In this document: one piece after another, positions 1-64,000 of the stretch | How the letters are laid out: each line of letters begins with the position of its first letter | Numbering within the stretch: the first letter of the stretch is position 1 | DNA from: an uncultured Verminephrobacter sp. | GTDB lineage: Bacteria; Pseudomonadota; Gammaproteobacteria; Burkholderiales; Burkholderiaceae_C | DNA: 64,000 nucleotides | NCBI GenBank assembly: GCA_964466605.1 | Contig: CAYXSL010000002.1 | Location: 2,871 to 66,870 of the forward strand | Reading direction: 5' to 3' | Notes under the pieces: model-generated | What the model saw: the letters and a program-made list of their open reading frames with translations, nothing else | What the model was told of the DNA's origin: nothing | The model's database searches: none | Program-made: the position numbers and the translations under genes

Positions 1-1932
1 CAGTGCGGGCAGGTCTTCCTGGTCGCTGGCCAGCAGGGTCTCGGTCAGCTCCAGCTCGATGCCCGAGGGGGGCACGCCATACCGCTCCAGCAGCGCAAAC
101 ACCTGGCTCTCAAAACCCGGCTGAGCAAACTGCCGCACCGACACATTGATGCTCACCACCGGCGCAAAACCCGACTGCGCACGCCACTGGGCGGCCTGGC
201 GGATGGCCTCTTCCAGGATCCACTCGCCAACCTCCAGGATGAGCGAGGACTCCTCGGCTGCCGGGATGAAGCGCCCGGGCGGCACCCAGCCGAGTTGCGG
301 GTTTTCCCAGCGCACCAGCGCCTCGGCCTTGGTCATGCGGCCGGTGCTGCAGCTGTAGATGGGCTGGTAGTGCAGCCGCAGCTCCCCCCGGGGCACGGCC
401 TGGCGCAGGGCAGACTCCAGCCGCAGCGATTCGGCCAGACGCTCGTCCATGTCCGACTCGAAGAAGCACCAGCTTCCCCGCCCGCGCGCCTTCGACTCGT
501 ACATGGCCACCTCGGCATGCTGCAGCAGCACCGAAGCCTTGAGGCCCTCGCGCCCCGAAAAGGCCACCCCGATGGTGGCCTCGATCTGGTATTCCATGCC
601 GTCGCTGGAGCTGAACTGGCGCCGGATCAGCTGCAGCAGCGCCAGGGCACGGGCTTCAACCTCCAGGATGCTCATGAGCGACGGCAGCCCTGCCATCACC
701 AGCGCAAACTCGTCGCCGCTCAGGCGCGCGAGCAGGTCGCCAGGTTTCAGCTGGGCCTGCAAGGCCTGGGCGATGTCGCGCAGGATTCCATCGCCAAAGG
801 CATGGCCCAGCGTGTCGTTGACCTTCTTGAAATGATCCAGATCAATCAGCAACACCGCACATTGCGTGTGCTGGCGCTGCGCGATCCAGAGCACGGCGTC
901 GAGCTGCTGCTCCAGAAAACGGCGGTTGGGCAGGCCAGTCAGTTGGTCGGTGTTGGCCTGGTGCAGGCGCTCTTCCTCGCCCCTCTTGCGCTCGCTCAGG
1001 TCGCGGATCAGGCCCAGGATGACGGGGTAGCCCAGGTCCATGTAGCTGGAGAAGATGATCTCGGCCGGGAACGGCTCGCCCCGCGCGGGGGTGACAGCAC
1101 GCTCCAGGCGCATGGGCGCGTCCATGGGGCCCGACTGCACCATGGCATTGACCTTGCGGAACATGGCCTCGGCCTCTTCCTGCTCCCGGGTCAGCAGCGG
1201 CACCTGCTGGCCCTCCAGCTCTGCGGGGGAGGTGCGGCCCGCCAACTGGGCGAACCGGTCGTTGCAGAACAATATCTTGCCGTCGAGCCTGCGCGCCACC
1301 AGTGCATCGGGCAGGTGCTTGATCACGTTGGACAGCCGTTGCCGCGTCTGCGCAATGGCTGCGTCCACCAGCACCAGCCCCAGCAGCACGCTGGAGACCC
1401 AGCCCACCGCCAGAACGTCCGGGCTCTGAAACGGCGTGCCAATGGCGGATGGCTCCAGAAAGTACAGCAGGAACGCCCCGGTCTTGAGGGAAAACGCCGC
1501 CGCCAGCAGCCGGTAGTGCATGCGCAGGCACAGATACGCCGACACCCCGTACACCAGCATCATCAGGCCCAGCACCAGAATGCTGGCTGCGCGCTTGTCG
1601 CCCCCCATGGCCACCACCGCGATCAGAAACGCCACCCCCAGGCTGCGCCCGATCAGCGTGCCGGGGCCGATGATGCGACCCCTGAGGAAATTGGTACCCC
1701 CGTGCAGGCTGGCCAGGAAGAAGCCGGTGAGCAGCGTGGCCACCACCCCCAGCCACTGCGATTCAGGCTGCAGGTGGTAGCGGTAACCAGTGAAGGTGGC
1801 TCCGGCCAGTGACAGGTGGGCAATGCCCCAGAGCAGCGTGGCCTGGTTCAGGCGTGCACTGCTCCAGCCGATCAAGAACGCGACGCCCAGAATCGCCAGT
1901 GCTGCAACGCCCAGGTCGTGAACAGGAACCAC
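1..1932 (-). CDS. Membrane-anchored PAS-GGDEF-EAL diguanylate cyclase/phosphodiesterase (runs off the left edge, 3' end missing)
   Basis: Translated by hand because it is absent from the ORF track (no stop in window). GTG at 1932 gives a hydrophobic N-terminus, a PAS region, DQLTGLPNRR, DLDHFKKVNDTLGH, RLSGDEF, then an EAL domain (AEALVRW, IELELTE). Confidence 0.9.
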   Translation of the reverse strand, partial: MVPVHDLGVAALAILGVAFLIGWSSARLNQATLLWGIAHLSLAGATFTGYRYHLQPESQWLGVVATLLTGFFLASLHGGTNFLRGRIIGPGTLIGRSLGVAFLIAVVAMGGDKRAASILVLGLMMLVYGVSAYLCLRMHYRLLAAAFSLKTGAFLLYFLEPSAIGTPFQSPDVLAVGWVSSVLLGLVLVDAAIAQTRQRLSNVIKHLPDALVARRLDGKILFCNDRFAQLAGRTSPAELEGQQVPLLTREQEEAEAMFRKVNAMVQSGPMDAPMRLERAVTPARGEPFPAEIIFSSYMDLGYPVILGLIRDLSERKRGEEERLHQANTDQLTGLPNRRFLEQQLDAVLWIAQRQHTQCAVLLIDLDHFKKVNDTLGHAFGDGILRDIAQALQAQLKPGDLLARLSGDEFALVMAGLPSLMSILEVEARALALLQLIRRQFSSSDGMEYQIEATIGVAFSGREGLKASVLLQHAEVAMYESKARGRGSWCFFESDMDERLAESLRLESALRQAVPRGELRLHYQPIYSCSTGRMTKAEALVRWENPQLGWVPPGRFIPAAEESSLILEVGEWILEEAIRQAAQWRAQSGFAPVVSINVSVRQFAQPGFESQVFALLERYGVPPSGIELELTETLLASDQEDLPAL

Positions 1933-2061
1933 AGGACACCGCCAGATACAGTTGTTTCACACCATCCTAGCCGTTGCGGCTTACTTTGTGCTTAGGGTCT
2001 GCCGCAATCAAGCGATTGCAAGCCACTGGTGGGCGGCCCGTGTTCGACGGGCGCCAAACGG

Positions 2062-3441
2062 TCACCGACGCTGCACCATGCCCAGCACAGCCTGCGCCGT
2101 GGCCTGCGCAGCCCCCCGGTGACCGGTGGAAAAGCGGCTGGCGCGCTCGCAGGCAGCCGCGTGGGCTGCCGGGTCCAGGGCCAGAACTGTGGCCTGGGCG
2201 ATGCCTGCGGCCATGTCGGGCACCCGCTGCGCAGCGCCCGCTGCGCAGGCCAGTTCGGCCGCTTCGGCAAAGTTGAAGGTGTGGGGCCCAAGCACCACGG
2301 GGCAGCCGCAGGCGGCGGCTTCGATGAGGTTCTGGCCGCCCAGCCGGGCAAAGCTGCCGCCCAGCACGGCCACATGGGCCAGGCCGTAGTACAGCGCCAT
2401 CTCGCCCAGCGAGTCGCCCAGCCACACGTCGGCGGCCTCGGGCACGCCCGTCCAGGTGCTGCGGCGGGACACGGTGAGGCCCGCCTGCAGCAGCAACTGG
2501 TGCACCTCGTCAAAGCGCTGCGGGTGGCGTGGCACGATGAGCCATTGCACGGGCTGCTCGGTGCGCAGATTGCGCGTGGCAGGCTCTGCGGAGGTTTGTG
2601 CTTCAATATTGATAGCACCTCGGGTATACGGGACGCGCGCAGAAGCCGTTTTTGGCTTCAAATTTTCCAGCCACAGCGCCTCTTCGCCCTCGCGGCTGCT
2701 GGCCAGCATGACCACGGGGCGCGGCGCCTGCGCGCGCCAGCTGCGGCCCTGCGCCAGCTGGGCGGCATCAGGCACCACGTCAAACTTCAGGTTGCCGAAC
2801 ACGCCTGCCACCCGCGCGCCAATGGCGCGCAGCCGCTGGGCATCGTCCTCGGTCTGGGCCCAGACGGCTGCCAGGTCGCTGTAGGCGGGGCGCGCCAGTG
2901 CGGCCAGGCGCTGGGCGTTGCGCAGGGACTTGGCGTTGAGCCGCGCATTGGCCAGCACCAGCGGCACGCCCCGCTGGCGGCAGCCAGCCACCAGGTTGGG
3001 CCAGACCTCGGTCTCCATCAGGATGCCGATGGCCGGGCGGAACTTGCGCAGGAACCGCGCCACGGCACCGGGGGTATCCCAGGGCTGCCACACCTGCACG
3101 TCGCCTGGCAGCAGCAGCTTTTCGCCCTCGGCCCGGCCGGTGGCCGTGCCATGGGTGAGCAGCAGGCGCATGCCAGGCAACTGTTTGCGCAGTGCGGCCA
3201 GCAGGATCGCGGCAGCCCGTGTCTCACCGAGCGATACCGCGTGAATCCACACAAACCGGCCCAGCGGGTCGGAGCTGCTGTGCATCATCAGGCTGTCGAT
3301 GGGCGCGGGATAGCGGCCAAACCGCTCGCCCATGGCCACGCCGTAGCCCGGCTCGGCCTTGGCACGGCGACGCAGCTTGCGGCGCAGCAGGGGCTGGGCA
3401 CCCCAGGTCACCACCGAATACAGCGCGCGGGCGGGGTTCAT
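2062..3441 (-). CDS. waaA: 3-deoxy-D-manno-octulosonic acid (Kdo) transferase
   Basis: Motifs WIHAVSLGE, ETEVWPNL, GNLKFD, IVPRHPQRF, DSLGEM, GGQNLIEAA; ATG at 3441 (MNPARALYS). Confidence 0.93.
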   Translation of the reverse strand: MNPARALYSVVTWGAQPLLRRKLRRRAKAEPGYGVAMGERFGRYPAPIDSLMMHSSSDPLGRFVWIHAVSLGETRAAAILLAALRKQLPGMRLLLTHGTATGRAEGEKLLLPGDVQVWQPWDTPGAVARFLRKFRPAIGILMETEVWPNLVAGCRQRGVPLVLANARLNAKSLRNAQRLAALARPAYSDLAAVWAQTEDDAQRLRAIGARVAGVFGNLKFDVVPDAAQLAQGRSWRAQAPRPVVMLASSREGEEALWLENLKPKTASARVPYTRGAINIEAQTSAEPATRNLRTEQPVQWLIVPRHPQRFDEVHQLLLQAGLTVSRRSTWTGVPEAADVWLGDSLGEMALYYGLAHVAVLGGSFARLGGQNLIEAAACGCPVVLGPHTFNFAEAAELACAAGAAQRVPDMAAGIAQATVLALDPAAHAAACERASRFSTGHRGAAQATAQAVLGMVQRR

Positions 3442-4232
3442 GCCACGGCAAGGTGCTGGAGGTCCAAGGCCACCACGCCGCCACTCCAGCCGCTGTCGCC
3501 CCGGGCGGCCCAGACGATGCAGGGCGCATCGCTCTCGGCCGCCGCCACGCACCGGCCACCGGGCTCCCAGACCGCGCTGCGGCCCGCACTGGCATAGCCG
3601 CCAGAGGGCCCGCTGTAGTTGGCCAGCAGCACGGTCATGGCGTGGTCGCGCGCATAGCCCTGCAGCAGCGCCGACTCGGGGCCGTAGCCCTGGTGGCTGA
3701 TCAAAGCCCCGGCGGCATACAGTGCCGCGCCCTTGCCATGCGCCGCACTGGCGTGTTCAGGGTGGGTGATGTCTGCACACACCGCCATGCCCGTGGGCTC
3801 GCCCGCGAGCAGGTGGACCTGGGCGTCGTCGGTGCCTGCGCTGGCAAAAAGCTCTTCGCTGGCATGCAGATGGCGCTTGCGGTACAGCGCCACGCTGCCA
3901 TCGGGCGCCAGCACCCAGGCGCCAATCGCGGGCAAGGCGCCTGCCTGCACAGGTGCGGCGGGCCCACCAACCAGAATGGCCATGCCCTGGTCGCGCGCGG
4001 CCTGGCGCAGGGCCGCCAGCGCTGCATGCTCGGCATCCAGGACATGGGCAGCCAGCACTGCGGGTTCGTAGCCGGTGAGCGACAGCTCGGGAAACACCAG
4101 CACCTGCACGCCCAGGCTGGCCGCCACCCGCACAAAGGCCAGGTGCGTTTGCACATTGCGCGCCACGTCCCCGGGAGCAGATGGCGATTGTGCGGCGGCG
4201 ATGCGCAGCGGGGTGGACAGGAGTGGGTTCAC
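3438..4232 (-). CDS. Carbon-nitrogen hydrolase (nitrilase superfamily) protein
   Basis: E-K-C triad motifs VFPELSLTGY, YRKRHLH, AVCAD; its stop overlaps the waaA start (ATGA). Confidence 0.88.
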   Translation of the reverse strand: MNPLLSTPLRIAAAQSPSAPGDVARNVQTHLAFVRVAASLGVQVLVFPELSLTGYEPAVLAAHVLDAEHAALAALRQAARDQGMAILVGGPAAPVQAGALPAIGAWVLAPDGSVALYRKRHLHASEELFASAGTDDAQVHLLAGEPTGMAVCADITHPEHASAAHGKGAALYAAGALISHQGYGPESALLQGYARDHAMTVLLANYSGPSGGYASAGRSAVWEPGGRCVAAAESDAPCIVWAARGDSGWSGGVVALDLQHLAVA

Positions 4233-4279
4233 GCGGGCAATTCGTTCAAGGTGACGGTAGAAAAGATAGGGCTGGGCGC

Positions 4280-5668
4280 TCAGTGGCTGGTCGCGCCCAC
4301 ATGGGCGTCGGGCTTGACCTTGTGCAGCAGCGCCAGCATGGCGGCCTCGATGCGCGCCAGCGCCTCGGGGGTATGGCCTTCAAAGCGCAGCACCAGCACG
4401 GGGGTGGTGTTGCTGGCGCGGATCAGGCCAAAGCCGTCGGGCCAGTCCACGCGCAGGCCGTCGATGGTGCTTACCGTGGCGGGTGCGGCAAACTGGCCTG
4501 CGGCCAGGGCCTGCAGCTCGGCCGTGAGGCGGTGGGGTTCGCCCTCGGCGCACGAGACGTTGAGTTCGGGCGTGGAGAAGCTGGTGGGCAGCGCGTTCAG
4601 CACGGCGCTCGGGTCCTGGGACTTGCTCAAAATCTCCAGCAGGCGGCAACCCGCATAGGTGCCGTCGTCAAAGCCATACCAGCGCTCCTTGAAGAAGATG
4701 TGGCCGCTCATCTCGCCGCCCAGCGGCGAGTTGGTTTCCTTCATGCGGGCCTTGATGAGCGAGTGGCCGGTCTTGAACATCACCGGCACGCCGCCTGCGG
4801 CCGCAATGGCGGGGGCCAGGCGCTGGGTGCACTTCACGTCGAAAATGATCTCGCCGCCGGGCACGCGCGAGAGCACATCTTGCGCAAACAGCATCATCTG
4901 GCGGTCGGGGAAGATGTTGGTGCCGTCCCGGGTCACGATGCCCAGGCGGTCGCCGTCGCCGTCAAAGGCCAGGCCCAGTTCGGCGTCGCTGGTCTTCAGG
5001 GCGTTGATCAGGTCGCGCAGGTTCTCGGGCTTGCTCGGGTCGGGGTGGTGGTTGGGGAAGTTGCCGTCCACCTCCGAGAACAGCTCGATCACCTCGCAAC
5101 CCAGCGCGCGGAAGATGGCGGGGGCCGAGGCGCCCGCAATGCCGTTGCCGCAGTCCACCACGATCTTCATCGGCCGGGCCAGCTTCACGTCGCCCACGAT
5201 GCGCTCGCGGTAGGTGGGCAGCACATCCACATGGCGCACCGAGCCGCCGGGCAGCAGCTGCCAGCTCTCCTGCTCCATGGTGCGGCGCAGGCCCTGGATC
5301 TCCTCGCCGTAGATGGCGCGGCCGTTCAGCACCATCTTGAAGCCGTTGTAGTCCTTCGGGTTGTGGCTGCCCGTGACCTGGATGCCGCTGTTGCACAGCG
5401 TGCTGGCCCCAAAGTACAAGAGCGGCGTGGTGACCAGGCCCAAGTCGATCACCTCGATGCCCGCCTCCACCAGCCCCTGGATCAGCGCCGCCGACATGGC
5501 CGGGCCCGACAGGCGCCCATCGCGCCCCACGGCCACGGTGGTCTGCCCCTCGGCGCGTGCGGCGGTGCCAAAGGCCCGGCCCAGGCCCAGGGCCACTTCT
5601 TCATTCAAGGTCGCCGGCACGATGCCGCGGATGTCATAGGCTTTGAAAATGGCAGGCGTTGGTTGCAC
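4280..5668 (-). CDS. algC: Phosphomannomutase/phosphoglucomutase
   Basis: IFKAYDIRG, TGSHNPKDYNGFK (phosphoserine loop), FDGDGDR (metal loop), GEMSGH, RASNT. Confidence 0.93.
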   Translation of the reverse strand: MQPTPAIFKAYDIRGIVPATLNEEVALGLGRAFGTAARAEGQTTVAVGRDGRLSGPAMSAALIQGLVEAGIEVIDLGLVTTPLLYFGASTLCNSGIQVTGSHNPKDYNGFKMVLNGRAIYGEEIQGLRRTMEQESWQLLPGGSVRHVDVLPTYRERIVGDVKLARPMKIVVDCGNGIAGASAPAIFRALGCEVIELFSEVDGNFPNHHPDPSKPENLRDLINALKTSDAELGLAFDGDGDRLGIVTRDGTNIFPDRQMMLFAQDVLSRVPGGEIIFDVKCTQRLAPAIAAAGGVPVMFKTGHSLIKARMKETNSPLGGEMSGHIFFKERWYGFDDGTYAGCRLLEILSKSQDPSAVLNALPTSFSTPELNVSCAEGEPHRLTAELQALAAGQFAAPATVSTIDGLRVDWPDGFGLIRASNTTPVLVLRFEGHTPEALARIEAAMLALLHKVKPDAHVGATSH

Positions 5669-5829
5669 GTCGAGGGACCTTTAGCGAAGGGTTGCAAGGG
5701 CTGCACAGGGGGTTGAGGAACCGGCAGCATTGTAGGCGCCTGCCCCGCCCCGCCCGGTGGCCGGAGCGGGTGCAGGCACATGTCCGAAAACGGCCAGTAC
5801 AGACAACACCGCTCCCTATCATCCAGCCC

Positions 5830-7380
5830 ATGACCTTGCCTCCCCTGCCCACAGCCTCTGTCGCCGACAGCTCTTCGGACGAAGGCCGCTACCTGGCCGT
5901 GCTGGCGCGGGATGCGCGCTTTGACGGGCACTTCTTCACGGCCGTGACTTCCACCGGCATCTACTGCCGCCCCGTGTGCACCGTGCGCACGCCCCGGCGC
6001 GAGAACTGCCGTTTTTTTGCGCTGGCCGCGCAGGCCGAACATGCGGGTTTTCGCCCCTGCCTGCGCTGCCGGCCCGAGCTGGCCCCCCAGGCGCTGGTGT
6101 GGTCGGTGCAGGACGCAAGCAGCATCCTGGTGCAGCAGGCCGTGCGCCTGCTGGATGCGCCCGACCTCTGGCCCACACCGCCCGCACCGGGTGAAGGCAG
6201 CGCCACCGTGGCCCGCCTGGCCGAGCGCCTGGGCGTGAGCGACCGCCATCTGCGCCGCATCTTTGAGGCGGCCCTGGGCGTCTCGCCCCTGCAATACCTG
6301 CAGACCCGCCGCCTGCTCACGGCCAAACAGCTGCTCACCGACACGCGCATGCCCGTCACGCAGGTGGCCCTGGCCAGCGGTTTTGCCAGTGTGCGGCGGT
6401 TCAACGCGGCGTTTGCGGGGCACTACGGGCTCAACCCCACGCGGTTGCGGCGCAGCGGCGCCACCCCGGCCGCATCGTCGGGGCCCGACGGGGGCAGCAC
6501 CCGGCTGCGCCTGGCCTGGCGGCCACCGTTTGATGTGGCGGCGCTGCTGGCGTTTTTTGAGCGGCGGCAGTTCCACGGCGTGGAATGGGTGCTGCCCGAA
6601 GCGGCCACGCTGCGCCGCACCGTGCGCCTGCCCGACAGCGCCACCGGCCTGGGCCAGGAAATCACCGGCTGGTTCAGCGCCTGTTTTGACGTGGCGCGCC
6701 ACCAGGTGCTGTTGCAGACCAGCGACAGCCTCTACTCCGTGTTGCCGCTCGTGATCCGCCGCGTGCGCGCCATGTTCGACCTGGACGCCGACCCGGCCGC
6801 CATCAATGCCGTGCTGCACAGCGCGTTCCCCAACGGCGACGGCCTGCGCGTGCCCGGTGCTTTCGACGGCTTTGAGCTGGCGGTGCGCGCCGTGCTGGGC
6901 CAGCAGATCACCGTGGCTGCTGCACGCACCCTGGGCCAGCGGCTGGTGGAGCGGCTGGGCGAGCCCATCGAAACGCCCTGGCCCGAACTGGGCCGCTTGT
7001 TCCCCACCGCGGCCACGCTGGCCATGGCCGATGGCGACACCCTGGGCCAGCTGGGCATCGTGCGCCAGCGCCAGGCGGCCATCGTGGCGCTGGCCCGGGC
7101 GGTAGACAGTGGTGGCCTGGCTCTGCACGCAGGTGTGGATGTGGCCAGCACCACGGCGGCGCTGTGTGCGCTGCCGGGCATTGGTGACTGGACTGCGCAG
7201 TACATCGCCATGCGGGTGCTGCGCTGGCCCGATGCCTTCCCGGCCGGGGACGTGGCGCTGCACAAGGCGCTGGGCGTGCAGGGCCAGAAGAGCCCGGCGC
7301 GTGCGGCTGCCGCGGCCTCCGAGTCCTGGCGCCCCTGGCGCAGCTATGCCGTGCTGCGCGCTTGGGCCACGCTGGCTTAG
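5830..7380 (+). CDS. alkA: Ada-N/AraC-AlkA fusion (DNA-3-methyladenine glycosylase II with Ada Zn domain)
   Basis: TGIYCRPVC and RPCLRC Zn ligands, AraC HTH, VLGQQITV, HhH LPGIGDWTAQY, DAFPAGD; ATG at 5830. Confidence 0.9.
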   Translation: MTLPPLPTASVADSSSDEGRYLAVLARDARFDGHFFTAVTSTGIYCRPVCTVRTPRRENCRFFALAAQAEHAGFRPCLRCRPELAPQALVWSVQDASSILVQQAVRLLDAPDLWPTPPAPGEGSATVARLAERLGVSDRHLRRIFEAALGVSPLQYLQTRRLLTAKQLLTDTRMPVTQVALASGFASVRRFNAAFAGHYGLNPTRLRRSGATPAASSGPDGGSTRLRLAWRPPFDVAALLAFFERRQFHGVEWVLPEAATLRRTVRLPDSATGLGQEITGWFSACFDVARHQVLLQTSDSLYSVLPLVIRRVRAMFDLDADPAAINAVLHSAFPNGDGLRVPGAFDGFELAVRAVLGQQITVAAARTLGQRLVERLGEPIETPWPELGRLFPTAATLAMADGDTLGQLGIVRQRQAAIVALARAVDSGGLALHAGVDVASTTAALCALPGIGDWTAQYIAMRVLRWPDAFPAGDVALHKALGVQGQKSPARAAAAASESWRPWRSYAVLRAWATLA

Positions 7381-7382
7381 TT

Positions 7383-7447
7383 ACTATTAAAATGATAGCT
7401 TCTAGCGCTTACCCATTGCGCGCAGAAGCCCTTTTTTATCCATAAAA
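7383..7447 (+). repeat. Dispersed ~65-bp palindromic intergenic repeat, copy a
   Basis: ACTATTAAAATGATAGC core followed by TTCTAGCGCTTACCCATTGCGCGCAGAAGCCCTTTTTT. Confidence 0.8.
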
Positions 7448-7461
7448 CACAGGCATCCGCC

Positions 7462-8031
7462 ATGCAATACCACCCCCACACCGTGCAAGCCCGCGCAGAC
7501 ACCGCCCTTGGGCCGGTGCGCCTGGCCGCCTCGCCCACCGGCCTGTGCGGTATCTGGTTCGAAGGCCAGCGCCACGAGCCCAGCGATCGGCTGCATGGCA
7601 GCACTGCCTGGGCCGAGGCGCATGGCCACGCGCTGCTGCGGGAGGCCACCGCCCAGCTGCAGCAGTACCTGCACGGCGAACGCGATGGTTTTGATCTGCC
7701 GCTGGACCTGTCGGGCGGCACGCCTTTCCAGCAAGAGGTCTGGCAGGCCTTGCTGGCCATTGGCCGGGGCGCCACGCGCACCTATGGCGAGCTGAGCCAG
7801 CACCTGGGCCGCCCCCGCGCCGTGCGGGCCGTGGGCGCGGCCGTGGGGCGCAACCCGCTCTCCGTGGTCGTGCCCTGCCACCGTGTGCTCGGCGCCGACG
7901 GCAGCCTGACCGGTTACGCTGGTGGGCTGGACCGCAAGACAGCGCTGCTGGCGCTGGAGAAAGCGCTGGCGTCAAAGCCGGTTCTTTTGCACCACCCCCA
8001 AGCCAAGAACAAGGAGAAAGCCTTCCCATGA
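7462..8031 (+). CDS. ogt: Methylated-DNA-protein-cysteine methyltransferase
   Basis: GTPFQQEVWQAL, RAVGAAVGRNPLSVVVPCHRV active-site motif. Confidence 0.92.
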   Translation: MQYHPHTVQARADTALGPVRLAASPTGLCGIWFEGQRHEPSDRLHGSTAWAEAHGHALLREATAQLQQYLHGERDGFDLPLDLSGGTPFQQEVWQALLAIGRGATRTYGELSQHLGRPRAVRAVGAAVGRNPLSVVVPCHRVLGADGSLTGYAGGLDRKTALLALEKALASKPVLLHHPQAKNKEKAFP

Positions 8032-8957
8032 CCGCACCTGGCCAACAACAGCCCGTCTCCAGCTGGATCGCCGAATTCATCCTGCTGGCAGCGCTGTGGG
8101 GTGCCTCCTTCCTGTTCATGCGGCTGGGCGCGTCCGAATTCGGCCCGCTGCCCACGGCCGGGCTGCGGGTGGCGCTGGCCACGGTGTTCCTGTGGCCCAT
8201 CCTGCTGCGCCAGGGCCACTGGCCCGCGCTGCGCCAGCACTGGCGGCCCATTTTGTTTGCGGGGGTCATCAACTCGGCCATTCCGTTTGCGCTGTTCTCC
8301 TGGGCCGTGCTGCACATTGCCACGGGGCTCACCTCCATCCTGAACGCCACGGTGCCGCTGTTTGGCGCGCTGGTAGCCTGGCTCTGGCTGGGCGACCGTA
8401 TCAACCGGCTGCGCTGGGTGGGGCTGGCCCTGGGGTTTGTGGGCGTGGCCCTGCTGGCCTGGCGTGCGCCTGCGGGCACCGGCTTCAAGACCGACAGCGC
8501 CACCTGGGCCATTGGCGCGTGCCTGCTGGCCTCGGCGTTCTATGGGCTGTCGGCCAGCTTTGCGCGGCGCCACCTCACGGGCATCCCGCCCCTGGCCACG
8601 GCCACCGGCAGCCAGCTGGGGGCGGCGCTGGGCCTGGCGCTGCCCACGCTGTGGCTGTGGCCCGCGCAGATGCCAGGCCCGCGCGCCTGGGCCGCCATCG
8701 TGGCCATTGCGGTGTTGTGCACGGGCATTGCGTACATCCTGTACTTCCGACTGATCGCGAGCGCAGGCCCCAGCCGCGCCCTGGCCGTGACCTTCATCAC
8801 GCCGGTGTTCGCGGTGTTGTACGGCGCGCTGTTCCTGGGCGAGAGCATCACGCCCTGGATGATTGGCTGCGCCCTGGTGATTGTGTGCGGCACGATGTTG
8901 TCAACCGGGCTTATCAGGGGGCGCGCGGTCTCCGCTGGCACTGCCGAACGGGCCTAA
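8028..8957 (+). CDS. DMT/EamA family transporter
   Basis: About 10 hydrophobic segments, LWGASFLF, two-fold internal repeat; ATGA overlap with ogt. Confidence 0.88.
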   Translation: MTAPGQQQPVSSWIAEFILLAALWGASFLFMRLGASEFGPLPTAGLRVALATVFLWPILLRQGHWPALRQHWRPILFAGVINSAIPFALFSWAVLHIATGLTSILNATVPLFGALVAWLWLGDRINRLRWVGLALGFVGVALLAWRAPAGTGFKTDSATWAIGACLLASAFYGLSASFARRHLTGIPPLATATGSQLGAALGLALPTLWLWPAQMPGPRAWAAIVAIAVLCTGIAYILYFRLIASAGPSRALAVTFITPVFAVLYGALFLGESITPWMIGCALVIVCGTMLSTGLIRGRAVSAGTAERA

Positions 8958-9114
8958 ACTCGCTGCATGGTTTCTGCGCCGGGTTCATGCTCTTCCCCCA
9001 CGGCTGTGCCGTGGCAAGACACCGGGTGGAGGGCGTGCCTGTGCGCCCTGCCCGGGGGGCTGAGCACACGCCCGAGTTCCCTCCCAACGCGCCCTCTGGC
9101 GCGGGCCGCTCGCC

Positions 9115-12100
9115 ATGGCCCATAACGCACTGCTGGCTGGCGGACTGCTGCTCCTGATGGTGCTGGTGCTCGCGCACCTGCAACCGGCCGAAATCCTGAC
9201 CCCCTCCCGTCGCACGCAGGTGCTGGTCGGCACGACCGGCGGCGTGGTGTCGGCACTGGTGCTGGTGGTGCTGAACCTGAATGCGCCCGAGCTGGGGGTG
9301 GTGGCCTACCCCACGGCCACGGCGTTCATGACCCTGTATTTCGGGCCGATAGCGGCGGTGATCACAGCCGCCCTGGCGCTGCTGGCCATGGTCTGCAGCA
9401 AAGACGCGGTCTGGCTGGCGGGCCTGGCCACGCTGGCGGGGGCTGCGGCCCTGGGTGCGCTGTGGCGCAGGCTGGACACCCGCCCCGGCACCAACCCCTG
9501 GCTCGCCATTGCGGGCATGGCGGTCACCCTGCCGCCCGTGGTCTCCCTTTGCCTGGTGGCCACCGGCGGCGCCCCGGTGCCGGGTTCAGCCTTCGACTGG
9601 CTGCGGCAGCTGCCCTGGTACCACGGGGCAGGCATGCTGATCCTGGGCACGGGCCGGCAGCTGCTGGTGGGCAAGGCGCAGTCCCTGGTGGCGCTGAAGC
9701 AGGCCCATCGCACGCTGGAAGAGCGCGAGCAGCAGCTGCGCCTGGCCCTCGACTCGCTCGGTGGCGGGCACTGGGAATGGGATGTGCTGGAGCGCCGCTT
9801 TCGCTGCGACGGCCACTTCTATGAGGCCTATGGCATCACCCAGGCCGATGCCGATGCACCCGACCTGTGGGCGCGCTGGTATGCCCGACGCCACCCGGCT
9901 GACGCCGGGCGCAATGCAGCCAAGCTCACGCGTGCGATGGACGGACTGGAGGAGAGCTACGAGGCCGAATTCCGCGTACGCGACACGGAAGGCCGATGGC
10001 GCTGGCTGATGTCGCGCGGCACGGTGTCGCGCCGCGATGCCCAGGGCAAGCCCACAGCGATGATCGGCATGGACGTGGACATCACCGCCCACCGCGCAGC
10101 CGAGGACGCGCTGCGCTCGTCAGAAGCCAAATACACCACCTTCTACCAGACGCTGCCTGACCCGGCGGGCATCTCGCGCATCTCCGATGGCCGCTACGTG
10201 GACGTGAACCCGGCCTTTTGCGAGGTGCTGGGCCGCCCCCGAGAGGAAGTCATCGGCCGCACGTCCACCGAACTCAGCATCTGGGCCACCGAGCAGGAGC
10301 GCAAGCGGCTCATCGACACCTTTCGGCGCGACGGCAAGGTGGATCGCCTGCCACTGGTGGCGCAGAGCAACGGCGTGCGCATCCCGGGCCTGATGTCGGC
10401 ACGCTCCGTGCTAGTGGATGGCGAAAACTGCTTTGTTTTCGTTTTCCACGACATGACCGAAGCCCAACGCACCAGCGACGAACTTCGGGCGCTGTACAAC
10501 CAGCTGCAGCAGGCCGGCCGCCTGGCCCGCCTGGGCGCCTGGCAGGACGAGCGCGGCAAGGGGCTGATGTACTGGTCGGAGATGTGTTTTGACATCCATG
10601 GCCTGGACCCCAGCCAGCCCCCTCCCAGCGACTACATCGACCGCCATGTGGCCCCCGCCTACCGCGAGGCGCTGCGCGAAAAATTTCGCCAGAGCCTGCG
10701 CTCACGCACCGCGTGGAGCATGGAGATGGAGGTCCAACACGCCGACGGCCACCTGCTGTGGATACGCGCACGTGGCGAGCCCGTGATCGAAAATGGCCGG
10801 GTGGTGAGCGTGCGCGGCGTGATGCAGGACATCGACGAGGCCAAGCGCGCCGAGCAGCGCCTGCGCCAGTCCGAAGAGCGTTTCTCGCGCATCTTCCACC
10901 TCATGCCCTACCCCATGGGCCTGTCCCGGCGCAGCAACGGCCAGTATGTGGACATCAACCCCGCCTGGGTCGAGATGCTGGGCATCCCGCGCAACGAGGC
11001 GATTGGCCGCACAGGCATCGAGCTGGGCATCTTCACGGCCGAAGAACGCCAGCGGCTCATCAGCCAGATGGACGCCAGCGGCCAGGTCAGCGACCACGAA
11101 ATGACGCTGAACGTGCGCGGCGGCCCGCCCCGCACGGTGCTGCAGTCCATGCGCGCGACCGAATTCGATGGCGAACCCTGCTGGCTGTTCTCGGTGCACG
11201 ACATCACCGACCGCAAGCGCGAGGAAGAACAGGTGCGCGAGCGCGAGGAGCTGCTGTCACTCACCATCTCGGCCGCATCGCTGGGGCTGTGGGACTGGAA
11301 CCTGCAGACCGGCCTGGTCACCGGCGACAGCCGCTGGCGCGCCATGCGCGGCCTGGAGGCCTCCGGCCATACGCCTTTGTCGGTGCAGTGGGCCAACGCC
11401 GTCGCCGCCGACGACATCGAACGCATACACACCGAGCTGGCGCGCCACGCCACCAACCCGGGCACACCGTTTGACGCCACCTGGCGCGTCAACCAACCCG
11501 GCGAGGCCACCCGCTGGGTGCGCAACCTGGGCAAGATCGTGGGCTTTGACAGCCAGGGCAAACCGGTGCGCATGCTGGGCGTCGCCATTGATGTGACGCC
11601 CCAGCGCGAGCAGGAGGTCATGCTGCAGCGGCTGGCCCTGTTCGACGCCCTCACCGGCCTGCCCAACCGCGTGCTGCTGGCGCGCAAGCTGCACGAAAGC
11701 ATGGAGCTGGCCCGCCAGAACGGCACCCAGCTGGGCGTGGCCTACCTCGACCTGGATGGCTTCAAGCCCGTGAACGACCGCCTGGGCCACGGCGCGGGCG
11801 ACCGCCTGCTGGTGGTGGTGGCGGGCCGCCTCACGCGCGCGCTGCGGGGCCTGGACTGCGTGGCCCGCCTGGGCGGCGACGAGTTCGTGATCCTCATGCC
11901 AGGGCTGGGCTCGGTGGCCGACTGCGAACGCCTGCTCGAACGCGTGATGGAAAGCATCTCGGCCCCCTACACGCTGGATGCCGAACGGGTGCTTGTCACC
12001 GCCAGCATTGGCTACACCGTGTTCCCGCAGGACGACGCCGATGCCGACGGCCTGCTGCGCCATGCCGACCAGGCCATGTACGCCGCCAAACAGGCCGGAC

Positions 12101-12951
12101 GCAACCGTTTTCACCAGTTCGATGCGGAGCAGGAGCGTGCGGTGCAACTGCGCCGCGCCCATGGCCGCCACCTGCGCGATGCGCTGGCCGACGCCCAGTT
12201 CACCCTGTACCTGCAGCCCAAGGTGGACATGCGCAGCGGCACCGTCGTGGGTGCGGAAGTGCTCTCGCGCTGGCAACACCCCGAGCGGGGCTTGGTGCCG
12301 CCGGGCGAGTTCCTGCCGCTGCTGCAAGGCACCGAGCTGGAGATCGGTTTTGGCGAATGGGTGGCCGAGGCCGCACTCACGGTGCTGGAGCAGCTGCAGG
12401 ACCGGGGCCTGCCCATGCCGCTGAGCATCAACATCGCCGCCCAGCACCTGCAGCAGCCCGGCTTTGCCTCCTGGATGGCCCAATGCCTGGCGCGCCATCC
12501 CAAGGTGCCCACGCACCTGGTCGAGATCGAGATCACCGAAAGCGCCGCGCTGTACGACCTGTCGGCCGTGGCCGATACCCTCACCGAACTGCGTGCCATG
12601 GGTGTGACCGTCTCGCTGGACGACTTTGGCACCGGATACTCGTCACTCACCTACCTGCGCCGCCTGCCCATGGACACGCTCAAGATCGACCAGAGTTTTG
12701 TGCACGGCATGATGGGCGACCCCGGCGACCTGGCCATCGTGCAGGGCGTGATCGGTCTGGCCCGCTCCTTCGGCTACCGCGTGATCGCCGAAGGCGTGGA
12801 AACCGTGGAACAAGGCCAGATGCTGCTGCAACTGGGCTGCACCCAGGCCCAGGGCTACTGCATCGCCCGGCCGATGCCGCTGGACGACTTCATCGGCTGG
12901 ACGCCGGGCTGGCAGCCGCCTGCGGGGTGGCAGCGGAACCGGCCGGTGTAG
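9115..12951 (+). CDS. Membrane sensor with multiple PAS domains, GGDEF and EAL
   Basis: N-terminal TM helices, several PAS/PAC repeats, DALTGLPNR, DLDGFKPVND, RLGGDEF, AEVLSRW, DDFGTGYSSL, AEGVET. Confidence 0.92.
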   Translation: MAHNALLAGGLLLLMVLVLAHLQPAEILTPSRRTQVLVGTTGGVVSALVLVVLNLNAPELGVVAYPTATAFMTLYFGPIAAVITAALALLAMVCSKDAVWLAGLATLAGAAALGALWRRLDTRPGTNPWLAIAGMAVTLPPVVSLCLVATGGAPVPGSAFDWLRQLPWYHGAGMLILGTGRQLLVGKAQSLVALKQAHRTLEEREQQLRLALDSLGGGHWEWDVLERRFRCDGHFYEAYGITQADADAPDLWARWYARRHPADAGRNAAKLTRAMDGLEESYEAEFRVRDTEGRWRWLMSRGTVSRRDAQGKPTAMIGMDVDITAHRAAEDALRSSEAKYTTFYQTLPDPAGISRISDGRYVDVNPAFCEVLGRPREEVIGRTSTELSIWATEQERKRLIDTFRRDGKVDRLPLVAQSNGVRIPGLMSARSVLVDGENCFVFVFHDMTEAQRTSDELRALYNQLQQAGRLARLGAWQDERGKGLMYWSEMCFDIHGLDPSQPPPSDYIDRHVAPAYREALREKFRQSLRSRTAWSMEMEVQHADGHLLWIRARGEPVIENGRVVSVRGVMQDIDEAKRAEQRLRQSEERFSRIFHLMPYPMGLSRRSNGQYVDINPAWVEMLGIPRNEAIGRTGIELGIFTAEERQRLISQMDASGQVSDHEMTLNVRGGPPRTVLQSMRATEFDGEPCWLFSVHDITDRKREEEQVREREELLSLTISAASLGLWDWNLQTGLVTGDSRWRAMRGLEASGHTPLSVQWANAVAADDIERIHTELARHATNPGTPFDATWRVNQPGEATRWVRNLGKIVGFDSQGKPVRMLGVAIDVTPQREQEVMLQRLALFDALTGLPNRVLLARKLHESMELARQNGTQLGVAYLDLDGFKPVNDRLGHGAGDRLLVVVAGRLTRALRGLDCVARLGGDEFVILMPGLGSVADCERLLERVMESISAPYTLDAERVLVTASIGYTVFPQDDADADGLLRHADQAMYAAKQAGRNRFHQFDAEQERAVQLRRAHGRHLRDALADAQFTLYLQPKVDMRSGTVVGAEVLSRWQHPERGLVPPGEFLPLLQGTELEIGFGEWVAEAALTVLEQLQDRGLPMPLSINIAAQHLQQPGFASWMAQCLARHPKVPTHLVEIEITESAALYDLSAVADTLTELRAMGVTVSLDDFGTGYSSLTYLRRLPMDTLKIDQSFVHGMMGDPGDLAIVQGVIGLARSFGYRVIAEGVETVEQGQMLLQLGCTQAQGYCIARPMPLDDFIGWTPGWQPPAGWQRNRPV

Positions 12952-13145
12952 GGTGCGCAGGAGTGCGGGGGCCTCGTTCCGAACCATGAGCCGTAGCCCC
13001 CGCAAGGCGCACGGCGTGCTGCTGCCGTCTTTCCCCTAAGCGATGGGCCAGCTTCTGGCACTGCCGCTGGAGAGGTCGCAAAAACTGGACTCCATTGCGG
13101 GCGCAGCGCCCAGGCCTGCTCCGCTCGCGGGCCACCCCGGTTGAA

Positions 13146-15038
13146 CTAGCCCACCAGCTCCTTCACCTGCTGCAGCGCCGCCGGGTCTTCCATCGTCGTC
13201 AGATCGCCCGGATCGCGCCGCTCGGCCACGGCCTGCAGGGCGCGGCGCAGCAGTTTGCCGCTGCGGGTTTTGGGCAGCACCGTCACAAAGTACACGCGGG
13301 ATGGCCGGGCCACGGCGCCGAGCTGGCTGTCCACCTGCTTCATGACCTCGCCTTCGAGTTGGAGGCGCGCGGCGTCATCGGTGAGGCCTGAAGCATCGCG
13401 CGCCACGGCAAACGCCATGGCCACCTGGCCCTTCAAGCTGTCGGCCACGCCCACCACGGCCACTTCGGCGATGTTGGGGTGGGAGGCAATGCTCTCCTCG
13501 ATCTCGCGTGTGCCCAGGCGGTGGCCGGCCACGTTGATCACGTCGTCCGTGCGGCCCAAGATGAAGTGGTAGCCGTCGGCGTCGCGGATGCCCCAGTCAA
13601 ACGTGCTGTAGATCAGGCGGCCGGGAATGCTCTTCCAGTAGGTATTCACAAAACGCGCATCGTCGCGCCACACGGTCTGCATGCAGCCGGGGGGCAGCGG
13701 GCCTTCGACGGCGACCACGCCCTTCTGGTTGGCACCGGTCAGCTCTTCGCCCGTGGCCTCGTCGAGCAGCTTGACGTGGTAGCCATAGACCGCCTTGCCC
13801 GGGCTGCCCCAGCGCGCCGCGTTGGTCTCGATGCCGTTGGCCACCGCGAGGATGGGCCAGCCGGTTTCGGTTTGCCAGTAGTTGTCGATGATGGGGATGT
13901 TCAGCGCCGCGCCAATCCACCGTGCGGTCGGCTCGTCCACCGGCTCGCCCGCCAGCCACAGGGCCTTGAGGCTCTTCACGTTGTATTGGGTGAGGAAGGC
14001 CGGGTCCTGCTTTTTCAGCACCCGCACCGCCGTGGGGGCCGAGAACATGTGCGTGACCTGGTATTTCTCGACGATGCTCCACCACACCCCCGCGTCGGGC
14101 CGGATCGGCAGGCCCTCGTACAGGATGGTGGTCATGCCGGCCAGCAGCGGCCCGTAGATGATGTAGCTGTGCCCCACCACCCAGCCGATGTCGCTGGTGG
14201 CGAAGTACACCTCCCCGGGCTTGGCGTCGAAGATGTGCTTCATGCTGGCAGCGAGCGCCACGGCGTAGCCGCCGGTGTCGCGCTGCACGCCCTTGGGCTT
14301 ACCCGTGGTGCCGCTGGTGTACAGGGTGTAGCTGGGGTGCGTGGAGTCCACCCACTCGCAGGGCACCACAGTATTCAGGTGCTGCTCGCGCAGTGGCGCC
14401 CAGTCGTGGTCGCGGCCCGGCTGCAGGTGCATGGGGGCCAGGCCCCGGTTAATCATCAGCACGGCGGCAGGTTTGTGCTTGGAGAGCGCAATGGCTTCGT
14501 CCAGCAGTGGCTTGTAGGGCACCACCTTGCCGCCGCGCGAGCCAGCATCGGCGCTGACCACAGCCACGGGCTCCGAGTCTTCGATGCGCGAGGCCAGCGA
14601 GCCTGACGCAAAACCGCCAAACACCACCGAATGCAGCGCGCCAATGCGCACGCAGGCCAGCATGGCAAAGGCGGCCTCGGCAATCATGGGCATGTAGATG
14701 AGCACACGGTCGCCCTTCTTCACGCCCAGTGACAACAGCACGGCCGCCATGCGCTGCACCTCGGCATGCAGTTCGGCAAAGCTGTAGCTGCGCTCGGTGT
14801 CGGTTTCGGTGGAGATCGCCACCAGCGCCGCCTGGCTGGCGCGTGTGGCCAGGTGCCGGTCTACGGCGTTGTGGCACAGATTGGTGGTGCCACCCACAAA
14901 CCATTTGGCAAACGGCGGATTGCTGTAGTCGCACACCTGCTGGGGCGGGATCTTCCAGTCAATCAGCTGGGCCTGTTCGCTCCAGAAAGCATCGCGGTGG
15001 TCAATGGACTGGCGGTAGAAATCAGCGTATGCGGTCAT
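13146..15038 (-). CDS. prpE: Propionate--CoA ligase
   Basis: YTSGTTGKPKG, DNYWQTETG, GRTDDVINVAGHRLG, PKTRSGK; N-terminus YADFYRQSI..RDAFWSEQA is PrpE-like. Confidence 0.85.
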   Translation of the reverse strand: MTAYADFYRQSIDHRDAFWSEQAQLIDWKIPPQQVCDYSNPPFAKWFVGGTTNLCHNAVDRHLATRASQAALVAISTETDTERSYSFAELHAEVQRMAAVLLSLGVKKGDRVLIYMPMIAEAAFAMLACVRIGALHSVVFGGFASGSLASRIEDSEPVAVVSADAGSRGGKVVPYKPLLDEAIALSKHKPAAVLMINRGLAPMHLQPGRDHDWAPLREQHLNTVVPCEWVDSTHPSYTLYTSGTTGKPKGVQRDTGGYAVALAASMKHIFDAKPGEVYFATSDIGWVVGHSYIIYGPLLAGMTTILYEGLPIRPDAGVWWSIVEKYQVTHMFSAPTAVRVLKKQDPAFLTQYNVKSLKALWLAGEPVDEPTARWIGAALNIPIIDNYWQTETGWPILAVANGIETNAARWGSPGKAVYGYHVKLLDEATGEELTGANQKGVVAVEGPLPPGCMQTVWRDDARFVNTYWKSIPGRLIYSTFDWGIRDADGYHFILGRTDDVINVAGHRLGTREIEESIASHPNIAEVAVVGVADSLKGQVAMAFAVARDASGLTDDAARLQLEGEVMKQVDSQLGAVARPSRVYFVTVLPKTRSGKLLRRALQAVAERRDPGDLTTMEDPAALQQVKELVG

Positions 15039-15335
15039 TGTGGGTGTCTCCTCGGCATCTCTCTCGCCCTGCCAGGACAGCAGGTTTTGAATTCATAATT
15101 ATTCATGACGGGCTTTCGGCAAACTGACGCAAAGCGCTTCAGCAGCTTCTCTCGCCATGGGGATGGATGGAATCTTCGGGCTTCTCCCCCGGCACCAAGC
15201 ACCCCACAGCGGTCCTGCGTTCGATCCGTGGGTTGAGGCCACAGCGCTCTGCCTGTATTCCCTCTTCTGTGCTGGTATGTAAGCCGCTCCGTGACGCGTC
15301 AGCAACGGAATACGGTTCGACTGCGTTACACCAAA

Positions 15336-15351
15336 AATAGAAATATCTATT
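15336..15351. promoter_or_regulatory. AT-rich inverted repeat upstream of chrB (candidate operator)
   Basis: AATAGA-AATA-TCTATT, ending 30 nt before the chrB ATG. Confidence 0.45.
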
Positions 15352-15380
15352 TCATAAAACAATTCATATACTTCACAGCC

Positions 15381-16349
15381 ATGTGGTCCACCCTCATCAT
15401 GACGCTGCCCACGCAGCCCAACGCCGTGCGGCTGCGCGTGTGGCGCAATCTCAAGGCACTCGGGTGCGCCGCCCTGCGCGATGGCGCCTACCTGCTGCCC
15501 GAAGAACATGCAGGCCTGCTGGCGCCGATTGCGGCCGAGGTGCGGGAGCATGGCGGCACGGCCATGGTGCTCACCCTGACAGCCAAAGACAACACGCAGC
15601 GCCAGGAGATCGAGGCACTGTTCGACCGCACCGAGGCCTTTACCCAGTGGCGCGACACGGCCACCGCCCTGCAGGCCGAACTGCCGCAGCTCACCGAAAC
15701 AGACGCGCGCCGCCGCCTGCGCAGCATTGCCGACGCGCTGCAGGCGCTGCACCGCACCGATTACTACCCGAGCAGCGCGGCAGCGCAGGCCGATGCCGAC
15801 CTGGCCAGCCTGCGACAGGCACTGGACGCCTGCTTCTCGCGCGGGGAGCCCGCCGCCCTGCCCGCCCATGGCATCCCGCGCCTGGACGCCGCCCAGTTCC
15901 AGCACCAGCGCTGGGCCACCCGTGCCCGGCCCTGGGTGGACCGCCTGGCCTGCGCCTGGCTGATCCGCCGCTTCATCGACCCGGGCGCGCGGTGGGTGTG
16001 GCTGGCCGACCCGGCCTCAGCGCCTGCCGATGTGCTGGGTTTTGACTTTGACGGCGCCCGGTTCACCCATGTGGGCGCCTTGGTGACCTTCGAGGTGCTG
16101 ATCGCCAGCTTCGGGCTTGAAGCCGACCCCCGGCTGCAGCGCCTGGCCCGTGCCGTGCACTACCTGGACGCAGGCGGCATGCCGGTGCCCGAGGCCGCCG
16201 GGCTGGAGGCCGTGCTGGCCGGCCTGCGTGAAGTGCATGCCGACGACGACGCCCTCACCCAGGCCGCCGCGCAGGTGTTTGACGCCTTGTATGCCGTGCC
16301 GCCGTCGTCCCCAAACCACCCATCCACTGTGCCCAGCACCGCCCCATGA
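15381..16349 (+). CDS. chrB: Chromate-responsive regulator ChrB
   Basis: MWSTLIMTLPTQPNAVRLRVWRNLKALGCAALRDGAYLLP (ChrB_N); WATRARPWVDRLACAWLIRRFIDP and FDFDGARFTH (ChrB_C). Confidence 0.9.
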   Translation: MWSTLIMTLPTQPNAVRLRVWRNLKALGCAALRDGAYLLPEEHAGLLAPIAAEVREHGGTAMVLTLTAKDNTQRQEIEALFDRTEAFTQWRDTATALQAELPQLTETDARRRLRSIADALQALHRTDYYPSSAAAQADADLASLRQALDACFSRGEPAALPAHGIPRLDAAQFQHQRWATRARPWVDRLACAWLIRRFIDPGARWVWLADPASAPADVLGFDFDGARFTHVGALVTFEVLIASFGLEADPRLQRLARAVHYLDAGGMPVPEAAGLEAVLAGLREVHADDDALTQAAAQVFDALYAVPPSSPNHPSTVPSTAP

Positions 16350-17722
16350 CCACCCACATTCCTTCTGCCGACGCCCCTGCCGCGCTGGAGCGCCCGGCTC
16401 CAGCAACCTTTGGTGCGGCCTTCCTGTTCTGGCTCAAGCTGGGTTTCATCAGCTTTGGCGGCCCGGCGGGCCAGATCGCGATCATGCACACCGAGCTGGT
16501 GGAGCGCCGCCGCTGGATCAGCGAAAAGCGCTTTCTGCATGCCCTCAACTACTGCATGCTGCTGCCCGGGCCCGAGGCGCAGCAACTGGCTACCTATATC
16601 GGCTGGCTCATGCACCGCACCTGGGGCGGGATCGTGGCAGGCGCGCTGTTTGTGCTGCCCTCGCTGTTCATCCTGATCGGGCTGTCGTGGGTGTACCTCA
16701 GGTTCGGCGATGTGCCGGTGGTGGCGGGCATCTTCTACGGCATCAAGCCTGCCGTGACGGCGCTGGTGCTGCACGCGGCACATCGCATCGGCACCCGCGC
16801 GCTCAAGAACGGCTGGATGTGGGGCATTGCCGCCGCATCGTTTGTGGCCATCTTTGCGCTCAACACGCCCTTCCCGGCCATCGTGCTTGCGGCAGGCCTC
16901 ATCGGCTACTTTGGCGCACAGCGCTGGCCCGGGGTGTTCGCCCTGGGGGGCGGCCATGCCAACGGGCACGCGGGCTACGGCCCGGCGCTGATTGATGACG
17001 ACACCCCCACACCCGCCCACGCGCGCTTCTCGCGCAGCCACCTGGCCAAGGTGCTGGCGGCGGGGTTGGCGCTGTGGCTGGGCGCCATGGGCATGCTGGT
17101 GGCTACGCAGGGCTGGCAAGGCACGCTCACGCAGATGGGCTGGTTCTTTACCAAGGCGGCGCTGCTGACCTTTGGCGGGGCCTATGCCGTGCTGCCCTAC
17201 GTGTACCAGGGCGCGGTGGAGCAGTACCAGTGGCTCAGCGGCCCGCAAATGATCGATGGCCTGGCGCTGGGCGAGACCACCCCCGGGCCGCTGATCATGG
17301 TGGTGGCCTTCGTCGGTTTTGTTGGCGGCTGGCTGCAGCAGGTGTGGGGGCCCGATGCGCTGTTGGCGGGCGCCGCCGCTGCAGCCACCGTGGTGACCTT
17401 CGTCACCTTCCTGCCCTCGTTCATCTTCATCCTGGCGGGCGGCCCGCTGGTGGAAGCCACCCACGGCAAGCTCGGCTTCACGGCCCCGCTGTCGGCCATC
17501 ACCGCCGCCGTGGTGGGCGTGATCCTGAACCTGGCGCTGTTTTTTGCCTACCACCTGCTCTGGCCCCAGGGCTTTGGCGGCGCCTTCGATGCCCTGTCGG
17601 CCGTGATCGCCGTGGGCGCACTGGTGGCGCTGTTTCGCTTCAAGCTGGGGGTGATGCCGCTGCTGGGCCTGTGCGCGGCCGTGGGGCTGGCAGTGACCTT
17701 CCTCAAACCCTGGCTGGCCTGA
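16346..17722 (+). CDS. chrA: Long-chain chromate efflux transporter
   Basis: LKLGFISFGGPAGQ, LPGPEAQQ, TFGGAYAVL, ETTPGPLIM; duplicated CHR domains. Confidence 0.95.
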   Translation: MTTHIPSADAPAALERPAPATFGAAFLFWLKLGFISFGGPAGQIAIMHTELVERRRWISEKRFLHALNYCMLLPGPEAQQLATYIGWLMHRTWGGIVAGALFVLPSLFILIGLSWVYLRFGDVPVVAGIFYGIKPAVTALVLHAAHRIGTRALKNGWMWGIAAASFVAIFALNTPFPAIVLAAGLIGYFGAQRWPGVFALGGGHANGHAGYGPALIDDDTPTPAHARFSRSHLAKVLAAGLALWLGAMGMLVATQGWQGTLTQMGWFFTKAALLTFGGAYAVLPYVYQGAVEQYQWLSGPQMIDGLALGETTPGPLIMVVAFVGFVGGWLQQVWGPDALLAGAAAAATVVTFVTFLPSFIFILAGGPLVEATHGKLGFTAPLSAITAAVVGVILNLALFFAYHLLWPQGFGGAFDALSAVIAVGALVALFRFKLGVMPLLGLCAAVGLAVTFLKPWLA

Positions 17723-17763
17723 ACTGCCATCTCACCCATCCAACACCTCCCTGGAGCCCAGCC

Positions 17764-18696
17764 ATGCAAGCACGCCCCCAAGCCCTTCCTTTTGATCCGG
17801 CCACGCTGCCGGGCCTGTCTGAAAAGCTGCTGCGCAGCCACCACCAGAACAACTATGGCGGCGCGGTAGCGCGGCTCAACGCCATCCGTGGGCAGTTGGC
17901 TGAACTGGCCTTTGCCTCGGCACCGGGCTTTGCGCTCAATGGCCTCAAGCGCGAGGAGCTGATTGCCAGCAATTCGATGCTGCTGCACGAGCTGTATTTT
18001 GGCAGCCTGGGCGGCGGGGGCGCCGCCCCCTCACCTGCGATGCAGCTGGCGCTGGCGGCCAGTTTTGGCAGCGTGGAGCGCTGGCGCGAGGAGTTCGTCG
18101 CCATGGGCAAGGCGCTGGGCGGCGGCTCGGGCTGGGTGCTGCTGGTGTTCCAGCCGCGCGAGGGCACGCTCGTCAACCAGTGGGCCAGTGACCACACCCA
18201 GGTGGCGGCGGGAGGTGTGCCCATCCTCGCGCTGGACATGTACGAGCATGCCTACCACCTCGACCACGGTGCAGCAGCGGGTGCCTATGTGGATGCGTTC
18301 ATGGCAAACATCCACTGGGCCGCCGTCTACGAGCGTTACCAGCACGCGGTCCATGCCGCGAGCGAAGGGCTGCAAGCGTCAGTTCAGGACGCGCAAGCGG
18401 CGGCGCAACTGATTGATGTGCGCCGCGCCGGCGTGTACGCGGCGGCCACCACCGCCATCCCCAACGCCCGCTGGCGCGACCCTGCCGCCATCGACACATG
18501 GGCCCCGGAGCTGTCTGCCACCGAAGACGTGGTGGTGTATTGCGTCTATGGCCACGAAGTCGGCCGCTCGACCGCGCTGCGCTTGCGCGCGGCGGGCTTC
18601 AATGCGCGCTTTCTACAAGGGGGCATAGACGGCTGGGCCGCCTCCGGCAACGTGGTGTGCGCAAAGCCAAAGGCAGAGGCGCTGCGGGCGGGGTGA
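17764..18696 (+). CDS. chrC: Fe/Mn superoxide dismutase (ChrC-like) fused to a rhodanese domain (ChrE-like)
   Basis: SOD ligand motifs HHQNNY, LLHELYF, LDMYEHAY; C-terminal IDVRR...VVYCVYGHEVG...LQGGIDGW rhodanese. Confidence 0.85.
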   Translation: MQARPQALPFDPATLPGLSEKLLRSHHQNNYGGAVARLNAIRGQLAELAFASAPGFALNGLKREELIASNSMLLHELYFGSLGGGGAAPSPAMQLALAASFGSVERWREEFVAMGKALGGGSGWVLLVFQPREGTLVNQWASDHTQVAAGGVPILALDMYEHAYHLDHGAAAGAYVDAFMANIHWAAVYERYQHAVHAASEGLQASVQDAQAAAQLIDVRRAGVYAAATTAIPNARWRDPAAIDTWAPELSATEDVVVYCVYGHEVGRSTALRLRAAGFNARFLQGGIDGWAASGNVVCAKPKAEALRAG

Positions 18697-18771
18697 ATCG
18701 CAGGAGGCGATGAACCACGACGCAGGTGGGGCTTCAGCGACTCGTGTCCCGCACCGCCTCTCGGTTGATTA

Positions 18772-18836
18772 ACTATCATTTTGATAGCTATCAGCGCTTG
18801 ATGGGCGGGCGGAAGAGGCCTAATAAGCCCAAATTT
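18772..18836 (+). repeat. Dispersed ~65-bp repeat, copy b
   Basis: ACTATCATTTTGATAGC core + TATCAGCGCTTGATGGGCGGGCGGAAGAGGCC, between convergent genes. Confidence 0.8.
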
Positions 18837-19439
18837 TTACTTGATCAGGCCGAGCACATCCTTGAACGCCGGGTGTTCGCAGCTACCCAGCCATTCAAAC
18901 GCCACCATCTCGGTGGTCACCAGCTCGGCGCCCGCACCGGCCAGGCGGTCAAAGGCGGCGTCCCGGTTGCGTTCGGTGCGCGAGCCGCAGGCATCGGTCA
19001 CCACCCACACCTCAAACTCGTCGTCGATCAGGTCCAGCGCGGTTTGCAGCAGGCAGACATGGGCTTCGCAGCCTGCGATGACGATGGTCCCGCGCTCGGG
19101 TGCCTGCTGGGCGGGCTTTTGCAGGTGTTTGGGCAGGCTGCGTGCGTTGCCGCCCTGCGGCTTGGCGGGGGGGCGCAGCCACTCGCCCAGGCCTTCCTCG
19201 GCAGCGCTGAAGTGCATCTTGGCCAAGGTTTTTTGGCACAGGGCGCGCAGCGCTGCGTCATTGGCGCCCAGGCGCGAGGGGTTTTGTTCGGTGCCCCACA
19301 CAGGCACGTCCAGCATGCGGGCGATCTCGGCCAGGCGGCGGGCGTTGGCCAGCACGGCGGGCGCCTCAAAGATGGCGGGCATCAGGCGCTCCTGGTAATC
19401 GACCAGGACAAGTTGGGATTCGGCGGCGTCAAGCAGCAT
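18837..19439 (-). CDS. Isochorismatase-family (YcaC-like) cysteine hydrolase
   Basis: LVLVDYQERLMPAI, TEQNPSRLG, KMHFSA, IAGCEAHVCLLQT. Confidence 0.88.
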   Translation of the reverse strand: MLLDAAESQLVLVDYQERLMPAIFEAPAVLANARRLAEIARMLDVPVWGTEQNPSRLGANDAALRALCQKTLAKMHFSAAEEGLGEWLRPPAKPQGGNARSLPKHLQKPAQQAPERGTIVIAGCEAHVCLLQTALDLIDDEFEVWVVTDACGSRTERNRDAAFDRLAGAGAELVTTEMVAFEWLGSCEHPAFKDVLGLIK

Positions 19440-19600
19440 GGTGTGTTCGATCGTGTGTATGTTCGGGGGGGCGCCCGCCGGAGTCGCGGGCGCAAAGAAT
19501 GGCGCATTGTCGCAGCCCTGCGGACGGCGCCGGTGCGGATGACACAACCCAGCGCAGCGGCGCTGAACAGATGCAGCGCGTCAAACCAGGCCCCCTGCCC

Positions 19601-20778
19601 TCACTCTGGCTGCAGGCGCAGCAGCCGCCCCTGGGGACTGTCGGTCAGCAGGTAGAGAAGGCCATCCGGCCCCTGGCGCACATCGCGGATGCGTTCGCCA
19701 TTGCCTTGCAGCAGTTTTTCCTCGCGCAACACCTTGCCGTCTGCCAACTCCAGCCGGTGCAGGGTGCAAATTTGAGCGAGCCCACCATCAAGCTGCCCTG
19801 CCAGGCCGTGCCGTAGCGTGTGCTGGTCACAAAGGCCATGCCCGAGGGCGCGATGGACGGCGTCCAGTGGTGCAGCGGCGGCTCCATGCCTGCCTTGGCC
19901 GTGCCTTCGCCCATCTTTCCACCGCCATAGTTCTCGCCAAAGGTGACCACGGGCCAACCGTAGTTGCGGCCGGGCTGGGGCTGGTTGATTTCGTCGCCGC
20001 CTTGGGGGCCGTGCTCATGCATCCAGAGTTTGCCGTCCGGCCCCCAGGTGGCGCCCTGGGGGTTTCGGTGGCCATAGCTCCAGATCTCAGGCAAGGCGCC
20101 GGGCTGGCTGGTGGGTGGGTTGGTGGAAGGGGTGGCAAAGGGGTTGCCAGCAGGCACCGCGCCGTCGGGCGTGATGCGGATGACCTTGCCGTGGTGGTTG
20201 TCGAGCTTCTGTGCGTCGTCCTTGCGGTGGTAGCGCTCGCCCAGCCCCACAAACAGGTTGCCGTCCGGCGCCTGCACGATTCGGCAGCCAAAATGCAGCG
20301 CACTCTCGACCTTGGGCCGCTGGCTGAACACCACGCGCACGTCCTGCAGGCTGCGCCCGTCCGGCGTCAGTGTGGCGCGGGCCACAGCGGTGCTGTTGCC
20401 CACCCCACTGGCCGCGGGCTCGGAAAAGCAGAAGTAGATGCGCCGGTTGCGTGCAAAGTCGGCATCCGTCGCCACATCCAGCAGACCGCCTTGCCCGCCG
20501 GCGGCCACAGGGGGCACCCCGGCCAGGGCCGGACCCACCTCGCCGCTGGCGCTCACCACCCGCATGCGCCCCGGCCGTTCGGTGACCAGAAACTGCCCCC
20601 CCGGCAAAAAAGCCAGCGCCCAGGGGTTTGCCAGCCCGGTGGCCACCGGGACCAGTGAGACGGCCGGGCCGGTGCTCTGGGCTTCGTGGCTGGCCGCGCC
20701 AGTGGCCGCGATGCCAAAAGCTATCAAAAACATAGCTGCTTTGGCTTTACGAGTGCGCGCAAAGGCCCATTTTTTCAT
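19601..20778 (-). pseudogene. PQQ-dependent aldose sugar dehydrogenase (YliI-like), split by a 1-nt deletion near 19766 (pseudogene or sequencing error)
   Basis: PWALAFLP, TERPG, GQGGLLDV, SYGHRNPQG, HEHGPQGGDEIN, NYGWP. The frame leaves after GSLKF and the expected C-terminus (TLHRLELADGKV...RIRDVRQGPDGLLY) is in another frame. Confidence 0.85.
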
Positions 20779-20787
20779 GCAATTCAT
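20720..20787 (+). repeat. Dispersed ~65-bp repeat, copy c (overlaps the 5' end of the dehydrogenase CDS)
   Basis: GCTATCAAAAACATAGC core + TGCTTTGGCTTTACGAGTGCGCGCAAAGGCCCATTTTTT. Confidence 0.75.
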
Positions 20788-20980
20788 CGCAAAAAACTCC
20801 TCCACCCCAGGCGGCGCGCCACGGACACGCAAGCACCGCTGCCGCACAGCAAAACAGCCCGCCCATGCACGGCGCGACAGCCCCCCGTGCCTGGCCATCG
20901 CCATTTAGTTGAATCAAATCAATGGCTTGCAAAACTGCTTATTTTTAATAAACAACCATACCGTGTTACCCTTCGCCCCC

Positions 20981-21568
20981 ATGTCCAGATGGTTTTGCCT
21001 CCTCCTCCTGGTCTGCGCCACCACAGCGCAGGCAGCCCCCCAGACGGCCAATTCTGACGATATGGACCGTTTGCTCGCCGACAAAGGCCTGCTCACGCGG
21101 CTGGAAAACGTCAGTCACCAAGTGGCCGACAAAGCCCAGACGGTAGCTGGACGGGCCTCCGACCTGGTGGTCAACGCCATGGGTTTTTTGGGCGTACCGT
21201 ACAAACGTGGCGGCAACAGTGCCGAAACCGGGTTTGACTGCAGCGGTTTTGTCCGCGCCATGTACGAGCAGACCGTGGGCCTGCTGCTGCCCCGCCGCGC
21301 CGACCAGCAAGCGGCCGCCACCCAGGTCATCGACAAAAAGGAACTGCAGCCGGGCGACCTGGTGTTCTTCAACACCATGCGCCGCAATTTCAGCCATGTG
21401 GGCATCTACGTGGGCGACGGCAAATTTATCCATTCCCCCCGCAGCGGCTCGGAAATCCGGGTTGAAGACATGGGCATGGCCTACTGGAAGCGCCGCTTCA
21501 ACGGCGCACGCCGCGTGACTTCTACCGAGGGCGCCACCAGCGGCTCCTCGGTAGCGCAGGCGCAGTAA
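20981..21568 (+). CDS. NlpC/P60 (C40) peptidoglycan peptidase
   Basis: Signal peptide, GFDCSGFV, LQPGDLVFF, HVGIYVGDGKFIHSP. Confidence 0.92.
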   Translation: MSRWFCLLLLVCATTAQAAPQTANSDDMDRLLADKGLLTRLENVSHQVADKAQTVAGRASDLVVNAMGFLGVPYKRGGNSAETGFDCSGFVRAMYEQTVGLLLPRRADQQAAATQVIDKKELQPGDLVFFNTMRRNFSHVGIYVGDGKFIHSPRSGSEIRVEDMGMAYWKRRFNGARRVTSTEGATSGSSVAQAQ

Positions 21569-21617
21569 ACCCTGCCGCGGCGCTGGCCGCTATGCCTTGG
21601 CGCAAGGGCGGCAGGGG

Positions 21618-22001
21618 TCAGCGCTGGATTTCGTACACCGTCTCGGTGCTGCGGATCGGCCCCCCCACTATGTTCACCGGCCCGGCCGATGGGTCTTTGA
21701 GCAGGGCCTGGGCGGCCGCCATGTCACTCTGGTAACGCGCGCGGGCCTGGGATTCGCAGGCCTTGCGCTCTACAATTGCCAGGGTCCGGCATTCTTCCAG
21801 GCTGACCTTGAGCCCGCCACCCGCCTCGCGGATGGCCGACTGGTATCGCTGCCGAGGTGTCGTGTCTGGCGTCGCTCCCCTGGCAAGCGAGGCTTCGTCT
21901 CCCTGTGCAAGGGCTCCTGTGGGCAGGGCCAGCAGCCCCCCCAGGGCGCAGGCAGCAAGCGCCAGGGCGGCACCGGAGCGGGTCCAACGTGAACAGGTCA
22001 T
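21618..22001 (-). CDS. Secreted hypothetical protein
   Basis: Signal peptide ending ALA-Q, helical body with a Cys pair (EECR...KACE). Confidence 0.7.
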   Translation of the reverse strand: MTCSRWTRSGAALALAACALGGLLALPTGALAQGDEASLARGATPDTTPRQRYQSAIREAGGGLKVSLEECRTLAIVERKACESQARARYQSDMAAAQALLKDPSAGPVNIVGGPIRSTETVYEIQR

Positions 22002-22173
22002 GGGAGCATCCTTTCTTGGTGGATCGAGACAAGCCGGGGTCGGCAGGCTGCGTACAGCGGCCCCGCCGCCGAGCCCTGCGGCACACACAGCCCCACTGTA
22101 GTTTTACGGCCGGGCCCGGGCCCGCCAGCAGGTGCCGCGCTACCATGTCAGACACCGCCCACAGGCCGCCGCC

Positions 22174-22869
22174 ATGCACCACCCATCCGCGCCACACGGA
22201 GCCCAGGCCCCGCACGACAAGGACTACCTGCGCCGCCTGCTGGCCGAGCGCAACCAGGCACCCGCCAATGCCGCAGGCATCGACGCCGCCATTGAGCACG
22301 CCTTTGTGCGCAATGTGGCGATTCTGGTGCTGGACATGTGCGGCTTCTCCCGCATCACGCAAAGCCACGGCATCATCCATTTCCTGGCGATGATTCACCA
22401 GATGGAGCAGGCGGCCCGCCCCGCCATCCGGGGCAATGGCGGCGAAATCATCAAACAGGAGGCCGACAACCTGTTTGCGGTGTTCAACACACCCGCGCAG
22501 GCGCTGGACGCCGCGCTGGACACTTTGCGTGCCCTGCAGGCGATGAACACCGTGCTGCCGCCCGAACGCATCCTGAACGTGAGCGCAGGCATCGGCTTTG
22601 GCCCCACGCTGGTGATTGCGCAGCAGGACCTTTTTGGCCCCGAGATGAATTGCGCGTGCAAGCTCGGCGAAGACATTGCTGGCGCCAACGACATCCTGCT
22701 GACCGAAGCCGCCCATGCAGCCTTGCCGCCGGGCCGCTACGTCTGCGACAGCGCCTGCTACCAGATTTCCGGCATGGATCTGCATGCGCACCGCTACGGG
22801 CACTGCCTGTTCGAGCGGCCCTTGAACCCACCGCCCCCGGGCGTCCATCCCCCGGGTGAACCCAGGTGA
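22174..22869 (+). CDS. Stand-alone class III adenylate/guanylate cyclase domain protein
   Basis: LVLDMCGFS (first Asp), IKQEADNLFA (Lys + second Asp), DLFGPEMNCACKL (N-x-A-x-R/K-L). Confidence 0.8.
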   Translation: MHHPSAPHGAQAPHDKDYLRRLLAERNQAPANAAGIDAAIEHAFVRNVAILVLDMCGFSRITQSHGIIHFLAMIHQMEQAARPAIRGNGGEIIKQEADNLFAVFNTPAQALDAALDTLRALQAMNTVLPPERILNVSAGIGFGPTLVIAQQDLFGPEMNCACKLGEDIAGANDILLTEAAHAALPPGRYVCDSACYQISGMDLHAHRYGHCLFERPLNPPPPGVHPPGEPR

Positions 22870-22994
22870 ACCACACTCTGGGCATTGTCCGACACAGGGG
22901 TATCCGCCTCTTCGGTACAGTCCTCTCTGGCCCACCTTCATCACATCCACCCGCAAGCTCCTGCAAGCTCGCACAAGTTAACAAAGGGGAAAAC

Positions 22995-23249
22995 ATGCTG
23001 TCAATTCTGGGAACGCTGCTGGTCGGTCTGGTCGTGGGTTTTATTGCCCGCGCCATCAAACCTGGAGATGACAAACTGGGCTGGATCATGACCGCGCTGC
23101 TGGGTGTGGCGGGCTCCTTCCTGGCCAGCTACGTGGGCATCGCCATGGGCTGGTATGCGCAGGGCGACTCGGCTGGCTGGATCGCCTCGGTGCTGGGCGC
23201 CGTGGTGTTGCTGGTGGTGTACAGCCTGCTCAAAGGCAAGTCGTCGTAA
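22995..23249 (+). CDS. GlsB/YeaQ/YmgE (transglycosylase-associated) membrane protein
   Basis: GLVVGFIARAIKPG...LLGVAGSFLA...GWIASVLGAVVLL; purine-rich SD upstream. Confidence 0.88.
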   Translation: MLSILGTLLVGLVVGFIARAIKPGDDKLGWIMTALLGVAGSFLASYVGIAMGWYAQGDSAGWIASVLGAVVLLVVYSLLKGKSS

Positions 23250-23270
23250 ACCGCCGCTCTGGACAACCCC

Positions 23271-23780
23271 ATGCCCAGCTCTTCGCAAATGGCCGCCGGC
23301 GACCCGGACCTGGCCGCCGCCGTGCGGCGTGCCCGCAAACTGCTGCACCGGCGCGCCCTGGTGGCCGCAGCCGCCAGCATGGTGCCCGTGCCGGGCCTCG
23401 ACTGGGCCGTGGATGCGGCCCTGCTGTCCCGGCTGATTCCGCATATCAGCGCCGAGTTTGGCCTGTCCGCCGGACAGATCGACCAGCTCGACCCCAGCAA
23501 ACGCGAACAGGTGCAAAAGGCCGTGGGCCTGGTCGGCTCGGTGCTGATCGGCAAGCTGATCACGCGCGAGCTGGTGCTGCGCGCCGCGCAGACCGTGGGC
23601 CTGCGCCTGACCACCAAGCAGGTCGCCAAGTACGTGCCCCTGGCGGGGCAGGCCGTGGCCGCCACCTTGGGCTACGCCACGCTGCGCTACCTGGGCGAGC
23701 AGCACCTGCGCGACTGCGTGCAGGTGGTGCAGGAGGCCCGGCTGCAACTGCCCGCCCCTGCCTCTGCCGCGCGCAGGTAG
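23271..23780 (+). CDS. Hypothetical protein (DUF697/EcsC-like helical protein)
   Basis: AAASMVPVPGLDWAVD and KYVPLAGQAVAA motifs; family assignment is tentative. Confidence 0.65.
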   Translation: MPSSSQMAAGDPDLAAAVRRARKLLHRRALVAAAASMVPVPGLDWAVDAALLSRLIPHISAEFGLSAGQIDQLDPSKREQVQKAVGLVGSVLIGKLITRELVLRAAQTVGLRLTTKQVAKYVPLAGQAVAATLGYATLRYLGEQHLRDCVQVVQEARLQLPAPASAARR

Positions 23781-23792
23781 CCCTGGGCAGGC

Positions 23793-25487
23793 CTACTCTG
23801 CCGCGCAGACAAAGCTGCTGGCGTCTTCCACATTGCCCGAGCCCTTGTATTTGGCGAACTGCGGGTAGGCGCACAGCGGCCGCGTGCGGTGGGGCATGAA
23901 GGTGTTGGCGGGCAGCGCCTTGGCCGCAATGGTGTCGGGCGCCACCCCCTTCTCCACCCAGTCCACCATGGCCTGGATCGAATCAAAGTTGTCTGTGGCC
24001 GGGCCGCCCGAGCAGTGGTTCATGCCCGGCACGAGGAAGGTGCGCGCAAAGCCCTGCGTGGCCGCCATGCCGCCATTGTTGGCTGCCAGACGCTCGTAAT
24101 ACTCCAGGGTGTCCAGCGCCGAAAAGATCGGGTCGGACATGCCGTGGATGAACAGCATCTTGCCGCCGCGCTGCTTAAAGGCCGCCAGCTTGTCATCGCG
24201 GTAGGTGTCATAGATGGCCGAGTAAGCCTCCATGCGCGCCGGGTCGGTGTCGAAGTTGAAGGCCAGCGGGTTGAAGCTGAGGTCCGGCGGCGTGAAGAAC
24301 TCGTTCACCAGCGCATCCACCATCAGGGTGATGTAGCGCGCATCGGGTGTGGCGGTGGTGGCGCTGCCCAGCGTCCAGCTGCGCCAGCCGGGCGCAGCCA
24401 GGCCCGGGTCCCAGGGCTGTCCGGCATACAAGGCTTTGCCTGCAGAGTTGCGCGGGCCAGCAAACACGCTCTTGAGTGCACCCACCTGGGCGCTGCTCAG
24501 GCAGCTCGCGCCCTTGGCGCCGGTGCACTGCAGCACCGCCGGGTCAAACTTGCAGGCCTTGACGTTGTTCACCAGGCCGTCGGCCACGCCATCGGCTGCG
24601 TCGCACGACGACTTGACCGCATCGGCCACCAGGTTCAGGTCGGCGTTGCTGAACGCCTGCGACAGGATGCGCTTGCCCGATGCGTCCTGCGGGGCGATGG
24701 CGTCGAACTGAATGGTGTTCCACATGGCCGCCACGGTGGCGCCGCTCGACACGCGCATGGCGGGCGCACCGGCGGTGATGGCGTCAAAGTAGTCCGGGAA
24801 ACGCTGCGAGAACATCATGCCCTGGCGCCCACCGCCCGAGCAGCCCGAGAAGTACGAATGGTCGGGCTTGCGGCCATAGCGCGTGGCAATCAGCGACTTG
24901 GCGGCCACAGCCGTCTTGTCATACGAGTTGTAGGCATGGTCGATGCGCGCCTGCGGGTCGGCTCCGAAGCTGGCGGTGGTGCCGGTGTGCCCCGCGTCGG
25001 TGGACACCACCGCAAAGCCCTGCCCCAGCGGCGACGGCGTGCCGCCCGAGATGCTGGAGCTGAGCGAGGTATCGCGCAGGATGCCGTCGTTGCCGCCCCC
25101 GCCAATGAACAGGAAACGCCCGTTCCATTGGTCGGGCAGGCTCAGCTGAAAGCCGATGGCGTAGTTCTTGCCATCCACGCCCACACGGGGATTGATGGCG
25201 CCCGTGACCACGCAGTGGCCCGGCAGGAAGGTGCCGGTGGCCGCGCCGCCCGGGCGTTTGGTGTCTGCCGCCACATAGCTGGTGGTGAGCGTGGTGGCCG
25301 CCAGCCCGGCCTTGGTGGGCAGCTCGGCGCAGGCCGCAGCGGGCGTGAGCTGCTGGGCCAACGCATCGCCATTGCCGCCACCGCAGGCGGCCATCAGCAG
25401 GGGCATGGTGAGTGCGGCGGGGGCCAGCTTGCGGCGCAGTCCCGCAGCCGGGGGGCTGGCGGGTTGCTGGGTGTGGAGAAAGGGCAT
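23793..25487 (-). CDS. Tannase/feruloyl esterase-family lipoprotein (MHETase-like)
   Basis: Lipobox-like LMAAC, WNGRF, GCSGGGR (Cys-Ser nucleophile), HGMSD, PGMNHCSGG (His-Cys), RTRPLCAYP. Confidence 0.92.
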   Translation of the reverse strand: MPFLHTQQPASPPAAGLRRKLAPAALTMPLLMAACGGGNGDALAQQLTPAAACAELPTKAGLAATTLTTSYVAADTKRPGGAATGTFLPGHCVVTGAINPRVGVDGKNYAIGFQLSLPDQWNGRFLFIGGGGNDGILRDTSLSSSISGGTPSPLGQGFAVVSTDAGHTGTTASFGADPQARIDHAYNSYDKTAVAAKSLIATRYGRKPDHSYFSGCSGGGRQGMMFSQRFPDYFDAITAGAPAMRVSSGATVAAMWNTIQFDAIAPQDASGKRILSQAFSNADLNLVADAVKSSCDAADGVADGLVNNVKACKFDPAVLQCTGAKGASCLSSAQVGALKSVFAGPRNSAGKALYAGQPWDPGLAAPGWRSWTLGSATTATPDARYITLMVDALVNEFFTPPDLSFNPLAFNFDTDPARMEAYSAIYDTYRDDKLAAFKQRGGKMLFIHGMSDPIFSALDTLEYYERLAANNGGMAATQGFARTFLVPGMNHCSGGPATDNFDSIQAMVDWVEKGVAPDTIAAKALPANTFMPHRTRPLCAYPQFAKYKGSGNVEDASSFVCAAE

Positions 25488-25626
25488 GGTGGGTGTCTCC
25501 GGTGTGTTGTAGTTGGAATAAGAGCGGAGCGCGTGCCCGGCGCCGGGCACGGCTGCGCCCCGGCCCGTGCCGCCTGGCAGGTGCGCGGGTCTGGATGCGG
25601 GGGAATGTGTGGAGGAAGCCGGGCGC

Positions 25627-26628
25627 TCAGTCGGCCTTGAAGCCGGTGGCGGCCACGGCCTTGCCCCAGGTCACCGTGTCGGCGGCGATGGTGCGCGCGA
25701 AGTCCTGCGGGCTGGTGCCCGTCACGCGGAATCCAGCCTCTTCCATCTTGGCCCTGCCCTCGGGCGATTGCACGGCTTTGACGATGTCGGCGCTCAGTTT
25801 GGCGACGATGTCAGCAGGCGTCTTGGCCGGGGCCACGATGCCGAACCACGAAGAGAACTCCAGGTTGGCATAGCCCTGCTCCTTGATCGTGGGCACGTCG
25901 GGCAGCGCGTTGGTGCGCAGGGCGCCGGTGGAGCCCAGCGCCGCCAGCTTGCCCGCCTTCACATTGGGGGCGGCCAGGCCCACGCTGGCAAACACACCCT
26001 GCACGTCGCCGCTGAACAGGCCACCCAGCGCGTCCGCAGTGTTCTTGTAGTGCACGGGCTCGGGCTTGAGCTTGACCGCGTCGCCAAACATGAAGGCGCC
26101 AAAGTGCCCCGGCGTGCCCGCGCCAAACGTGGCCAGAAACAGGCCCTTTTGCTGCTTGGTCCAGTCCACAAACTCTTTCACATTGCGCGCAGGCACTTTT
26201 TGTGGGTTGACCAGCAGCACGAAGTCGGAGGTGACGACCTGGCTCACCGGCACGAAGTCCTTGGCCGGGTCGTAGGGCAGCTTGTTGTAGCTGCTGGGGG
26301 CAATGCTGAGCTGACCTGTCTCGCCCAGCATCAGCGTGTAGCCGTCGGGCGCGGCGCGCGCGGCCTCGCTGGCCGCGATCAGGCCCCCTGCGCCGGGTTT
26401 GTTGTCCACGATCACTCCCGCATTGCCCCAGCCCTCCGACAGCTTTTGCGCCAGCAGGCGCGCCACGATGTCCGGCCCCGTGCCTGCCGGAAAGCCCACG
26501 ATGATGCGCACGGGCTTGCTGGGGTAGGCCGCAGCCCCCTGTGCCTGGGCCCCCGCCCAGGGCGCGAGCCCGGCGAGGAGGGATGCAGCCACCAGGGCGC
26601 GGCGCAGGGGGTGAGCGGTGTTTTTCAT
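25627..26628 (-). CDS. Bug/TctC tripartite tricarboxylate transporter substrate-binding protein
   Basis: YPSKPVRIIVGFPAGTGPD, VDNKPGAGG, APDGYTL, LPDVPTIKEQG. Confidence 0.92.
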   Translation of the reverse strand: MKNTAHPLRRALVAASLLAGLAPWAGAQAQGAAAYPSKPVRIIVGFPAGTGPDIVARLLAQKLSEGWGNAGVIVDNKPGAGGLIAASEAARAAPDGYTLMLGETGQLSIAPSSYNKLPYDPAKDFVPVSQVVTSDFVLLVNPQKVPARNVKEFVDWTKQQKGLFLATFGAGTPGHFGAFMFGDAVKLKPEPVHYKNTADALGGLFSGDVQGVFASVGLAAPNVKAGKLAALGSTGALRTNALPDVPTIKEQGYANLEFSSWFGIVAPAKTPADIVAKLSADIVKAVQSPEGRAKMEEAGFRVTGTSPQDFARTIAADTVTWGKAVAATGFKAD

Positions 26629-26720
26629 GGTGTCTCCAGGTATTTGTGCGTTGGGAAAGGTCAAAAGATCAAAGAAAGGGGCAACACGGAGGCAATGGGG
26701 CGGCACAAAGGGGCGGGCCG

Positions 26721-27197
26721 CTAGCGCAGTTCGAAGAAACGCATGGCCACGGCGTCCGGGTAACGCGCGCCGGTGCCCACGAACATGCGCTCGGCAATCC
26801 AGGACAGCGCGGGCGATGCGGTTTCAAAACTCGGACTGCAGCGGAAGTAGACTTGCGCCGGGTCCACCAGCTCGCCACGCACCAGGCGGGCAATCAGCTC
26901 GGCCGGGCCTGAGCGCACGGCACGGTTTTGCACATAGATCAGGTCGCCCCCGTCAGTCTCCAGCACATAGCGTGCATCCAGCTCGGACAGCCGGTCGTTC
27001 ACGATGAGCTGGAAGTCTGCGCCGCCCGGCAGCACCCGCGCGCTCCAGCCATCGCCAGTGGCGGTGCCGCCCAGGATGGGGATCAGCCTGCGCAGGCCGT
27101 GCACGGTGTGGCCCACCTCCTGGGGGTTGCCAACCTCCACGCGGAGATCGGCAAAAAACTGGAATTGCGGCGGGGGCAGGGAAATGGGGTCAGGCAT
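26721..27197 (-). CDS. DUF3237 (UPF0311) family protein
   Basis: RRLIPILGG, VLPGGADFQ, LDARYVLETDGGDLIYV, YFRCSPSFET. Confidence 0.85.
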   Translation of the reverse strand: MPDPISLPPPQFQFFADLRVEVGNPQEVGHTVHGLRRLIPILGGTATGDGWSARVLPGGADFQLIVNDRLSELDARYVLETDGGDLIYVQNRAVRSGPAELIARLVRGELVDPAQVYFRCSPSFETASPALSWIAERMFVGTGARYPDAVAMRFFELR

Positions 27198-27229
27198 GGC
27201 ACCTAGCGTAAGTCCCGTTGCAACCAGCG

Positions 27230-27253
27230 CCTGTCATCCCAGAGGATGACGGG
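27230..27253. promoter_or_regulatory. Palindromic operator candidate between divergent DUF3237 and LuxR-type regulator genes
   Basis: CCTGTCATCC-CAGA-GGATGACGGG with a perfect 7-4-7 core. Confidence 0.6.
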
Positions 27254-27346
27254 ATAACCCGAGCGCCCTGGTGGCCACATTGGCAGCGGTTTCAACGCAC
27301 ACTCCACGTTTTCGCATCCCATTTACCTCGCAATTTCCGACTTTCC

Positions 27347-28243
27347 ATGCGGCAGTGGCTCCCCTCCTCCTCCCAGACTGCGCCTGGCCGGCAGGTGCTG
27401 CACAGTCCCGCCAGCCAGACGCTGGCCAGCATGGTCCACCGCCTGGGTGGCGACGGCTTTGCGCCGGGCCTGCTGCAAGACCTGGAGCCGGTGTTGCCCG
27501 CTGCCTCCTGGTCGGTGTACCGCACCGGCCACCGCTGCAAGCCCACGCTGTTCATGTCGGCCAGCCGGGGCGTGCCCGACACCACACAGGATTGCTGGTG
27601 GGCCTATCTCTCAGGCCCCTACCGCAGCGACCGCACCTGGGGCCGCCCGTTTGACGAAGTGCCCGTGGCCGCGCCCGAAACGCGCCTGTGCCATGTGACC
27701 GCGACCGAGGTCGAGGGCGAGCACCGTGCCCGGGTGTATGAAGCCCACGGCGTGGCCGAGCGCGTGTCGGTGGTGGAGTATGAAAGCGATGGTTCGGTGT
27801 TTGCGGTCAACTTCTACCGCCACCAGCACCAGCGCGCGTTCAGCGACCGGCAGATCAGCGCATTCGAGTCGGTGGCACCCGTGCTGCTGGCGCTCACACG
27901 CAAGCACATCGACCTGTCGCACCCCCACCTGCCCCCCGCCCCGTTGTGGCCGGACACGGCCGCGCCTGGCCCCGTATTGGCGCTGCCAGCCGATGCTGCG
28001 CTGGCCCCGCTGGCTGCGGACGCCCTGCCCGTGCTGCGCATGCGCCTGGTGCGCCTGCAGGCCGAGCTGACCGACCGCGAGCTGGACGTGTGTGCCCGCC
28101 TGCTGCAGGGCATGACCCACGAGGGCATCGCCAGCGACCTGGGCCTGGGCGTGCCCACCGTCAAGACCTACCGCAACCGCGCGTTTGCGCGCCTGGGCAT
28201 CCACTTTCGCAACGAGCTGTTTGCGCGGGTGCTGGGCGGCTGA
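27347..28243 (+). CDS. LuxR/CsgD-type HTH transcriptional regulator with N-terminal sensor domain
   Basis: C-terminal LTDRELDVCARLLQGMTHEGIASDLGLGVPTVKTYRNRAFARLG; start codon uncertain. Confidence 0.85.
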   Translation: MRQWLPSSSQTAPGRQVLHSPASQTLASMVHRLGGDGFAPGLLQDLEPVLPAASWSVYRTGHRCKPTLFMSASRGVPDTTQDCWWAYLSGPYRSDRTWGRPFDEVPVAAPETRLCHVTATEVEGEHRARVYEAHGVAERVSVVEYESDGSVFAVNFYRHQHQRAFSDRQISAFESVAPVLLALTRKHIDLSHPHLPPAPLWPDTAAPGPVLALPADAALAPLAADALPVLRMRLVRLQAELTDRELDVCARLLQGMTHEGIASDLGLGVPTVKTYRNRAFARLGIHFRNELFARVLGG

Positions 28244-28426
28244 GCCAGTGCCTGCTGCTCCCCTGACGGGCCAGCAGGGCAACGCGCACGCTTTCGACCG
28301 CATCCTGGGCCTGCACGAGGAACAGGCGGCCAGACAGTGTTGCCAGAATACGTAACGGGCTTCACCATCGAACTGCTGGCCCGCCCCATGGGCCCGCATG
28401 CAAACTACATAACAACCCCACGACCG

Positions 28427-29058
28427 ATGAAAAGCCTCCACCACACCTGCCACCCCTCCCGGATCGCGCCCTGGTGCCTGGCGCTGGCGTGCATCGCAGG
28501 CACCCTGAACGCCCATGCTGAAGCGCTCATGCGCACCGACGATGCAGGCACGCTGGCCCCGGGCGCGCTGAAACTGGAGGGCACCCTGGGCCGCGACGCC
28601 AGAGCCCGGCCACCCTGCTGCAGGGCCGGGGCTGGGGCGTGAAGTGGGTGCCCATCCAGAACGATGCGGGCTGGTCGCTGGGCGCCCGGGCCGACCTGGG
28701 CCACACCCGCGTGCGCGACGATGCGGCCCCGGCGCACTTTTCCGAACGGGCCTTCACCATCACCGGCCTGGCCACCTACCGGTTTGCCAACGACCAGGCG
28801 CTGCACCTCAATGCAGGCCACCACACCGTCCGCGTGCAGGGCGTGCGCCACCGCGCCGCCACCTGGGCGGTGGGGCATGAGCTGCCGCTCACCGCCCAGC
28901 TGCGCCTCACCTCCGAGGTGTTTGGCGAACAACGATCGCGCCCCGACAAGGCCCTGGGCCTGCGCTACGAGATCACCCAAGGGCTCAAGGCCTCGGTGGC
29001 TGTGGGCCGTGGCAATGGGCGCAACTTCAGCCAGGCGGGCCTGGCCTGGGAGTTCTGA
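28427..29058 (+). pseudogene. Frameshifted and probably internally deleted outer-membrane beta-barrel-like protein
   Basis: Signal peptide + MRTDDAGTL in one frame (stop 28642); amphipathic strands ending AWEF in another; the frame changes near 28600-28610. Confidence 0.6.
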
Positions 29059-29096
29059 CCAGGGGCGTACCACCACCACGGCACAATCGGCGGCCT

Positions 29097-31934
29097 ATGC
29101 CTGCCGCTGGCCACGACCCTGCCCACCCCGCGCCCCCTGATCCGCCCCGCTCAAACCGGAGCGCCCTGATCGCCGCCTGGGCCCGGGCCCTGCGCCAGCG
29201 CGCCGATGCGGCCACGCTGCAGGCGCTGGCCCCGCTGACCGACGCCGAGGCCGCACGCGTGATGGCCCTGCTGCGCGACGGCGCCACGCCCGTCCCTTCT
29301 GACGCCCCCACCGCTTCGCCAGCGCCAGCCCCTGCGGCATCCGGCGTGGTCGCAGGCCAGTTCCGCCCCCGCATCACCCTTATGACCCTGGGCCGGGGCG
29401 AAGGCCTGCTGGGCATGGCGCCCCAAGGCAAGCTGGGGCCGCGCGGCGACAGCGTGACCCTGGCGCAGATCGACTGGACCTACCGCACCGACACCGGCGC
29501 GCAGTGGGAGACCGCCGCGCCCACCTCGGTGCTCAACGCCCGCCCCGCGCCCGTGCAAGACCTGTACGACACCGGCGGCCCCGTGCTGCGCATGCAGCGC
29601 CACCTCGCCGCCGAGGCCGACGCCATGGACCGCGTATGGGACCTGGGCCTGACCCCCGTGGACCCCAAAAGCCTGCAGTGGCGCCACCGCGCGGCCACCG
29701 CCACGCTGGGCCCCGTGTGGACGCTGGCGCAGGAGGCGCAGTTTGGCGACTTCTGGGCCGACCAGGTGCCGCAGCTGCGCGCCGAGGGCTGGAGCGTGGT
29801 GGTGCACCCCGGCTTTGCGCACGAAAGCGTGCCGGTACAGCGCTGGAAGCTGGTCATCGCCCCCGACACCGGCGAGCCGCTGGCCAAAGAGGTGGATGGC
29901 CCCCTGGCCACACGCCAGCGCCCCGTGCAGAAGCTGCAGCTGCCCGAGCGCGAAGGCGCCTGGCTGCTCAGCTTGGGGCTAGAGATCGACGGCGTGGTGC
30001 TGGACCTGGCCCCCATGTTGGCCGACCTGCTGCGCCGCGACGTGCGCTGGCTCAACGCGCGGCAGATGGCGGCCATCGACGACATCGCCATCATCTCGCT
30101 GCGCGCACCCGGTGGGCGGCGCATCGACGCACCCGCCGGGCCGCTCAAGGCCATCGTGGGCACCATGGTGGACCTGCTCACCGACCCCACCCGCAACCAG
30201 CGCAAGGACGGCGACCCGCTGCGCCTGGGCGCCTGGGAGGCTCGCCGCATCGAGGCCCTGCGTGCCGGGCTGGTGCAAGCCCACCGCGTGGGCACCGTCA
30301 GCGGCTGGAGCAACGACTGGCAGCTGCAAGGCGACGTGGGCCTGGCGCAACTCGCCCAGCGCCTGCGCCGCATCGGCACCCCGCAGCCCGTGCCCGCCCC
30401 CAAGGGCCTCCAGGTGCAGCTGCGCCCTTACCAGCTCGACGGCCTGGCCTGGCTGCAGTACCTGCGCGCCCAGGGCCTGGGCGGCATCCTGGCCGATGAC
30501 ATGGGCCTGGGCAAAACCGCGCAGGCGCTGGCCCATGTGCTGACTGAAAAGGAGGCGGGCCGCCTCACCCGCCCAGCCCTGGTCGTGCTGCCCACCTCGC
30601 TGCTCTTCAACTGGCAGGCCGAAGCCGCGCGCATGGCGCCGGGCCTGCGCGTGCTAGCCCTGCATGGCGCCAGCCGGGGCCAGCGCTACCTGCAGATCGC
30701 CGACCATGATCTGGTGCTGACCACCTACCCGCTGCTCTGGCGCGATGTGGATGCGCTCGCGGCCGAGCCCTTTCACCTGCTGATCCTGGACGAAGCCCAG
30801 ATGGTGAAGAACGCTGGCAGCCGCAGCGCCCGCGCCCTGCGCAAGCTGCAGGCCCCGCACCTGCTGTGCCTGACGGGCACGCCGCTTGAAAACCACCTGG
30901 GCGAGCTGTGGGCGCAGTTCGACTTTTTGATGCCCGGCTTTCTGGGAGACATGCGCAGCTTCAACGCTCGCTGGCGCAAGCCCATCGAAGAGAACGGCGA
31001 AACCCTGCGCGCCCAGCTGCTGGCCCAGCGCGTGCGCCCCTTCATCCTGCGCCGCCGCAAAGAGGACGTGGCCACCGAGCTGCCCCCGCGCACCGAGACC
31101 ATCCTGCGCGTACAGCTGCTGGGCAAGCAGCGCGAGCTGTACGAGGCCGTGCGCACCACGGCCGACAAGCAGGTACGCCGCGCGCTGGAGCGCCAGAGCT
31201 TTGATGGTGCGCAGATCACCATCCTGGATGCGCTGCTGAAACTCCGCCAGGTGTGCTGCGACCCGCACCTTGTGAAAGGGGCCAAGGTGCACCCCGGCAC
31301 CGAACGCGCCAAGCTCGAACTGCTGGCCGACATGCTGCCCGCCCTGGTCGAAGAAGGCCGACGCGTGCTGGTGTTCTCGCAGTTCACCGAAATGCTGGCG
31401 CTGGCCGCCGAACAGCTGGACGCGCTGGCCCTGCCCTACCTCACCCTCACCGGCCAGACGCCACCGGGCCAGCGCGGCGCGGTGGTAAAGCGCTTTCAGG
31501 CGCAGGACGCGACCAGCGCGCCGGTCTTGCTGGTGAGCCTCAAGGCCGGCGGCACGGGCCTGAACCTCACGGCCGCCGACACCGTGATCCACCTCGACCC
31601 CTGGTGGAACCCCGCCGTGGAAGAACAAGCCACCGCCCGCGCCCACCGCATCGGGCAGGACCAGCCGGTGTTCGTCTACAAGCTGGTGGTGGAAGGCAGC
31701 ATCGAAGAGCGCATGCTGGAGCTGCAGGCGCGCAAGGCCGCCCTGGCCAGCGGCGTGCTGGGCCACGACGCGGCCGGTGCGCTCAAGTTCAGCGAGGCCG
31801 ATCTGCAAGCCCTGTTGGCGCCACAGGCCGAGCCTGCCGACAACCCGCTCGCCATCCCGGGCGAGGATGCGCGCCGCTGGGGTGGCACTGGAAAACGCCG
31901 CGCCCGCCCGATGCAGCCGCCAGAATATGAATAA
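29097..31934 (+). CDS. SNF2-family (DEAH) helicase/ATPase
   Basis: LRPYQ, LADDMGLGKT, LDEAQ, LTGTPLEN, VLVFSQF, LKAGGTGLNLT, QATARAHRIGQ. Confidence 0.93.
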   Translation: MPAAGHDPAHPAPPDPPRSNRSALIAAWARALRQRADAATLQALAPLTDAEAARVMALLRDGATPVPSDAPTASPAPAPAASGVVAGQFRPRITLMTLGRGEGLLGMAPQGKLGPRGDSVTLAQIDWTYRTDTGAQWETAAPTSVLNARPAPVQDLYDTGGPVLRMQRHLAAEADAMDRVWDLGLTPVDPKSLQWRHRAATATLGPVWTLAQEAQFGDFWADQVPQLRAEGWSVVVHPGFAHESVPVQRWKLVIAPDTGEPLAKEVDGPLATRQRPVQKLQLPEREGAWLLSLGLEIDGVVLDLAPMLADLLRRDVRWLNARQMAAIDDIAIISLRAPGGRRIDAPAGPLKAIVGTMVDLLTDPTRNQRKDGDPLRLGAWEARRIEALRAGLVQAHRVGTVSGWSNDWQLQGDVGLAQLAQRLRRIGTPQPVPAPKGLQVQLRPYQLDGLAWLQYLRAQGLGGILADDMGLGKTAQALAHVLTEKEAGRLTRPALVVLPTSLLFNWQAEAARMAPGLRVLALHGASRGQRYLQIADHDLVLTTYPLLWRDVDALAAEPFHLLILDEAQMVKNAGSRSARALRKLQAPHLLCLTGTPLENHLGELWAQFDFLMPGFLGDMRSFNARWRKPIEENGETLRAQLLAQRVRPFILRRRKEDVATELPPRTETILRVQLLGKQRELYEAVRTTADKQVRRALERQSFDGAQITILDALLKLRQVCCDPHLVKGAKVHPGTERAKLELLADMLPALVEEGRRVLVFSQFTEMLALAAEQLDALALPYLTLTGQTPPGQRGAVVKRFQAQDATSAPVLLVSLKAGGTGLNLTAADTVIHLDPWWNPAVEEQATARAHRIGQDQPVFVYKLVVEGSIEERMLELQARKAALASGVLGHDAAGALKFSEADLQALLAPQAEPADNPLAIPGEDARRWGGTGKRRARPMQPPEYE

Positions 31935-31987
31935 AAATGGCTTCTACCGCCTGATGGATAAGCCTTTCTAGCTATCAAAAAAGTAGT
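31929..31987 (-). repeat. Dispersed ~65-bp repeat, copy d (supplies the SNF2 stop codon)
   Basis: AATAAAAATGGCTTCTACCGCCTGATGGATAAGCCTTTCTA + GCTATCAAAAAAGTAGT core. Confidence 0.8.
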
Positions 31988-32046
31988 ATTTCATAACAAT
32001 CGGCGATAAACGGAGGCAACCGTCTGTGCAGCCGCCCCAGGTGCAG

Positions 32047-32059
32047 AATTCAAAAGCAA
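32047..32059 (+). promoter_or_regulatory. Candidate Ada box
   Basis: AAT-TCAAAA-GCAA matches the AAT-N6-GCAA A/B-box spacing of the E. coli ada promoter; about 100 nt upstream of ada. Confidence 0.5.
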
Positions 32060-32161
32060 GCTTCGGAGTGCGCCCGGTACGTCCCGTTTCTACAGTGAGG
32101 GCATCGCAACGCCAGCTGTTCGCACCCCGTGTGTGAACAGGTTCTTTTCGGAGCCCTCACC

Positions 32162-33346
32162 ATGCAAGTCTTCGCCGCCGCAAATTCCTCAACGCCCCCA
32201 CTGCCCATGCCCACCCGCCCGGCACCTCGCCGCACCCAGGCAGCGCAACAAGCCGCCGCCACCCAGGCCGACCCGCGCTGGGCGGCGGTGCTGGCGCGCA
32301 GTGCGGCGGCAGACGGCAGCTTCTGGTACTCGGTGTTGTCCACGGGTGTGTACTGCCGCCCCAGTTGCGCGGCGCGCACGCCCCGGCCCGAGAACGTGCG
32401 CTTCCACGCCAGCTGCGCCGATGCCGAAGCCGCAGGCTTTCGCCCCTGCCAGCGCTGCAAGCCGCAGCAGCCCTCCGCACAATCGCACCATGCCGAATGG
32501 GTCACGCAGGCCTGCCGCTTCATCGAAGCCGATGCGGCCGAGGGCCGCGCCCCCACTCTCGATGCGCTGGCCGCCCGGCTGGGGCTGAGCAGCTCGCACC
32601 TGCACCGCATCTTCAAGCAGGCCACGGGCCTCACGCCCAAGGCCTACGCCGCCGCGCAGCGCGAGCAGCGCGTGCGCAGCGCACTGGGGCAAGCCGCTGA
32701 TTCGGTGACCGAGGCTATCTACGAAGCGGGCTACCAGTCCAGCAGCCGCTTTTACGAAAAATCGGCCCAGGTGCTGGGCATGACCCCCACACGCTACCGC
32801 GCAGGCGGCGCGGCGCAGCGCATCCACTTTGCCGTGGCGCAATGCTCGCTGGGCGCCCTCCTGGTGGCGCACAGCGGCCGGGGTTTGTGCGCCATCCTGC
32901 TCGGCGACGACCCGGATGTGCTGGTGCGCGACCTGCAGGACCGGTTTGCCCAGGCCCAACTGGTGGGCGGCGATGCCGGTTTTGAATTGCTGGTGGCCCA
33001 GGTCGTGGCTTTTGTCGAGGCGCCAGGGCGGGGGCTGGATTTGCCGCTGGATGTGCGGGGCACGGCCTTCCAGCAGCGCGTGTGGCAGGCGTTGCGCACC
33101 ATTCCGGTGGGGCAGACCGCGAGTTATGCCGAGATTGCAGCGCGCATCGGCGCCCCCGCCGCCACCCGCGCCGTGGCCCAGGCCTGCGGCGCCAACGCGC
33201 TGGCCGTGGCCATCCCCTGCCACCGGGTGGTGAGGAGCGACGGCGCGCTCTCGGGCTACCGCTGGGGGGTGGAGCGCAAGCGTGCGCTGCTGGAACGCGA
33301 GTCCGGCGCCGCCGCACCCGCGCGCCTGCAGGAGAAGGCCGCATGA
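32162..33346 (+). CDS. ada: Bifunctional transcriptional activator / O6-methylguanine-DNA methyltransferase
   Basis: TGVYCRPSC, RPCQRC, AraC HTH, GTAFQQRVW, IPCHRV; start could also be 32207. Confidence 0.93.
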   Translation: MQVFAAANSSTPPLPMPTRPAPRRTQAAQQAAATQADPRWAAVLARSAAADGSFWYSVLSTGVYCRPSCAARTPRPENVRFHASCADAEAAGFRPCQRCKPQQPSAQSHHAEWVTQACRFIEADAAEGRAPTLDALAARLGLSSSHLHRIFKQATGLTPKAYAAAQREQRVRSALGQAADSVTEAIYEAGYQSSSRFYEKSAQVLGMTPTRYRAGGAAQRIHFAVAQCSLGALLVAHSGRGLCAILLGDDPDVLVRDLQDRFAQAQLVGGDAGFELLVAQVVAFVEAPGRGLDLPLDVRGTAFQQRVWQALRTIPVGQTASYAEIAARIGAPAATRAVAQACGANALAVAIPCHRVVRSDGALSGYRWGVERKRALLERESGAAAPARLQEKAA

Positions 33347-34101
33347 GTGGCCTGGGCGCCCTACCCCACAGCACACCCCAGGCCACCAGCCCCTGGCCCG
33401 AGCGTGTGGCCGCGCTCGACTGGGCCCAGGCCACCGACGACCTGCACACCCAGGGCCACGCGGTGTTGCAGCAATTGCTGAGCGCTGAGGAATGCACGGC
33501 CCTCGCCGGGCTCTACCGCCACGCTGGCCCACCCCTGTTCCGCAGCCGCGTGGTCATGCAGCGCCACGGCTTTGGCCTGGGCGAGTACCAGTATTTCGGC
33601 TACCCGCTGCCGGACATGGTGGCCGGGCTGCGCGATGCGCTCTACCCGCACCTGCAGCCCATCGCCAACCACTGGAACGCCGCCATGGGCATTGACGTGC
33701 GCTACCCCGCGCAACAGGCCGACTTCCTCGCCCGGTGCCACGCGGCTGGGCAACTGCGCCCCACGCCGCTGCTGCTGCAGTACGCGCCGGGCGACTACAA
33801 CTGCCTGCACCAGGATTTGTATGGCGAGCATGTGTTCCCGCTGCAGGTGGCCATCCTGCTGTCGGAGCCCGGCCGCGACTTCACCGGCGGCGAATTCGTG
33901 TTGACCGAACAACGCCCCCGCATGCAGTCGCGCGCCGAAGTGGTGCCCCTGCGGCGCGGCGACGCCGTGGCGTTTGCCGTGCACCACCGCCCGGTGCAAG
34001 GCACACGCGGCACCTACCGCGTGAACCTGCGCCACGGGGTAAGCCGCGTGCGGTCTGGGCAGCGCCACACCATGGGCATCATCTTTCACGACGCTGAGTA
34101 G
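33343..34101 (+). CDS. 2OG-Fe(II) oxygenase (DUF2086/Oxygenase-NA type)
   Basis: GEYQYF, RPTPLLLQY, LHQDLYGEHVFPLQ (HxD), LRHGVSRVRSG; ATGA overlap with ada. Confidence 0.85.
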   Translation: MSGLGALPHSTPQATSPWPERVAALDWAQATDDLHTQGHAVLQQLLSAEECTALAGLYRHAGPPLFRSRVVMQRHGFGLGEYQYFGYPLPDMVAGLRDALYPHLQPIANHWNAAMGIDVRYPAQQADFLARCHAAGQLRPTPLLLQYAPGDYNCLHQDLYGEHVFPLQVAILLSEPGRDFTGGEFVLTEQRPRMQSRAEVVPLRRGDAVAFAVHHRPVQGTRGTYRVNLRHGVSRVRSGQRHTMGIIFHDAE

Positions 34102-34107
34102 GTGGCG

Positions 34108-34764
34108 ATGACCCTCGGCCTGTTTGACGACCTGCCCGCCACCCCTCAGGCCCCCGAGTGGCTGGAGCCGGGTGCGGTCGTGCTGCGGGGCTTTGCCCTG
34201 CCGCAAGCGGCCGAGCTGCTGCAGGCCGTCGATGCCATCACGGCCCAGGCGCCCTTCAGGCACCTCGTCACCCCCGGCGGGCAGCGCATGTCGGTGGCCA
34301 TGAGCAACACCGGCACGCTGGGCTGGATCAGCGACCGCAGCGGCTACCGTTACGGCCCCGCCGACCCCACCACCGGCCTGCCCTGGCCGCCCATGCCTGC
34401 GCTGTTTCGCCAACTGGCCCGGGACGCAGCCGAAGCGGCGGGCTACCCCGGCTTTGCACCCGACGCCTGCCTCATCAACCGCTACGCACCCGGCACGCGG
34501 CTGTCGCTGCACCAGGACCGCGACGAAGGCAACTACGACCACCCCATCGTGTCTGTGTCCCTGGGCGTCCCGGCCATCTTCCTGTGGGGCGGCGCGCTGC
34601 GCGCCCACAAGGCCCGGCGTGTGGGCCTGTGGCATGGCGACGTGGTGGTGTGGGGCGGCCCGGCGCGGCTGCGCTTTCATGGGGTGGCGCCGCTGGCCGA
34701 CGCCAGCCATGCGATGACGGGCGGGTTGCGCATCAACCTCACGTTTCGCAAGGCATCAGGCTGA
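34108..34764 (+). CDS. alkB: DNA oxidative demethylase AlkB
   Basis: TPGGQRMSVAM, GWISDRSGYRY, PDACLINRY, LHQDRDE, FHGV, RINLTFR. Confidence 0.93.
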   Translation: MTLGLFDDLPATPQAPEWLEPGAVVLRGFALPQAAELLQAVDAITAQAPFRHLVTPGGQRMSVAMSNTGTLGWISDRSGYRYGPADPTTGLPWPPMPALFRQLARDAAEAAGYPGFAPDACLINRYAPGTRLSLHQDRDEGNYDHPIVSVSLGVPAIFLWGGALRAHKARRVGLWHGDVVVWGGPARLRFHGVAPLADASHAMTGGLRINLTFRKASG

Positions 34765-34783
34765 TCGCCACCGCCGGCCGGGC

Positions 34784-35848
34784 TCAGCGAATGGGGTAAC
34801 CCGTGGCGCTGCCGATGGCTGCGAGCATCCGGTCGGCGTCCTTGCGCCCCTGCAGGTCCTGCGCCACGGTGATCTTCTTGCCACTGCGCAGCTCGGCCTC
34901 GATGCGGTAGTACACGTCGCGGCGGTTGTTGCTCTCCACCGCGTAGCTCTCCGCCACACGCAGCCGGGCGATTTCGGGGCCGGGCACTTGGTGCCACTGC
35001 AGCATCAGGCCCAGCAGGCGCCGCTCGGTGCGCAGGCCCTCGTGGTCGATCTGTACGCGCAGGCTGTTGGCCAGCGCATAAAACGCGGCCATCAGCAACG
35101 CCCCCCCCACACCGCCAAACCCCAGGCGAAAAAGCCAGGGCGCAATGTCGGACTGGGCTTCCTGCTCCCAGGGCACGAGCGCGCCCACGGTCAGAAACAG
35201 CGCCCCCACCAGCCCCAGCGCCAGCTTGAATCCCCACCACCGCCCGGCCGGGAAGTGCATCTGCACCCCGCCGGGGATTTTTTCGAGCTTGCCGGGTGTG
35301 CCTGCTGCGGCGGTGTTGCGCCGCGCCTGTGGTGGTTTGAGCGGCTTGCCCCCGCGCAGCACAAACACCAGCAAACCCACGCCCGCACCGCCAAACACCA
35401 CTACAAACACCATCTTGAAGGCGAGCAGCCCGGGCCGCAGGCTGCGGTCGATCACGGCATCGGCCGGTCGCGAGGGGTTGACCCAGACCCGCACCGGTTG
35501 CCCGGCACGCAGCGCCTGCTCCAGCCGCTCGCCCAGCGCCTCCTGAAAGTCGCCCACGTTGTCGCCACCACCGCTGATGGCCACACGTTCGCCCTCGTAC
35601 ACCCGGCCCGCCACCTCGTAGCGGTAGCGCGCCGTCACGTGGTACGAAGTGGATTTGCTGCTGCGGCTGCTGTTCAGGCTGGCGGCCAGCAGGGTGGCGT
35701 TGACCGGCTGCCAGAACTGCATGCGCGACCAGTCGTACAGCGTGGGCAACACGCTCAGCAGCAGCATGCCCACGCCCACGGCAGCAAAAGGCAGGGCAAA
35801 CAAGCCCATTACCCAAAGGCCCGGCTGTTTCTTGCCCGGTTTGTCCAT
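34784..35848 (-). CDS. DUF3592-type membrane protein
   Basis: TM helix, WQPVNATLL...ARYRYEVAGRVYEG...VRVWVNPSRPADAV, further TM helices. Confidence 0.75.
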   Translation of the reverse strand: MDKPGKKQPGLWVMGLFALPFAAVGVGMLLLSVLPTLYDWSRMQFWQPVNATLLAASLNSSRSSKSTSYHVTARYRYEVAGRVYEGERVAISGGGDNVGDFQEALGERLEQALRAGQPVRVWVNPSRPADAVIDRSLRPGLLAFKMVFVVVFGGAGVGLLVFVLRGGKPLKPPQARRNTAAAGTPGKLEKIPGGVQMHFPAGRWWGFKLALGLVGALFLTVGALVPWEQEAQSDIAPWLFRLGFGGVGGALLMAAFYALANSLRVQIDHEGLRTERRLLGLMLQWHQVPGPEIARLRVAESYAVESNNRRDVYYRIEAELRSGKKITVAQDLQGRKDADRMLAAIGSATGYPIR

Positions 35849-35952
35849 CGCTCTCTCCCGCACCGCACTGCGGCGGCTGGGGTGATTTTGCGGGCAAAGG
35901 CAGGTTTTGCGTTGATTCCTGTGCTTGCCCGGCGCCTCAGCGCTTCCGTGCT

Positions 35953-36336
35953 TCAGCGCTCAATCACGTCATTGTTGTTGCCATTGCGCGTGATGCGCGA
36001 CTTGAACCCCACGGGCACATAGACGGTGTTGCCGCTGCCGTCCAGCTCGATGCGCTCCACCGTGGCGGCCTTGAGCACAAAAATGCGGTTGTTCATGCCC
36101 GCCACGATCAGCCGCGCCACCGTGTTGCCCGCGGCCACCGTCACGTCGTTGCGCGCGCCGGTCACCTCCAGGTCGTAGATGCCGGTCTTGTCGATGGTTT
36201 TGTCCATGCTGATGCCGTCCACGGTGACCACATGCCCGTCGTCCGAGCTACCGCCGCAGGCCGACAGAATGGACACGACCAAGGCGTACACCAGGTTGCG
36301 TGGCGAAAACAGGGTGATGGCGTTTTGCAGATTCAT
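35953..36336 (-). CDS. Small lipoprotein with beta-helix-like repeats (hypothetical)
   Basis: Lipobox LSAC-GG; repeats of type VTGARNDV, VAGMNNRI, LDGSGNTV, RNGNNNDV. Confidence 0.7.
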   Translation of the reverse strand: MNLQNAITLFSPRNLVYALVVSILSACGGSSDDGHVVTVDGISMDKTIDKTGIYDLEVTGARNDVTVAAGNTVARLIVAGMNNRIFVLKAATVERIELDGSGNTVYVPVGFKSRITRNGNNNDVIER

Positions 36337-36534
36337 ACGGAAACCCCCGGCCGGGGGTGAAAGAAACAAAGAAGCCCGCAGTCTGCAAAGAACCGCATGA
36401 AGCCCCCATGAAGCCGCCGCCGCGCCGGACGCCCCAGATGAAGCTTTCATGAACACCCGCTGCGCACGCCCCCCGGGGCACCACTGCCCGCTCCTAGAAT
36501 CGCCGCCACCGCCCCACTCCTCACACCCTGTCGC

Positions 36535-37218
36535 ATGGCCAGCATCCTTCTTGTGGAAGACGACCTCCCCCTGGGCAATTCGCTGCAGCGCGTGCTCACC
36601 GTGGCGGGCCACCATGTGGTGTGGCTGCGCACCAGCGCCGATGCGCGCCGGTTTCTGCAAGACCAGCCCTTTGCCCTGGTGCTGCTGGACATCGGCTTGC
36701 CGGACGAGACGGGGCTGGACTTGCTCGCCTGGCTGCGCGCCCAGGGGCAGGCCACGCCGGTGATGCTGCTCACCGCCCGCGACAGCGTGGGCGAGCGCGT
36801 GCTGGGCCTGGACGCCGGGGCCGACGACTACCTGGGCAAACCGTTTGCCATCGAAGAGTTGCTGTCGCGCGTGCGGGCCCTGCTGCGGCGCCACAGCGGG
36901 CAGACCAGCAGCGTGTGGCAGATCGGGCCGCTGAGCATCCACACCGCGCGGCGCAGGGTGCAGGTGCATGGGCAGGATGTGCACCTCTCGGCCCGCGAAT
37001 ACGACATCCTGCGCGCACTGGCCGAAGACCCAGGCCGCGTGCTCACCCGCGCGCAGATCGAGGCCAGCTCCAGCCCTGCCGACACGCTGGACAGCAACGC
37101 CACCGACGTGCATGTCTACAAACTGCGGCGCAAGCTGGGCAACCACCTCATCAGCACCGTGCGCGGCGTGGGCTATGTGCTGGAGGCGCCCACACCCGCC
37201 ATGGACCCGGCGCCATGA
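36535..37218 (+). CDS. OmpR-family response regulator (QseB/PmrA-like)
   Basis: ILLVEDD, LLDIGLPD, LTARD, GADDYLGKPF, TVRGVGY. Confidence 0.93.
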   Translation: MASILLVEDDLPLGNSLQRVLTVAGHHVVWLRTSADARRFLQDQPFALVLLDIGLPDETGLDLLAWLRAQGQATPVMLLTARDSVGERVLGLDAGADDYLGKPFAIEELLSRVRALLRRHSGQTSSVWQIGPLSIHTARRRVQVHGQDVHLSAREYDILRALAEDPGRVLTRAQIEASSSPADTLDSNATDVHVYKLRRKLGNHLISTVRGVGYVLEAPTPAMDPAP

Positions 37219-44338: not shown

Positions 44339-47143
44339 TCACCGGCTGCGTTCCGCCGACACATGTCCCTTGTTTTCGTACATGGCTTGGTCAGCACGGC
44401 GCAGCAAATCGGTGGCGTTGGTGCCGTCCCGGGGATAAATGGCGGTGCCCACGGCGGCGGAGACCCGCACCACGCGGCCACCGCCCAGGTCGATGGGTTG
44501 CTTGATGGCATTGAGCACGCGCTCCATGGCCACGGTGATTTCGGCGGGATCGGTGACGGCGGTGAGCAGCAGTACGAACTCGTCCCCGCCAAGGCGTGCT
44601 GCGGTGTCGTTGGCGCGCACCTGCTCTTGCAGGCGCTGGCCGGTCACGCGCAGCACCTCGTCGCCCATGTCATGGCCGTATTGGTCGTTGATGGGCTTGA
44701 AGCCGTTGAGGTCCATGTAGCACAGCGCGGCCATGCTGCCGGTGCGGTCGCACAGGGCCAGCGCCTGGGCGGTGCGGTCGGCCAGCAACAGGCGGTTGGG
44801 CAGGCGGGTCAGGCTGTCATGGAAGGCGATGTGCTCCACCTGCTGCTGGTATTGCTTCATGGCGGTGATGTCCTGCATCAGCCACAGCGATTCGCCGTCC
44901 GCGTTCAGGGCCACGCCGTTCACGTCGATCCAGATCTCTTCGCCCGTGAGTTTGCGCATGCGGCGCTGCTCGCGGTAGTGCTGGCCCGAGGCCAGAATCG
45001 GGTATGCATCGCGGCCAAAAGCCAGAAAGTCCTCGCGGTCCAGATACATCTCTTCGGTGGTCTGGCCCTGCAACTGGCCGGGGGCGTAGCCAAAAATCCG
45101 CTCCAGCGCCGGGTTGCGCCACCGGATGATGCGGTCCTTGATCTTGGCGATGCCGATCAGGTCGTTGTGCAGCATGGCCTGCTGCTCTTGGTTGAGGGCA
45201 TGCAGCGCCTGCCGCGCGGCGTGCAGCTCTGACACGTCGTACATGATGGAGCGGCTCATGACGAACTCTCCCGCCGCATCGCGCAATGCGGTGGCCGAGA
45301 CGCTCACCCGGCGCGGCTCGCGCCCCTTGCCCCGCAGGGTCAGCTCCAGGGGGCCGATTTGTCCGGTTTCCTGCAAGACCGGGAAGTATTTTGCAAACAG
45401 CGCCTGGCCTTCGGCATCGAAAAAATCGGCCACCCCCAGTTTGCCCACCACTTCCTCGCGGCTTACACCGAGCCAGGACAGGGTTTGCTTGTTGAGGTGC
45501 ACATACTTGCCGCGGCGGTCTAGCGCGTAGTAGCCGCAGGGGGCGTTGTCGTACAGGTCCTGGAACTGCTCGGATGCTCTGGCGAGCTCTGCCTCCAGCT
45601 GGCGGCGCTCGGTGATGTCGCGCCCCACCGACTGCCATTCCACCAGCTGCCCGTCGTCGTCAAACAGCGCCCGGTTGCTGAACTGGCACCAGTGGATGGA
45701 GCCGTCGCCCGCAAACACCCGGTTCTCAACCATCGCAATGGGGTTGGCGGGTGTGACGGCTGCCAGCTTTCGCGTAATCAGGGGGTAGTCGTCAGGGTGC
45801 ACCACGGGGGCCCAGACTTCGCCCAGCACATCGTCCCGCTTGAGGTTGAACAGCTGGCAGTAGGCATCGTTGACAAACGTAAGGCGGTTGCCCTCGTCAA
45901 AGCGGCAGATGATCTCGGTCTGGTCTTCCAGGATCGACAGGTAGCGCTGCTCGCTGCGCAGCAGGGCCTCGGTGCGCTCCTGCACCCGGCGCTCCAGGTC
46001 GGCGTTGGCGCGCTCCAGTGCGGCGCGCCCGTCGATGAGGCCCTGGGTCATGTTCTGCAGCGCAGAACGCAGGTGCTGGAATTCGACTGTCTCGGTCTTG
46101 AAGTCGAGCGCCGCGACCCGCCCCGTGGCCTCGACCTGGCGGGCGGCATCGGCCAGTTTTTCCACCGGCTGGCTGAAGCGCCGCGCCGCCCAGTAGGCCA
46201 CGCCCACCAGCATCACGGTCATCAGCACCAGCAGCACGGCCACGATGCTGTGCAGGCGGCTGATGGGCTGCAGGGCCAGGTCCAGCGGCTGGCGGGCCAC
46301 CAGCAGCCAGCCCAGGTCGGTGATGGTTTGCGAGGGCACGGGCATCACCCCCGTCAGGTACAGCGCGCCTTGCACCCCGCCCCACGACATCACCTGGAAA
46401 CTGCCCTGGTCCGGCAGGCTGGGCAAGGCCGAGCGCGGCAGCTCGACAGCGCCTGCCGCGTTGAGCACGCCGTCCCTGTTGACCAGCAAGACCTCCAGGC
46501 CACTGCTTTTGACCGAGGCCGGGCTGGCGCGGCGAATGATGTCCTGCACCCAGGCCCAGTTCACATGGGCCGAGATCACGCCTTTGAGTGCGGAGTCTTG
46601 CCCGCGCACGGGCGAGGCATAGTCCATGAAGCGCAATGGCACGCTGCTGCCGGGCTCGCGCAGGTGTTTGTCCAGCAGAACGGCTTCGTGGGCGTCGCCC
46701 ACATAGGGGCCGTTTTTGCCCGCGCCAAACCAGGGCCGCTGCGACACGTTCTGGCCCAGCAGCAGGTTGCCGGTGGCCACTTGCACCACGCCCGCCTCGT
46801 CGGTCAGGCCGATCCACGAATAAAACGGGTAGGACTGCCGGATCTGCTCCAGGTGCGCCTGCAGCTGGGGCCCGGAGCCCTCGGACCGCGTGACCATGGG
46901 CAGGTGGCTGAGCAGCGAGATTTCACGCTCGCGCTCCAGCATGCCCTGCGACAGCGCCAGCGCAATGGGCTGGCTGGCGTTGAGCAGCGACTGACCGCTG
47001 AGTTCGGTGAGGTGGCGGCTGAGCACCTCGTCGGCCACAAAACCGATGGCCAGGCCGGTGAGCACAGCGGTGCCGCCGAACAGCAGGGTCAGCCGGGCAC
47101 GGGTGGTCTGCAGCCAATGGGATATGACGGGCACCAGGGTCAT
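44339..47143 (-). CDS. Cache-HAMP-PASx3-GGDEF diguanylate cyclase
   Basis: Two TM segments around a periplasmic Cache-like domain (YSWIG, GPYVGD), HAMP, PAS repeats, DSLTRLPNR, DLNGFKPIND, RLGGDEF; ATG at 47143. Confidence 0.9.
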   Translation of the reverse strand: MTLVPVISHWLQTTRARLTLLFGGTAVLTGLAIGFVADEVLSRHLTELSGQSLLNASQPIALALSQGMLEREREISLLSHLPMVTRSEGSGPQLQAHLEQIRQSYPFYSWIGLTDEAGVVQVATGNLLLGQNVSQRPWFGAGKNGPYVGDAHEAVLLDKHLREPGSSVPLRFMDYASPVRGQDSALKGVISAHVNWAWVQDIIRRASPASVKSSGLEVLLVNRDGVLNAAGAVELPRSALPSLPDQGSFQVMSWGGVQGALYLTGVMPVPSQTITDLGWLLVARQPLDLALQPISRLHSIVAVLLVLMTVMLVGVAYWAARRFSQPVEKLADAARQVEATGRVAALDFKTETVEFQHLRSALQNMTQGLIDGRAALERANADLERRVQERTEALLRSEQRYLSILEDQTEIICRFDEGNRLTFVNDAYCQLFNLKRDDVLGEVWAPVVHPDDYPLITRKLAAVTPANPIAMVENRVFAGDGSIHWCQFSNRALFDDDGQLVEWQSVGRDITERRQLEAELARASEQFQDLYDNAPCGYYALDRRGKYVHLNKQTLSWLGVSREEVVGKLGVADFFDAEGQALFAKYFPVLQETGQIGPLELTLRGKGREPRRVSVSATALRDAAGEFVMSRSIMYDVSELHAARQALHALNQEQQAMLHNDLIGIAKIKDRIIRWRNPALERIFGYAPGQLQGQTTEEMYLDREDFLAFGRDAYPILASGQHYREQRRMRKLTGEEIWIDVNGVALNADGESLWLMQDITAMKQYQQQVEHIAFHDSLTRLPNRLLLADRTAQALALCDRTGSMAALCYMDLNGFKPINDQYGHDMGDEVLRVTGQRLQEQVRANDTAARLGGDEFVLLLTAVTDPAEITVAMERVLNAIKQPIDLGGGRVVRVSAAVGTAIYPRDGTNATDLLRRADQAMYENKGHVSAERSR

Positions 47144-47290
47144 GAAGAAGGCTGCGGTTGCAAGTTCTGTTGTGGGCCATTGTGGCACCGGGGCATGGCG
47201 TGGAACCTCGTGAAACCCCTTGTGCCAGCCGATGGCGCCCGGGCTTGGCGCTTGATCCAGGGGCCCATCCACAAGGGCTATGCTGCGCCC

Positions 47291-47794
47291 ATGGCCGCCA
47301 CCAAAACCCTGCTCATCGTCTACCACTCCATGACCGGCGGCACCCGCCAGATGGCCGAGGCCGCCTGCGCCGCTGCCCGGGCGGCCGAGCCCACCGTGGC
47401 GGTGCGCCTGCTGCACGCCGCAGAGGCGGGGGCGGCCGATGTGCTGGCGGCCGATGGCTACCTGTTTGCCACGCCCGAGAACTTGGCGGCGATCAGCGGG
47501 CAGCTCAAGGATTTCTTTGACCGCAGCTACTACGGCGTGCTCGACCAGATCAATGGGCGGCCCTATGCCTGCCTGGTCTGCGCGGGCAGCGACGGGCAGA
47601 ACGCGGCGCGGCAGATGGCGCGCATTGCCACGGGCTGGCGACTGAATGCGGTGGCCGAGCCGCTGATCGTGTGCACCCATGCGCAGACACCCGAGGCCAT
47701 CCTGGCGCCCAAGCAGATCGGTGCGGACGAGCTGGCGCGCTGCCAGGCGCTGGGCGAGGCCCTGGCGGTGGGGCTGGCGCTGGGGGTTTTCTAG
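47291..47794 (+). CDS. Flavodoxin-family protein
   Basis: LIVYHSMTGGTRQMAEA, ATPENLAAISGQLKDFFDR, AGSDG. Confidence 0.85.
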   Translation: MAATKTLLIVYHSMTGGTRQMAEAACAAARAAEPTVAVRLLHAAEAGAADVLAADGYLFATPENLAAISGQLKDFFDRSYYGVLDQINGRPYACLVCAGSDGQNAARQMARIATGWRLNAVAEPLIVCTHAQTPEAILAPKQIGADELARCQALGEALAVGLALGVF

Positions 47795-48762
47795 GCCGGG
47801 GTGGTCGGGCCCAGCGCGGGCGCCTGGTACACCAGCACCTTCAGTGCGCGGCCGGGCTCCACGTCGGCAAACACGGGCGGGTTGGCCACGCGTTCGACAA
47901 ACTGCAGCTCGGGTGCCAGCTCGTGCATCTGGCCCTGCAAAAAGTCCACGCCCAGCTCGGGCGCATTCAGGCACAGCAGCGCATGGCCGCCGGGGGCCAG
48001 CAAATCGGGCAGGCGGCGCATCAAGCGCGCGTAGTCCTTGGTGGCGACAAAGCTGCCCTTTTGGTAGCTGGGCGGGTCCACGATGACCAGGCCATAGGGG
48101 CCGCTGCGCGTGATCTTGCCCCAGCTGCTGAAGATGTCGTGCGGCAAAAACGCGGCGCCCGTGGTGATGCCGTTGAGCTGGTGGTTCTGCTGCCCGATGC
48201 CGATGGCGCCGTGGCTCATATCCACGTTGACCACCTGTTTGGCGCCCGCCTGCAGCGCCACCACCGAAAACGCGCAGGTGTAGGCAAACAGGTTGAGCAC
48301 CTTGAGGCCGTAGCGGTCCTGGCTGCGCGCGGCGGCGTAGTCGCGCACCCAGCGGCGGCCTGCGGCCATGTCGAGGAACAGGCCGTGGTTCTGCCCCCGC
48401 AGCACATGCACCCGGTAGCGTGCCCCGGCTTCGGTGACCATGTGCGGGTCGGGCACGGCCCCGGCCATCAGCCGCGTCTCGCTGCGGCCTTCGATGCGCA
48501 GGGCCTCGCCCCGGTGCTGAAACACCCAGTTCAGCGGCTCGCCCGCCGGGGCGATCTGCGCCCAGCGGGCTTCCAGCGCGGCGCCGATGGCGGCCAGCTC
48601 GTCCTCGGTGGCGGGCGCAAAACTCGTCAGCACCCACACGGGCGGATACGCGTCCAGCACCCACTGCTCTGCCCCCGGGTGCAGCCCGCCCCGGCCATGG
48701 AAGATGCGCTGCGCCTCGGCGGGCAGGGGCATGGTGGCAATGGCGTCGAGCAGGGCTTGCAT
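47791..48762 (-). CDS. Class I SAM-dependent methyltransferase (RlmI/RlmK-like catalytic domain)
   Basis: GQNHGLFLDM, VLNLFAYTCAFSV, VNVD, VIVDPPSY. Confidence 0.85.
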   Translation of the reverse strand: MQALLDAIATMPLPAEAQRIFHGRGGLHPGAEQWVLDAYPPVWVLTSFAPATEDELAAIGAALEARWAQIAPAGEPLNWVFQHRGEALRIEGRSETRLMAGAVPDPHMVTEAGARYRVHVLRGQNHGLFLDMAAGRRWVRDYAAARSQDRYGLKVLNLFAYTCAFSVVALQAGAKQVVNVDMSHGAIGIGQQNHQLNGITTGAAFLPHDIFSSWGKITRSGPYGLVIVDPPSYQKGSFVATKDYARLMRRLPDLLAPGGHALLCLNAPELGVDFLQGQMHELAPELQFVERVANPPVFADVEPGRALKVLVYQAPALGPTTPA

Positions 48763-48785
48763 GAATGGAAGTGTGTGGATGGGCT

Positions 48786-48852
48786 GGAAAATCAAGCAAA
48801 AAAGGCCGCTACCGCCTTCTGCATATGCCTTGATAGCTACGGATTCGATAGC
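48786..48852 (-). repeat. Dispersed ~65-bp repeat, copy f
   Basis: AAAAAAGGCCGCTACCGCCTTCTGCATATGCCTTGATA + GCTACGGATTCGATAGC core. Confidence 0.75.
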
Positions 48853-48857
48853 GCCCC

Positions 48858-49970
48858 TCAATTATCGCCGTTTGTGTTGGTGCCAAGCCATTGCTTGCGC
48901 GTGGTGCGTAGCCGAAAGCGCTGGCGGTAGGCCCCCGGGGTGGTGCCGCTGACGCGGTGGAAGATCTTGCGGAAGCTGCCCGTGTCGCTGTAGCCGCACT
49001 GCTGCGCGACAGCATCTACGGTGAGGTAGGTGGTCTGCAGCAGCGCCTGGGCCTGGGCGATGCGCAGGCGGTGCAGGTAGTCCTGCGGGCTCTCGCCATA
49101 CACCTGGGCAAACCAGCGCAGCAGCGTGCGCGGGCTGGTGGCGGCGGCACGGGCCGTGGCCTGCAGGCTGTACGGCTCGCTCCTGTGGTCCTGCAGCCAG
49201 CGGCGGGCCTGCTCCAGGCTGCCCGCGCCCATGGGGGCGCCGGTGGGTGTCTCCATGGTGGCGGTGGCCGTGAGCTGGCGGGGCGCGTCGAACAGCAGCA
49301 CATGCGACGCGGCCTGGGCCAGCTCGGCGGCGGGCGTCTGGGCCAGCAGGTCCAGCACCACGGGCAGGGTGTCCTGGGGGGCGGCCGATGTCCAGAGGAG
49401 GCCATCGCGCAGCCAGGGCCTGTCGCGCTGCCAGGCCACTTCGGCCGGGGGCACATCGCCCTGGACGCTGGCCTGGGCGCTGGCGCCCGACTGCAGCACG
49501 ATGGAAGGCGCAAAAGGCCAGGGCAGCGCCACGTTGCGCCCCGCCAGCAAGCCGCAGTCGGCCAGCAGGCTCGACCCGTTGAACAGCGCCGCCACCATCC
49601 CACCGCCCGCCACATGGGCGCGCAGCATGGCACCCAGGTGCTGGTGGTGGCGGCGGCTCACCTCGCGCAGCTGGGGCCCGGTGGGCACCAGCCAGCCAGG
49701 GATGACGATGGCGTGCAAGGGGCCCTGCAGCGCCCCGCTGTCGGGCACGGGCGGCGGCGCGGCGCCGTCCTCGCCCGGCGCCAGCAGCCAGTGCCAGCGC
49801 ATGGGGGCCTGGGCGGCGCCGGCGCGCATCGCGGCCAGCATGTTCATGGCGCGCAGCGCATCGACCACGGCAGCGGCGGTGCTGGCAATGCTGCCCGGCC
49901 CCCAAACGATGCCCACGTTCACCCCTCTGGGCGACGGGGTGGCGGGGGCTTCGGGTAGGTCTCTAGGCAT
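48858..49970 (-). CDS. GlxA/AraC-family regulator (DJ-1-like N-domain + AraC HTH)
   Basis: C-terminal SPRTLLRWF...LRIAQAQALL...VAQQCGYSDTGSFRKIF...TPGAYR; N-domain IVIPGW and WLRDGLLWTSA; start could be 50000. Confidence 0.85.
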   Translation of the reverse strand: MPRDLPEAPATPSPRGVNVGIVWGPGSIASTAAAVVDALRAMNMLAAMRAGAAQAPMRWHWLLAPGEDGAAPPPVPDSGALQGPLHAIVIPGWLVPTGPQLREVSRRHHQHLGAMLRAHVAGGGMVAALFNGSSLLADCGLLAGRNVALPWPFAPSIVLQSGASAQASVQGDVPPAEVAWQRDRPWLRDGLLWTSAAPQDTLPVVLDLLAQTPAAELAQAASHVLLFDAPRQLTATATMETPTGAPMGAGSLEQARRWLQDHRSEPYSLQATARAAATSPRTLLRWFAQVYGESPQDYLHRLRIAQAQALLQTTYLTVDAVAQQCGYSDTGSFRKIFHRVSGTTPGAYRQRFRLRTTRKQWLGTNTNGDN

Positions 49971-50009
49971 GGTGGCGATATTGCCATTGTTTGTGACCAT
50001 ATCGCCACC
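49971..50009. promoter_or_regulatory. 11-bp perfect inverted repeat between the divergent regulator and acylase genes
   Basis: GGTGGCGATAT-N17-ATATCGCCACC. Confidence 0.6.
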
Positions 50010-50113
50010 GTGTCCAGATGTTACCGGGCCGTAGCATGGCGGCGCTAGCAACAGCGCCCTGCCCTGGCCAAGGCCCACGGCGGGTACGACACGACACCTG
50101 GAGACACCCCACC

Positions 50114-52507
50114 ATGCGACAGAACACCGGCCTGCCCACAGGGCTGCCCCGCGCCCGATCCCCACTCTCCGCCCTGGCCGCCGCCAGCGCAGCGCTCGTC
50201 CTGGCGGGCTGCGCGGGCACGCCTGCGGGCACCAGCACCAGCGGCAAGGGCAGCAGCGTGACCATCGAGCGCACCACCTTTGGCATCCCGCACATCACCG
50301 CGCAAGACCCGGAAACCCTGGCCTACGGCGTGGCCTATGCCTATGCGCAGGACAACGTCTGCATGACGGCCGACCAGCTGGTGACCGCACGCGGCCAGCG
50401 CAGCAGCCACTTTGGCGCCAAGACCATCGGCCTGCTGGGCCGCCGCTACATCCCCAACGAACAGATCGACCTGTTCATGGCCGCCCACATGGACGACGCC
50501 CTGCTTGCGCGCAGCTGGGCCCGCACCAGCGCCCAGGTGCAGAGCATGGCGCGCGGCTACGTGGCGGGCTACAACCGCTACCTGGCCGACAACGCCGCCA
50601 CCCTGCCCGACGCCTGCCGGGGCAAGCCCTGGGTGCAGCCCATGACGCTGGCCGAATACCGCCGCATGGCCGAGGTGGTGGCCGTGCAGGCCGGCATTGC
50701 CGCCCTGGCCGACGGCATGCTGGGCGCCCAGCCCCCTGCCGCCAAGGCCGCCCAGGCCCCAGCCCCTCAAGTGAATCTGGCCGATGCCGCCCAGGCCATG
50801 CGCGACGTGGGCCTGCTCGACTCGCCCCTGGGCTCCAACGCCTGGGCCTTTGGCAAAGACGTGACCGCCAACGGCAGCGGCATGCTGCTGGGCAACCCAC
50901 ATTTCCCCTGGAGCGGCCCCAACCGCTTCTACGAGATGCACCTCACCATCCCCGGCCAGATGGACGTGATGGGCGTGGGCATCGGCACCTACCCCATGGT
51001 CTCCATCGGCTTCAACAAGGACGTGGCCTGGTCGCACACCGTGTCCACCGGCAAGCGCTTCACGCTGTACGAGCTGGCCCTGGTGCCGGGCGACGCCACC
51101 AGCTACCTGGTGGACGGCAAACCCGAGAAGATGACCGCCCGCAAGGTCAGCGCCCGGATCCCCGGCGCCGATGGTCAGCCCCAGACCCGGGAACACACCG
51201 TGTGGAGCACCCGCTGGGGCCCGCTGGTGGTGGTGCCCCGCGCGGGCCTGGGCTGGACCGACAAGACAGCCTACGCCCTGCGCGACGCCAACACCGGCAA
51301 CACCCGCATGATGAACGCCGCCCTGGCCTTTGCACGCGCCACCTCTGTGGGCGAGATGCACAAGGCCCATGCCTCGCTGGGCCTGCCCTGGGTGAATACC
51401 CTGGCCGCCGACCGCCACGGCCGCGTGCTCTACACCGACACCAGCGTGGTGCCTGATGTGGACGCTGCCCAGCTGGAACGCTGCGCCCCCAGCAAACCCG
51501 CCGCCGCGCTGCGCGGCGCAGCGGGCCTGGTGGTGCTGAACGGCGCACGCGCCGACTGCGCCTGGCGCGAAGACAGCACCTCGCCTGTGCCCGGCCTCAT
51601 CCCCATGGGCCGCATGCCGGTGGCCCTGCGCAATGACTGGGTGCACAACAGCAACGACAGCTTTGTCTACACCCACCCCGCGCAGAAGTTTGAAGGCATC
51701 TCGCCCCTGGTGGGCGACGCCAGCCTGACCCGCCCCCGCACCCGCGCCGGTCTGGCCGAGATCCCCGAGATGCTGGGCCGGGGCAAGGTCACCTTGCAGG
51801 CCATGCAGGACCAGCTGTTCCAGAACCGCAACTTCATGGCCCAGGTGGTGCTGCCCGACCTGCTGGCTGCCTGCGACAAGGCGCCCACGGCCGAATCCCG
51901 CGACGGCTGCGCCGCCCTCAAGGGCTGGGACCGCCGCAACAACGTCGATGCCCGCGGTGCCCATGTGTTCCGCGAGTTCTGGCGCACGGCGCGCAACATC
52001 CCCGGCGTACACCGTGTTCCCTTTGATGCGCAACAGCCCGTGGCCACCCCGGCGGGCCTGAAGATGGATGACGCCACCACCGCCGCCAAGGTGTGGGAAG
52101 CGCTGGATGGCGCCGTCAAGGCCATCCGCACCAATGGCTACACGCTGGACGCGACATTGGGCAGCGTGCAGCGCCCGGCCATCACCGAAGAACCCATTGC
52201 GCTGCACGGCGGCGAGGAATTTGAGGGCGTGCTCAACAACCTGGGCCGCCAGGAGCCCGCGCCCATCAACAAGGCAGGCTTGCGCATCGACTACGGCACC
52301 AGCTACGTGCAAACCGTGACCTTCGACGCCAAGGGCCCGGTGGCCCAGGCCATCCTGGCCTACGGCCAATCCACCAACCCCGCATCGCCCCACGCCAACG
52401 ACCAGATGCGCGAGTTCTCTGCCAAGCGCTGGCACACCCTGCCCTTCCACCGCGACGACGTGGTGAAGGCGCGCGTGGGCGAGCCGCTGCGGCTGGTGCG
52501 GCCTTGA
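50114..52507 (+). CDS. Ntn-hydrolase acylase lipoprotein (penicillin acylase / AHL acylase, PvdQ/Aac-like)
   Basis: Lipobox LAGC, GIPHI, YAYAQDN, beta-subunit start G|SNAWAFG, LLGNPHFPW, IGFNKDVAWSHT, HNSNDS. Confidence 0.9.
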   Translation: MRQNTGLPTGLPRARSPLSALAAASAALVLAGCAGTPAGTSTSGKGSSVTIERTTFGIPHITAQDPETLAYGVAYAYAQDNVCMTADQLVTARGQRSSHFGAKTIGLLGRRYIPNEQIDLFMAAHMDDALLARSWARTSAQVQSMARGYVAGYNRYLADNAATLPDACRGKPWVQPMTLAEYRRMAEVVAVQAGIAALADGMLGAQPPAAKAAQAPAPQVNLADAAQAMRDVGLLDSPLGSNAWAFGKDVTANGSGMLLGNPHFPWSGPNRFYEMHLTIPGQMDVMGVGIGTYPMVSIGFNKDVAWSHTVSTGKRFTLYELALVPGDATSYLVDGKPEKMTARKVSARIPGADGQPQTREHTVWSTRWGPLVVVPRAGLGWTDKTAYALRDANTGNTRMMNAALAFARATSVGEMHKAHASLGLPWVNTLAADRHGRVLYTDTSVVPDVDAAQLERCAPSKPAAALRGAAGLVVLNGARADCAWREDSTSPVPGLIPMGRMPVALRNDWVHNSNDSFVYTHPAQKFEGISPLVGDASLTRPRTRAGLAEIPEMLGRGKVTLQAMQDQLFQNRNFMAQVVLPDLLAACDKAPTAESRDGCAALKGWDRRNNVDARGAHVFREFWRTARNIPGVHRVPFDAQQPVATPAGLKMDDATTAAKVWEALDGAVKAIRTNGYTLDATLGSVQRPAITEEPIALHGGEEFEGVLNNLGRQEPAPINKAGLRIDYGTSYVQTVTFDAKGPVAQAILAYGQSTNPASPHANDQMREFSAKRWHTLPFHRDDVVKARVGEPLRLVRP

Positions 52508-52524
52508 GCAGCTCCACGGCCAGA

Positions 52525-52590
52525 AGTTTGAAGGTTTTTTGGCCTTTACCGCGCGTCCATCATGCCTCGATAGCTATCAAAACATGAGCA
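52525..52590 (-). repeat. Dispersed ~65-bp repeat, copy g
   Basis: GGTTTTTTGGCCTTTACCGCGCGTCCATCATGCCTCGATA + GCTATCAAAACATGAGC core, between convergent genes. Confidence 0.8.
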
Positions 52591-52636
52591 AATGATCCAC
52601 TCGCTGCCGCTGCCGCTGCTGCGGGTGGAAGCAAGG

Positions 52637-54097
52637 TCAGCGCAGCCCCAGCCGCGTGAGCTTCTTGACCAGGCCCACGCGCGAGATGCCCAGGCGGCGG
52701 GCGGCTTCGGACTGGTTGCCGCCTGTGGCGGCCAGGGTGTCGCGGACCATGCGGGTTTCCAGCTCGGTCAGGGCGGCATCGAGCGGGCCGGTGCCTGCGG
52801 GGGCTGGCGCGGTGTCTGCGCCCGTTGCCGGGGCCTCGGCCGCCATGTCGCCGCTGGCCAGTTGCAGCAGGGGCGCGTCCACCTCGCGCTCTGGGGGCAT
52901 CAGCAGCGCACCGGCGGATTCGATCACCGCCTTCAGCTCGCGCACGTTGCCGGGCCAGTCGCGCGCCATCAGCCAGGCCAGGGCGTCGGCCGACAGCCGG
53001 GCGTTGTGCGCCACGCGGTGCAGAAAGCGCGTGGCCAGCAGTGGGATGTCGGCGGGGCGTTCTGCCAGCGATGGGGTGCGCAGCACCACGCCCTTGAGGC
53101 GGTAGAACAGGTCTTCGCGGAAGCTGCCTTCGCGCACCATGGTCTCCAGGTCGCGGTGCGTGGCGGCCACCACGCGCACGTCGGCGCGCTTTTGTGCGCG
53201 CCCCCCCACGGGCACGAAGGTGCCCTCCTGCAAAAAGCGCAGCAGCTTGACCTGCATGGGCGGGGGCATTTCGCCCACCTCGTCCAGGAACAGCGTGCCG
53301 CCGTGTGCGGCCTCCACCAGGCCCGCCTGGTCGCGGTAGGCGCCGGTGAAGCTGCCTTTCATGTGGCCGAACAATTCGCTCTCCAGCAGCTCGGCCGACA
53401 GCGCGCCGCAGTGGATGGCCACAAACGGTGCTGCACCACGGGCGCTGTGGGCGTGCAGGGCACGCGCCACCAGCTCTTTGCCCGTGCCTGTGGGGCCCAG
53501 CACCAGCACGCTGACCTGGGTGGGCGCCACGCGGCGCACCAGCGCGCGCAGCTGCACCGTGGCCGCCGCCTGGCCCACCAGGCCCATGTCGTCCAGGCCC
53601 TGCGCATCCAGCGCCTGCCCGGCCCGCAGCGCTGCCAGCTCGCCGTCTAGCCGGGCCTTGTGCAGCCCGCGCGCCACCACAAAACGCAGCATGTCAGGGT
53701 CGATGGGTTTGGTGAGGAAGTCCCAGGCGCCCAGCTCGGTGGCGCGCAGGGCCAGCGCGTGGTCGCCATGGCCGGTCAGCACCACCACAGGCACGGGGGC
53801 AAAGCGCGGGATGAGTTCCAGTCCCACCTCGGGGTCCATGTGCGGGGGCATGGCCAGGTCCAGCAAGACCAGCTCGGGGCGGCGCTGGGCAAAGGCGGCC
53901 AGGGCCTGCGCACCATCGCCCGCCAGCGTGACCTCGTGGCCCAGGTTGCGCAAGAAGGCGCCGCCCAGGCGCTGGAAGGCGGCTTCGTCGTCCACCAGCA
54001 GCACATGGCCGTGGCCTGGCGCGCTGGGGGCATCGGCGCCACCCGCGATGCTCTGCGCAGGCGGGTGGCCGGAGGGTGCGTGGAAGGCTTGGTTCAT
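52637..54097 (-). CDS. Sigma54-dependent response regulator (NtrC family)
   Basis: [52 protein letters not shown], Fis-type HTH. Confidence 0.93.
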
Positions 54098-55947
54098 GGG
54101 GCGGGTGTGCGGGGAAAACTCAGCGTGAAACAGGTGCTCCAGGGCGCACGCTCGGTCAGCGCCACCGTACCGCCGTGGGCCGCCATGGTGCGGGCCACGA
54201 TGGCCAGGCCCAGCCCGGTGCCGCCGGGGCTGCGCGAGGCAAAGGGCTCGAACAGCCGGTCGCGGATTTCGGCGGGAACGCCGGGGCCGGCGTCGCACAC
54301 ATGCAGCAGCACGGTGGTGGCGGTGGTTTCGGCGTCGATGTGCACGTGGCTGTGGGTGCGGGCGGCCGCCGGGGCGGCGGCATCGCTGCCGGGGGCGGTG
54401 GCCATGCGCGCGTTTTCGAACAGGTTGGTCAACGCCTGGTCCACACGGCGTGGGTCGGCCTGCAGCCACAGCGGCTCGCTCAGCCCCGGCCCGAAGCTCA
54501 CATCCGGCAGGCGCAGCGCGGCATTGCGCACCTGGGCCGCCAGGTCGATGGTGCTGGGGGCCAGCTTCCAGGGCTTGGCAAAGTCCAGCAGGTCGTGCGT
54601 GAGGTGCGCAATGCGGGCCACCTGCTCGGCCACTTCGCGCCGTGTGTCGCTGGGCGCGGCGGCCACCGCCATGGAGATGATGTTCAGCGGGTTGCGGATG
54701 TCGTGTGCCACCGTGGCCGCCAGGGCGCCCAGCTCGGCCAGGCGGGCCTGCAGCTGGAGTTCGCGCTCGCGGGCGGCAAACTGCTGGGCCTGCTCCACAC
54801 GCTCGGCGGCTTCGGCCACCACGGTGCCAAACAGCTCGGCCACATGGCGCGGCCCGGGGGGCGCGGCGTCCCAGCCTTGCAGCGACACGGCCCAGCCCTC
54901 GCCCTCGCGGCCACACACCAGCTGTGGCGTGCTGCTGGTGGCGGGCGGGGCCTCGCCAATGTGCACCTCCACCTGCGTGCCGGTGCGTGTGCTGAGCAAG
55001 GCGGCGGCCTGTTCAGCCAGGGCCTGGGGCGTTTCGGCCGCCCACAGCGTGCGACGCCAGGCGGCCAGATCGGCGGCAGACACCTCGGCGCCTGGGTACA
55101 CCAGCCGCTCGGCCACGCGCCGCACGGGGCCATTGAGCGCCAGCACACTGGCCGCCACGGCCAGGCCGCCCAACCAGCGCGACTCCAGCGGCAACAGCGG
55201 CGTGAGCGCCACCACCACCAGCCCTACTACAACCCCCAGTACCAGCAGCAGCGCCCACACCAGGGCACGGCGTGCCCAGGCGTTGGCCACAAACACCCCG
55301 TAGCGCAGGATGCCGTACACCAGGATCAGCGAATAGAACGGCAGCCCCAGCAGCGGAAACGGGTAGATCGGCCAGCCCAGCACCGCAATGCCATAGCCTG
55401 CAAGACACAGCAGGCCCCACAGACACGACGCGGTGACGGCCGCGATCTGCCGGAACTTCTGCCCGTCGCCCAGGCGGCGCGCGCGCAGCAAGGCATGCAG
55501 CAGCACCCACACCCCGCCCGCGCCCAGGATGACCCAGGCCATGCTGGCCACCACCCCCACCTCATCGGCCACAGCAATCCAGCCGATGTCGCGGTGGTGC
55601 ACCAGGTGCGCGGGCACCAGCAGAATGGAAACCACCGAGGCGCCGCCGCCCAGCGCATAGGCCGCCGCCACGCCCCAGCGCCCCAGGTCCACGCGGCAGA
55701 ACACGGTGCAGAAGTGAAAGAACAGCGCCGACGTGAAGGGCGCCGTGGCCAGCAGGCGCATGGCCACCGGTTCGGTTTCGGGGCCGATCCAGTTGGGCAG
55801 CTCGTTGCCCACCATCCACACCGAGATGCCGGTCAAAAAGGCTGCCAGCAGGCGCGCACCCGCCACGCGGTCGGCCCAGGCCAGCAACAGGGCGGCCAGC
55901 ACCAGCGTTTCGAGCATCGAAAACCCGAGGACGGCGTGGATCAGCAT
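54094..55947 (-). CDS. Multi-TM sensor histidine kinase
   Basis: About 7-8 TM helices, AHDIRNPL, NLFENA, DAGPGV, FEPF, GTGLGLAI; ATGA overlap with the regulator. Confidence 0.9.
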   Translation of the reverse strand: MLIHAVLGFSMLETLVLAALLLAWADRVAGARLLAAFLTGISVWMVGNELPNWIGPETEPVAMRLLATAPFTSALFFHFCTVFCRVDLGRWGVAAAYALGGGASVVSILLVPAHLVHHRDIGWIAVADEVGVVASMAWVILGAGGVWVLLHALLRARRLGDGQKFRQIAAVTASCLWGLLCLAGYGIAVLGWPIYPFPLLGLPFYSLILVYGILRYGVFVANAWARRALVWALLLVLGVVVGLVVVALTPLLPLESRWLGGLAVAASVLALNGPVRRVAERLVYPGAEVSAADLAAWRRTLWAAETPQALAEQAAALLSTRTGTQVEVHIGEAPPATSSTPQLVCGREGEGWAVSLQGWDAAPPGPRHVAELFGTVVAEAAERVEQAQQFAARERELQLQARLAELGALAATVAHDIRNPLNIISMAVAAAPSDTRREVAEQVARIAHLTHDLLDFAKPWKLAPSTIDLAAQVRNAALRLPDVSFGPGLSEPLWLQADPRRVDQALTNLFENARMATAPGSDAAAPAAARTHSHVHIDAETTATTVLLHVCDAGPGVPAEIRDRLFEPFASRSPGGTGLGLAIVARTMAAHGGTVALTERAPWSTCFTLSFPRTPAP

Positions 55948-56063
55948 GCAAGAACCGACGGGGTGGGAGCGCTGTGCATGGCGGGGACCTGTTCCTGGGG
56001 TTAACGGTTTGGGCTGCGCGCACTGTAAACCAAGTATGCAGACCGGCCTGCGGATTTCAATGA

Positions 56064-56076
56064 AATCAAGCACTTG
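56064..56076 (+). promoter_or_regulatory. IHF site
   Basis: AATCAA-GCAC-TTG matches the WATCAANNNNTTR consensus. Confidence 0.65.
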
Positions 56077-56092
56077 CAGTGCATTCAGCACC

Positions 56093-56108
56093 TGGCCCGG
56101 GTTTCGCA
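56093..56108 (+). promoter_or_regulatory. Sigma54 -24/-12 promoter
   Basis: TGGCCCGGGTTTCGCA: GG-N10-GC spacing, divergent from a bEBP operon, 37 nt before the ATG at 56145. Confidence 0.7.
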
Positions 56109-56144
56109 ATAGGGAGTGCAACCGCCACTCTTGCCCAGCCCGCC

Positions 56145-56840
56145 ATGTTTGCCCTGTTCACCCCCACGCCCCGCCCTTGTGATGCCGCCCCGGCCCACCC
56201 CGCCCCCGCGCTGGACCTGCGCGCCATGGTGGGCGCAGCAGCCTGGGCGCGCCTGCCCGCTGCCGTGCAACGCCGCTTTGGCACGGCACATGCCGATGTG
56301 GCCTATGAAGGCCAGATGGACCTGCGCTGCTCGCGGGTCGGTCATGTCTATGCCGCGCTGACCCGGGCCTGGGGTGGCCCGCTGACCCACATCAACACCA
56401 CCGCCCTGCCCACCACCGTGCGCGTGAGCGGCAACGGGTGCGGTGGCGTGGTGTGGGAGCGCTGCTTTCACACCAGCACCGACAGCGGCGCGGGCCGCAC
56501 CGTGCGATCCACCAAGGAGCTGGGGCCCGATGGGCGCCTGCTGGAGCGCACCGACGGGGGCCTGGCCATGTCACTGGAGGTGCTGGAAGAAGACGGCGCG
56601 CTGGTGTTTCGCAGCCGCCGCTTCTGGTGGGTGCGGGGGCGCCTGCGCATCCCCGTGCCAGCCCTGCTGACCCCGGGCACCTGCCGCGTGGCGCACACCG
56701 ACCTGGGCGGCGGGCGCTTCCGCTTCACGCTGAGCATGGTGCACCCCTGGTGGGGGGAGACCTTCCACCAGTCCGGGGTGTTCAACGACCCCTGCACTGA
56801 AGACGCCAGCCCTGACTATTCTTCTTTGAACGCACTTTGA
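56145..56840 (+). CDS. DUF4166-type protein
   Basis: WARLPAAVQRRF, YEGQM, VVWERCF, FRFTLSMVHPWWG...HQSGVF. Confidence 0.75.
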   Translation: MFALFTPTPRPCDAAPAHPAPALDLRAMVGAAAWARLPAAVQRRFGTAHADVAYEGQMDLRCSRVGHVYAALTRAWGGPLTHINTTALPTTVRVSGNGCGGVVWERCFHTSTDSGAGRTVRSTKELGPDGRLLERTDGGLAMSLEVLEEDGALVFRSRRFWWVRGRLRIPVPALLTPGTCRVAHTDLGGGRFRFTLSMVHPWWGETFHQSGVFNDPCTEDASPDYSSLNAL

Positions 56841-56856
56841 ACAAGGACACCCGACC

Positions 56857-58353
56857 ATGAGTGCCATGACTCCCGTTTTTATGCTGCTCTCTGTCCAGGC
56901 CGCCATGGGCGCGTTTGACAACTGGTGGCACCACGAGCTGCAGGCGCGGCTGCCCCATCGCCCATCGGCCCGGTATGAGCTGGCGCTGCATGCGGCGCGC
57001 GAGGCGATCTATGGGGTGGTCTTTTTCGGGCTGGCCTGGTTTGCGTGGCATGGCGCCTGGGCAGCGCTGATTGCCGCACTGCTGTTGACCGAGCTGGGCA
57101 TCACCCTGGCGGATTTTCTGGAGGAAGACCGCACCCGGCGCCTGCCCCCGCTGGAGCGGGTGCTGCACACGCTGCTGACCATCAGCTACGGCCTGTTCCT
57201 GGGGCTGATGGCGCCGGTGCTGTGGGGCTGGCTGCAGCAGCCCACCGCCCTGGTGGTGGCGCCCCACGGCTGGGTTTCGTGGCTGTTTACCGCGTTTGCG
57301 CTGGGGGTATGGGCCTGGAGCGTGCGCAACCTGCGGGCCGTGTTGCGCCTGCGGCGTGCGGCAGCAGCACCGGCAGCCCAGCCCCAGGCTGTGCCGGGCG
57401 ACAGCCAGCACCACACCGCCCCCGCCACCCTGGTCACCGGTGCCACGGGGTTTGTGGGCAGCGCCCTGGTGGCGCAGCTGCTGCAGGGTGGCCAGCGCGT
57501 GATTGTGCTGACGCGCGATGTGCTGCAGGCCCGCGCCAGCCTGGGCCCGGGCGTGTGGGCGGTGGACTCGCTGGACGCGATCCCGCCAGAAACCCGCATC
57601 GACGCCGTGGTCCAGCTCGCCGGGGCGCGGGTGCTGGGCATGCCCTGGACGGCTGCGCGCAGGCGTGTGCTGCTGGCAAGCCGGGTGGACACCACCATGG
57701 CCGTGGTCGCGCTGATGCGGCGCCTGCACCAGCGCCCCCGGGTGCTGGTCTGCGCATCGGCCGTGGGGTTTTATGGCGCGTCGCCCAACGCCTCGATGGA
57801 GCCGCTGCATGAGGCCGCGCCACCGCGCCCGGGCGAGTTCCAGTCCGACCTGTGCGCCGCGATAGAACACGAAGCCCGGCGCGCCGAAGCACTGGGCGTG
57901 CGCGTGGTGCGCCTGCGCCTGGGGGTGGTGCTGGGCCACGGCGGCGGTGCCTACCCGCTGCAGGCCCTGAGCGCCCGCCTGGGCCTGGGTGCCGTGCTGG
58001 GCCACGGCCGCCAGGCCGCGCCGTGGATCCACCTGGCCGATGCGGTGGGGCTGATCCGGTTTGCGCTGACCCGCAACGATGTGCAGGGGCCCATCAACGC
58101 AGTGGCGCCCGGTGCCGTATCGCAGCGCGGCTTTGTGCAGGCCCTGGCCGCGTCGTTTGGGCAGCGCGTGTGGCTCGCCATGCCCGCCGCCCCGTTGCGC
58201 TGGGCGCTGGGTGAGATGTCCACCCTGCTGCTGGATGGGCAGAACGTGGTGCCCCAGGCGGCACTGGACCTGGGTTACCAGTTCGTGTACCCCGACCTGC
58301 CAAGTGCCCTGCGGGATCTCGCGGCCCGTGGCGAGGGTGGCGGGACACCGTGA
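56857..58353 (+). CDS. TIGR01777-family NAD-dependent epimerase with N-terminal membrane domain
   Basis: N-terminal GAFDNWWHHE with TM helices; LVTGATGFVGS, VVQLAGA, SRVDTT, SAVGFYG, WIHLAD, INAVAP. Confidence 0.85.
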   Translation: MSAMTPVFMLLSVQAAMGAFDNWWHHELQARLPHRPSARYELALHAAREAIYGVVFFGLAWFAWHGAWAALIAALLLTELGITLADFLEEDRTRRLPPLERVLHTLLTISYGLFLGLMAPVLWGWLQQPTALVVAPHGWVSWLFTAFALGVWAWSVRNLRAVLRLRRAAAAPAAQPQAVPGDSQHHTAPATLVTGATGFVGSALVAQLLQGGQRVIVLTRDVLQARASLGPGVWAVDSLDAIPPETRIDAVVQLAGARVLGMPWTAARRRVLLASRVDTTMAVVALMRRLHQRPRVLVCASAVGFYGASPNASMEPLHEAAPPRPGEFQSDLCAAIEHEARRAEALGVRVVRLRLGVVLGHGGGAYPLQALSARLGLGAVLGHGRQAAPWIHLADAVGLIRFALTRNDVQGPINAVAPGAVSQRGFVQALAASFGQRVWLAMPAAPLRWALGEMSTLLLDGQNVVPQAALDLGYQFVYPDLPSALRDLAARGEGGGTP

Positions 58354-58366
58354 TGTGGTGGCCCGG

Positions 58367-58996
58367 CTACAGGGCCTGGCTCCGCCCCAAGGCCACATGC
58401 TGCAGCAGCATGATGGTTTTGCCGTCCTGGATCGTGCCGCTGGCAATGCCTGCCAGGGCCTCTGCCAGGGGCATCTCGATCACTTCGATGTCTTCGCCCT
58501 CCCCCTCCAGGCCACCGCCGGTGCGGATGCGGTCGCCGGGCTCATATTCGGCGATGAAGAAGTGCAGCTTCTCCGTCACTGAGCCCGGGCTCATGTAGGC
58601 CTCGAACACCTTACACGGCTGGCGCACGCGGTAGCCGGTTTCTTCCTCGGCCTCGCGGCGGATACAGATTTCGGGGTCGTCTCCGTCAAGCAGGCCTGCA
58701 CAGGTCTCGATCAGCAGGCCGTCGGTACAGCCGTTGAGAAACGCGGGCAGCCGGAACTGGCGCGTGAGCACCACCATGCTGCGGCGCGGGTCAAACAACA
58801 GCAGCGCAGCGCCATTGCCCCGGTCATAGGCCTCGCGGCTCATCGTCTGCCATTGGCCGTCGCGCCTGCGCAGCGAACAGGTGACCTTGCGCAGCACGTA
58901 CCAGTTGTCGGACAGCAGCTGCACATCCAGCAACTTCACATGCTCGGTGCGGGCATTCAGCTCGGCGATGGGGATATCGGGCACGGGGCGGCTCAT
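58367..58996 (-). CDS. nudK: GDP-mannose pyrophosphatase (Nudix)
   Basis: LLSDNWYVL, REAYDRGNGA, TRQFRLP, Nudix box AGLLDGDDPEICIRREAEEETG, YMSPG. Confidence 0.88.
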   Translation of the reverse strand: MSRPVPDIPIAELNARTEHVKLLDVQLLSDNWYVLRKVTCSLRRRDGQWQTMSREAYDRGNGAALLLFDPRRSMVVLTRQFRLPAFLNGCTDGLLIETCAGLLDGDDPEICIRREAEEETGYRVRQPCKVFEAYMSPGSVTEKLHFFIAEYEPGDRIRTGGGLEGEGEDIEVIEMPLAEALAGIASGTIQDGKTIMLLQHVALGRSQAL

Positions 58997-59187
58997 GCAA
59001 GGCTTTCTTCGGGCGGGCTTTGGTGGCAACGCGCGGCAGGCGCGCACTGGAAGGCACAGCGGTAGGGTGGCAGGTGCATGTTTTGATGAATAGAAATGGG
59101 CCACATCATGCACAAACATGCATGCAACAGGCACTGCGCAAAAAGCTGCAGGCAGGTGGCGCCAAGGTGAAGATCGCTGCAGGCTGA

Positions 59188-60093
59188 TCAGGCAACGACG
59201 GTGCCGGCGCCTTGGCGCAGGTGTGCAACCAGGGCCGCAGCAAAGCCCGTCAGCGCCGCGCCTTTGCGCACGCAGATCTGCAGGTCACGCTGCGCCCAGG
59301 GCTCGTCCAGCTCCACCAGCACCGGCGGCTCGCTCAGCCCTGCCACCTGCAAGGCCGCGCCCCGGGGCACCAGGCCTATGCCCACGCCCGCGCCCACCAT
59401 GCGGCACACGGCCTCGAAGCTGCGCACCTGGATACGCACGTCCAGGTGCCGCCCCAGCGCGGCGGCCGCATTCATCGTGAAGGTGTGGATGGCCGAGCCC
59501 GCGTGCAGCATCACAAAGGCATGGTCCAGCACCTGGGCAAACGCCACAAGGCCGCGCCCTGCGAGCGCATGGCCTGCGGGCACGATGAGCACCAGGCGGT
59601 CTTGCCGGTAGGGCTCCAGTTCCACCCCGGCGCCGGTGCCGCTGTCCGCCAGCACGCCGACCTCGATCTCGCCGTTGGCCACGGCGACCACGATCTCCGC
59701 GCTCGTGCGCTCCTCCAGGCTCACGCTGACCTGGGGGTGGCGCTTCAGAAAGCCCGCCAGGTCGTCGGGCAAAAAGGTGTGCGTGGCATGTGTATTGGCC
59801 CACAGGCTCACATGGCCGCGAATGCCGGTGGCAAAGGGCGAGAGGTTGGCGTGCATCTGCTCGATGCTGGCCAGCACTTGGCGGGCGTTGCGCAGCAGGG
59901 CCTCGCCCGCCCGGGTCAGCGCCACGCCGCGCGTCTGGCGCTCGAAGAGCGAGGTGTTCAGCGCCTCCTCCAGCCGCCGCAGCCGGTGGCTGGCCGACGA
60001 CGGCGCCAGGTAGGCACGCGCCGCGCCGCGTGTGAGGTTGCGCTCTTCGGCAATGGCGACAAACAGGCGCAGGTCGGTAAGGTCGTAGTGCAA
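59188..60093 (-). CDS. LysR-family regulator
   Basis: YDLTDLRLFVAIAEERNLTRGA...SHRLRRLEE..LFER; TTG start. Confidence 0.92.
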   Translation of the reverse strand: MHYDLTDLRLFVAIAEERNLTRGAARAYLAPSSASHRLRRLEEALNTSLFERQTRGVALTRAGEALLRNARQVLASIEQMHANLSPFATGIRGHVSLWANTHATHTFLPDDLAGFLKRHPQVSVSLEERTSAEIVVAVANGEIEVGVLADSGTGAGVELEPYRQDRLVLIVPAGHALAGRGLVAFAQVLDHAFVMLHAGSAIHTFTMNAAAALGRHLDVRIQVRSFEAVCRMVGAGVGIGLVPRGAALQVAGLSEPPVLVELDEPWAQRDLQICVRKGAALTGFAAALVAHLRQGAGTVVA

Positions 60094-60240
60094 GGCGGGC
60101 TCCTTGCATTCGTCAATGACGAACGCATGGTTGCGAGATCAGCAATTGTGCCTTGCCGAATGCATAGGCAGGATGGTAAATGTCCCGATAAAAAGCACGC
60201 AAATCGTTCGGCCCAGCCGTATGAAATGCACCAACCGCCC

Positions 60241-61206
60241 ATGCCCTGGAAACACTGGTCCTCCGAACGCCTCGGTCTTGTCCTCGCCATCCTGGCGGCG
60301 CTGGGCTTCTCCTTCAAAGCCATCTTTGTGAAGCTGGCCTATGCCGTGCCCCAGGCCGTGCCGGTGGATTCCGTCACCCTGCTATGCCTGCGCATGGCGT
60401 TTTCGGTGCCCGTATTCGCCTGGGTGGGCTGGCGCGCCAGCCGCCACCTGGCGCCGCTGGCCGGGCGCGACTGGCTGGCCATCGTGGCGCTGGGCCTGCT
60501 GGGCTACTACGGCGCGAGCATCCTCGACTTCATCGGCCTGCAGTACATCACCGCCAGCCTGGAGCGGTTGATCCTGTTCACCTACCCCACGCTCACCATC
60601 CTGATCGGTGTGCTGTTCATGGGCAAGCGCGCCTCGCAGCGCGAGCTGGGGGCGCTGCTGCTGTCCTACGCGGGCATTGGCCTGGCGTTTGCGCACGACC
60701 TGCATGTGGCGGGCGACACGCGGGCCGTGCTCATCGGCGCGGGCTTTGTGTTTGGCTCGGCCGTGTCGTATGCGTTCTACCAGGCGGGCAGCGAGCCCGC
60801 CATCCGGCGCATGGGCGCGGCGCGCTTCACAGCGCTGGCCATGCTGGTCTCCACCGGCGCCACGCTGCTGCACTTTGTGGTGTCGCAACCCGCCAGTGCG
60901 CTGGTGCAGCCCGCGCCGGTCTACCTGCATGCGCTGGGCATGGCCGTGTTCTCGACCGTGTTGCCGGTGTTCATGACCTCCGCCGCCATCCGCCGTATCG
61001 GTGCGTCCAAGACCGCGCTCATCGGCACGCTGGGCCCCATCCTGACCATCTTTTTTGGCGCCTGGCTGCTGGGCGAGCCCTTGTCAGGCTGGCAACTGGG
61101 GGGCGCCGCCCTGGTGTTGGCGGGGGTCCTGCTGATCAGCAAAATCAGCATTCAAACAGGCCTTCTGCGCCTGATGGACAAGACTTTATTGCTATACAAA
61201 CGATAG
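60241..61206 (+). CDS. DMT/EamA family transporter
   Basis: GFSFKAIFVK, YITASLERLILFTYP, about 10 TM helices; divergent from LysR. Confidence 0.88.
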   Translation: MPWKHWSSERLGLVLAILAALGFSFKAIFVKLAYAVPQAVPVDSVTLLCLRMAFSVPVFAWVGWRASRHLAPLAGRDWLAIVALGLLGYYGASILDFIGLQYITASLERLILFTYPTLTILIGVLFMGKRASQRELGALLLSYAGIGLAFAHDLHVAGDTRAVLIGAGFVFGSAVSYAFYQAGSEPAIRRMGAARFTALAMLVSTGATLLHFVVSQPASALVQPAPVYLHALGMAVFSTVLPVFMTSAAIRRIGASKTALIGTLGPILTIFFGAWLLGEPLSGWQLGGAALVLAGVLLISKISIQTGLLRLMDKTLLLYKR

Positions 61207-61207
61207 C
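61143..61207 (-). repeat. Dispersed ~65-bp repeat, copy h (encodes the DMT C-terminal tail)
   Basis: ATTCAAACAGGCCTTCTGCGCCTGATGGACAAGACTTTATT + GCTATACAAACGATAGC core. Confidence 0.75.
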
Positions 61208-61255
61208 AATCTCGGTTCCAGCGTTCACTCCACCCCATCAGGCGCGCAGAGGCGT

Positions 61256-61279
61256 AAAAAAGCCCGCACAGGGCGGGCT
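61256..61279 (-). terminator. Intrinsic terminator after the aspartate kinase gene
   Basis: Minus strand AGCCCGC-cctgt-GCGGGCT followed by a T run. Confidence 0.75.
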
Positions 61280-61304
61280 CTGCAGACTGGACGCGAGATC
61301 CTTC

Positions 61305-62726
61305 TCAGGCGCGCGGAACGGGTGCGCCGGAGTTCACGCACAGTGCCAGGTTCAGCGCCTTGATCGCGGTCTTGTAGTCCTCGCGTTCGATCACGAACTG
61401 CATGTTCACCTGGCGCAGTGTCTGCGACACGCAGTTCACGTTGACCTGTGCATCGGCCAGTGCCTGCGCGGCCTTGGCCAGCACGCCGGGGATGCCGATG
61501 TTGGAGCCGATGGTGCACACGATCGCGCTGGGCTTGATCGTCACGACCTGGTAGTCCTCCTGCAGCTGAGCCACCAGCTCGGGCGTGACCTGGCTGTCCC
61601 ACACCAGGTGCGCGATCGAGTTGGCGTTGGTCGCCTTCAGGATGTAGCTCACATCGTGCTTGCAGAACACGTTCATCAGGCCCGCATCGAAGCCCACGGT
61701 GCCCACCATGCTGGGGTCGTGGATCTCGATCAGCGTGACCTTGTCGGTGCCGGTCACGATCTCCACGCGGGCGCGCTCGCCCACAAAGTCCTTGGTGATC
61801 AGCGTGCCGGGGTGGTCGGGCTCAAAAGTGTTCTTCAGGCGGATCGGGATGCCGGCCAATTCCATGGGCTTGGCGGCCTTGGGGTGGATGGCTTCCATGC
61901 CCACATCGGCCAGCTGGTCGGCCACGTCGTAGTTGGTGGCGCCCACCACGATGGCGTTTTCCAGGCCGACCAGGTTGGGGTCGGCAGACGACAGGTGGAA
62001 TTCCTTGTGGATCACGGCCTCGGCGGGGCGCACTTCCACAGCGATCTTGCTGAACGTGACCTCGGAATAGCCGCGGTCAAACTCGCGCATGATGCCTTCG
62101 GTGCCCTTGGTGTAGCCTGTGGCCACAATCACGCTGTTGGCCAGGTCCAGGTCCTTGAAGCTGTGCGCAATGCGCTCGTCAATCGTCCAGGCCTCGTTGT
62201 CGTCAAAGCCGGCCAGGTCCATCAGCACGGCCTTCACGCCGTTGGCCTTGAGGATCTCGACCGAGTTGAACGCGCTGTGCGATTCGCCGATCGAGGCCAG
62301 CACCTCGCGCGCGGCCAGCAGCACGTCGTGGCGGCTCAGGTAGCCGCTGGCCAGCACATGCTGCATGGCCCCCAGGTACTCGCGCGCCTGGCCAATGCGC
62401 TGGTCGATGAAGGCATCGGCCACATCCAGAGGCAGGCCCAGATCGGCATAGCCTGCGTTGAGCTTTTTCAGGCTGGTGGCCAGGTGGGCCAGCGCATCCT
62501 GGTAGCCCTTGCCTTCAGCAAACAGCGCATAGATGCCGCGCTCGCCCGTCTTCTTGTGCTCCAGCAGCTGGTTCGTCACGCCCGAGTAGGCCGACACCAC
62601 GTAAATGCGGCCATAAATGCGCTTGGGATCGTGCAGCATGATGTGGCGCAGCACATCGCCAAAGGCGGTCATGGAAGTGCCGCCGATCTTCTCGACAGAG
62701 ATCTTGGAGTTTTGAACGTCTTGCAT
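61305..62726 (-). CDS. ask: Aspartate kinase of the ectoine-associated (Ask_Ect-like) type
   Basis: VEKIGGTSM, RIYVVSAYSGVTNQLLEHKK, FDRGYSEVTFS, HKEFHLSSADP, ACT-like C-terminus. Confidence 0.85.
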   Translation of the reverse strand: MQDVQNSKISVEKIGGTSMTAFGDVLRHIMLHDPKRIYGRIYVVSAYSGVTNQLLEHKKTGERGIYALFAEGKGYQDALAHLATSLKKLNAGYADLGLPLDVADAFIDQRIGQAREYLGAMQHVLASGYLSRHDVLLAAREVLASIGESHSAFNSVEILKANGVKAVLMDLAGFDDNEAWTIDERIAHSFKDLDLANSVIVATGYTKGTEGIMREFDRGYSEVTFSKIAVEVRPAEAVIHKEFHLSSADPNLVGLENAIVVGATNYDVADQLADVGMEAIHPKAAKPMELAGIPIRLKNTFEPDHPGTLITKDFVGERARVEIVTGTDKVTLIEIHDPSMVGTVGFDAGLMNVFCKHDVSYILKATNANSIAHLVWDSQVTPELVAQLQEDYQVVTIKPSAIVCTIGSNIGIPGVLAKAAQALADAQVNVNCVSQTLRQVNMQFVIEREDYKTAIKALNLALCVNSGAPVPRA

Positions 62727-62916
62727 GGGCAGGCTCAGGGGAGCAAACAAGTGAATAAGCCGGGCGGAAGTGCTGCCCCAGGGCGCGCGGCAGCAAACCC
62801 GGTATTTTCCACCACTTTTGTCGGGGCACTTTGGCGGGGCCGATAGGCGGCGGCTTGATCCCGCTTCCAGCGGGCTGCAATGTCGCAAGCCGAATGAGCC
62901 ACCAACCTACCCGGTA

Positions 62917-64000: not shown

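Follow-up and report, generated by a model that had tools for sequence, protein, structure and literature searches.

A conserved four-gene locus with a tannase-family esterase and a DUF3237 protein, and its predicted role in scavenging aromatic esters

A tannase-family lipoprotein, a solute-binding protein (SBP), a DUF3237 protein, and a LuxR-type regulator are encoded side by side at positions 23793-28243 of the window, the 64,000-nt stretch of DNA analyzed here, and the question is what they do together and which ester they would act on. Our preferred reading, with a probability of roughly 0.55, is that the locus is a self-contained operon, switched by a ligand, with which the cell scavenges a carboxylic ester of an aromatic acid; an acid of the phenylpropanoid type (hydroxycinnamate-derived) is the likeliest. 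The serine esterase, predicted to be exported and lipid-anchored, would cleave the ester either in the periplasm or at the outer membrane, and a dedicated Bug/TctC SBP would catch the released acid and pass it to a TctAB permease, of which the genome encodes a few at other sites. Once the acid is inside the cell, the cytoplasmic DUF3237 protein would convert it, most likely by a cofactor-free decarboxylation with a quinone-methide-type intermediate, as in PhcF, PhcG, and PinX, while the LuxR solo would bind a lux-box-like palindrome near -43 and probably switch on the operon's only promoter in the presence of the ester or the acid. This logic of ester, acid, and uptake is the best reading of the locus and is supported by the evidence below. 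A widely conserved set of an esterase, an SBP, a likely decarboxylase, and their own regulator would thus probably harvest plant-type aromatic esters.

Four genes conserved as a module

Pfam profile matches confirmed the layout of the original prediction, in which co-oriented genes for a DUF3237 protein, an SBP, and a tannase-family lipoprotein are divergent from a gene with a LuxR-type helix-turn-helix (HTH). The minus-strand trio consists of the DUF3237/UPF0311 gene at 26721-27197 (PF11578), the Bug/TctC SBP gene at 25627-26628 (PF03401), and the tannase-family lipoprotein gene at 23793-25487 (PF07519), and the LuxR-solo-type regulator gene lies on the plus strand at 27347-28243 (GerE HTH). 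These coordinates include refined starts at ATG 25487 for the tannase gene and ATG 26628 for tctC, both with a GGAGA Shine-Dalgarno sequence 7 to 10 nt upstream, and a revised start of the regulator at ATG 27347 instead of 27218, where the protein begins with MRQW and its orthologs share an MR[QK]W N terminus.

About 40 of the 58 loci fetched have the four genes in synteny, in several genera whose flanking regions are unrelated (Acidovorax, Comamonas terrae, Variovorax, Pseudorhodoferax, Xylophilus, and other Comamonadaceae genera), and their grouping is far beyond chance. In these loci, the four families are the only ones that recur in every genus, the remaining neighbors being genus specific; other catabolic genes do not accompany the module at the orthologous loci, and tph genes are absent from it in every genus compared. 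The linkage is not obligatory. Among 151 genomes surveyed, with about one from each genus, 9 had the DUF3237 and tannase genes either adjacent or with about 1.5 kb between them. Some genomes carry the tannase alone or DUF3237 alone.

The regulatory region is conserved as well. A palindrome of 18 to 22 bp, here CTGTCATCC-N4-GGATGACGG at 27231-27252 with the core GTCATCC-N4-GGATGAC at 27233-27250, is present across genera in 45 fetched loci, and TACGCT stands exactly 22 nt past it in 44 of them. This hexamer (27205-27210, minus strand), 7 nt before the DUF3237 ATG, is the predicted -10 element, and the candidate operator would be centered about -43 from the predicted start, where its lux-box-like sequence would overlap the -35 region. 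The -10 assignment and the mode of activation are pattern based, and a generic promoter scan found no promoter. In Delftia and Xenophilus, the palindrome is found directly upstream of the tannase gene at loci without neighboring partner genes. Synteny and the common operator-promoter architecture back the proposal of a self-regulated module that includes the regulator, and they support the view that the esterase, the TTT SBP, and DUF3237 form a conserved unit.

The DUF3237 protein and the proposed fate of the released acid

The DUF3237 profile (PF11578) matched at 26721-27197 on the minus strand with an E value of 2.3e-42 and 144.6 bits, over profile positions 1 to 148 of 149. The gene is single copy in the genome, and its 158-residue product lacks a signal peptide and is matched by PDB entry 3c5o at 1.8e-38. 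We predict that it is a cytoplasmic, cofactor-free decarboxylase-type enzyme. The characterized bacterial members of the family, PhcF, PhcG, and PinX, are all cofactor-free decarboxylases of lignin-derived phenolic acids, and the substrates of the known enzymes are beta-carboxylates next to a p-hydroxybenzylic carbon rather than benzoates (PMC9942872, PMC12607616, and PMC12997858).

Orthologs with 61 to 72% identity occur in several other gene contexts, namely, with a MarR regulator and a Liv-type ABC importer, with a VanA-like Rieske oxygenase and an HpaI aldolase, and with the same LuxR gene and palindrome together with PhyH and an SBP. G032 has the DUF3237-TctC pair fused to an operon for an ECH, an acyl-CoA ligase, and an SDR; orthologs of these last three genes in the genome studied here (72%, 63%, and 80% identity, respectively) lie beside two tannase paralogs, and paralogs of the esterase in this genome sit in a CoA-ligase/ECH/SDR/ACAD cluster. 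On a Variovorax plasmid, a 36%-identical homolog of the DUF3237 protein adjoins an annotated feruloyl-CoA synthase, ECH, and TTT SBPs. These contexts fit the caveat, raised at the outset, that a feruloyl-type ester is possible rather than MHET. The CoA-ligase/ECH/SDR/ACAD genes carry only generic NCBIfam names, and the released acid could therefore also be nonaromatic.

Even with uptake through the esterase and the SBP, the DUF3237 protein might catalyze hydroalkoxylation, ring opening, or isomerization (quinone-methide-type) or might bind a hydrophobic product. Such a role would suit the varied partners of the orthologs, such as the PhyH dioxygenase and the VanA-like oxygenase, the fungal DUF3237 protein PhnH is a hydroalkoxylase, and three solved structures of the family were deposited as UPF0311 or uncharacterized proteins. 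We nevertheless regard it as unlikely, as all characterized bacterial members are decarboxylases and a carboxylate substrate would agree with the constant pairing with carboxylate-binding SBPs. The locus would provide the pathway context for DUF3237 that had been claimed for it, but as an extension and not as the first one, because PhcF/PhcG, PinX, and PhnH have already been characterized.

By analogy with tannase and gallate decarboxylase, the DUF3237 protein could instead decarboxylate a hydroxybenzoate released from gallotannins, depsides, methyl gallate, or parabens. The pairing of an esterase with a nonoxidative decarboxylase is a known logic, and tannases give the esterase family its name. 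However, benzoates are not what the known DUF3237 enzymes take, the contexts of the orthologs point to side-chain chemistry of the CoA-ligase/ECH type, and the proteobacterial members of the radiation to which the esterase belongs score nearer to feruloyl esterases (FAEs) than to tannases (PMC7568301), which makes hydroxybenzoate-type esters a distinctly improbable substrate.

The esterase, its binding protein, and MHETase

The tannase profile (PF07519; curated cutoff, 29.8 bits) matched the open reading frame at 23793-25550 on the minus strand with an E value of 2.2e-126 and 423 bits, over profile positions 1 to 490 of 490. The 564-residue protein starts with a signal peptide, read from the translation (25383-25487, minus strand), with the lipobox L-M-A-A-C35, which fits the PROSITE-type pattern and has Gly at +2; a lipobox-like motif is found in 105 of 118 orthologs. 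Going by the +2 rule only, the lipoprotein would be sorted to the outer membrane. In the alignment with MHETase, the triad Ser217, Asp452, and His491 corresponds to S225, D492, and H528, and the active-site disulfide C216-C492 corresponds to C224/C529. All ten MHETase cysteines are present, leaving the active-site disulfide and four others intact, and their conservation among the 118 orthologs is at least 99%.

MHETase is the closest solved structure (HMMER against PDB chains; E value, 6e-127), and the long MHETase-like blocks noticed in the original prediction are present in this alignment, with an identity of about 45 to 50% over the whole mature protein and 45.5% by BLASTP. The esterase is related to MHETase but is probably not one itself. 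It belongs to a separate clade of 6 rows (starred support, 98), while MHETase belongs to a different clade of 17 rows (starred support, 96), and about 25 other 50%-identity clusters outscore MHETase's own cluster against the esterase. As a yardstick for the MHETase clade, its characterized MHET-active homologs are 73 to 81% identical to MHETase. The label "MHETase-like" was thus an overstatement that reflects only which structures have been solved.

The pocket differs as well. G131, G226, V254, L415, M416, A419, and I494 (MHETase numbering) are invariant in the 118 orthologs, where MHETase has S131, E226, L254, F415, S416, S419, and A494. Of the specificity residues of MHETase, S131, E226, F415, S416, S419, and F495, the esterase keeps only F495, and substituting S131G or E226T in MHETase leads to a loss of activity (PMC7568301). 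In the lid segment (residues 371 to 397; 24297-24377, minus strand), which lines the acyl pocket, W371, R384/Y385, L388, M389, A392, and F397 align to MHETase W397, R411, F415, S416, S419, and F424, and L388, M389, A392, and F397 are invariant across the orthologs. The expected changes of F415 to Leu and S416 to Met and the retention of F424 were correct, but whether Arg411 is kept, as had also been suggested, depends on the alignment. The HMMER pairwise alignment and an 81-sequence MAFFT alignment both place Tyr at this position and Arg in the preceding column, whereas the MAFFT alignment of the 118 orthologs places Arg there, with only 89 of the 118 having it.

The TctC profile (PF03401) matched the open reading frame at 25627-26706 on the minus strand with an E value of 7.4e-59 and 200 bits, over profile positions 1 to 272 of 274, and the protein has an N-terminal export signal (N terminus, MKNTAHPLRRALVAASLLAGLAPWAGAQA). 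It is an orphan TTT SBP of the Bug/TctC family, predicted to be periplasmic: no cognate TctA or TctB genes adjoin it in the 64,000-nt window or at orthologous loci, and the genome holds 49 TctC genes versus about 2 to 3 TctA genes. Many TctC and few TctA genes are the usual orphan Bug arrangement. The SBP matches the Bug, TphC, and TBP structures in the PDB at 1e-40 to 1e-53, all Bug structures alike, and shows no special affinity to TphC/TBP (2e-46 to 2e-49), with BugE (2dvz) scoring higher at 1e-52.

Taken together, it is very improbable that the enzyme is a genuine MHETase-type esterase for terephthalate or phthalate monoesters from synthetic polyesters or plasticizers, with the SBP acting like TphC. 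The best structural match, the retained W397, F424, F495, triad, and disulfides, the Arg aligned to R411 in one alignment, and the presence of TBP/TphC among the PDB matches of the SBP would fit such a role, but the identity of 45.5%, the separate clade, the many closer clusters, glycines at the two positions where MHETase loses activity upon mutation, the replacement of F415, S416, and S419, an SBP no nearer to TphC than to BugE, and a module without tph genes in any genus argue against it, and DUF3237 is not known to play a role in terephthalate catabolism.

The regulator and comparison with known systems

The regulator has a C-terminal GerE HTH (PF00196; E value, 1.9e-9; residues 283 to 334 of the long open reading frame 27218-28243, plus strand) preceded by a predicted N-terminal GAF/PAS-like ligand-binding domain (LBD) in a protein of 298 residues, and Pfam Autoind_bind was not matched (E < 0.01). 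The top Foldseek matches of its AlphaFold model (pLDDT, 83) were TraR, QscR, SdiA, LasR, RhlR, CviR, and VqsR, with whole-chain matches to the first six and target-normalized TM scores of 0.53 to 0.66 to LBD-only structures (Foldseek probability, 1.0). The model suggests a LuxR solo folded like an AHL receptor. We give very little credence to a signal-processing or -quenching device, in which an ester or lactone signal from outside would be perceived by the LuxR solo and inactivated by the esterase, with uptake of the product through the SBP, since the AHL-receptor fold, the lux-box-like candidate operator at about -43, and a perfect palindrome core that occurs once in the 4.8-Mb genome, so that the regulon appears purely local, are countered by the missing Autoind_bind match, by DUF3237 and phenylpropanoid-type contexts without an obvious signaling role, and by the fact that tannase-family enzymes are not known to be lactonases.

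For the preferred reading of aromatic-ester scavenging, each protein has a known counterpart from which it also differs. The esterase shares with MHETase (EC 3.1.1.102; PDB 6QZ1/6QG9) the tannase fold, the predicted lipoprotein nature, the triad with its disulfide, and the ten cysteines. It differs in an R411 equivalent that is ambiguous and variable and in its gene neighborhood, where DUF3237 and a LuxR solo stand in place of terephthalate catabolic genes. With proteobacterial and fungal FAEs of the tannase family, such as AoFaeB (3WMT) and FoFaeC (6FAT), it has the Pfam family and the catalytic apparatus in common, and the hydroxycinnamate-type acyl group of the FAE substrates is, by analogy, likewise predicted here, although the solved fungal FAEs match only at about 1e-40 to 1e-44 in the PDB search. 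No characterized member of the clade of the esterase was found in the literature searched. The SBP shares the TctC fold, the Sec signal, and a carboxylate-binding family with TphC/TBP, BugD, BugE, and AdpC and differs from TphC/TBP in being an orphan without adjacent TctAB.

The DUF3237 protein has the Pfam family, the size of about 150 to 160 residues, and the absence of a signal peptide in common with PhcF/PhcG of Sphingobium SYK-6 and PinX of Novosphingobium, and it is likewise associated with genes for putative aromatic-acid uptake and a regulator. Those enzymes work in MarR-controlled dilignol pathways of sphingomonads, at steps that precede a lignostilbene dioxygenase, whereas the protein studied here is partnered by an esterase and a TTT SBP, and no lignostilbene-dioxygenase-type (RPE65) gene is present in the genome. 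Like TraR, QscR, SdiA, LasR, and the LuxR solos that bind plant compounds, the regulator has two domains, with a modeled LBD fold that matches and a C-terminal GerE HTH, and its putative operator, a palindrome of roughly 20 bp, lies some 43 bp ahead of the predicted start. Unlike these proteins, it has an LBD too divergent for Pfam Autoind_bind, with its own invariant set of His, Cys, Trp, and Tyr, and it is predicted to control a local catabolic-type operon and not a quorum regulon.

Gene content and conservation of the module

The original prediction had described a four-gene grouping from the sequence, and this observation was confirmed by Pfam. A DUF3237 gene (26721-27197, minus strand; PF11578, 2.3e-42) is followed by genes for a Bug/TctC solute-binding protein (SBP) (25627-26628, minus strand; PF03401, 7.4e-59) and a tannase/feruloyl-esterase-family protein (23793-25487, minus strand; PF07519, 2.2e-126), and the divergent regulator gene encodes a GerE/LuxR HTH at the C-terminus of its product. 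The three minus-strand genes are separated by intergenic gaps of 92 bp and 139 bp. The starts of the SBP and esterase genes are fixed by a GGAGA Shine-Dalgarno sequence located 7-10 nt 5' of each ATG, and the start of the regulator gene was assigned to the ATG at 27347 rather than 27218 since the N-terminus MR[QK]W is kept in orthologs from many genera. A lipobox, L-M-A-A-C35, closes the signal peptide of the esterase, and a lipobox-like motif is present in 105 of its 118 orthologs. A terminator scan of the locus returned a single terminator-like site, which lay inside tctC and was below chance, and the hairpin between tctC and the tannase gene was no better than those of shuffled sequences (z -1.05).

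The genes flanking the module (encoding an SNF2 helicase, Ada, AlkB, a glucose/sorbosone dehydrogenase, NlpC/P60, and an isochorismatase) are unrelated to it. Two well-coding ORFs (GC3 0.84-0.90) without a Pfam match border the module at 23271-23780 and 28639-29058, both on the plus strand; the former is convergent with the esterase gene, only 12 bp away, and is a module neighbor within Acidovorax only. The gene at 22132-22869 (plus strand) gave a weak match to an adenylate/guanylate cyclase catalytic domain (PF00211, 2.4e-5), and the gene for a small transglycosylase-associated (GlsB-like) membrane protein comes after it.

Among 58 loci with esterase relatives, taken from species-representative genomes, the arrangement of a LuxR gene divergent from DUF3237-TctC-esterase recurred in Acidovorax, Comamonas terrae, Variovorax, Pseudorhodoferax, Xylophilus, and further Comamonadaceae. 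Clustering of the neighboring genes showed that these four families are the only ones to recur across genera, all other neighbors being genus specific. The gene order varies, with the esterase gene preceding DUF3237 at three loci (L025, L030, and L048), and single partners are absent at some loci. In a survey of 151 genomes of the family, approximately one per genus, 45 had a DUF3237 homolog and 42 a close homolog of the esterase, and the two genes were adjoining or about 1.5 kb apart in 9. The four-gene grouping is meaningful, and the module is well defined and widely conserved. The neighbors of the Delftia esterase ortholog (LysR, an aminotransferase, and LptFG) were uninformative on function. 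At a locus from a Pseudorhodoferax MAG (L033 3000-6275, minus strand), the LuxR frame extends to 1091 aa, which may be either a fusion or an assembly/frameshift artefact.

The operator and the LuxR-type regulator

The intergenic region contains, at 27231-27252, a palindrome with the core GTCATCY-N4-RGATGAC, often in a full form of 22 bp (CTGTCATCC-TCTG-GGATGACAG), that is followed after exactly 22 variable nucleotides by TACGCT. Of the fetched loci, 45 have this composite, with TACGCT as the hexamer in 44 and TAACCT in 1. TACGCT matches the -10 consensus at T1, A2, and T6 and is a predicted -10 element, which would place the center of the palindrome at about -43, the classical lux-box position of a class II activator. 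A generic sigma-70 promoter scan of the locus returned 0 promoters. The perfect palindrome core has a single copy in the 4.8-Mb genome, and the whole-genome search for it found no further operator copies that would mark a wider regulon.

The ATG of the DUF3237 gene is found 7 nt past TACGCT without a Shine-Dalgarno sequence (27197-27210), as is also the case at three of the fetched loci (L001, L004, and L023), and this spacing implies that, in the Acidovorax lineage of the window, the mRNA may lack a leader before DUF3237, the first gene, with a transcription start predicted at or within 1-2 nt of the ATG at 27197. In other genera, a leader of 30-100 nt and a Shine-Dalgarno sequence precede the first gene. 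The palindrome, the 22-nt spacing, and TACGCT are also kept at four Delftia/Xenophilus loci (L009 7848, L012 7906, L024 7823, and L028 7695), where the composite is directly upstream of the esterase gene and no LuxR, TctC, or DUF3237 gene adjoins. The conservation of the operator without an adjacent LuxR gene argues that the regulator must be encoded elsewhere in these genomes and act in trans.

An AlphaFold model of the regulator from 18 orthologs (mean pLDDT, 83) was matched by Foldseek to TraR, QscR, SdiA, LasR, RhlR, CviR, and VqsR at a probability of 1.0, while the N-terminal domain gave no match to the Pfam Autoind_bind model. The protein therefore appears to be a LuxR solo whose ligand-binding domain has diverged. 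This domain is strongly conserved among the orthologs, and His, Cys, Trp, and Tyr are frequent among its invariant positions. One surveyed genome (G148, L070 4063-7573) has a 39%-identical regulator of this LuxR type together with the same operator; there it drives a different trio, composed of a PhyH-family dioxygenase, an ABC-type SBP (Peripla_BP_6), and DUF3237. The regulator-operator pair is therefore also employed with other combinations of uptake protein and enzyme. A fourth tannase-family gene in the window's own genome (contig C55, L065 4314-8456) has one in-frame TGA and may be a pseudogene; it adjoins a DUF2817 gene and a gene for another GerE-type regulator, whose similarity to that of the window is confined to the HTH.

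The esterase and the binding protein

The sequence blocks that had led to the esterase being called MHETase-like are real. Its best match among solved structures is to the chains of Ideonella sakaiensis MHETase (6e-127, with fungal FAEs at about 1e-43). It keeps the catalytic triad and the Cys-Ser/His-Cys disulfide, and each of the ten cysteines of MHETase has its counterpart, for five disulfides in all. However, MHETase is the top match because of what has been crystallised and not because of family closeness, and approximately 25 other 50%-identity clusters outscore the cluster holding MHETase (P0270) against the esterase. A maximum-likelihood tree built from 81 sequences placed the esterase in a 6-row clade (SH-aLRT, 98) and MHETase together with P0270 in a different, 17-row clade (SH-aLRT, 96), a reading that leaves out the own-genome paralogs L061 and L062, which are wrong-frame entries with absurd branches; only the paralog L059 was placed reliably. 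All 118 orthologs have G131, G226, V254, L415, M416, A419, and I494 (MHETase numbering) where MHETase has S131, E226, L254, F415, S416, S419, and A494, and much of the MHETase activity was lost in each of the mutants S131G and E226T (PMC7568301). Of the lid residues in the original prediction, Leu415/Met416 and Phe424 were confirmed, while the Arg411 equivalent hinges on the placement of a one-residue gap, with Arg present in 89 of the 118 orthologs.

With a BLASTP identity of 45.5%, a separate clade, and different invariant pocket residues, the identification as MHETase was rejected, and these comparisons place the esterase as a new, uncharacterized member of the proteobacterial FAE-like radiation. 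The original interpretation is partly supported, for the conserved esterase-SBP-DUF3237 module and for an ester-to-acid-to-uptake logic as the best reading, and the MHETase flavor is incidental. For surveys of plastic degradation, this is a caution that a best PDB match to MHETase with an E value of 1e-127 is not proof of MHETase. Literature searches found no report on the esterase clade, the tannase of Acidovorax sp. GW101-3H11, or the tannase family together with TTT; the PF07519 literature found concerned fungal secretomes, a fungal tannase producer, and MHETase.

The proposed terephthalate-type (TphC) link of the SBP is likewise not claimable, as its PDB matches are uniform (BugE at 1e-52, TBP at 2e-49, TphC at 2e-46, and others). 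The genome has 49 TctC homologs compared to about three TctA fragments or genes, and the SBP is an ordinary orphan Bug protein.

DUF3237 and the proposed pathway

Functions are already known for the DUF3237 family. Two members from Sphingobium SYK-6, PhcF (SLG_09360) and PhcG (SLG_09370), decarboxylate DCA-CC enantiospecifically and without a cofactor, and PinX is a decarboxylase of lariciresinoate (PMC9942872, PMC12607616, PMC12997858). The fungal family member PhnH is a hydroalkoxylase. Quinone-methide-type intermediates of p-hydroxyphenyl compounds are presumed for each of these reactions. Since the window's DUF3237 protein is without a signal peptide, it is expected to act on an imported acid.

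The genomic contexts of its relatives suggest what kind of acid this would be. In the surveyed genome G052, a complete Liv-type ABC importer is followed by MarR and the DUF3237 ortholog, and in G135, an HpaI-type aldolase, MarR, DUF3237, a VanA-like Rieske oxygenase, and an SBP occur together. G032 has a string of ECH, acyl-CoA ligase, SDR, DUF3237, and TctC genes, of which the first three are 72%, 63%, and 80% identical to those of a cluster on contig C4 of the window's genome (L064 833-11121) with the order ECH, ligase (622 aa), SDR, TctC, ACAD, tannase, tannase. On a Variovorax plasmid, a 36%-identical DUF3237 homolog lies beside ECH, two TTT SBPs, and a "feruloyl-CoA synthase" that is 43% identical to the C4 ligase, a name that is another record's annotation; NCBIfam gives only generic names for the CoA-ligase, ECH, SDR, and ACAD genes. 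The C4 cluster is probably a hydroxycinnamate-ester utilization cluster. Together with the G148 trio, these contexts support an aromatic, probably phenylpropanoid, acid as the DUF3237 substrate. They show tannase-family esterases, TTT SBPs, DUF3237, and a CoA-dependent side-chain pathway as parts of one interchangeable gene network of the Comamonadaceae.

We propose that the lipoprotein esterase would hydrolyze an aromatic ester outside the cytoplasm, that the SBP would catch the released acid for a shared TctAB permease, as family knowledge suggests, and that a cytoplasmic conversion of the acid by DUF3237, most likely a decarboxylation, would follow, with the LuxR solo on the palindrome activating the promoter when the ester or acid is present. 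We give the whole scheme a probability of roughly 0.55. A phenylpropanoid-type substrate is the leading option within it, with an absolute likelihood somewhat short of even. The hypothesis is quickly testable since Acidovorax sp. GW101-3H11 has near-identical orthologs (96% amino acid identity) and a barcoded transposon library exists for this strain.

A narrower version, which we consider very improbable, is that the module processes the diferulate cross-links of cell walls. Fragments of grass arabinoxylan would then be the source from which the esterase frees 8-5-(benzofuran) diferulic acid, and the TTT SBP would take up this dicarboxylate. DUF3237 would decarboxylate and ring-open the compound, DCA-CC, to the stilbene DCA-S, presumably poacic acid, which is a known antifungal, and the plant ester would be the signal for the non-AHL LuxR solo. 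By chemical name and synthetic origin, DCA-CC is 8-5-benzofuran diferulic acid, a cell-wall cross-link that is normally freed by feruloyl esterases. No lignostilbene dioxygenase gene was found in a search of the window's genome, which weakens a literal PhcF/PhcG-type pathway and keeps our estimate low. If true, a plant signal would switch on, in root-associated Comamonadaceae, a route that turns cell-wall phenolics into a bioactive stilbene.

The esterase-SBP-DUF3237-LuxR scheme gives a testable operon context to a large uncharacterized clade of proteobacterial tannase-family lipoproteins, to one of the many orphan Bug/TctC proteins of the Comamonadaceae, and to a bacterial DUF3237 subfamily beyond the sphingomonad lignin pathways. 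The non-AHL LuxR solo would also be a clean system for ligand finding, as its operator is precisely conserved and its regulon would be a single operon. The module is a variation on the known theme of esterase, uptake, and decarboxylase, with a sharply conserved operator, and nothing in it contradicts current understanding.
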